From: Arcobacteraceae bacterium
GTDB taxonomy: Bacteria > Campylobacterota > Campylobacteria > Campylobacterales > Arcobacteraceae
Length of the DNA stretch: 28,863 nucleotides
Assembly: GCA_048268245.1 (NCBI GenBank)
Contig: JBLWVX010000033.1
Span: forward strand, 1-28,863
Direction of reading: 5' to 3'
The first letter of the stretch is position 1. Each line of letters starts with the position of its first letter. Made by a program: the position numbers and the translations under genes. Below, in pieces: positions 1 to 28,863 of this stretch. The notes beneath the pieces were generated by a model. The model saw only the letters and a program-made list of their open reading frames with translations, made no database searches and had not been told where the DNA came from.

Positions 1-29
1 TGTTGTCGTTCCTCTGAAATTGGATGGGA

Positions 30-58
30 ATTATAGACAAATATTTCCCCCTTGTCAA
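30..58 (-). promoter_or_regulatory. Perfect sigma70 promoter (TTGACA-17 bp-TATAAT) pointing out of the left edge; probable stable-RNA (rrn) promoter
   Basis: The minus strand reads TTGACA (58-53), a 17-nt spacer, TATAAT (35-30), then C-rich TCCCATCC. The upstream region is AT-rich. No SD or ATG in the remaining ~29 nt. Confidence 0.75.
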
Positions 59-298
59 GGACTTTTTCTAAAATAAAGCTTAAATTTCTGAATTTGTCGG
101 TTTTTCTCCTATTTATTTATATTTTACTAGTTTTACTTAGTATTTATTTAACTTTTTTTCTTTTTTAATATATTTTATTAATTTTCTATTTACTTTTTTA
201 TCATAATATATAACTAATTTAATATTAATGTAAATATTAAAGATGTAATTAAACAGTAAGATACTAGAATTACACAAAAAAATATAAAGGATAAAAAC

Positions 299-997
299 AT
301 GTATAATAGAGATTATCTTTCTAATGAAACATCTCAATATACACAGGAATCATCAAAAGCTGAGTTAATGAGTTTCCTAAAGGCAACTTATCAGTTATTT
401 GCTGGATCATTATTAGCAGCAACTGCTGGTGCATATATTGGTTTAGAAATAGTTGGTATACTAGCTGGACCTGTTAAGTGGGTATTATTTGCTGTTGAAT
501 TAGCATTAATATTCTTTGTAATACCAAGAGTTAAGCATACACCAGGTGTTAACTTAGCTGTATTGTTCTTATTTACATTTATTACAGGTTTAACAATTGC
601 TCCATTACTTGCAGCAATTTTTGCAATGCCTAGTGGTGCTTCTATTGTAGGTCAAGCATTTTTAATGACTTCTGTTGCATTCGGTGGTATTTCTATGTTC
701 GCAATGACTACTAAAAGAGATTTCTCATCTATGGGTAAATTTTTATTCATTGCTTTAATCATTATGATTGTTGGAGGTATTTCTAATATTTTTATTCAAT
801 CATCTATGTTCCAATTAGTGATTGCTAGTGCTGGTGCTTTATTATTCTCTGCATTCATTTTATATGATACTCAGAATATTATCAAAGGTCATTATGATTC
901 ACCTATTGAAGCTGCATTGTCTTTATACTTAGATTTCTTTAATCTATTTATATCACTATTACAAATTCTTGGAATTATGAATAGCAATGATAATTAA
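299..997 (+). CDS. Bax inhibitor-1/YccA family membrane protein
   Basis: 232 aa with about 7 hydrophobic helices; C-terminal 'ILYDTQNII...AALSLYLDFFNLFISLLQILG' BI-1 signature; AAGGA RBS. Confidence 0.92.
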   Translation: MYNRDYLSNETSQYTQESSKAELMSFLKATYQLFAGSLLAATAGAYIGLEIVGILAGPVKWVLFAVELALIFFVIPRVKHTPGVNLAVLFLFTFITGLTIAPLLAAIFAMPSGASIVGQAFLMTSVAFGGISMFAMTTKRDFSSMGKFLFIALIIMIVGGISNIFIQSSMFQLVIASAGALLFSAFILYDTQNIIKGHYDSPIEAALSLYLDFFNLFISLLQILGIMNSNDN

Positions 998-998
998 T

Positions 999-1024
999 AA
1001 CTAACTCCTTTTGGAGTTAGTTTT
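999..1024 (+). terminator. Intrinsic terminator after the BI-1/YccA gene
   Basis: AACTAACTCC-TTTT-GGAGTTAGTT hairpin running into a short T tract directly after the stop codon. Confidence 0.75.
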
Positions 1025-1048
1025 CATTGACTATTTATATATAATAAT

Positions 1049-1453
1049 ATGAATTCAAATAATTTGCGATTAATTGATGCTAATTTAAATAGACTACGTG
1101 AAGGTATTCGTGTAGTTGAAGATATATTTAGATATCTATATAATGACAAAAATACTGCTATAAAACTTAAAACATTAAGACATCTTGCCCGAACTAACAA
1201 TTATACAGAATTATTAGAAACAAGAGATGTTGAAAATGATGTACTTAGATCTTCTATTAAAAGTGAACAAAATAGAGATGATTTATATTCAATACTTATA
1301 GCTAATTTTAAAAGAGCACAAGAGAGTTCTCGTGTCCTTGAAGAATTTACTAAACTTACATCTATAGAAGATAGTGAAAATTTTAAATATATAAGATATG
1401 AACTTTACAGTTTAGAAACTGTCTTAACAAAAATCACTTCAAACTCTAAGTAA
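1049..1453 (+). CDS. Stand-alone ThiD2-like domain protein (N-terminal domain of long thiamine-phosphate synthases; often annotated thiamine-phosphate pyrophosphorylase)
   Basis: Motifs 'RLIDANLNRLREGIRVVEDIFRY' and 'ANFKRAQESSRVLEEF...FKYIRYELYSLE'. Confidence 0.8.
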   Translation: MNSNNLRLIDANLNRLREGIRVVEDIFRYLYNDKNTAIKLKTLRHLARTNNYTELLETRDVENDVLRSSIKSEQNRDDLYSILIANFKRAQESSRVLEEFTKLTSIEDSENFKYIRYELYSLETVLTKITSNSK

Positions 1454-2100
1454 TCTAATTTATACTCTTTGTAAAGTTTTTTTGCTGTTTTAAAATCCAT
1501 AGTAGAATTTCCTCCACTAACCCCTGATTTTTTTATATAATCAAATAAATCTTTTTTATTATCAAACTCTAATTTATACATAATTGTTTCAAATTCACAT
1601 TCAAAATATTTATTAAAAGCTTTTTTAATTGAATTTTCATCTAATATTGGAGATTTTGTACCTGCAATTTCTTGAATTGATTTAAAAGTATTTGAAGTAA
1701 ATAATACTGCATTTATTTCATTTGTAATATAAGATAAATGTTTTACAATTTTAGATAAGTCTTTTGACCATTGAAGAGCAGATGAAGATAATACTAAATC
1801 ATAATTATCATCTTTTATCTCATCTAAAAACTCTGGAGTATCAAAATCATAACACTTTACTTCGACATTATGAGCCTTTGGATGAAGTTTACACATTGAT
1901 TCTGAAAAATCGATTGCTTTATAAAAATCTACATCCCATGTTATTTGTGAATAAACTTGACCTGAACCACAACCTAATTCTAGTATTTTTTTAGGTTTTG
2001 TTTTAAGTTCTCTTATTAGTGATTTCGCACAGATTTGTTGAATGATATTGTGAGATTGATACTCTTTTGCGTATTTGGAAAATTCATTTTTAATTGACAT
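1405..2100 (-). CDS. bioC: SAM-dependent methyltransferase, BioC-like malonyl-ACP O-methyltransferase
   Basis: N-terminal 'FSKYAKEYQSHNIIQ', SAM motif 'ILELGCGSG', 'DLVLSSSALQW', 'IKKSGVSG'. Start moved to ATG 2100 (see leaderless finding). The 3' end overlaps the convergent ThiD2 gene by 49 nt. Confidence 0.75.
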   Translation of the reverse strand: MSIKNEFSKYAKEYQSHNIIQQICAKSLIRELKTKPKKILELGCGSGQVYSQITWDVDFYKAIDFSESMCKLHPKAHNVEVKCYDFDTPEFLDEIKDDNYDLVLSSSALQWSKDLSKIVKHLSYITNEINAVLFTSNTFKSIQEIAGTKSPILDENSIKKAFNKYFECEFETIMYKLEFDNKKDLFDYIKKSGVSGGNSTMDFKTAKKLYKEYKLDYLEFEVIFVKTVSKL

Positions 2101-2172
2101 AAGAGTCATTTTAACTAGTATTTAATAAATTTTAGATAAAATATACCCCATTTTTCAAAAAGGAAATAGATT

Positions 2173-2523
2173 ATGACATCTACACTTCTAATAGTTCAGT
2201 TTGTTTTAGCAATTTTAATCACAATTGTAATTTTACTTCAAAAAAGTTCAAGTATTGGTCTTGGAGCTTACAGTGGAAGTAATGAATCATTATTTGGAGC
2301 TAAAGGACCTGGTAATTTCCTATCAAAAGCTACAATGGCTTTAGGTCTAGCATTTGTAATTAATACAGTAGTTCTAGGTTACCTATATAATGAACAAAGA
2401 AATCAAAGTGCGATTGACTCAGTTAAAACTGATACATTAATCCCTTCGACACCAATTGAAAAGACTGAACAAGCTGCACCAGCGGCACCAGGTTCTGCAC
2501 CAGTAGTTCCTTCAAACAACTAA
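2173..2523 (+). CDS. secG: Preprotein translocase subunit SecG
   Basis: 'ILLQKSSSIGLGAYSGSNESLFGAKGP' is the Campylobacterota SecG signature; two TM helices. Confidence 0.95.
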   Translation: MTSTLLIVQFVLAILITIVILLQKSSSIGLGAYSGSNESLFGAKGPGNFLSKATMALGLAFVINTVVLGYLYNEQRNQSAIDSVKTDTLIPSTPIEKTEQAAPAAPGSAPVVPSNN

Positions 2524-2542
2524 TACAAAGAACAGTAGAATT

Positions 2543-3484
2543 ATGAAGTATCTACTACTTCTTTGTATTTCTTATTTTTATCTTAGTGCAAATGCACATG
2601 TATTTGTTTATCACAGATTTGGAGATGATAGACATCAAAGTACAAATACTACACTAAAAGAGTTAGAAAAAGAGTTTCAATACTTTAAAGATCATGGGTA
2701 CAAAGTCGTACCTATGATGGATATTGTAAATAAACTTAAAAACCATCAAGAAGTTCCTGATAACTGGGTAGCTTTTAATATTGATGATTCATATAAAAGC
2801 TTTTATGAAAATGGATTACCTCTTTTTAAAAAGTACAACTATCCTTTTACTCTTTTTGTTTATGTTGAGGCAACACAAAAAAACTACAGTGACTTTATGA
2901 ATTGGGAGCAAATAAAAAATGCCTCTAAATATGGAGAAATTGCTTTACATTCATATGCCCATAAACATCTTACAAAACAAAGTAGTAAAGATATTTATGA
3001 AGATACAAAACTATCTTATGAAATCTTTGAAGAAAAAATGGGATTTAAACCAAAAGGTTATGTATATCCATATGGAGAGTATGACCAAAAAGTAAAAGAT
3101 GTAATCAAACAATTTGATTTTGAATATATAGCAAATCAAAGTTCTGGTAGTGTAAATAAAAAAAGTGATAGGTTTGATATAAATAGAGTAGCTTTAGTAG
3201 GAGAAGTAAATCTAAAAGAGAAGCTTAGATATAAAACTTTAGAAGCTACATGGATTGAACCCATAGAGACTCCAAAAGATGGAATATTAAAAAAAGTAAA
3301 AGTAAAAGTTAACCCTAATATAAAAAACATAAAATTATATCTTTCTGGCTATGGTTGGCAGGATATAAAAGTAAAAAATGGTATAATAGACGTCATTTTA
3401 AATAAGAAGCTAAAGTTTTCTCGTAATAGAGTTGCCATTAGCCCTAACTACTATACAATTTCAAGTAAATTACTAATTAAATAA
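2543..3484 (+). CDS. Exported polysaccharide deacetylase family protein
   Basis: Signal peptide; NodB/PgaB-like motifs 'VYHRF', 'FNIDD', 'HSYAH', 'YPYGEY'. Confidence 0.88.
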   Translation: MKYLLLLCISYFYLSANAHVFVYHRFGDDRHQSTNTTLKELEKEFQYFKDHGYKVVPMMDIVNKLKNHQEVPDNWVAFNIDDSYKSFYENGLPLFKKYNYPFTLFVYVEATQKNYSDFMNWEQIKNASKYGEIALHSYAHKHLTKQSSKDIYEDTKLSYEIFEEKMGFKPKGYVYPYGEYDQKVKDVIKQFDFEYIANQSSGSVNKKSDRFDINRVALVGEVNLKEKLRYKTLEATWIEPIETPKDGILKKVKVKVNPNIKNIKLYLSGYGWQDIKVKNGIIDVILNKKLKFSRNRVAISPNYYTISSKLLIK

Positions 3485-3494
3485 AGGAGACTAA

Positions 3495-4052
3495 ATGTTA
3501 GAAGAGATTTATGCTGAAACAACTGAGCATATGGAAAAGTCAATTGAGGCTTTAAAAAGAGATTACAAAACATTAAGAACAGGAAAAGTAAATACTGCTA
3601 TTTTAGATGGTATTTCAATTGATTATTATGGAACACCAACTCCATTAAACCAAGTTGGTTCAGTAACTGCAACAGATGCAACTACTATTGTTATTAACCC
3701 ATGGGAAAAGAATCTTTTAAGTGATGTTGAAAAAGCTATTCAAAATGCTAACATCGGTGTAAATCCAAATAATGATGGTGATGTAATCAAATTATTCTTC
3801 CCTCCTATGACTGTTGAGCAAAGACAAGAGACTGCTAAACAAGCTAAAGGTATGACTGATAATGCAAAAGTTGCTATTAGAAATATTAGAAAGCACTCTA
3901 ATGATAAAGTAAAAGTTTTACATAAAGATAAAGAGATTACTGATGATGAGAGCAAAAAAGCTCAAGATGAAATCCAAAAAATTACTGATTCTTTCGTAGT
4001 TAAAGCAGATGATACTTTAAAAGCAAAAGAACAAGAAATCTTAACGGTATAA
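3495..4052 (+). CDS. frr: Ribosome recycling factor
   Basis: 'LRTGKVN', '[12 protein letters not shown]', 'NPNNDG', 'KVAIRNIR', 'KEQEILTV'; AAGGAG RBS. Confidence 0.98.
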
Positions 4053-4056
4053 TTTA

Positions 4057-4656
4057 ATGAACGTAGAACAAATTTATAAAGATGCTGACGCATTATTAGA
4101 AGGTCATTTCAAATTAAGTAGTGGTAACTACTCTAATTTCTATTTACAATCTGCAAAAGTTTTAGAAGATCCTAAAACTGCTAAACTTTTAGCTGAAGCT
4201 TTAGCTGAACAAATTAAAGCTGCTGGTATAAAAGTTGATGCTGTTTGTTCACCTGCACTTGGTGGATTAATTGCAGGATTTGCACTTGCAACTGCTTTAG
4301 ATGTAAGATTTATCTTCGCTGAAAGAGTTGATGGTGAAATGACTATTAGAAGAGGTTTTGAAGTACAAGAGGGTGAAAACTATATCATTTGTGAAGATAT
4401 TATTACAACTGGTGGTTCTGCTCTTGAAGCTGCAAAACAAGTAGAAAATGCTGGTGGAAATATCACTGCATATGCTGCTTTAGCAAATAGAGGATTCTGT
4501 AGTAGAGAAGGTAGTGATTTAAAAGCCCAAGATAATTGTAAATTACCTTTAGATAAACCACTTTTTGCACTTGATGACTTTACATTTAAAATGTATACTC
4601 CTGATGAGTGTGATTTCAAAGATATTGCTTATAAACCAGGTAGTAGAGGTAACTAA
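4057..4656 (+). CDS. pyrE: Orotate phosphoribosyltransferase
   Basis: '[11 protein letters not shown]', PRPP-binding '[11 protein letters not shown]', C-terminal 'KPGSRGN'; follows frr as in other Campylobacterota. Confidence 0.96.
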
Positions 4657-5135
4657 TGGCTAAATGGAGAGATGTAAAACAAAATAAAGTTAAACAAAAG
4701 AATAACTTTATTAATAATCAAGAAAAGATAAATACTTCTTCTTGTGCATCTCTTAGCTTGCGACTAAAAGCCTTTTTAACAGACTCATTTTTAATTACCA
4801 CTCCTATTACTTATATTGTAATGTATTTAATTTTAGGTGGTGGAGATGAGTTTGCTAATAATAGAGCTTTTGGATGGACTTTGATTTTAGGTGTTAGTGC
4901 AATTATAATCACATTTTTTTGGTATGTGAAATTTCAAACACCTGGAATGAAAGCCTATGGTGTCAAAATAGTAAATGAAAATAAGCAAAGAATAACTTTT
5001 ATTCAAGCTGTTATTCGATATTTGGCAACACTAATTTCAATGGTATCTATATTTTTAATGTTTATGCCATTCTTTCACAAAGAAAAGAAAACCTTCCAAG
5101 ACTTAATCTCTAAGACTATTATCATTGACGAATAA
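4656..5135 (+). CDS. RDD family membrane protein
   Basis: 'RLKAFLTD', 'QTPGMKAYGVKIV', 'TFQDLISKT'; coupled to pyrE by a TAATG stop/start overlap. Confidence 0.88.
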   Translation: MAKWRDVKQNKVKQKNNFINNQEKINTSSCASLSLRLKAFLTDSFLITTPITYIVMYLILGGGDEFANNRAFGWTLILGVSAIIITFFWYVKFQTPGMKAYGVKIVNENKQRITFIQAVIRYLATLISMVSIFLMFMPFFHKEKKTFQDLISKTIIIDE

Positions 5136-6222
5136 AGTTCAGTTTTTTAACCTTTCTGCATTCTATTTCTTTTACTTTGCAGCTGTTGGAGTTTATATAA
5201 TATTCCTTCCAAAAGTTCTACATGATATAGGTTATAGTGCTTTTGAAATAGGTATAATTTTTGCCTTAGCTCCTTTGATGAGATTTGCTACTCCTTTTTT
5301 ATTTTTAAAACATATTAAACTTGATCAGAAAGTTTTTAAAACTGCATTGTTTATGTCTATTGCTAGTTCATCAATGTTTTATTTTACATTGGAAAACTTT
5401 TATGCGTTTATGATTAATAATGCAATTCTAGGAGTGTGTTTATCCTTAATACTTCCATTTTTAGAAGTATCAGCAGTAAAACATCTAGGCAAAGAAAAGT
5501 ATGGTAAATCAAGACTATTTGGGTCTATTGGTTTTATGATTATATCACTTGTTTTAGCTAAGTTTTTAACTCAACCACATATTGCCCTTCACTATTATTT
5601 AGCAACAAATATCTTAACTGTAATCTTTGCTTTATTACTTATGAGAAGTGATGTTGAACATAAAGCACAAAAAATTAGTGAAGAGTTCTCATTTTTAAAA
5701 TATTGGCCTTTTTGGTTAAGTCTGTTTTTCATGCAAATGAGTTTTGGAGGTTTTTATAACTTCTTTACAATTTATGAAACAGAACATGGAATAAGTTTAG
5801 AAATGGCATCATACCTTTGGTCTTTTGGTGTTATTTGTGAAATACTAATGCTTTATTTTCAAGCTCCACTGTTAAAAAACAACCTTCTTAGTATCATAAA
5901 GTTTTGTGTTGCAATTACTGTTGTTAGATGGTTAATGATTTATTCATATCCTGATTCATTAACTATAACTTTTATTTCTCAAAGTATTCATGCTTTCTCA
6001 TTTGGTCTTTACCATAGTGCTGTAATTATTTATCTTTATTCTCTTTATGAAGACAAAAAACTAGCGCAACAGTTTATGTATGGAGTAGCATATGGACTTG
6101 GAGGATTTATAGGAGCAATTATTGCAGGATGGGTATATGGTGAATATTTATTTGTCTTTAGTGCCTTCTTTGCACTTATATCTTTTGGAAGTTTATTTGC
6201 AATAAAAAAGAGAACTAATTAG
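5125..6222 (+). CDS. MFS transporter (MFS_1-like, HcaT-type)
   Basis: About 12 TM helices; 'YFFYFAAVG', 'YGKSRLFGSIGF', 'QSIHAFSFGLYH'. Confidence 0.88.
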   Translation: MTNKVQFFNLSAFYFFYFAAVGVYIIFLPKVLHDIGYSAFEIGIIFALAPLMRFATPFLFLKHIKLDQKVFKTALFMSIASSSMFYFTLENFYAFMINNAILGVCLSLILPFLEVSAVKHLGKEKYGKSRLFGSIGFMIISLVLAKFLTQPHIALHYYLATNILTVIFALLLMRSDVEHKAQKISEEFSFLKYWPFWLSLFFMQMSFGGFYNFFTIYETEHGISLEMASYLWSFGVICEILMLYFQAPLLKNNLLSIIKFCVAITVVRWLMIYSYPDSLTITFISQSIHAFSFGLYHSAVIIYLYSLYEDKKLAQQFMYGVAYGLGGFIGAIIAGWVYGEYLFVFSAFFALISFGSLFAIKKRTN

Positions 6223-6234
6223 CTCTTTTTTATT
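6201..6234. terminator. Bidirectional terminator between the convergent MFS and response regulator genes
   Basis: AATAAAAAAGAG (6201-6212) and CTCTTTTTTATT (6223-6234) form a perfect 12-bp inverted repeat with A and T tracts. Confidence 0.7.
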
Positions 6235-7489
6235 AAAATGCGTCACTTAACTCTTTTTCTTTAAAACTTATTACATCTTTTAAGTCTTCAATATACTTAT
6301 TCTTTTGAGCAACTCTTTGTTCTAAATCAATTATTACTTTTTTCTTTATTTCTAGTTCTTTTTTTAAAGCTTTATTCTCTTCTTCTAGTTTAGCATTTTC
6401 ATTTTTTAGATTTATTGCAATAATTGAAGCTTTTTTAACTTTACTATTTGCTGTAGTTGTGATATTTGAGTTTTTATCTTTTAAATTTTTAAGTTCATCT
6501 TCATAGTAGTTTAATTGTTTATTTTGAGAGTCACACTTTTGTTTTAAATCAAATATATCCTTATTTAAAGAACTTAAATCTATATTTACATAAGTTGTTA
6601 GCTGTTCTTCTAAAAGCTTTATTCTTTTTTGACTACTTAAGTGTTGCTTTTTTGTTTCTTGTATATTTTTAAGAACTTTCTTTTTAAACTCTCTTTTTTC
6701 TAACTCATCATTTGTAGTTAAGAATCTAATTCCCACATACTCTATAATTTCAACACCAAAGTCATCAAAAATAGGAATAATTGTAGCATTTACATAGTAA
6801 GCACTTCCATCTTTTGCTCTATTTTTAATTTTTCCTTGCCAAGTCTTACCATTTTTTATTGTTTTCCATAAATCTTCAAAAGCAGCCTTTGGCATATCAG
6901 GATGCCTTACTATATTATGAGGTTTTCCATATAGCTCATCTATTGAATATTGAGCTATTTTACAAAAAATCTCATTTGCGAATTTTATTTTTCCCTTAGT
7001 ATCTGTTTTTGATACTATTGCAACATTATCAATTGCATTTAAGTATTTTTCTAATTCTTTTTTTTGTCTAATAATTGTATCTTGTTGATGAAAGGAGTGA
7101 GAAGCTTTATAAATTTTATCTGTTAAACTTCTAATATCTATTGGCTTTAAAATATATTCTGTAGCATTATGTGTAATTGCTTCAAGCAAATATTTCTCTT
7201 CTGTAAAAGCTGTAGTAAAAATAAATGGCAAGTCTTCATTTTTTGCTCTAATTAGTTTTAGTAGTTCTATTCCATCAATTACAGGCATATTGATATCACT
7301 TATAATAACATCTACTCTTTGTTTTCTTTCAACTAAGCTATCATATATTTCAATAGCTTCTTTTCCATTTTTTGCAGTATGAAGTTCTTTAAAAAGACTT
7401 TTTATAGCTGCACTTGTATATTCTCTAACTGAAGTATCATCTTCTACGTAAATCACTGTCAATAACTTAAAAAAATCTACTCTTTTCAT
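6233..7489 (-). CDS. Response regulator: REC + PAS + long C-terminal coiled coil
   Basis: REC motifs 'YVEDD', 'ISDINMP', 'TTA', 'LKPID'; PAS 'VSKTDTKGKIKFANE...HNIVRHPDMP...WQGKIKNRAKDGSAYYV'; K/E-rich heptad tail. Confidence 0.88.
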   Translation of the reverse strand: MKRVDFFKLLTVIYVEDDTSVREYTSAAIKSLFKELHTAKNGKEAIEIYDSLVERKQRVDVIISDINMPVIDGIELLKLIRAKNEDLPFIFTTAFTEEKYLLEAITHNATEYILKPIDIRSLTDKIYKASHSFHQQDTIIRQKKELEKYLNAIDNVAIVSKTDTKGKIKFANEIFCKIAQYSIDELYGKPHNIVRHPDMPKAAFEDLWKTIKNGKTWQGKIKNRAKDGSAYYVNATIIPIFDDFGVEIIEYVGIRFLTTNDELEKREFKKKVLKNIQETKKQHLSSQKRIKLLEEQLTTYVNIDLSSLNKDIFDLKQKCDSQNKQLNYYEDELKNLKDKNSNITTTANSKVKKASIIAINLKNENAKLEEENKALKKELEIKKKVIIDLEQRVAQKNKYIEDLKDVISFKEKELSDAF

Positions 7490-7562
7490 TAGCTTCTCCT
7501 AATACATTAATTAATATTATCTAGAAAGAGTATTATAAAAGTATCAATTTATAATAAAAATT

Positions 7563-10019
7563 TTAATTTTTAATAGGAATATTTATTTCAAAGCAAGCAC
7601 CATTATAGCTTTTGCCCTCATATTCAGTTTGTGTATTATAACATTTGATTTCACCATTCATATGTTTTACTATTATTTCTCGTGACATATAAAGCCCTAT
7701 TCCAGTACCTTGAGACTTATGTTTAGTAGTAAAGTAAGGTTCAAAGATTCTATCAATAATCTCTTCATTTATTCCTCCACCATTATCAATAATTTTTATA
7801 TTTGCCATTGAATTATTTTGTTTTACTTCAATTAATAATATCTTATATTCTACTTTTTTATTCTCTAAAGCATCTTTTGTATTGTTAAAGATATTTAAGA
7901 AGACTTGAACTAATTCATTTTCTATTCCATATAAACTAATATTTTCAATATCTTTATGGATATTTATTTCTCTATTTTTAAATTTAGAACTAATTAAATT
8001 CAAACTTTTATCAAAAGTATTTATTATATTGAATAAAGATTTAGGTTTATCAGTTCTTAAAAAGTCCCTAAAGTCTTCAATCGTTTCTGATAAATACTGA
8101 GAAGATTCATTTATCTTTTCAAGTTCAAGTAACTCTTCACTTTCATCATAAATACCTAACTCTTTTTTAAACTTAATTCCTGTAGCAATAGTTGAAATAA
8201 CAGATAAAGGCTGTCTCCATTGATGAGCAATATTTTCTATCATCTCTCCCATTGCAGCCATTTTAGATTGTTGATGAAGTAATTGTTCTTGCTCTTTTAA
8301 TTTATCTTCTTGTTTTTTCTGACTGGTAGTATCAGAAAAAATTCCTATATAGTTTTTAACTTTTTCATTTTCATCATAAACTGCACTAATTGTAATATAT
8401 TCATTGAAAATCTCATTATTTTTCTTTCTATTAATTAAATCGCCTTCCCAAAATCCAAATTCATTTAGCTCTTGCCACATTTTTGTATAAAACTCTTTTG
8501 TGTGAATCCCAGATTGTAAAATAGTAGGAGTTTTCATATATGCATCTTCTATTGAAAAACCTGTTGATTTTTCAAAAGCGCTATTTACATTTATTATATT
8601 TGTATATTCATCTGTAATCATAATTCCATCATGAGCATTTTGGAATACAATATATGCTTGTTTTAGTTCTTCTTCCCTTTGCTTTCTTTGAGTAATATCT
8701 AAACCTAGGGCTACTAATTCTATTTCCCCATCAACATTTAAAGGTATCAAAGATAACTCAATAACTCTTTTTTCTTTATTTTTATTATTTATCAATATTT
8801 CTTCTTGAAATACTCCTGATTGTAAATCCGTATTTAATATGATTTGTTTTAAATACTCTTTTTGTTCTTCTTCCCAACAAGAAAATTCCCAAAACTTCTT
8901 ACCTAATGCTTCTTGTAAATCTTCTTGTAAATACTCTAAACCTTTATTATTTACTTGTGATAAGTCTGCATTACTTTTCATTATTGCTGCAAGGAAAATT
9001 GTTTGTTCAAACAGTGTTTGGAACTTTTTTTGTTCTTTTATTTGTTTTCTTTGGAATTTTAACTCTACTTCTTTTTCCAAATGATATTTATAAATTAAAG
9101 TAACCACTAAAATAGCTGAAATTAGAACAAGTGTTATTATTAGAATAGAGATATTTGATGTTTTTTCTTCCCAATCTTTTAAAGAGTCTTCTAAATCGAT
9201 TCTTATTGCAATATTTAAAGGGAAAACATCAGTAAGTTTATATGATGTTATATAATCTTTTGTATTAAAGCTTTCAATTCCCCATGATTGAGAACTATTT
9301 AGAGACTTATTATAAAGATTCCTTTTTTCTATTAAGCTACCAGGATTTATATTTTCATCTGAGGAGAATAATAAAAACCCATCTATTCTATATAAATCAA
9401 TATATGCAAAAGAGTTATCAAGATTTTCTATATATCTATTTATAAAATATTCACTATTTATATTTATTAAAATATAAAACTCTTTTTCTTCCAACTCAAA
9501 ATATTTAAGCACAGGAATAAAAGATAAATCATCTTTATCAATTTTATCCATATGAGTTATATTCGCTCCATCAATTAAATCTCTTCCTATCCATGGTAGT
9601 CCAAATCTTAGAACAGATTGATTAAATAAAGGTTTTGGATAGAAATCATTTATTTTTATATATAGTCCCTTGTTTAGTTCATTTGAACTATATATAACAT
9701 TTCTATTTGAGTCTAAAATATTAATTGACCTAACAAAAGGGTTGTTATATAAAATTTTATTAAAACTACTCTTTAAAGTAGAAAAATCTTCTTGTGTATT
9801 AATCACTGATACAAGATTTGAACTTAACAAATTAATATTATTAAAAGTTTGTGTCACTTGATCTGAAAGTGTATTTGCATGTAACTTTGCAATTTCTAAG
9901 TGCGTTTTTATTGCTTCATCTTTTAGTAAAGATAAAGAAGAAATAATAGTAGTAACTACTGTTACTACTATTATTAAAGTTAGAAATAGTGTTTTTCTTA
10001 AAGAAGTAGTTTTATTCAT
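7563..10019 (-). CDS. Membrane sensor histidine kinase (periplasmic Cache-like domain, two PAS, HisKA/HATPase)
   Basis: Two TM segments around a periplasmic region; PAS 'DGIMITD...VNSAFEKSTGF'; H-box 'ENIAHQWRQPL', N-box 'QVFLNIFNN', G-boxes 'DNGGGI' and 'GTGIGLY'. Confidence 0.93.
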   Translation of the reverse strand: MNKTTSLRKTLFLTLIIVVTVVTTIISSLSLLKDEAIKTHLEIAKLHANTLSDQVTQTFNNINLLSSNLVSVINTQEDFSTLKSSFNKILYNNPFVRSINILDSNRNVIYSSNELNKGLYIKINDFYPKPLFNQSVLRFGLPWIGRDLIDGANITHMDKIDKDDLSFIPVLKYFELEEKEFYILININSEYFINRYIENLDNSFAYIDLYRIDGFLLFSSDENINPGSLIEKRNLYNKSLNSSQSWGIESFNTKDYITSYKLTDVFPLNIAIRIDLEDSLKDWEEKTSNISILIITLVLISAILVVTLIYKYHLEKEVELKFQRKQIKEQKKFQTLFEQTIFLAAIMKSNADLSQVNNKGLEYLQEDLQEALGKKFWEFSCWEEEQKEYLKQIILNTDLQSGVFQEEILINNKNKEKRVIELSLIPLNVDGEIELVALGLDITQRKQREEELKQAYIVFQNAHDGIMITDEYTNIINVNSAFEKSTGFSIEDAYMKTPTILQSGIHTKEFYTKMWQELNEFGFWEGDLINRKKNNEIFNEYITISAVYDENEKVKNYIGIFSDTTSQKKQEDKLKEQEQLLHQQSKMAAMGEMIENIAHQWRQPLSVISTIATGIKFKKELGIYDESEELLELEKINESSQYLSETIEDFRDFLRTDKPKSLFNIINTFDKSLNLISSKFKNREINIHKDIENISLYGIENELVQVFLNIFNNTKDALENKKVEYKILLIEVKQNNSMANIKIIDNGGGINEEIIDRIFEPYFTTKHKSQGTGIGLYMSREIIVKHMNGEIKCYNTQTEYEGKSYNGACFEINIPIKN

Positions 10020-10022
10020 ATG

Positions 10023-10808
10023 TTATTGAAGTTTAGCAATAGGTCCTAGTCCATTTTTTCTTGCTAAATTTAAAAGTCTTCCGTCTTTTTTAATATCAGA
10101 AATAAACTGCTCAACTCTTTCATAAAATTTATCATTACCATAAGCCATAGCCCAAGCATATGGTGTTTTATGATAAGTTGAATCAGGAGTAATTAACTTA
10201 GCCCAGTTTGTTTGAGCAATCATTCTTTTTCCATAAGGATAATCTGTCATGAAAACATCAGCACGTCCTGCTTTTACTTCTTGTTGTCTTGCCTTGAAAC
10301 TATTAACTACCAGTAAATCTGCATTTTTTAATTTCTTTTTCATTACAGGTTCATGGTAAGTACCTTTTGCTACTGCTACAACGATACCTTTTTTATCTAT
10401 ATCATTCCAAGAACTTACTCTTTTATTTGTTTTTGTAGTAACAGCATAAATATCACTAGACAAATGAGGAGTCGTAAATCTCATTTTAGCTCTTCTTGAT
10501 TCAGTATTACCAATTGCAAACATAGCAATATCACACTTATCATTTGTTACATCTTTTATTAATGTAGCAAATGAGCTTGGCACATATTTTAGTTTTACTT
10601 TTAAATCTTTAGCTAGTTCTTTAGCTAAGTCACTATCAATCCCAACTAATTTCTGAGTTCTTGTGTCTAAATATGAAATACCATAATACTCTGGCCAGAT
10701 ACAAACCCTAAGTTCATTACTTTTTTTAATAGTATCAAGCTTACTCTCTTGTGCAAATAGCCCAATTGAACAAAATAACAAAATACATAATCCTCTTTTT
10801 AAGCCCAC
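10023..10808 (-). CDS. Periplasmic solute-binding protein family 3 (amino-acid SBP / PheC-like)
   Basis: Signal peptide; 'LDTIKKSNELRV', 'GIDSDLAKELAKDLKVKLKYV', 'CDIAM', 'GRADVFMTD'. Confidence 0.85.
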   Translation of the reverse strand: MGLKRGLCILLFCSIGLFAQESKLDTIKKSNELRVCIWPEYYGISYLDTRTQKLVGIDSDLAKELAKDLKVKLKYVPSSFATLIKDVTNDKCDIAMFAIGNTESRRAKMRFTTPHLSSDIYAVTTKTNKRVSSWNDIDKKGIVVAVAKGTYHEPVMKKKLKNADLLVVNSFKARQQEVKAGRADVFMTDYPYGKRMIAQTNWAKLITPDSTYHKTPYAWAMAYGNDKFYERVEQFISDIKKDGRLLNLARKNGLGPIAKLQ

Positions 10809-10917
10809 TCTACAGTCCTATTTTTAAAGTACATTATTATACAGACTATAAAATTAATACTATGTAAATATTATGTGTTCATCATAATAAATAATTATTT
10901 TTTACAATAAATAACCA

Positions 10918-11658
10918 TTATTTTTCAATTTCCATAATCAGAAGTTTTATATTTTTCTTCTCCTGAATCTCAACTAACTTTAAACCTTCAATAGAACTTT
11001 CCATAAATTCTGATAAATTATTTATATTATTAACTGCTAAGTGCTTTAATAAAACACCTCTATAGTGTTTAGCCCAATGACTAACAACTTTTCCATCTTT
11101 TATAAATTTAAAAGTTAAAACATTTGCTTTTTTCACTTTATAAAACTTCTCATAATGCCCTGCTCTTAAATCAATAACTTCATCTTCAACATAATCATCT
11201 AAAGCATCTGTAAAGTTCTCTAAATAGAACTTTTCAACAGCTAAATCAGGTAATTTTGCACCTTGTTTATATTTGTAATCAGGTATTAAATCATTGGCTT
11301 TAATAGGACCAAAAAGGTTAGAAAATAAAACTACATTATTATCTATATAATTTTGAGCATTTTGCTCTAAACTATCATACTCTAATGCATCAAAAGCAAC
11401 ACCATTATATCTTTGAATCGCGTTCATTGTTGGTTTATCTTTTAAACTTTCTTTGTATCTTTGTACTTCATCAAGCTTTTTTAAACCAAACCATTTAGAT
11501 AACTCTTCAATTGATGAAGAATCAAGTAACTGTTCATACTTTTGAAAAACTTCATCTCTTTTTTCAAATAACTCTTCTAAGAAGAAGTTTTCTTTGCAAT
11601 AAGGCTTTTGTGTTCCACCTTGATTTTTTGTTTCTGCTGGGGCTAATAGAATTTTCAT
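10918..11658 (-). CDS. yaaA: YaaA (DUF328) family peroxide stress protein
   Basis: 'ILLAPAETK', 'AIQRYNGVAF', 'SNLFGPI', 'VVSHWAKHYRG'. Confidence 0.85.
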   Translation of the reverse strand: MKILLAPAETKNQGGTQKPYCKENFFLEELFEKRDEVFQKYEQLLDSSSIEELSKWFGLKKLDEVQRYKESLKDKPTMNAIQRYNGVAFDALEYDSLEQNAQNYIDNNVVLFSNLFGPIKANDLIPDYKYKQGAKLPDLAVEKFYLENFTDALDDYVEDEVIDLRAGHYEKFYKVKKANVLTFKFIKDGKVVSHWAKHYRGVLLKHLAVNNINNLSEFMESSIEGLKLVEIQEKKNIKLLIMEIEK

Positions 11659-12344
11659 TTATTCCCTTTATAAAATATTTTTTGAATTTTACCTAAAATC
11701 ACTTTTCTAAACCTAAATATTAAAAGTGCACTTACGAATAAAAAAAGTAACAACCAAACTATTTGAGCATTAAAAACTACAAGTAACTCTATGATTTCTT
11801 GAAGAAAAACTCCCCATAAAGCAATAGAGATAATAGTAGCAATAAATACCGTAAATATTATAGAATAATGCTTCATTCCTATTAAATAACCAATCATTGA
11901 ACCAACTATAGGTCCTGTCATCCAAAAAGGAATAAATACAAAAATAAAAAGACCAAATATTCCATATTTATCAAATTTATCTTTATGTTGAATCTTCTTT
12001 TTTTCAACTTCTAAAAAGAACTCCTCTAATGTCTTGACTTTTACAATTCCTTTTATACTTAATACAAACAAAGGATATAAAATAGTAACCATTATAAGTT
12101 CTGTATATATATTTGTAAATATTACCCAAAAGTGATTAAGTCCTGTAGCATAACCAAAGGATAAAGAAGGAACCCTTCCTACTAAAAAGTTTGTGAATAC
12201 CATTCCTGTAATTTTGTTAGCAAAAACTAAATCAACAAAATAAAGAACAATAATAAAAATACCTAAAGAGAAAATCAAAAAAAGACCTAAGATAAAAATA
12301 TTACCCTCTTTGCCTTTAAATAGTTTTTCCAAAAGTTGTTTCAT
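11655..12344 (-). CDS. Putative small multi-drug export family membrane protein
   Basis: Hydrophobic; 'KYGIFGLFIFVFIPFWMTGPIVGSMIGYLIG' motif. Confidence 0.75.
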   Translation of the reverse strand: MKQLLEKLFKGKEGNIFILGLFLIFSLGIFIIVLYFVDLVFANKITGMVFTNFLVGRVPSLSFGYATGLNHFWVIFTNIYTELIMVTILYPLFVLSIKGIVKVKTLEEFFLEVEKKKIQHKDKFDKYGIFGLFIFVFIPFWMTGPIVGSMIGYLIGMKHYSIIFTVFIATIISIALWGVFLQEIIELLVVFNAQIVWLLLFLFVSALLIFRFRKVILGKIQKIFYKGNK

Positions 12345-12754
12345 TAGCTTATTTCACCACTATGATATAACCACATACCATCTACTTTTTCAAATCTACT
12401 TTTTTCTATAAAAGAGGCATCTTGTGCATTTTGTTTTAACAAAGCATTAAAAGTTACAAAAGATACATCATCACCTTCAATAAAGTCTAAAATAAATAAA
12501 CCCATAAACTCACTATTTTGGGAAAACTCTTTTATTGAAGTTGCCCAAGTATTTGTGTCTTCTGTATATTCTATATTTTTATGATGTGTCGTTTTAATAA
12601 TATATTTAGCATCACCTACAACATAAGCACTATATCTTGATTTCATAAGTTCGAGAGCAGTTTTTGGTTTTGAGCCATTATGAAAGATTTTACAACATTT
12701 TTTATATTTTCTTGAAGAGCCACAAGGGCATAAACTATTTGCAGATATTTTCAA
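12344..12754 (-). CDS. ychJ: YchJ family SEC-C motif metal-binding protein
   Basis: 'CPCGSSRKYKKCC', 'TALELMKSRYSAY', 'EKSRFEKVDGMWLY'; TTG start. Confidence 0.9.
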   Translation of the reverse strand: MKISANSLCPCGSSRKYKKCCKIFHNGSKPKTALELMKSRYSAYVVGDAKYIIKTTHHKNIEYTEDTNTWATSIKEFSQNSEFMGLFILDFIEGDDVSFVTFNALLKQNAQDASFIEKSRFEKVDGMWLYHSGEIS

Positions 12755-12803
12755 AGCAAACCTTTTAATATTTTATAATTAAAAGATTTTAACATAAGCT
12801 AAC

Positions 12804-12823
12804 TTAGTGGGATTTCCCACTAA
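12804..12823 (-). terminator. Hairpin terminator after the comEA-like gene
   Basis: TTAGTGGG-ATTT-CCCACTAA, an 8-bp stem directly after the stop codon. Confidence 0.65.
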
Positions 12824-12824
12824 A

Positions 12825-13247
12825 TTAGTTTTTGTTTACTTGTTTTTTAGTTTGATTATCTTTTTTTTGAGTTTTCTGTGTTTTTTGTTTTTTCTCTTTT
12901 TGATTTTTAAAATCTTTTTTTGAAGAAGCAGTTTTTTTAGCATTGTTCATCTTTGCTTTACTTTTTTCTTCCATCTTAGTTTTGTTTGCTTTTTGATTTT
13001 GCTTAACTTTTGAAACTTTTTTATTTCCTTTTACATTAGAAATAATTCCTGGGCCAAAGCCTTTGATGTTTTTAAGATCATCTGCACTTTTAATCTTATT
13101 TATTTTTCTATAATTAATGATTTGGTCAGCTTTTTTAGGACCAATCCCTTTTATAGACATCAACTCTTGCTTACTTGCTGTTTGCAAATTTAAAGCAGCG
13201 AATAAAAATGATGTACTTAACATCAGTAATACAAATAACTTTTTCAT
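12825..13247 (-). CDS. comEA: ComEA-family helix-hairpin-helix DNA-binding protein with a Lys/Gln-rich tail
   Basis: Signal peptide; 'LNLQTASKQELMSIKGIGPKKADQIINYR...DDLKNIKGFG' HhH repeats. Confidence 0.85.
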   Translation of the reverse strand: MKKLFVLLMLSTSFLFAALNLQTASKQELMSIKGIGPKKADQIINYRKINKIKSADDLKNIKGFGPGIISNVKGNKKVSKVKQNQKANKTKMEEKSKAKMNNAKKTASSKKDFKNQKEKKQKTQKTQKKDNQTKKQVNKN

Positions 13248-13391
13248 GTTAATCCTTTTTTAAATAATTTATAAAATTATAACATAGTTTCAATAAATAT
13301 TATTTTAAATTATTTATTTTTTCATCTTCATATATGTTAATAAGCTTTTTTTTGTATAATAATCCAATAATTTTATAGGATAAGGAAGCAC

Positions 13392-13817
13392 ATGCCCTCA
13401 CAATTTCCATTAGAACTAGTATCAAACTTTTTATCTATTATCTTACTTGTAGTTTTATTTTATAAATATCTACAATATAAGAAAAAACTAGATGTAATAA
13501 AAGGTTTAGACAAACTAAAAGATGAGAAAAAAGTAACAAGAGAAGATTATGAATTCATAAGGAATAATGAAAGAGAATACAGAGATAAATTAGCGAAAAC
13601 AGAAGCAAATATCAAAATAGCACAACCTGTTTTTATCATCATTGCAGGTATCTTAATTCTTTCATTTGAATTTCAAGAAGCAATGATTCATTTAAATGTA
13701 GTTGTTGTTGCATTTATTTTTATGCAAGTTGATAAAATTCATAAAAGAAATATGTACTCTTTTCTAAATGAACTTAGAAAAGGAACAAAAGATCAAATAG
13801 AGCCACAAGAAGATTAG
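13392..13817 (+). CDS. Hypothetical membrane protein
   Basis: 141 aa, AAGGA RBS, 2-3 hydrophobic segments; no family recognised. Confidence 0.75.
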   Translation: MPSQFPLELVSNFLSIILLVVLFYKYLQYKKKLDVIKGLDKLKDEKKVTREDYEFIRNNEREYRDKLAKTEANIKIAQPVFIIIAGILILSFEFQEAMIHLNVVVVAFIFMQVDKIHKRNMYSFLNELRKGTKDQIEPQED

Positions 13818-13820
13818 GCT

Positions 13821-14468
13821 CTATTTTGAAATAAACTCAGATAAACCATCGTAATCTAAGATTTTTATATATCCCTTTTCATTTTGAATTATTCCATCTT
13901 TTTTTAGCTTTGATATTTTTCTTGAAAATGTTTCAGGAGTTATATTTAATAGCTGAGCAATTTTAACTTGCTTTAAATTTTTTAATAAAGCTTCATTATC
14001 AAGTAAAAACTTCGCGATTTTCTCAATACTATTTGAACTTATATTATAAGAAATAAAACTCTCTAAGGCTTTTATCTTTTTAGTCAAAGATTTAATAAAA
14101 AACATTGAAATCTCAGGTTTTAATAAAAACTCTTCTTTAAATTTTTCATAATCTATTAATAAAACCTCTGCCTTAGTTTCAAAAGCACAGTTTGCAGGAA
14201 AGCCTATCTCTTCATAGTTAGCAATTTCTGCAATTAGTGAAGGAGGCATTAGATTATGAATTATAACCTCATTGTCTTTATGGTCATGTGTATATAGTTT
14301 TACTATTCCACTTAAAAGCACATGTAGATATCTTGGTTTATCACCTTTATAAAAAAGTATTTCATCTTTATTAAAAGATTTTTTAATAGAAATCTCTTTT
14401 AAACCTTCAAGCTCTTTTTCTTTTAAGAAGTTAAAAAGATAAAAATCTTCAAACTCATTTTTATGCAT
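13821..14468 (-). CDS. Crp/Fnr family transcriptional regulator (NssR/Dnr-like, no N-terminal Fe-S Cys cluster)
   Basis: cNMP-binding domain 'ILFYKGD...LLSGIVKLY'; HTH 'QVKIAQLLNITPETFSR'. Likely start is ATG 14468, preceded by an AAGAG RBS. Confidence 0.88.
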   Translation of the reverse strand: MHKNEFEDFYLFNFLKEKELEGLKEISIKKSFNKDEILFYKGDKPRYLHVLLSGIVKLYTHDHKDNEVIIHNLMPPSLIAEIANYEEIGFPANCAFETKAEVLLIDYEKFKEEFLLKPEISMFFIKSLTKKIKALESFISYNISSNSIEKIAKFLLDNEALLKNLKQVKIAQLLNITPETFSRKISKLKKDGIIQNEKGYIKILDYDGLSEFISK

Positions 14469-14482
14469 ATTATCTCTTTTTA

Positions 14483-14496
14483 TTGACATTTATCAA
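14483..14496. promoter_or_regulatory. FNR/Dnr-type binding site
   Basis: TTGAC-ATTT-ATCAA, a 9/10 match to TTGAT-N4-ATCAA, between the divergent Crp/Fnr and ygbA-like genes; TATAAT at 14516-14521. Confidence 0.7.
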
Positions 14497-14582
14497 TGAA
14501 TATTTTTAAATTTTATATAATAATTATATCAGGTTCTTTAAATAAGACAAATTTTACCCTAATTAAATTAAAGAGACATTTT

Positions 14583-14933
14583 ATGAAAATAGAAAAATTT
14601 AATACTGAAATTACGACATTAACTAATTTTTTTAAGACTTACTGTCTAGACAACCATGAAAAGCAAGAAAAAAGAAACCTTATTTTAATGTATAATGAAA
14701 AAGCTTTTGATCTAGAACTTTCATTATGTTCTCAATGTTATATGGATATAAAATACTGTTTTGATAGACTAAGGCAGTGTCCTCATGAAGAAAAACCAAA
14801 ATGTAGAAAGTGTTCTAACCCCTGTTATGAAAAAACTCAGTGGAAGAAAACTGCGAAAGTTATGAGATATAGCGCTGTAAAACTAAAACTCGTTGAAGTA
14901 AAAAAAAGAGTAAAAGGCTTTTTTACCAAGTAA
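14583..14933 (+). CDS. YgbA-like 'nitrous oxide-stimulated promoter' family Cys-rich protein
   Basis: 'YC...H...LCSQC...RLRQCPHEEKPKCRKCSNPCY...VMRYS' pattern; start taken at ATG 14583 after an AAGAG RBS. Confidence 0.82.
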   Translation: MKIEKFNTEITTLTNFFKTYCLDNHEKQEKRNLILMYNEKAFDLELSLCSQCYMDIKYCFDRLRQCPHEEKPKCRKCSNPCYEKTQWKKTAKVMRYSAVKLKLVEVKKRVKGFFTK

Positions 14934-15570
14934 TCTCTTTTTTTCCTAAGTTTTTTAGTATTTCATTTGTTTTTGAGAAATGTTTACAACCAAAAAAACC
15001 TCTATAAGCAGATAAAGGACTTGGATGAACCCCTTTTAATATATGATGTTTTGAAATATCTATAATTTTTTCTTTTTTTATAGCACTACTTCCCCATAGA
15101 ATAAAAACTATATCTTTACAATTAGCACTTATAAATTTGATTAGATTATCTGTAAAGATTTCCCATCCCATTTTATGATGTGATTTTGCTTTTGATTCCT
15201 CTACTGTTAAAATTGTATTAATTAATAAAACACCATCTTTTGCCCATGAAGTTAAATCTCCATGTTCACAAGTTGAAATTTGACCTAAATCTTCTTGTAT
15301 CTCTTTTAACATATTTCTCATAGATGGAGGGTTTTTAATCTCAACTGGTGTTGAAAAAGCTAAACCTTGTGCTTGCTCTGCTCCATGATAAGGGTCTTGT
15401 CCTAAAAGTACAACTTTTGTATTTTCTAAAGGTGTTAAAGTAAAAGCATTAAAGATTTTATCTTTTGGAGGGAAAACTGTAGTTGTTTCATAAGCTTTAT
15501 TTACTTGGTTCATCAAGTTTTTATAGTAATCTTTTTTTTCTTCTTCTTTAAAAAAATCATCCCACGTCAT
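14923..15570 (-). CDS. ung: Uracil-DNA glycosylase (family 1)
   Basis: 'GQDPYH', 'QAQGLAFS', 'GVLLIN', 'HPSPLSAYRGFFG'. Confidence 0.96.
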   Translation of the reverse strand: MTWDDFFKEEEKKDYYKNLMNQVNKAYETTTVFPPKDKIFNAFTLTPLENTKVVLLGQDPYHGAEQAQGLAFSTPVEIKNPPSMRNMLKEIQEDLGQISTCEHGDLTSWAKDGVLLINTILTVEESKAKSHHKMGWEIFTDNLIKFISANCKDIVFILWGSSAIKKEKIIDISKHHILKGVHPSPLSAYRGFFGCKHFSKTNEILKNLGKKEITW

Positions 15571-15593
15571 ATATATTCCTATAAATAATCTAA

Positions 15594-15622
15594 TTAAACT
15601 AAGAGTTAAACTCTTAGTTTAA
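15594..15622 (-). terminator. Terminator of the ThDP-enzyme/ALDH operon
   Basis: TTAAACTAAGAGT-TAA-ACTCTTAGTTTAA, a perfect 13-bp stem just downstream of the ALDH stop. Confidence 0.72.
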
Positions 15623-15635
15623 AGTATTTCGTATC

Positions 15636-17027
15636 TTATAATACAGGAGATTTAATTACCATTAATTTTTCGTTACTCATCTCTTCCATTGAGTTTAAAA
15701 TACCTCCAAGACCAAGTCCTGAAGCTTTTGCACCTCCAAATGGCATCCAGTCAACTCTAAATGCAGTATGGTCATTTACCATCACAGCAGTCCCATTTAA
15801 TCTTTTTACAGCTTTAAGTGCTGTATCAATATTTTTTGTAAATACTGCTGCTTGGAAAGAAACTTCTAAAGCATTTGCTCTATCAAAAGCCTCTTCAATA
15901 TCACTATAAGAGTAAATACAAACAACAGGTCCAAATACCTCTTTTGTAGATACTAAAGCATCATCAGCAGGATTTAAAATAACTGTTGGCTCATAACAAG
16001 AATCTGAGATTCTTGAACCACCCGTTAAAATCTTTCCACCTTTTAGTACAGCCTCTTCAACCCAAGACTCTACTCTATCAACTTCAGCATTATTAATTAA
16101 AGGACCCACTTCTGTTTTTTCATCTAATTGGTTACCAACTACAAGTTTTGAAGCGTAATCACTTAGCTTACTTGCTACCTCATCAACTATATCTTCATGT
16201 ACATATACTCTTTGAACAGATACACAAACCTGCCCTGCGTGATAAAAGCCACCCTTACCAATAGAAGGAATTAAATCTTCAATATCAGCATCTTTTTCAA
16301 CTATTACAGGTGCAACTCCACCATGTTCAAGTGCTACTCTTGTACCTTTTGCTACTTTTGAATTTAGGTACCAACCAACATCTCCTGAACCTATAAATGT
16401 TAAGAAATTTACTTTTGGAGAAGTAGCTAATAATTCACCTGCATTTCTATCACAAACAACTGCTTGTGCCCATCCCTTAGGAAGCCCCGCTTCTTCTAAT
16501 ATCTCAACTAATCTAATAGCTGACATTGGAGTTTGTGTAGCTGGTTTTATGATAACTGGACAACCAACAGCAAGTGCTGGAACTACTTGATGCACTGCTA
16601 AATTAAAAGGATGATTAAAAGCGGAAATTGCAGCAACCACTCCAATTGGTTCTTTAAAAGTATAAGCCATTCTATTTACACTACTTGCTGTATGACCCAT
16701 AGCTATTTCTTTACCTTCATGTGCACCTAGATGCTCAATAGCAAGCTTAACACCATTTATAGCTCTGTGAACTTCTACTTGTGAATCAATCCAAGGCTTA
16801 CCACCTTCACTAGCACAAAGTTTAGTTAGTTCATCAACTTGTGAACTCATAATCTTCATTGCTTTTTCTAAAATCTCTATTCTTTTAAACTTAGGCAAGG
16901 CATTTTCATGATCCAAAAATGTTGCTTGTGCTAAATCAATAGCCTCTTGAACTTCTTGCGTTGTAGAAAAAGGGACTTCTCCTACCTTACTTCCATCAAA
17001 TGGTGATGTTACTTCAATTTTACTCAT
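15636..17027 (-). CDS. NAD(P)-dependent aldehyde dehydrogenase
   Basis: 'ISAFNHP', 'IKPA', 'FIGS', catalytic Glu in 'LEHGG', Cys in 'GQVCVS', 'EVFGP'; start ATG 17027 after AAGGAG. Confidence 0.93.
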   Translation of the reverse strand: MSKIEVTSPFDGSKVGEVPFSTTQEVQEAIDLAQATFLDHENALPKFKRIEILEKAMKIMSSQVDELTKLCASEGGKPWIDSQVEVHRAINGVKLAIEHLGAHEGKEIAMGHTASSVNRMAYTFKEPIGVVAAISAFNHPFNLAVHQVVPALAVGCPVIIKPATQTPMSAIRLVEILEEAGLPKGWAQAVVCDRNAGELLATSPKVNFLTFIGSGDVGWYLNSKVAKGTRVALEHGGVAPVIVEKDADIEDLIPSIGKGGFYHAGQVCVSVQRVYVHEDIVDEVASKLSDYASKLVVGNQLDEKTEVGPLINNAEVDRVESWVEEAVLKGGKILTGGSRISDSCYEPTVILNPADDALVSTKEVFGPVVCIYSYSDIEEAFDRANALEVSFQAAVFTKNIDTALKAVKRLNGTAVMVNDHTAFRVDWMPFGGAKASGLGLGGILNSMEEMSNEKLMVIKSPVL

Positions 17028-17041
17028 GCTTTCTCCTTTAT

Positions 17042-18688
17042 TTATATTAAACACTCTTTTTTTGCTAATAGTTCATTTAGAATTGTATGATTTAATGAAT
17101 AATCAATTGCTAAATCTATTAAATGAACACCTTTACTATTTACACACTCTTCAAGTGTTTTTTCAAACTCTTCACAAGAACTTGGTCTATGACCTATTGC
17201 TCCATATGATTTAGCATACTGAACAAAATCAGGATTATCTAAATCAAGTCCATATGTATCAAAGCCCATTCCTGTTTGTTTCCACTTAATCATTCCATAT
17301 GCATTGTCATTTAAAATAATTACTGTTAAATCAAGTTTTAATCTAACAGCCGTTTCTAATTCTTGTGAATTCATCATAAATCCACCATCTCCACAAACTG
17401 CTACTACTTTTTTATCTGGATTAACCATTTTTGCAGCCATCGCTGATGGAAGTCCCGCTCCCATAGTTGCAAGTGCATTATCAAGCAGAAGTGTATTTGG
17501 GTATGAACACCTATAGTTTCTTGCAAACCAGATTTTATAAACTCCATTGTCTAAAGTAACAATATCTTCATAATCTAAAGTTTGCCTAATAACTCTTACA
17601 ACTCTTTGTGGAAGTGCAGGGAATCTATTATCACCAAAATATTTATTTAAATGAGTTTTTATCTCTTTTACCATTCTTTTATAGTAATCAAAATCCCAAT
17701 GGTCTTGAACAGAAATAGCTGTATTTAAAGACTCTATACTACTAGCTATATCACCTAATACATCAAGTTGAGGGAAATATGTATCATCTACATCTGATGG
17801 GAAAAAGTTCACATGAATTACTTTTGTAGCATCTTCACTATTATCCATAAAAAATGGTGGTTTCTCAATTACATCATGTCCTACATTTATGATTAAATCA
17901 GCTCTTTCAATAGCACAATGAATAAAATCATCTTGTGATAGTGCTGCTGTACTTAAACATAGTTTATGATTTTCATCAATTACACCTTTTCCCATTTGAG
18001 TTGAGAAGAAAGGAATCCCTGTTTCATTTACAAAATTTGTAAGGGCATTTCCAATTCTATTTCTATTTGCTCCTGCACCTATTAAAAGAAGTGGTCTTTT
18101 TGCTTTTTCAATCATCCTTACTGCATCTAAAATTACATCTTTGTTTGCATGTGGATATTTTAAATCCCTTACTGGATAAATATTATATTCAACCTCTTCT
18201 TCTGCGATATCTTCTGGTAACTCAATAAGTGCAGCTCCTGGTCTTTCAGTTGTTGCTACTTTAAAGGCTTCTCTTACCATAGATGGAATATTGTTTCCAT
18301 TTACTACTTGTTTTGAATACTTAGTCATAGGTTTCATCATATTTACAATATCTATGATTTGAAATCTACCTTGTTTTGATTTTTTAATAGGCTTTTGCCC
18401 TGTAATCATAAGTATTGGCATACCGCCAAGTTGTGCATAAGCTGCACTTGTTGCAAAATTAGTTGCTCCTGGGCCTAAAGTGGATAAACAAACTCCAACT
18501 TTTCCAGTAAGTCTTCCATAAGTTGCAGCCATAAATCCTGCTGCTTGTTCATGTCTTGTTAGTATAAGTTTAATTTTGGATTGTCTTAATGACTCTAATA
18601 AATCTAAATTCTCTTCACCTGGTATTCCAAAAATATACTCAACACCTTCATTTTCTAAAGCTTTTACAAATAAATCTGATGCTTTCAT
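17042..18688 (-). CDS. ThDP-dependent enzyme, acetolactate synthase large-subunit-like (catabolic / 2-oxoacid decarboxylase-like subfamily)
   Basis: 'GVEYIFGIPGEEN', 'RHEQAAGFMA', 'GPGATN', ThDP motif 'GDGGFMM...NDNAYGMI'; no ilvH small subunit adjacent. Confidence 0.9.
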   Translation of the reverse strand: MKASDLFVKALENEGVEYIFGIPGEENLDLLESLRQSKIKLILTRHEQAAGFMAATYGRLTGKVGVCLSTLGPGATNFATSAAYAQLGGMPILMITGQKPIKKSKQGRFQIIDIVNMMKPMTKYSKQVVNGNNIPSMVREAFKVATTERPGAALIELPEDIAEEEVEYNIYPVRDLKYPHANKDVILDAVRMIEKAKRPLLLIGAGANRNRIGNALTNFVNETGIPFFSTQMGKGVIDENHKLCLSTAALSQDDFIHCAIERADLIINVGHDVIEKPPFFMDNSEDATKVIHVNFFPSDVDDTYFPQLDVLGDIASSIESLNTAISVQDHWDFDYYKRMVKEIKTHLNKYFGDNRFPALPQRVVRVIRQTLDYEDIVTLDNGVYKIWFARNYRCSYPNTLLLDNALATMGAGLPSAMAAKMVNPDKKVVAVCGDGGFMMNSQELETAVRLKLDLTVIILNDNAYGMIKWKQTGMGFDTYGLDLDNPDFVQYAKSYGAIGHRPSSCEEFEKTLEECVNSKGVHLIDLAIDYSLNHTILNELLAKKECLI

Positions 18689-18715
18689 AGTATTATCACC
18701 TTGTTTATATTTTAT

Positions 18716-18736
18716 TATTGATAATCATATTCAATA
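18716..18736. promoter_or_regulatory. Candidate Fur-family box upstream of the ThDP-enzyme/ALDH operon
   Basis: TATTGATAATCATATTCAATA. The core TGATAAT-C-ATATTCA matches 12/14 of the 7-1-7 TGATAAT-N-ATTATCA, with inverted outer arms TATTGA/TCAATA. It lies about 30 nt upstream of ATG 18688. Confidence 0.45.
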
Positions 18737-18910
18737 TCTATTAAACCTTTTCTTAATAATCCCCTAACTATTAAAAAAAGTACCAAAAGTGTTTCAACTG
18801 TTAATCTATTTGCTCTCCCATAAATAATATTATAGCACCTTTTTTAAATATTTATACAAAGTTAAATATATTTAATATAGTATTTATATACTATTTAAAA
18901 AAGGATCAAT

Positions 18911-19570
18911 TTGAAAAATAAAGCAATAATTTTTGATTTAGATGGAACATTAATAGATTCACTAGAAGATATTGCCATCTGTATGAATCAAGTTCTCATC
19001 GAATTAAACCTACCACATCATAAATTAAACGATTATAAAAACTTTGTAGGTGGTGGTATTGATTTTCTTGTAAACAATGCTTTACATGAAGATACAAGCG
19101 AAGAGGTAAAAGAAGAAGTTACAAATAGATTTAAAGTTGTATATGACCAAAAACTTCATGCCAAAACTAAGCCTTATGATGGGATTTACGAACTATTAGA
19201 AGAGCTTGAAAAAAGAGATTATAAAATAGGTATATTATCAAATAAACCCCATGAATTTACTCTTGCTTATGCAAATTCATTATTCTCTCAATTTAATATA
19301 GAAGAGATTCATGGACAAAAAGCGCATATAGAAAAAAAACCAAATCCAACTGCTGCTATACAAATAGCAAATAGTTTTGAAATTCCTTGCGAAGATATTT
19401 ATTTTGTTGGAGATACTCAAGTAGATATGCAAACAGCAAAAAATGCTAATATGAAAGGTATCGGTGTTCTTTGGGGATTTAGAACTAAAGAAGAATTAGA
19501 AGAGAGTGGAGCTTGTTTTTTAGTTGAAACCCCACTTGATATTTTAGATATTTTAAACCAAAGTAAATAG
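18911..19570 (+). CDS. HAD family hydrolase (phosphoglycolate phosphatase-like)
   Basis: Motif I 'FDLDGTLIDS', 'LSNK', 'KKPNP', 'VGDTQVD', 'VLWGFR'; TTG start after AAGGA. Confidence 0.9.
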   Translation: MKNKAIIFDLDGTLIDSLEDIAICMNQVLIELNLPHHKLNDYKNFVGGGIDFLVNNALHEDTSEEVKEEVTNRFKVVYDQKLHAKTKPYDGIYELLEELEKRDYKIGILSNKPHEFTLAYANSLFSQFNIEEIHGQKAHIEKKPNPTAAIQIANSFEIPCEDIYFVGDTQVDMQTAKNANMKGIGVLWGFRTKEELEESGACFLVETPLDILDILNQSK

Positions 19571-19573
19571 TAT

Positions 19574-20389
19574 TTACTCTGGTTTTTTATATCCAAGATT
19601 TTCTAAAATATTCATCACACTTAAATTATACTCTTCAGCTACAGTTTTAAATTTATCATCTACTTTTGCTTTAACTCCTAAAGAATCCAATTTATCAATA
19701 AACTCTTCTGTACTTATTTGTAAAGTTGAGGCAACCTCTTTTATTGTTTTTTTACCAAGTCCTGTTAAAGGAATGATTTTATTACCTTCTTTCTCAAAAT
19801 TAACTCTTAATAAATCATAAATGAATTTAGGGCTAACTGCATTTTTTTCTGCAATTTGAGAGAGGCTTTGTTCTTCATCAAAAGATATTGAGTTTGATTT
19901 TAAAAGCTCTTTGCTCTCTTCTAAATCAAAACCTAACTTTGATGTAAATGTTTTTAATGAAGATAGTTCAGCATGAGAATAAGGTGCACTTCCATACTCT
20001 TTCTCCCAAGAATCTTTTATTTGAGTACCAAAATTTAAAAAACTTGAAAAAGGAGCTACTTCACTTAAAGTACCTATAATAAATACTATTGAAATACCTA
20101 GAGCAACTAATGTATCTTTTGTAAAAAATACAAACTCTTTACTTTTATTTTTCATATAGCTTACCATAGGCTTGAAATTATAAAAAATATGTAAAATTGT
20201 CGCTACAACAAAAAGAACCATAAAAGTAGAATGAACTTGTGCATACTCTTCTTTTGTAAGACCTAGGATTTCCCAGTTTGACCAATTTGCTATTCTTCCA
20301 GGAGGAGTTATAAAAAGAATAATCCCTGTATATGTCATTATTAACATTGCAAAAAGCATTGTAAGTGATGTTATTTTCTTCAAGCTCAT
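19574..20389 (-). CDS. DUF4405 domain membrane protein
   Basis: 'TGIILFITPPGRIANW...LGLTKEEY..VH...LHIFYN' with two TM His residues; repeated helical C-terminal domains. Confidence 0.72.
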   Translation of the reverse strand: MSLKKITSLTMLFAMLIMTYTGIILFITPPGRIANWSNWEILGLTKEEYAQVHSTFMVLFVVATILHIFYNFKPMVSYMKNKSKEFVFFTKDTLVALGISIVFIIGTLSEVAPFSSFLNFGTQIKDSWEKEYGSAPYSHAELSSLKTFTSKLGFDLEESKELLKSNSISFDEEQSLSQIAEKNAVSPKFIYDLLRVNFEKEGNKIIPLTGLGKKTIKEVASTLQISTEEFIDKLDSLGVKAKVDDKFKTVAEEYNLSVMNILENLGYKKPE

Positions 20390-20487
20390 AAGAATTCCTT
20401 ATAGTTTTATCTTTAAATATTATTATATAATATTTTTTAATTTTTTTATATTAAATTTTAATGTTATAATTAATAAAAAGATTAAAT

Positions 20488-20730
20488 ATGAAAACAGAAT
20501 ATAAACCTGTAGCTTGTCACTTTTATGATGAGCTTGAAAGTGCAGCTGTAAAAAGAAAACTAAATACTATCATTTTTATAAATAAGCAAGGAAATAAAGA
20601 AACTATAAAAGATTTAATAGTTGATTTTAAAACTTTCGAAAAACAAGAGTTTGCTATTTTAAAAAGTGGTTTGAAAATAAGACTTGATAAAATCATAAAC
20701 TTTAATGAGCTAGACCCAAAGAGGTTCTAG
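20488..20730 (+). CDS. rof: Rho-binding antiterminator Rof (YaeO) family protein
   Basis: 'YKPVACHFYDELE' and 'IRLDKI' match the Rof pattern (YxPIxCxxYDxLE...IRLDxI). Confidence 0.75.
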   Translation: MKTEYKPVACHFYDELESAAVKRKLNTIIFINKQGNKETIKDLIVDFKTFEKQEFAILKSGLKIRLDKIINFNELDPKRF

Positions 20731-20751
20731 TTCTTTTTATTTATTTCAAAG

Positions 20752-20780
20752 GTTGTATATGCAACTATTGCATATACAAT
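20752..20780. promoter_or_regulatory. Double MarR-type operator
   Basis: TTGTATATGCAA-CTA-TTGCATATACAA, a perfect 12-bp inverted repeat. Each half is itself a near-palindrome. It sits just upstream of the marR RBS. Confidence 0.75.
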
Positions 20781-20792
20781 TTAAGGAATATT

Positions 20793-21218
20793 ATGAAATA
20801 TGAACTACATGAATCAATTGGATTTAAAATAAATCAAACAGCAAACAAACTAAATAGTAAGTTCTCACAAGTTTTACAAAAATATGATATAGCTCCTGAA
20901 CAAAGGGCTACTTTAGAGATTATAAAATACGAAGAAGATGTAAACCAAACAAAAATATCCCAAACTCTAGGAAAAGATAAAACTACAATAAGTAGAGCTC
21001 TTAGAACTTTGGAAAATAAAGGGCTTATTATTAGAAATAAAGCCGATAGAAGAACAAATATAATAAAACTAAACTCTAAAGGGGAAGAGGTTTTAGAAAA
21101 AAGCCAAAAAGAAGTAAAAGAGTTTAGACAAAACATAATAGAAAATTTATCAAATGAAGAGTTTAATACTTTAAAAACACTACTTGAAAAAGTAGCTTCA
21201 AATGTAGAGTGTAAATAA
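20793..21218 (+). CDS. MarR family transcriptional regulator
   Basis: 'NQTKISQTLGKDKTTISRALRTLENKGLIIR...DRR...KLNSKG' winged HTH. Confidence 0.93.
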   Translation: MKYELHESIGFKINQTANKLNSKFSQVLQKYDIAPEQRATLEIIKYEEDVNQTKISQTLGKDKTTISRALRTLENKGLIIRNKADRRTNIIKLNSKGEEVLEKSQKEVKEFRQNIIENLSNEEFNTLKTLLEKVASNVECK

Positions 21219-22363
21219 TGAGAAAATCAATAAATCATATTTATCTTATTGTTTTATTATCTGCTCTATCATCAGTAGCACCAATGGGAGTAGATACTTA
21301 CCTTCCTTCTATTCCACAAATAGCAAAATATTTTAGTGTAAGCATTGAAAAAATTGAACTTTCACTATCCATTTTTCTTATTGGTTTTTCTATTGGGCAA
21401 ATCTTTGGAGGACCTATTTCAGATAGATATGGAAGGAAAAAAGGTTCAATTGTTGGATTATTAGGTTTTAGCTTCTTTAGTTTTTTAATAATCTTCTCTA
21501 CAAATATTTATGAGTTGTGGGTATATAGATTCTTTGAAGCCTTTTTTGGTGGTATTGTGGTTGTTAACGCAGCAGCAAGTGTAAGGGACAGATTCCACGG
21601 GAAAGAAGCCGCAAAAGTATTTTCACTAATGGGTATGGTAAGAAGCCTTGCACCTATGGTTGCTCCTTTTATTGGTGCATTTATAATTCACTTTTATAGT
21701 TGGAAAGCTGTTTTTGTATTCTTAACTGTTTACTCATTAATTATTGCTTTTTTAGTTTACAAAGATTTAGAAGAGAGTTTTACTTATGTAAAACAAAATG
21801 TTTTTAACTCCTTTAAAATTGTACTAAGTAACTATGAAGCAGTAAAATATATGCTAGTTCTTGGTTTATCTTTTGGAGGATTTTTTATACTTATTTCAAA
21901 AAGTTCTTTTATTTATATAGAACATTATGGAATTTCAACTGACTATTTTCCTTTCTTTTTGGGAGTAAACTTTGTGGTTTTAATGGCACTTATTAGAGTA
22001 AATGTCTCTTTACTTAAAAACTTTACTACAAAACAAATAGTTAAGTTTGCCCTACTTGTACAAATAATTTCAGGAGGTTTGTTTTTACTAAATCATGAGT
22101 CTATTTCTCTTGTTTTCACAGTAATCTTAATAGCTTGTTATATGGGTGTTATGGCTTTTGTTTTTGGTAATTGTTTAGCTTTAGCTATTGAGTTTTTTCC
22201 TAAAAATGCTGGAGTTGCTTCAAGTGTTATTGGGGTTTTACAGTTTGGATTAGGAGCGATTGTTTCATCAATCTCTTTAAGTTTTACAGATCATACTTTC
22301 TTGCCAATTGCTATAAGTATAACTATCTCTTCAATTTTAGCTATTTTGCTTTTAAGAAAATAA
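21218..22363 (+). CDS. Bcr/CflA family multidrug efflux MFS transporter
   Basis: 'DTYLPSIP', 'GQIFGGPISDRYGRK', 'AGVASSVIGVLQFG'; TAATG coupling to marR. Confidence 0.92.
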   Translation: MRKSINHIYLIVLLSALSSVAPMGVDTYLPSIPQIAKYFSVSIEKIELSLSIFLIGFSIGQIFGGPISDRYGRKKGSIVGLLGFSFFSFLIIFSTNIYELWVYRFFEAFFGGIVVVNAAASVRDRFHGKEAAKVFSLMGMVRSLAPMVAPFIGAFIIHFYSWKAVFVFLTVYSLIIAFLVYKDLEESFTYVKQNVFNSFKIVLSNYEAVKYMLVLGLSFGGFFILISKSSFIYIEHYGISTDYFPFFLGVNFVVLMALIRVNVSLLKNFTTKQIVKFALLVQIISGGLFLLNHESISLVFTVILIACYMGVMAFVFGNCLALAIEFFPKNAGVASSVIGVLQFGLGAIVSSISLSFTDHTFLPIAISITISSILAILLLRK

Positions 22364-22390
22364 GTATAAAGTCTAAAAGACTTTATACTT
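22362..22390. terminator. Bidirectional terminator between convergent genes
   Basis: AAGTATAAAGTCT-AAA-AGACTTTATACTT, a perfect 13-bp stem overlapping both gene ends. Confidence 0.72.
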
Positions 22391-22763
22391 CTAAGTCAAA
22401 AAACTGCTCTTGAGTTTTTTGGTATTTTGCTACTGAACAAGAGATTTTGATTGCATTATCATAATCTTTAAACTCATCTAAAAATAGTTTCTTTAGTTTT
22501 TCTACATCTGTAGTTCTAAAAATAAAATATCCTAGAATATCAGAACTTCTCGAACCTGGCTTTTCTATACCAAAGCTATCAAACTTCCAATGCACACCCT
22601 TTGTAAAAAAGAAAACTTCTTTTATTCTTTTTTTTAAGTCTGCTCTAACATTATCGTTAAAAGCTTTTAAATGTACATAAAAAGCAACATTTGTATTAAA
22701 TTCATCTTGAATTAATTTTTTCTGACTATCAGTAACTGGTTCTTGTGTTATTTCACCACTCAT
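22383..22763 (-). CDS. Hypothetical protein
   Basis: 126-aa ORF with AAAGGT RBS and a terminator; no family recognised. Confidence 0.7.
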   Translation of the reverse strand: MSGEITQEPVTDSQKKLIQDEFNTNVAFYVHLKAFNDNVRADLKKRIKEVFFFTKGVHWKFDSFGIEKPGSRSSDILGYFIFRTTDVEKLKKLFLDEFKDYDNAIKISCSVAKYQKTQEQFFDLEV

Positions 22764-22932
22764 AAAATACCTTTTTACTATAATATTTTTGTAATTATAT
22801 AGAATAAATATAAGAATAAGGATAAATCTGCAACTTAATTATAAATTTAATATAACTTATCTATCATACTTTATTATTATTTTAATCTCTTAGGTATATA
22901 ATAAGTATAACTTCTAATAAAAAGGCTATATT

Positions 22933-23775
22933 ATGAACTTTGAAATAGATACAGAACAATTAATATGGAAAAGTGAATATAATATTGGTAACTTACAACT
23001 TGACAAAGAGCATCAACAGCTATTTAATATTGCAAGAAAAGCATTTAATGTAAATAAACTTGAAGATGAAAAAGTAAAACTACAAGAGTTAAAAACAATA
23101 GTTAAAGAACTATTTGAATATGTAGGTCATCACTTTAATGATGAACAAAAATTTATGGAAAGAATTAAATATCCCCATCTTGAAGAACATAAAAAGCTAC
23201 ATACTAAAATGATTGATATATTAAAAAAAATAATAAAGGACTTTAACACTCTTGACATAACAGAAATTGAAAAGAAACTTTTTTTATTTATAGATAGTTA
23301 CTTTATAAAACATATTATTTTAGAAGATAAAAAAATCCAACTTTGGCAAATGCCTCTTGATGAGTTAAGAAAAAACTTTGGATGGAAACATATATATAGT
23401 GTAAATAACTCAAAAATAGATCAAGAGCATAAGCAACTTTTTGATATAGCAAAAGAAGCCTTTAAAACTGTAGATAGTAAAGATAGAAATAAAAAAATTA
23501 AATCAATTTTAGTTGAACTTTATGATTATATGAAAACACATTTTAATGATGAAGAAAAATATATGAAAGAAGTAAACTATCCAGAACTAGAAAACCATAA
23601 AAAAATTCATAAAGGAATTATTGGTAAGTTAAACAGTTTTGTTAAAGAACTTCCTAATTTAAAACCTGAAGTCTTTGAAAAAGAGCTTGCGATAATCATT
23701 GATTTAACCCTTGTTCAACATATTATTCAAGAAGACAGAAAAATCATAAGATGGCAACAAAGTAAACAATCATAA
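22933..23775 (+). CDS. Tandem (two-domain) bacteriohemerythrin
   Basis: Two repeats of W...Y..G/N...D.EH..LF...HF.DE...M....YP....H...H...HI..ED. Confidence 0.9.
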   Translation: MNFEIDTEQLIWKSEYNIGNLQLDKEHQQLFNIARKAFNVNKLEDEKVKLQELKTIVKELFEYVGHHFNDEQKFMERIKYPHLEEHKKLHTKMIDILKKIIKDFNTLDITEIEKKLFLFIDSYFIKHIILEDKKIQLWQMPLDELRKNFGWKHIYSVNNSKIDQEHKQLFDIAKEAFKTVDSKDRNKKIKSILVELYDYMKTHFNDEEKYMKEVNYPELENHKKIHKGIIGKLNSFVKELPNLKPEVFEKELAIIIDLTLVQHIIQEDRKIIRWQQSKQS

Positions 23776-23871
23776 CTTTTATTTATGATTTGTTTATAAA
23801 TTATTTATATATTTCTTAAAGAAAAATTAATCTGCTTTCCTATATCATATAAAAAAGTATAAGGAAAACTA

Positions 23872-24387
23872 ATGAAACTAAAGTCACTTTTATTAATATC
23901 TTTTTTAAGTTTAAGCTCACTTTTTGCACAAGACTTTATAAGTTATAAGCAGTTAACAAGTAAACTTATAAAAGAAGATAAAAAAGCTGGAAACTACGCT
24001 AGTGATGAAGATGTAAAGAAAGCTTTAAAAGCAAAAGATTGGCTAGTTGTAGATGTAAGAACAAAAGAAGAGTGGTCATCAGCACATATAAAAGGAAGTG
24101 CAAGAGTTGGAAGACAAGCACCTGAAAAAGCACTTGAACTTTTTGTATATGATATGGATGACAATTTTGTAAAAAAGAATTTGATTGTAGTTTGTAATAC
24201 TGCAAAAAGAGCATCACTTGAAGCACAAACTTTTAGAAAGATGGGGTTTAATCAAGTAAAAATTTATGATATTTATTCATGGATTGATAACTGTAACCCT
24301 GTAGCAACTGGTTATTCATCAAAAAAAGATAAATCAGGCACAAAAAATAAGTTTGGATTTTACTACGCAGAACACTGTAAGAAATAG
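23872..24387 (+). CDS. Exported rhodanese-like domain protein
   Basis: Signal peptide; 'VVDVRTKEEWSSAHIKGS' and active-site loop 'VCNTAKRAS'. Confidence 0.85.
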   Translation: MKLKSLLLISFLSLSSLFAQDFISYKQLTSKLIKEDKKAGNYASDEDVKKALKAKDWLVVDVRTKEEWSSAHIKGSARVGRQAPEKALELFVYDMDDNFVKKNLIVVCNTAKRASLEAQTFRKMGFNQVKIYDIYSWIDNCNPVATGYSSKKDKSGTKNKFGFYYAEHCKK

Positions 24388-24425
24388 AGCTTTTCTCCAA
24401 GTTCTCTTGGCAGAAAACTCTTTTA
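24386..24425. terminator. Imperfect hairpin terminator between the rhodanese gene and the photolyase remnant
   Basis: AGAG-C-TTTTCT-CCAAG-TTCT-CTTGG-C-AGAAAA-CTCT followed by Ts. Confidence 0.55.
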
Positions 24426-24426
24426 T

Positions 24427-24914
24427 TTAAAATTTAAAAAACTTGTCTAAGCTTTTCTTATCATTTCTAAAATCAAAATAAATCCAGCAAGAAGATTGAC
24501 TGTGATAGGTCATCCTTGCTGAAATATTACCGGCTGATAAATAAGGTGAAAACTTAGTAGAGTTATCAAAACCACTCATAGTATTTTTAGTGTCCTTATA
24601 TCTATGGATATTATTCATATAATCCTCTAATCTTTGTTTAGCTCTATGTTCACCTGCTTCGAAAATATGGCACTTTTAGACTATGAAATCATAGTTTACT
24701 AAACTGTACTGTTTCAAACTCTACTGTTTTTACCTTATTTGGTAATCCTAAGGGTTTTGGAATTTCTAATTTTTCAGCTTTATTTCTAAAATGACTAAAA
24801 CTTTTTATAAAATCAAACTCAAATGGCTCTCTCATTGCTCTTTGAGGCATAATATAAACTTGGGTTGTCTTCTACTCGAAGATTATTTCTAAATATAACT
24901 ATGGCTAACTTCAT
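24427..24914 (-). pseudogene. Degraded photolyase/cryptochrome (DASH-like) pseudogene
   Basis: Three out-of-frame fragments: 'MKLAIVIFRNNLRVEDNPSLYYA' (24914 to stop at 24819), 'EPFEFDFIKSFSHFRNKAEK' ending in a premature TGA, and 'FEAGEHRAKQRLEDY...YKDTKNTMSGFDNSTKFSPYLSAGNISAR...WIYF'. Most of the gene is deleted. Confidence 0.85.
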
Positions 24915-24974
24915 ATAAACATTTTAATATAAATCCCTATTTATTGATAGGTAAAAAATGTCTTTCAAAATGAT

Positions 24975-25358
24975 TTATTTATGCAATTGAAACTTTTTTT
25001 TATCTATATAGTTTCTACAATCAATACAAAATTTTGCATGTGGTTTAACTCTAAGTCTTTTGATAGTAATCTCACTATCACACATTTCACAAAGTCCAGT
25101 ATATGTACCATTTTCGATTTTTAGTAGTGCATGGTTGATTAAACCTAACTCTTTTAGTTGTTGGTTTTTGATATGAGTATCATTTGTATAGTCTCTACTT
25201 GCTGCAGCGAAGTCTGCTTCATCATTTAAATCCATATTACTTAATGAATCATGTTCATTTGAAATACTTCTTAATGTAGATTCGATTTTAGCTTTATTTT
25301 CTAAAAGAAGATTCTTAACTTCTTCAATATGTTTTTTACTTAAAGCTTTTTTTGGCAT
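24975..25358 (-). CDS. dksA: DksA/TraR family RNA polymerase-binding C4 zinc-finger protein
   Basis: Coiled-coil tip 'DEADFA' (DxxDxA); 'ALLKIENGTYTGLCEMC...RLRVKPHAKFCIDC'. Confidence 0.85.
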   Translation of the reverse strand: MPKKALSKKHIEEVKNLLLENKAKIESTLRSISNEHDSLSNMDLNDEADFAAASRDYTNDTHIKNQQLKELGLINHALLKIENGTYTGLCEMCDSEITIKRLRVKPHAKFCIDCRNYIDKKKFQLHK

Positions 25359-25424
25359 TTATTTTCCTATAATTTCTTTATATTTTACAATAATGCAACT
25401 TAGTCGCATATAAAGAAAGATGTT

Positions 25425-25616
25425 ATGAATATATTTTTAAGTTTTATAAAAAAAGCAATAAATGATAAAAACTATGTAAGTTTTACTTATGAAGATAAGT
25501 TATATAAAAGTATACAACCCTTAAAACTATCAAACAATGAACAATTACACACCAATAAAGGTACTTTCCAGTTCTCAAAGATAAAGAACCTAACTGTTTT
25601 AAAAGATAGATTTTAA
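25425..25616 (+). CDS. Small hypothetical protein resembling a minimal WYL/Sm-like domain
   Basis: 'IKKAINDKNYVSFTY...IQPLKL...FQFSKIKNLTVLKDRF' follows the WYL N- and C-terminal patterns. Confidence 0.55.
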   Translation: MNIFLSFIKKAINDKNYVSFTYEDKLYKSIQPLKLSNNEQLHTNKGTFQFSKIKNLTVLKDRF

Positions 25617-25726
25617 TATCATCAATACTTATTGCGCGATGGATTATACTGTATTAAAAACTATCGCATGAAAAATAACAATATACTTTTTATACAGTTT
25701 TAACATAAATAAAAAATGGTGAAAAA

Positions 25727-26548
25727 ATGAATACAAATGATTTAATGAACAAAGCCTTAGAGCTTGCAAACCTAGATGAAATGCCTTATGATACAAATAT
25801 TATAGTAGAAGGTGAAGATATAAAAAAAGTACTTATTGGAGTTGATATGGAAACTCCTGAACTACTTTTAGCACAACAAATGGGCTATGACTGTGTAGTA
25901 TCACATCATCCTAAAGCTGATTCATGTTTAGTTGATTTTGCAAAAGTAATGGATGTACAAATTGACAGAATGGTAAAAGCTGGCGTTCCTATAAACAAAG
26001 CACAAAAAGTTCTTAAAAAAAGACAAGCAAGTGTTGATTTAGGAAGTCATGCACTTAACTATGATAGAGTAAGTTCAGCAGCAAGACTTATGAAAATGCC
26101 TTATTTAAATATACATATTCCTGCTGATTTTATAACAGAAGAAATAGTTCAATCAAGACTAAATAAAGCCTTTGATGATAAACCCAAAACTAAACTAAAA
26201 GATATAATTGAAGAGCTAAATTCATGGGAATACTACCAAGGAAAAGTTGCACTACCTGTTATTAGAGTTGGTTCAAATGATGATTATGCAGGTAGAATCG
26301 AAGTACTTATGGCAGGTGGTACAAATGGTGGTGCTGAAGTTTATAAGGCGTATTTTGAAGCAGGTGTTGGAACTATTATAGCTATGCATATTCCAGAAGA
26401 TGTAAAAAAAGCTGTAGTTGAGCAAAATATAGGAAATATCATTATAGCCCCTCATATGCCAAGTGATAGTATAGGTTTACTTGAAATTGTAAAAGCTTGG
26501 AGACAAGAAGGTATAGAAGTTACTTGTATGAGTGGAATTGTGGAATAA
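25727..26548 (+). CDS. NIF3/DUF34-like dinuclear metal-binding protein
   Basis: 'IKKVLIGVD', 'VVSHHP', 'NIHIPAD', 'IAMH', 'APHMPSDSIG'. Confidence 0.7.
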   Translation: MNTNDLMNKALELANLDEMPYDTNIIVEGEDIKKVLIGVDMETPELLLAQQMGYDCVVSHHPKADSCLVDFAKVMDVQIDRMVKAGVPINKAQKVLKKRQASVDLGSHALNYDRVSSAARLMKMPYLNIHIPADFITEEIVQSRLNKAFDDKPKTKLKDIIEELNSWEYYQGKVALPVIRVGSNDDYAGRIEVLMAGGTNGGAEVYKAYFEAGVGTIIAMHIPEDVKKAVVEQNIGNIIIAPHMPSDSIGLLEIVKAWRQEGIEVTCMSGIVE

Positions 26549-26558
26549 TCCACAATTT
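26536..26558. terminator. Hairpin at the end of the NIF3-like gene (convergent pair)
   Basis: AATTGTGGA-ATAA-TCCACAATT, a 9-bp stem. Confidence 0.55.
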
Positions 26559-26570
26559 CAAACATTTTAA

Positions 26571-27038
26571 TTAAGAGTTAAAAACTTTAGAAATTAACTC
26601 TTTATAGGCTCTATCTATTTTAGAGTTTGCTTCTTCAATAGACTCACTATTATTTAACTGTGTTGATAAAACAACATTTAAACTATCTTCAATAGAATCT
26701 TCATCAGCAAATACTTCTACTTCATTTATTTTAGAGTATTGCTCAGAAATAAGTTTATTGAAATCTTCAATATCCATAAGCTCATCTTTATCTAAAATCT
26801 CAATAGATTTTGAAATAAATGCTTTATCATTTTCTTTGAACATATTTAATGAATATGTATCGTTATCGCAGTAAACTTCTACATTATCACAAATATCTGT
26901 ATTTTTTAATTTATAAAAATCACTTATATATTCTTTTTGAATACTTACAACTTCTACTATACTTTGATCTATAAAATTTCTTGTGCTGATAACTGTATCA
27001 TTAAGATAAACTTCCTTACCAATAATTCTTAGACTCAT
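26571..27038 (-). CDS. Hypothetical acidic protein
   Basis: 155-aa ORF with AGGAG RBS; D/E-rich; no family recognised. Confidence 0.72.
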   Translation of the reverse strand: MSLRIIGKEVYLNDTVISTRNFIDQSIVEVVSIQKEYISDFYKLKNTDICDNVEVYCDNDTYSLNMFKENDKAFISKSIEILDKDELMDIEDFNKLISEQYSKINEVEVFADEDSIEDSLNVVLSTQLNNSESIEEANSKIDRAYKELISKVFNS

Positions 27039-27108
27039 TTATGGCTCCTATGTTTTTATAGTATAATTTTACCATGTATAGGTGCAAGGGTGTGTCGCAA
27101 AACTGCTA

Positions 27109-27129
27109 TAATTTGTAATTTACAAATTA
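27109..27129. repeat. Perfect 10-bp inverted repeat in the long intergenic region
   Basis: TAATTTGTAA-T-TTACAAATTA. Confidence 0.6.
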
Positions 27130-27416
27130 GTATTAGTTTTAAAATTTTATTACAAACCTCATTATTTGGCTGTTATATTTAATGTTATTTAGCAATTGTA
27201 AAATAATGAAAGTATAAATTTTTTGACTTTATTGTTTATAAAATAGTCTTCTTTTTAATGAATTTCTTTATATAATTTTTGTTTATAGCTTGAATTGCTA
27301 TTTTATTTTTGGATTTTTGCTAAAAATACTGCTTTGTTTTTACGAAATATCTTTTTATACTAATATATCTATTTTTTAGTATAATATATTTATTGATTAA
27401 ATTGAAAGGATAAAGT

Positions 27417-27731
27417 ATGAATACTCAAGTTTTAGAAAAACTAAAACAACTAAAACCAAAACTTCAAGATGAAGGCTTTGAGTTAATTGGTGTTTTTGGT
27501 TCTTTTGCTAGAAATGAAGAAAAACTTGATAGTGATATAGACATACTTTATCAAATAAAAGATACAAATGAATATCTAAAAAAATATTCAGGATGGGATA
27601 GTATCCTTCATATAGTAGAAACAAAAGAACTTTTAAAAAAAGAGCTAAATAGAGATGTAGATTTTGTAGATAAATCTAGTTTAAATAACATTGCTAATAG
27701 ATACATACAAAAGGATTTAGTATATGTCTAA
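27417..27731 (+). CDS. Minimal nucleotidyltransferase (MNT) antitoxin, MntA-like
   Basis: 'GVFGSFARNEEKLDSDIDIL' (GSX10DXD) and 'RDVDFV'; 104 aa. Confidence 0.9.
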   Translation: MNTQVLEKLKQLKPKLQDEGFELIGVFGSFARNEEKLDSDIDILYQIKDTNEYLKKYSGWDSILHIVETKELLKKELNRDVDFVDKSSLNNIANRYIQKDLVYV

Positions 27732-28041
27732 AGCAAGAATTGAAACTATTTTAAAATATATAGATGACATTGAATATATTGTTTCAAATTATAATGGAGT
27801 TGTAAATACCCTAGAGGATAGAATAGGAAAACACTCTTTACTTATGTGTCTTATGCAAATAGGTGAAAATCTAAATAAGCTAGACTCTTCAAATGAAAAT
27901 CTAAAAGATGCTGTAAAAGGAGCTTATGCAGTAAGAAACTTTATAGCTCATGATTATGAGGGAATAAATCTAGCACTAATAGAAAATATAGTTAGAAATC
28001 TTCTTCAACCTTTGAAAGAAGAACTGCTTAAAGAGTTGTAA
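27724..28041 (+). CDS. HEPN/DUF86 ribonuclease toxin, HepT-like
   Basis: 'LMQIGE' and 'RNFIAHDY' (RX4HXY); overlaps the MNT gene by 8 nt. Confidence 0.88.
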   Translation: MSKARIETILKYIDDIEYIVSNYNGVVNTLEDRIGKHSLLMCLMQIGENLNKLDSSNENLKDAVKGAYAVRNFIAHDYEGINLALIENIVRNLLQPLKEELLKEL

Positions 28042-28086
28042 ATATATCTTTAAAAGTTAGTTAAGGAATCTTTTATAGTAATATTA

Positions 28087-28092
28087 TATAAT
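28087..28092 (+). promoter_or_regulatory. -10 box (TATAAT) of the putative retron transcript
   Basis: TATAAT ends 4 nt before the first arm of the ncRNA terminal repeat; TTAAG at 28061-28065 upstream. Confidence 0.55.
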
Positions 28093-28096
28093 TAAA

Positions 28097-28255
28097 TAAT
28101 AAAGTCAATGGCTATTAAATAGTTTTTTTAATGTTTTGTGATCCACTTAACTCAAATCTATTAGTTTATTAGACTCATAAAAGAAACTCTTCATCTTCAA
28201 ACAACTCACCTGTTATTTAAAGATAAATATTTTCTTTTAAGCATTGGCTTTATTA
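28097..28255 (+). ncRNA. Retron msr-msd non-coding RNA (predicted)
   Basis: Terminal inverted repeat TAATAAAGTCAATG (28097-28110) / CATTGGCTTTATTA (28242-28255) gives 13 WC pairs plus one U-G. G28111 is unpaired directly after the 5' arm. A long in-register hairpin 28178-28205/28212-28239 lies next to the 3' arm. The element sits directly upstream of a retron-type effector. Confidence 0.8.
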
Positions 28256-28265
28256 GGATAAAATT

Positions 28266-28863
28266 ATGATACTTAATATACTTGCTTCAAATAAAAAAAT
28301 TTCTATTCCTAATAACTTAAGACTATTAATTTTTGGTGGTGCATTAAATAGTAATTGTTTTAGAGATAAATTCTTGCAACAATTAAAAAAGAGGAATAAC
28401 TATTTAAGTGTTATACCTGATAAAATTAACTACTTTGATATTTCTTCCCAAAAATATGATTTAATAGAAAAGGAAACTAGACTTTTTGAAAATTCTGACA
28501 TCTTAATTATCATTCCTGAATCTCCAGGTTCATTTGCTGAGATTGGTATGGTTGCTTCTATGATTAATAATCATAAAAATAATGCTGAAAAAGAAAAACA
28601 TGCAAAAAAAATATTAATTCTTTTAGATAAAAAATATAAATATGATGAATCATTTATTAAAAATGGACCTGTTAAAATTATTAAAACCTATGGAGGTAAA
28701 AGCTTTAATATTGATTATGAATCAAATGATTTTTCTTATATCTTTAAAAATATTTTAGTTAATAATAAAACTTCAAATAAAGTATCATTAAGCGATACTG
28801 TACAAGATACAAAAGAACTTTTTTATATAAACTGTATAAAAATATTAATTTATATCTATTATC
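28266..28863 (+). CDS. Retron type II-A effector (Ec86/Ec73/St85-family NDT/N-glycosidase-like), 3'-truncated by the window edge
   Basis: Open frame from ATG 28266 (AGGA RBS) to the window end, 199 codons. It reads 'RLLIFGG...FRDKF...DLIEKETRL...DILIIIPESPGSFAEIG...KILILLDKKYKYDESFIKNGPVKII', closely paralleling the Ec86 effector as I recall it: 'IFLCGG...DVIILFPESPGSFTELGAF...SFINYGPVRLL'. Confidence 0.85.
   Translation, partial: MILNILASNKKISIPNNLRLLIFGGALNSNCFRDKFLQQLKKRNNYLSVIPDKINYFDISSQKYDLIEKETRLFENSDILIIIPESPGSFAEIGMVASMINNHKNNAEKEKHAKKILILLDKKYKYDESFIKNGPVKIIKTYGGKSFNIDYESNDFSYIFKNILVNNKTSNKVSLSDTVQDTKELFYINCIKILIYIYY

Follow-up and report, generated by a model that had tools for sequence, protein, structure and literature searches.

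An AT-rich nested-repeat element beside an NDT effector gene in an Arcobacteraceae bacterium, very probably the msr-msd gene of a divergent type II-A retron

Results

Genes and features at the locus

The DNA analysed here (the window, 28,863 nt) is the complete contig C33 of genome G000, from an Arcobacteraceae bacterium, and it ends inside an effector gene. Retrons are bacterial anti-phage systems in which part of an RNA is copied into a small hairpin DNA. A putative retron element of ~160 bases lies immediately upstream of the effector gene, and its upstream neighbours are genes for an MNT nucleotidyltransferase (27417-27731) and for HepT (HEPN; 27724-28041), whose stop and start overlap. 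The following features were assigned.

28087-28092, plus strand: -10 box TATAAT, the likely retron promoter, read from the sequence
28097-28255, plus strand: putative msr-msd gene, ~160 bases
28097-28110, plus strand: a1, the 5' arm of the terminal RNA stem, TAATAAAGTCAATG, which pairs with a2
28111, plus strand: predicted branching (priming) G, unpaired and opposing G28241, with a role taken from retron biology
28112-28175, plus strand: msr, the predicted retained RNA part, weakly structured overall
28133-28151, plus strand: conserved msr stem-loop, GUU-UU-GUG / AUC / CAC-UU-AAC, kept by RNAalifold
28176-28241, plus strand: msd template with a 30-position stem (arms 28178-28205 and 28212-28239, loop 28206-28211)
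28165-28241, minus strand: predicted msDNA (cDNA), 5' end at ~28241, 3' end at ~28160-28180, ~62-82 nt, its extent set by analogy
28242-28255, plus strand: a2, the 3' arm of the terminal RNA stem, CATTGGCTTTATTA, directly abutting the hairpin-closing G28241
28255-28258, plus strand: ribosome-binding site AGGA, 7 nt before the ATG at 28266, touching the end of a2
28266-28863, plus strand: N-terminal 199 codons of the NDT (St85/RcaT-like) effector gene, cut by the contig end
28515-28547, plus strand: PESPGSFAEIG motif of the effector, aligned to the Ec86 effector

The 199-residue effector piece matched three PADLOC NDT_II-A models (best E 2.6e-22) and the Ec86 retron effector in the PDB (E 3.7e-10, with PESPGSF-E-G aligned), and these matches indicate an N-terminal NDT-like domain. 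One deposited variant of the Ec86 effector carries Ala in place of the Glu of PESPGSF-E-G. Scores against the NCBIfam 'retron St85 family effector protein' (effector member of the equivalog-level effector and RT pair NF038232/NF038233) were 75.3-82.8 bits, with 82.8 bits for the window's piece, compared to a cut-off of 100. No match was found in the local Pfam copy. In the protein database the family label was PF28093, and the most distant match was named 'retron St85 family effector protein'.

Two retron-type reverse transcriptases (RTs) were found in genome G000. One of them, a 306-aa ORF, occupies the very end of contig C12, where upstream of it an 83-codon frame runs open to the contig end. 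The RT ORF matched PADLOC RT_II-A (E 1.9e-46), Pfam RVT_1 and 13 retron RT chains in the PDB, and its best named family was the retron St85 RT, at 170 bits against an NCBIfam cut-off of 235. Since effector and RT both score below the NF038232/NF038233 cut-offs, the system is a divergent relative of St85 and not an St85 equivalog. The catalytic motif YSDD aligned to YADD of Ec86, and in region Y the ITG of RPYITGLIP aligned to VTG of Ec86. Passages of PMC7736814 give VTG in region Y (G most conserved) and NAXXH in region X (H most conserved) as signatures of retron RTs. Region X of the C12 RT reads NATAY instead of NAXXH, and the H is also missing from the Kva2 (SAYAF) and Ec86 segments in the same alignment.

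An intact locus from the same genus (L005) contains, one after the other, the ncRNA and the genes for an NDT of 285 aa and an RT of 306 aa, and its ncRNA has 3 differences from the window in 246 nt. Judged from this locus, the window end (28863) and the C12 end (73307) are separated by only ~6 nt (three codons, HKR), and the two frames are compatible. The comparison thus shows that the operon runs ncRNA, then NDT, then RT, and that the G000 copy is split over two contigs. The analysis reunites a retron that assembly had divided; with a truncated effector and its RT on another contig, it might escape defence finders that work from proteins. Type II-A effectors carry a C-terminal DNA-binding (winged-helix) domain; the 83-aa C-terminal effector piece on C12 had no PADLOC match, and the NCBIfam alignment of the full L005 effector extends to residue 260 of 285.

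The MNT/HepT toxin-antitoxin pair and the retron form a small defence islet, with ordinary chromosomal genes farther upstream. One public run (X3) gave a contig that is ~98.6% identical over HepT and departs after 28042, just past the HepT stop codon, and a second contig that continues into the retron; the departing contig may represent another allele at the left boundary of the retron cassette. A simple empty-site allele was not supported, since the 200 nt that follow the RT stop did not contain the divergent letters of this contig.

Nested architecture of the element

The initial annotation had described terminal arms nested around a hairpin, and a script run over the window reproduced the arms exactly: 13 Watson-Crick pairs and one wobble (T28105:G28247). 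Just inside the a1/a2 stem lies the G28111/G28241 mismatch, also as described, which leaves G28111 unpaired directly 3' of a1; the opposition that follows is C28112/A28240. The priming of retron RTs from the branching G, set out in passages of PMC7736814, is the basis for the role given to G28111.

The hairpin pairs in register between 28178-28205 and 28239-28212, with the 23 Watson-Crick pairs, 3 C/A oppositions (28192, 28198, 28202), 2 C/T oppositions (28187, 28189) and TCACCT loop that had been reported. Beyond an A/A opposition, an extra C28176-G28241 pair closes the msd stem. The remaining part of the element, the msr, had been called weak, in agreement with the fold of 28111-28177 at -6.1 kcal/mol (z -0.28), no better than shuffles.

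No terminator-like site was found by scan between the element and the effector gene. Because AGGA touches the last base of a2, it is conceivable that the a1/a2 stem, or its loss on processing, influences effector translation.

Conservation among related cassettes

Among 184 genomes of the bacterial family, 4 carry the effector, and a phylum-level sample of 401 genomes yielded a single carrier, the genome of the window itself. Retron-type RTs were found in 30 of the 184 family genomes at E 1e-20 or better. The usable loci comprised a near-identical one (L005 in G056), two close ones (L008 in G095, and L013; effector identities to the window of 58% and 56%, respectively) and three distant ones of St85 type (L009 in G004, L139 in G007 and L140 in G066). 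L013 was the real one of 3 loci obtained by scanning metagenomes with a three-part DNA motif, the other two (L011 and L012) being chance matches. With a looser two-part motif, at least 120 stretches were recovered from viral contigs; the loci examined encode neither NDT nor RT (tblastn, 133 loci). Protein-guided scans of metagenome and viral contigs yielded no relative, and neither did the plasmid collection.

L008 and L013 have a common layout of TATAAT, a1, GGC, the TGTTTTGTG...CACTTAAC stem, a hairpin abutting a2, a2 itself and AAGGA. The GGC after a1 is invariant in all four close sequences (window, L005, L008 and L013), and a G stands likewise directly after a1 in L009. TATAAT occurs 0-7 nt upstream of a1 in four loci (window, L008, L013 and L009). 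The a1/a2 arms are kept in L005, L008 and L013, with a stem of 11-16 bp in L008 and L013.

Hairpins of the window, L008 and L013 span 30 positions each, counted from the closing C-G. Hairpin covariation was assessed with an in-register script because MAFFT could not share one register across lineages. Between the window and L008, 10 pairs are the same, 9 are changed on both sides, none is changed on one side, and 11 are unpaired in one or both. The 5' arms of these two hairpins are identical at 13 of 30 positions (counted from the pairing table), and columns of the whole-element alignment (window with L008/L013) are on average ~80% identical. Retrons typically show such rapid divergence of the msd with its shape preserved. 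L008 and L013 differ in their hairpins by one swap of T-A to C-G and one repair of C/A to T-A. The close ncRNA type is represented by three independent lineages.

The arms and the msr stem of the close relatives show only conservation, not covariation: 13 of 16 a1/a2 pairs never vary, and the covariation score of the close set (a1/a2 plus msr stem) was reached by 256 of 500 shuffles. The initial annotation had looked to homologous loci for conserved or covarying arms and hairpin; the arms and hairpin are indeed kept, the hairpin with compensatory changes, while the arms of the close set do not covary. A covariance model, which it had also proposed, was built from four sequences (R1) and gave one match in each of its 3 source genomes only, among 151 family genomes, so that its specificity was shown and no new sequences were gained; the arms were without significant covariation. 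The one small stem at 28133-28151 was the conserved hairpin resolved in the msr. All six of its Watson-Crick pairs are invariant in the four close sequences and its loop varies; there is no covariation in it, so its structure is a predicted one, and it is a candidate RT recognition hairpin.

At the distant loci, the hairpins of L009/L141, L139 and L140 have 29-30 positions and sequences unrelated to that of the window. Stem length is steady, at 28-30 positions, across six NDT-linked loci. L009/L141 carries 12-bp terminal arms followed by G (scan), a stem analogous to a1/a2 and unrelated to it in sequence. L139 and L140, St85-type retrons with RTs above the NCBIfam cut-off, showed no qualifying terminal arms by scan, and none could be made out by eye. 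By eye, msr motifs like those of L009 were seen in L139 and L140, and a conserved GCATCTTAAAAGTA follows their hairpins, which are of completely different sequence.

When 30 family RT loci were scanned, arms of at least 12 bp were found only at the three known NDT loci (L141, L156 and L157). Six further matches had arms of 8-9 bp, some mostly G-U, and were not trusted. The element was seen only alongside NDT-RT cassettes. Rfam gave nothing relevant at E up to 10 within 27000-28863, and nothing at E up to 0.1 in L008, L009, L134 and L135.

The public runs listed for the region included no RNA run; contigs of these runs contained two variants within the element, A28114G and T28259C, and no informative stem changes. 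A28114G is found in L005 and three public runs; it turns the A-U pair 28114/28132 of the minimum-energy fold of the whole element into G-U.

Neither in L008 (1486-1510) nor in L013 (minus strand, after a2) does an ATG, GTG or TTG precede the conserved effector N-terminus, and both have an ATA 6-7 nt after AAGGA. Among 28 database homologues of the effector, 9 are called at 185-217 aa, from an internal Met past the catalytic motif. Translation of the toxin gene may thus begin at a non-canonical start codon.

The retron could in principle be a decayed or silent remnant that has inherited its architecture and now makes no msDNA, or has lost its defence. The RT and effector scores under the curated NCBIfam cut-offs, the replaced histidine of region X (NATAY), the lack of a canonical start codon for a full-length effector in L008 and L013, and the five mismatches in the msd hairpin could all be read this way. 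However, both ORFs are intact and stop-free in four loci at 53-58% identity, YSDD and the PESPGSF-E-G of the effector are retained, and the pairing of the hairpin has been upheld by nine compensatory changes, with one mismatch repaired between L008 and L013. Decay is therefore very improbable, and a maintained retron agrees better with these observations.

Strand asymmetry of the hairpin

The hairpin had been described as more stable on the cDNA strand. Folding of both strands with RNA and DNA parameters agreed with this: the DNA fold of the hairpin alone reached -12.8 kcal/mol on the complementary strand compared to -6.6 kcal/mol on the sense strand, and its RNA folds reached -24.4 and -10.8 kcal/mol, respectively. 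For a 77-nt candidate msDNA (minus strand, 28241 to 28165), the DNA fold was -12.8 kcal/mol (z -4.69), and none of 200 shuffles was as good. The minus strand is the preferred one for DNA folding in the window and its relatives L008 and L013; L009, with its nearly perfect stem, shows no such preference.

The contrast in wobble pairs was likewise as noted earlier, the C/A oppositions of the msd being G-T in the cDNA and the sole a1/a2 wobble being U-G on the plus strand. Across six NDT-linked hairpins the count of sense G-U pairs is 0, and C/A-type oppositions (G-T on the cDNA strand) number 3, 3, 2, 0, 1 and 1. Because L008 and L013 share two of these, the comparison amounts to ~8 independent wobble cases versus none. 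The ends of the element thus tolerate RNA-type wobble and its core DNA-type wobble on the opposite strand, which is exactly what a retron would predict. The polarity of the wobbles serves as an internal check on the hairpin acting as DNA. In the untrusted candidates with 8-9 bp arms, found next to RTs of other types, the hairpins carry sense G-U, so the asymmetry is not demonstrated as general.

A bolder reading of the same mismatches, which we consider doubtful, is that those of the msd stem were selected at the DNA level and do not reflect decay, the imperfect, AT-rich msDNA hairpin being a tuned sensor surface for the effector or for phage enzymes that act on DNA. If so, the opposite wobble polarity of a1/a2 (RNA) and msd (DNA) would provide a usable sequence-only signature with which to find and orient retron templates.

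A strand preference of this kind might also come from a minus-strand antisense sRNA, or the element might be a plus-strand 5'-UTR regulator of the effector, in either case not an RT template. The whole element folds better as minus-strand RNA (-42.2 kcal/mol, z -5.42) than as plus-strand RNA (-31.4 kcal/mol, z -3.05), a minus-strand promoter-like site at 28290-28263 could start such an RNA, and the contact of a2 with the ribosome-binding site of the effector would suit a leader. A minus-strand-favoured hairpin within a plus-strand operon is, however, what a retron msd itself predicts. Promoter-like sites are not enriched in the consensus scan (8 sites versus 6.2 expected, not above shuffles; the listed sites exclude the TATAAT at 28087-28092), and the -10 box conserved in four loci precedes a1 on the plus strand. 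A minus-strand RNA would have A/C in place of the U-G wobble that a1/a2 form on the plus strand, and the element occurs only with NDT-RT cassettes. An antisense or leader RNA is accordingly given very little weight, and an RT template remains the favoured reading.

One further observation concerns public run X4, in which an assembled contig of ~48-fold depth starts at 28180, the base of the msd stem, and the window left of 28180 is without contig cover. The 22 letters that precede 28180 in this contig are what we take to be sequencing-adapter sequence. The contig start was rejected as an msDNA end; contigs cannot show molecule ends, and a coverage hole proves nothing.

Comparison with shuffled sequences

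To estimate chance expectations, the whole 28.8-kb window was shuffled 200 times with dinucleotide content preserved. In the real sequence, a repeat search listed 126 inverted pairs (at least 13 nt, within 250 nt), the msd hairpin being the fourth longest. A 14-bp outer stem of equal quality, at a spacing of 100-200 nt, was seen in 95 of 200 shuffles (mean 1.13, compared to 3 in the real window), and the arms alone therefore prove nothing in this AT-rich DNA. A single one of the 200 shuffles produced a hairpin with at least 23 of 28 Watson-Crick pairs, and none produced arms nested around such a hairpin. A genome-wide search found the element once in its own genome. For all the inverted pairs and the commonness of the outer arms, then, neither chance repeats of an AT-rich intergenic region nor the termini of a small MITE-like mobile element have more than a negligible probability, given a nested form absent from shuffles, conserved across genera with compensatory change and present in single copy.

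Discussion

Identity of the element

The sequence data show the architecture of the element, its conservation with compensatory change, its strand asymmetry and the retron type of both neighbouring genes. We conclude that 28097-28255 is very probably the msr-msd ncRNA gene of a type II-A retron with the order ncRNA, NDT effector, RT. The msr-msd interpretation of the initial annotation is upheld by the adjoining NDT effector and retron RT, and by the recurrence of the nested layout at related cassettes whose hairpin sequences differ. The lineage appears to be a divergent, very AT-rich NDT-type retron that is merely undescribed, the retron kind itself being ordinary and retron-type RTs being common in the bacterial family.

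Comparison with known retrons

According to passages of PMC7736814, the ends of a retron ncRNA hybridize via inverted repeats and enclose 1-3 msr hairpins and a long stable msd stem-loop. The element shares the terminal repeats and the long msd stem beside a2 with this generic msr-msd (Mestre et al. 2020, in the same passages), but supports one small msr hairpin and has no Rfam match.

The gene order of Retron-Sen2 is given as msr-msd, effector, RT in a passage of PMC11701397, and the window locus shares this order with Retron-Sen2 (St85) and its type II-A1 relatives Vc81, Ec73 and Vm85. It also has the NDT/RcaT-like St85 effector family in common with Retron-Sen2, and its ncRNA combines terminal repeats with a long msd stem and a G directly behind a1, as retron ncRNAs do (passages of PMC7736814). 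In contrast to St85 itself, effector and RT fall below the curated St85 cut-offs. Compared to St85-type proteins of the same bacterial family, the effector is only ~31% identical, and the ncRNA is without sequence likeness to the St85-type ncRNAs of L009, L139 and L140. The element further differs from the Retron-Sen2 group in its extreme AT-richness, its five msd-stem mismatches and its Arcobacteraceae host.

Retron-Eco1 (Ec86), of type II-A3, provides the only solved effector homologue (7v9x chain C), with which PESPGSF-E-G is shared, and its RT aligned with that of the window system, including YADD/YSDD and VTG/ITG. The relationship is nevertheless distant (RT E 2.6e-18; effector aligned over residues 21-155 only), and the RT clade is different (Table 1 of PMC7736814).

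A possible mode of action

Transcription, priming from G28111, the msDNA ends, toxin neutralization and phage defence are all steps that we infer, following the general retron scheme in passages of PMC7736814. The promoter with the -10 box at 28087-28092 would transcribe the ncRNA, the effector gene and the RT gene (on C12) together. Transcripts would start within the first bases of a1, a few bases past the -10 box; the effective a1/a2 stem would then probably be 11-13 bp, which agrees with the 11 bp kept in L013. Pairing of a1 with a2 would present the unpaired G28111 to the RT, which would dock, probably, on the conserved msr stem at 28133-28151 and prime from the 2'-OH of G28111. The template would be copied leftward from ~28241, with a stop near 28160-28180, before the msr. 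The expected product is a branched msDNA of ~62-82 nt, consisting of a 30-position AT-rich hairpin with three G-T and two G-A oppositions in its core, and a short 3' tail.

In Retron-Sen2, a complex of RT and msDNA is reported to sequester the effector RcaT until methylation of the msDNA (10.64898/2026.10.13.758329). If the present system works like Retron-Sen2 and Retron-Eco1, its RT-msDNA complex would keep the NDT-like toxin inactive, and a phage that modifies or degrades the msDNA would free the effector and thereby stop cell growth. We infer from this analogy a toxin-antitoxin logic like that of Retron-Sen2.

Implications

The analysis assigns a function to an unannotated intergenic stretch, and leaves the understanding of how retrons work unchanged. 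Full-text literature searches yielded no paper that names both 'retron' and 'Arcobacter' in title or abstract, and 2 papers in which the two words merely occur; an earlier entry in the supplement of the main retron census may exist. Short, naturally mismatched msDNAs may interest users of retrons as in-cell DNA donors.

Genome G000 contains a second retron, with an RT (L004 1318-2385) whose best match is PADLOC RT_III-A (E 1e-65). This RT is preceded by a 311-aa ORF without a family match. Between ORF and RT, at ~27710-27877 of contig C15 (L134 3211-3378), 20-nt arms (90%) surround a 24-nt hairpin (88%). These nested repeats resemble another msr-msd, and their a2 arm overlaps the called RT start.
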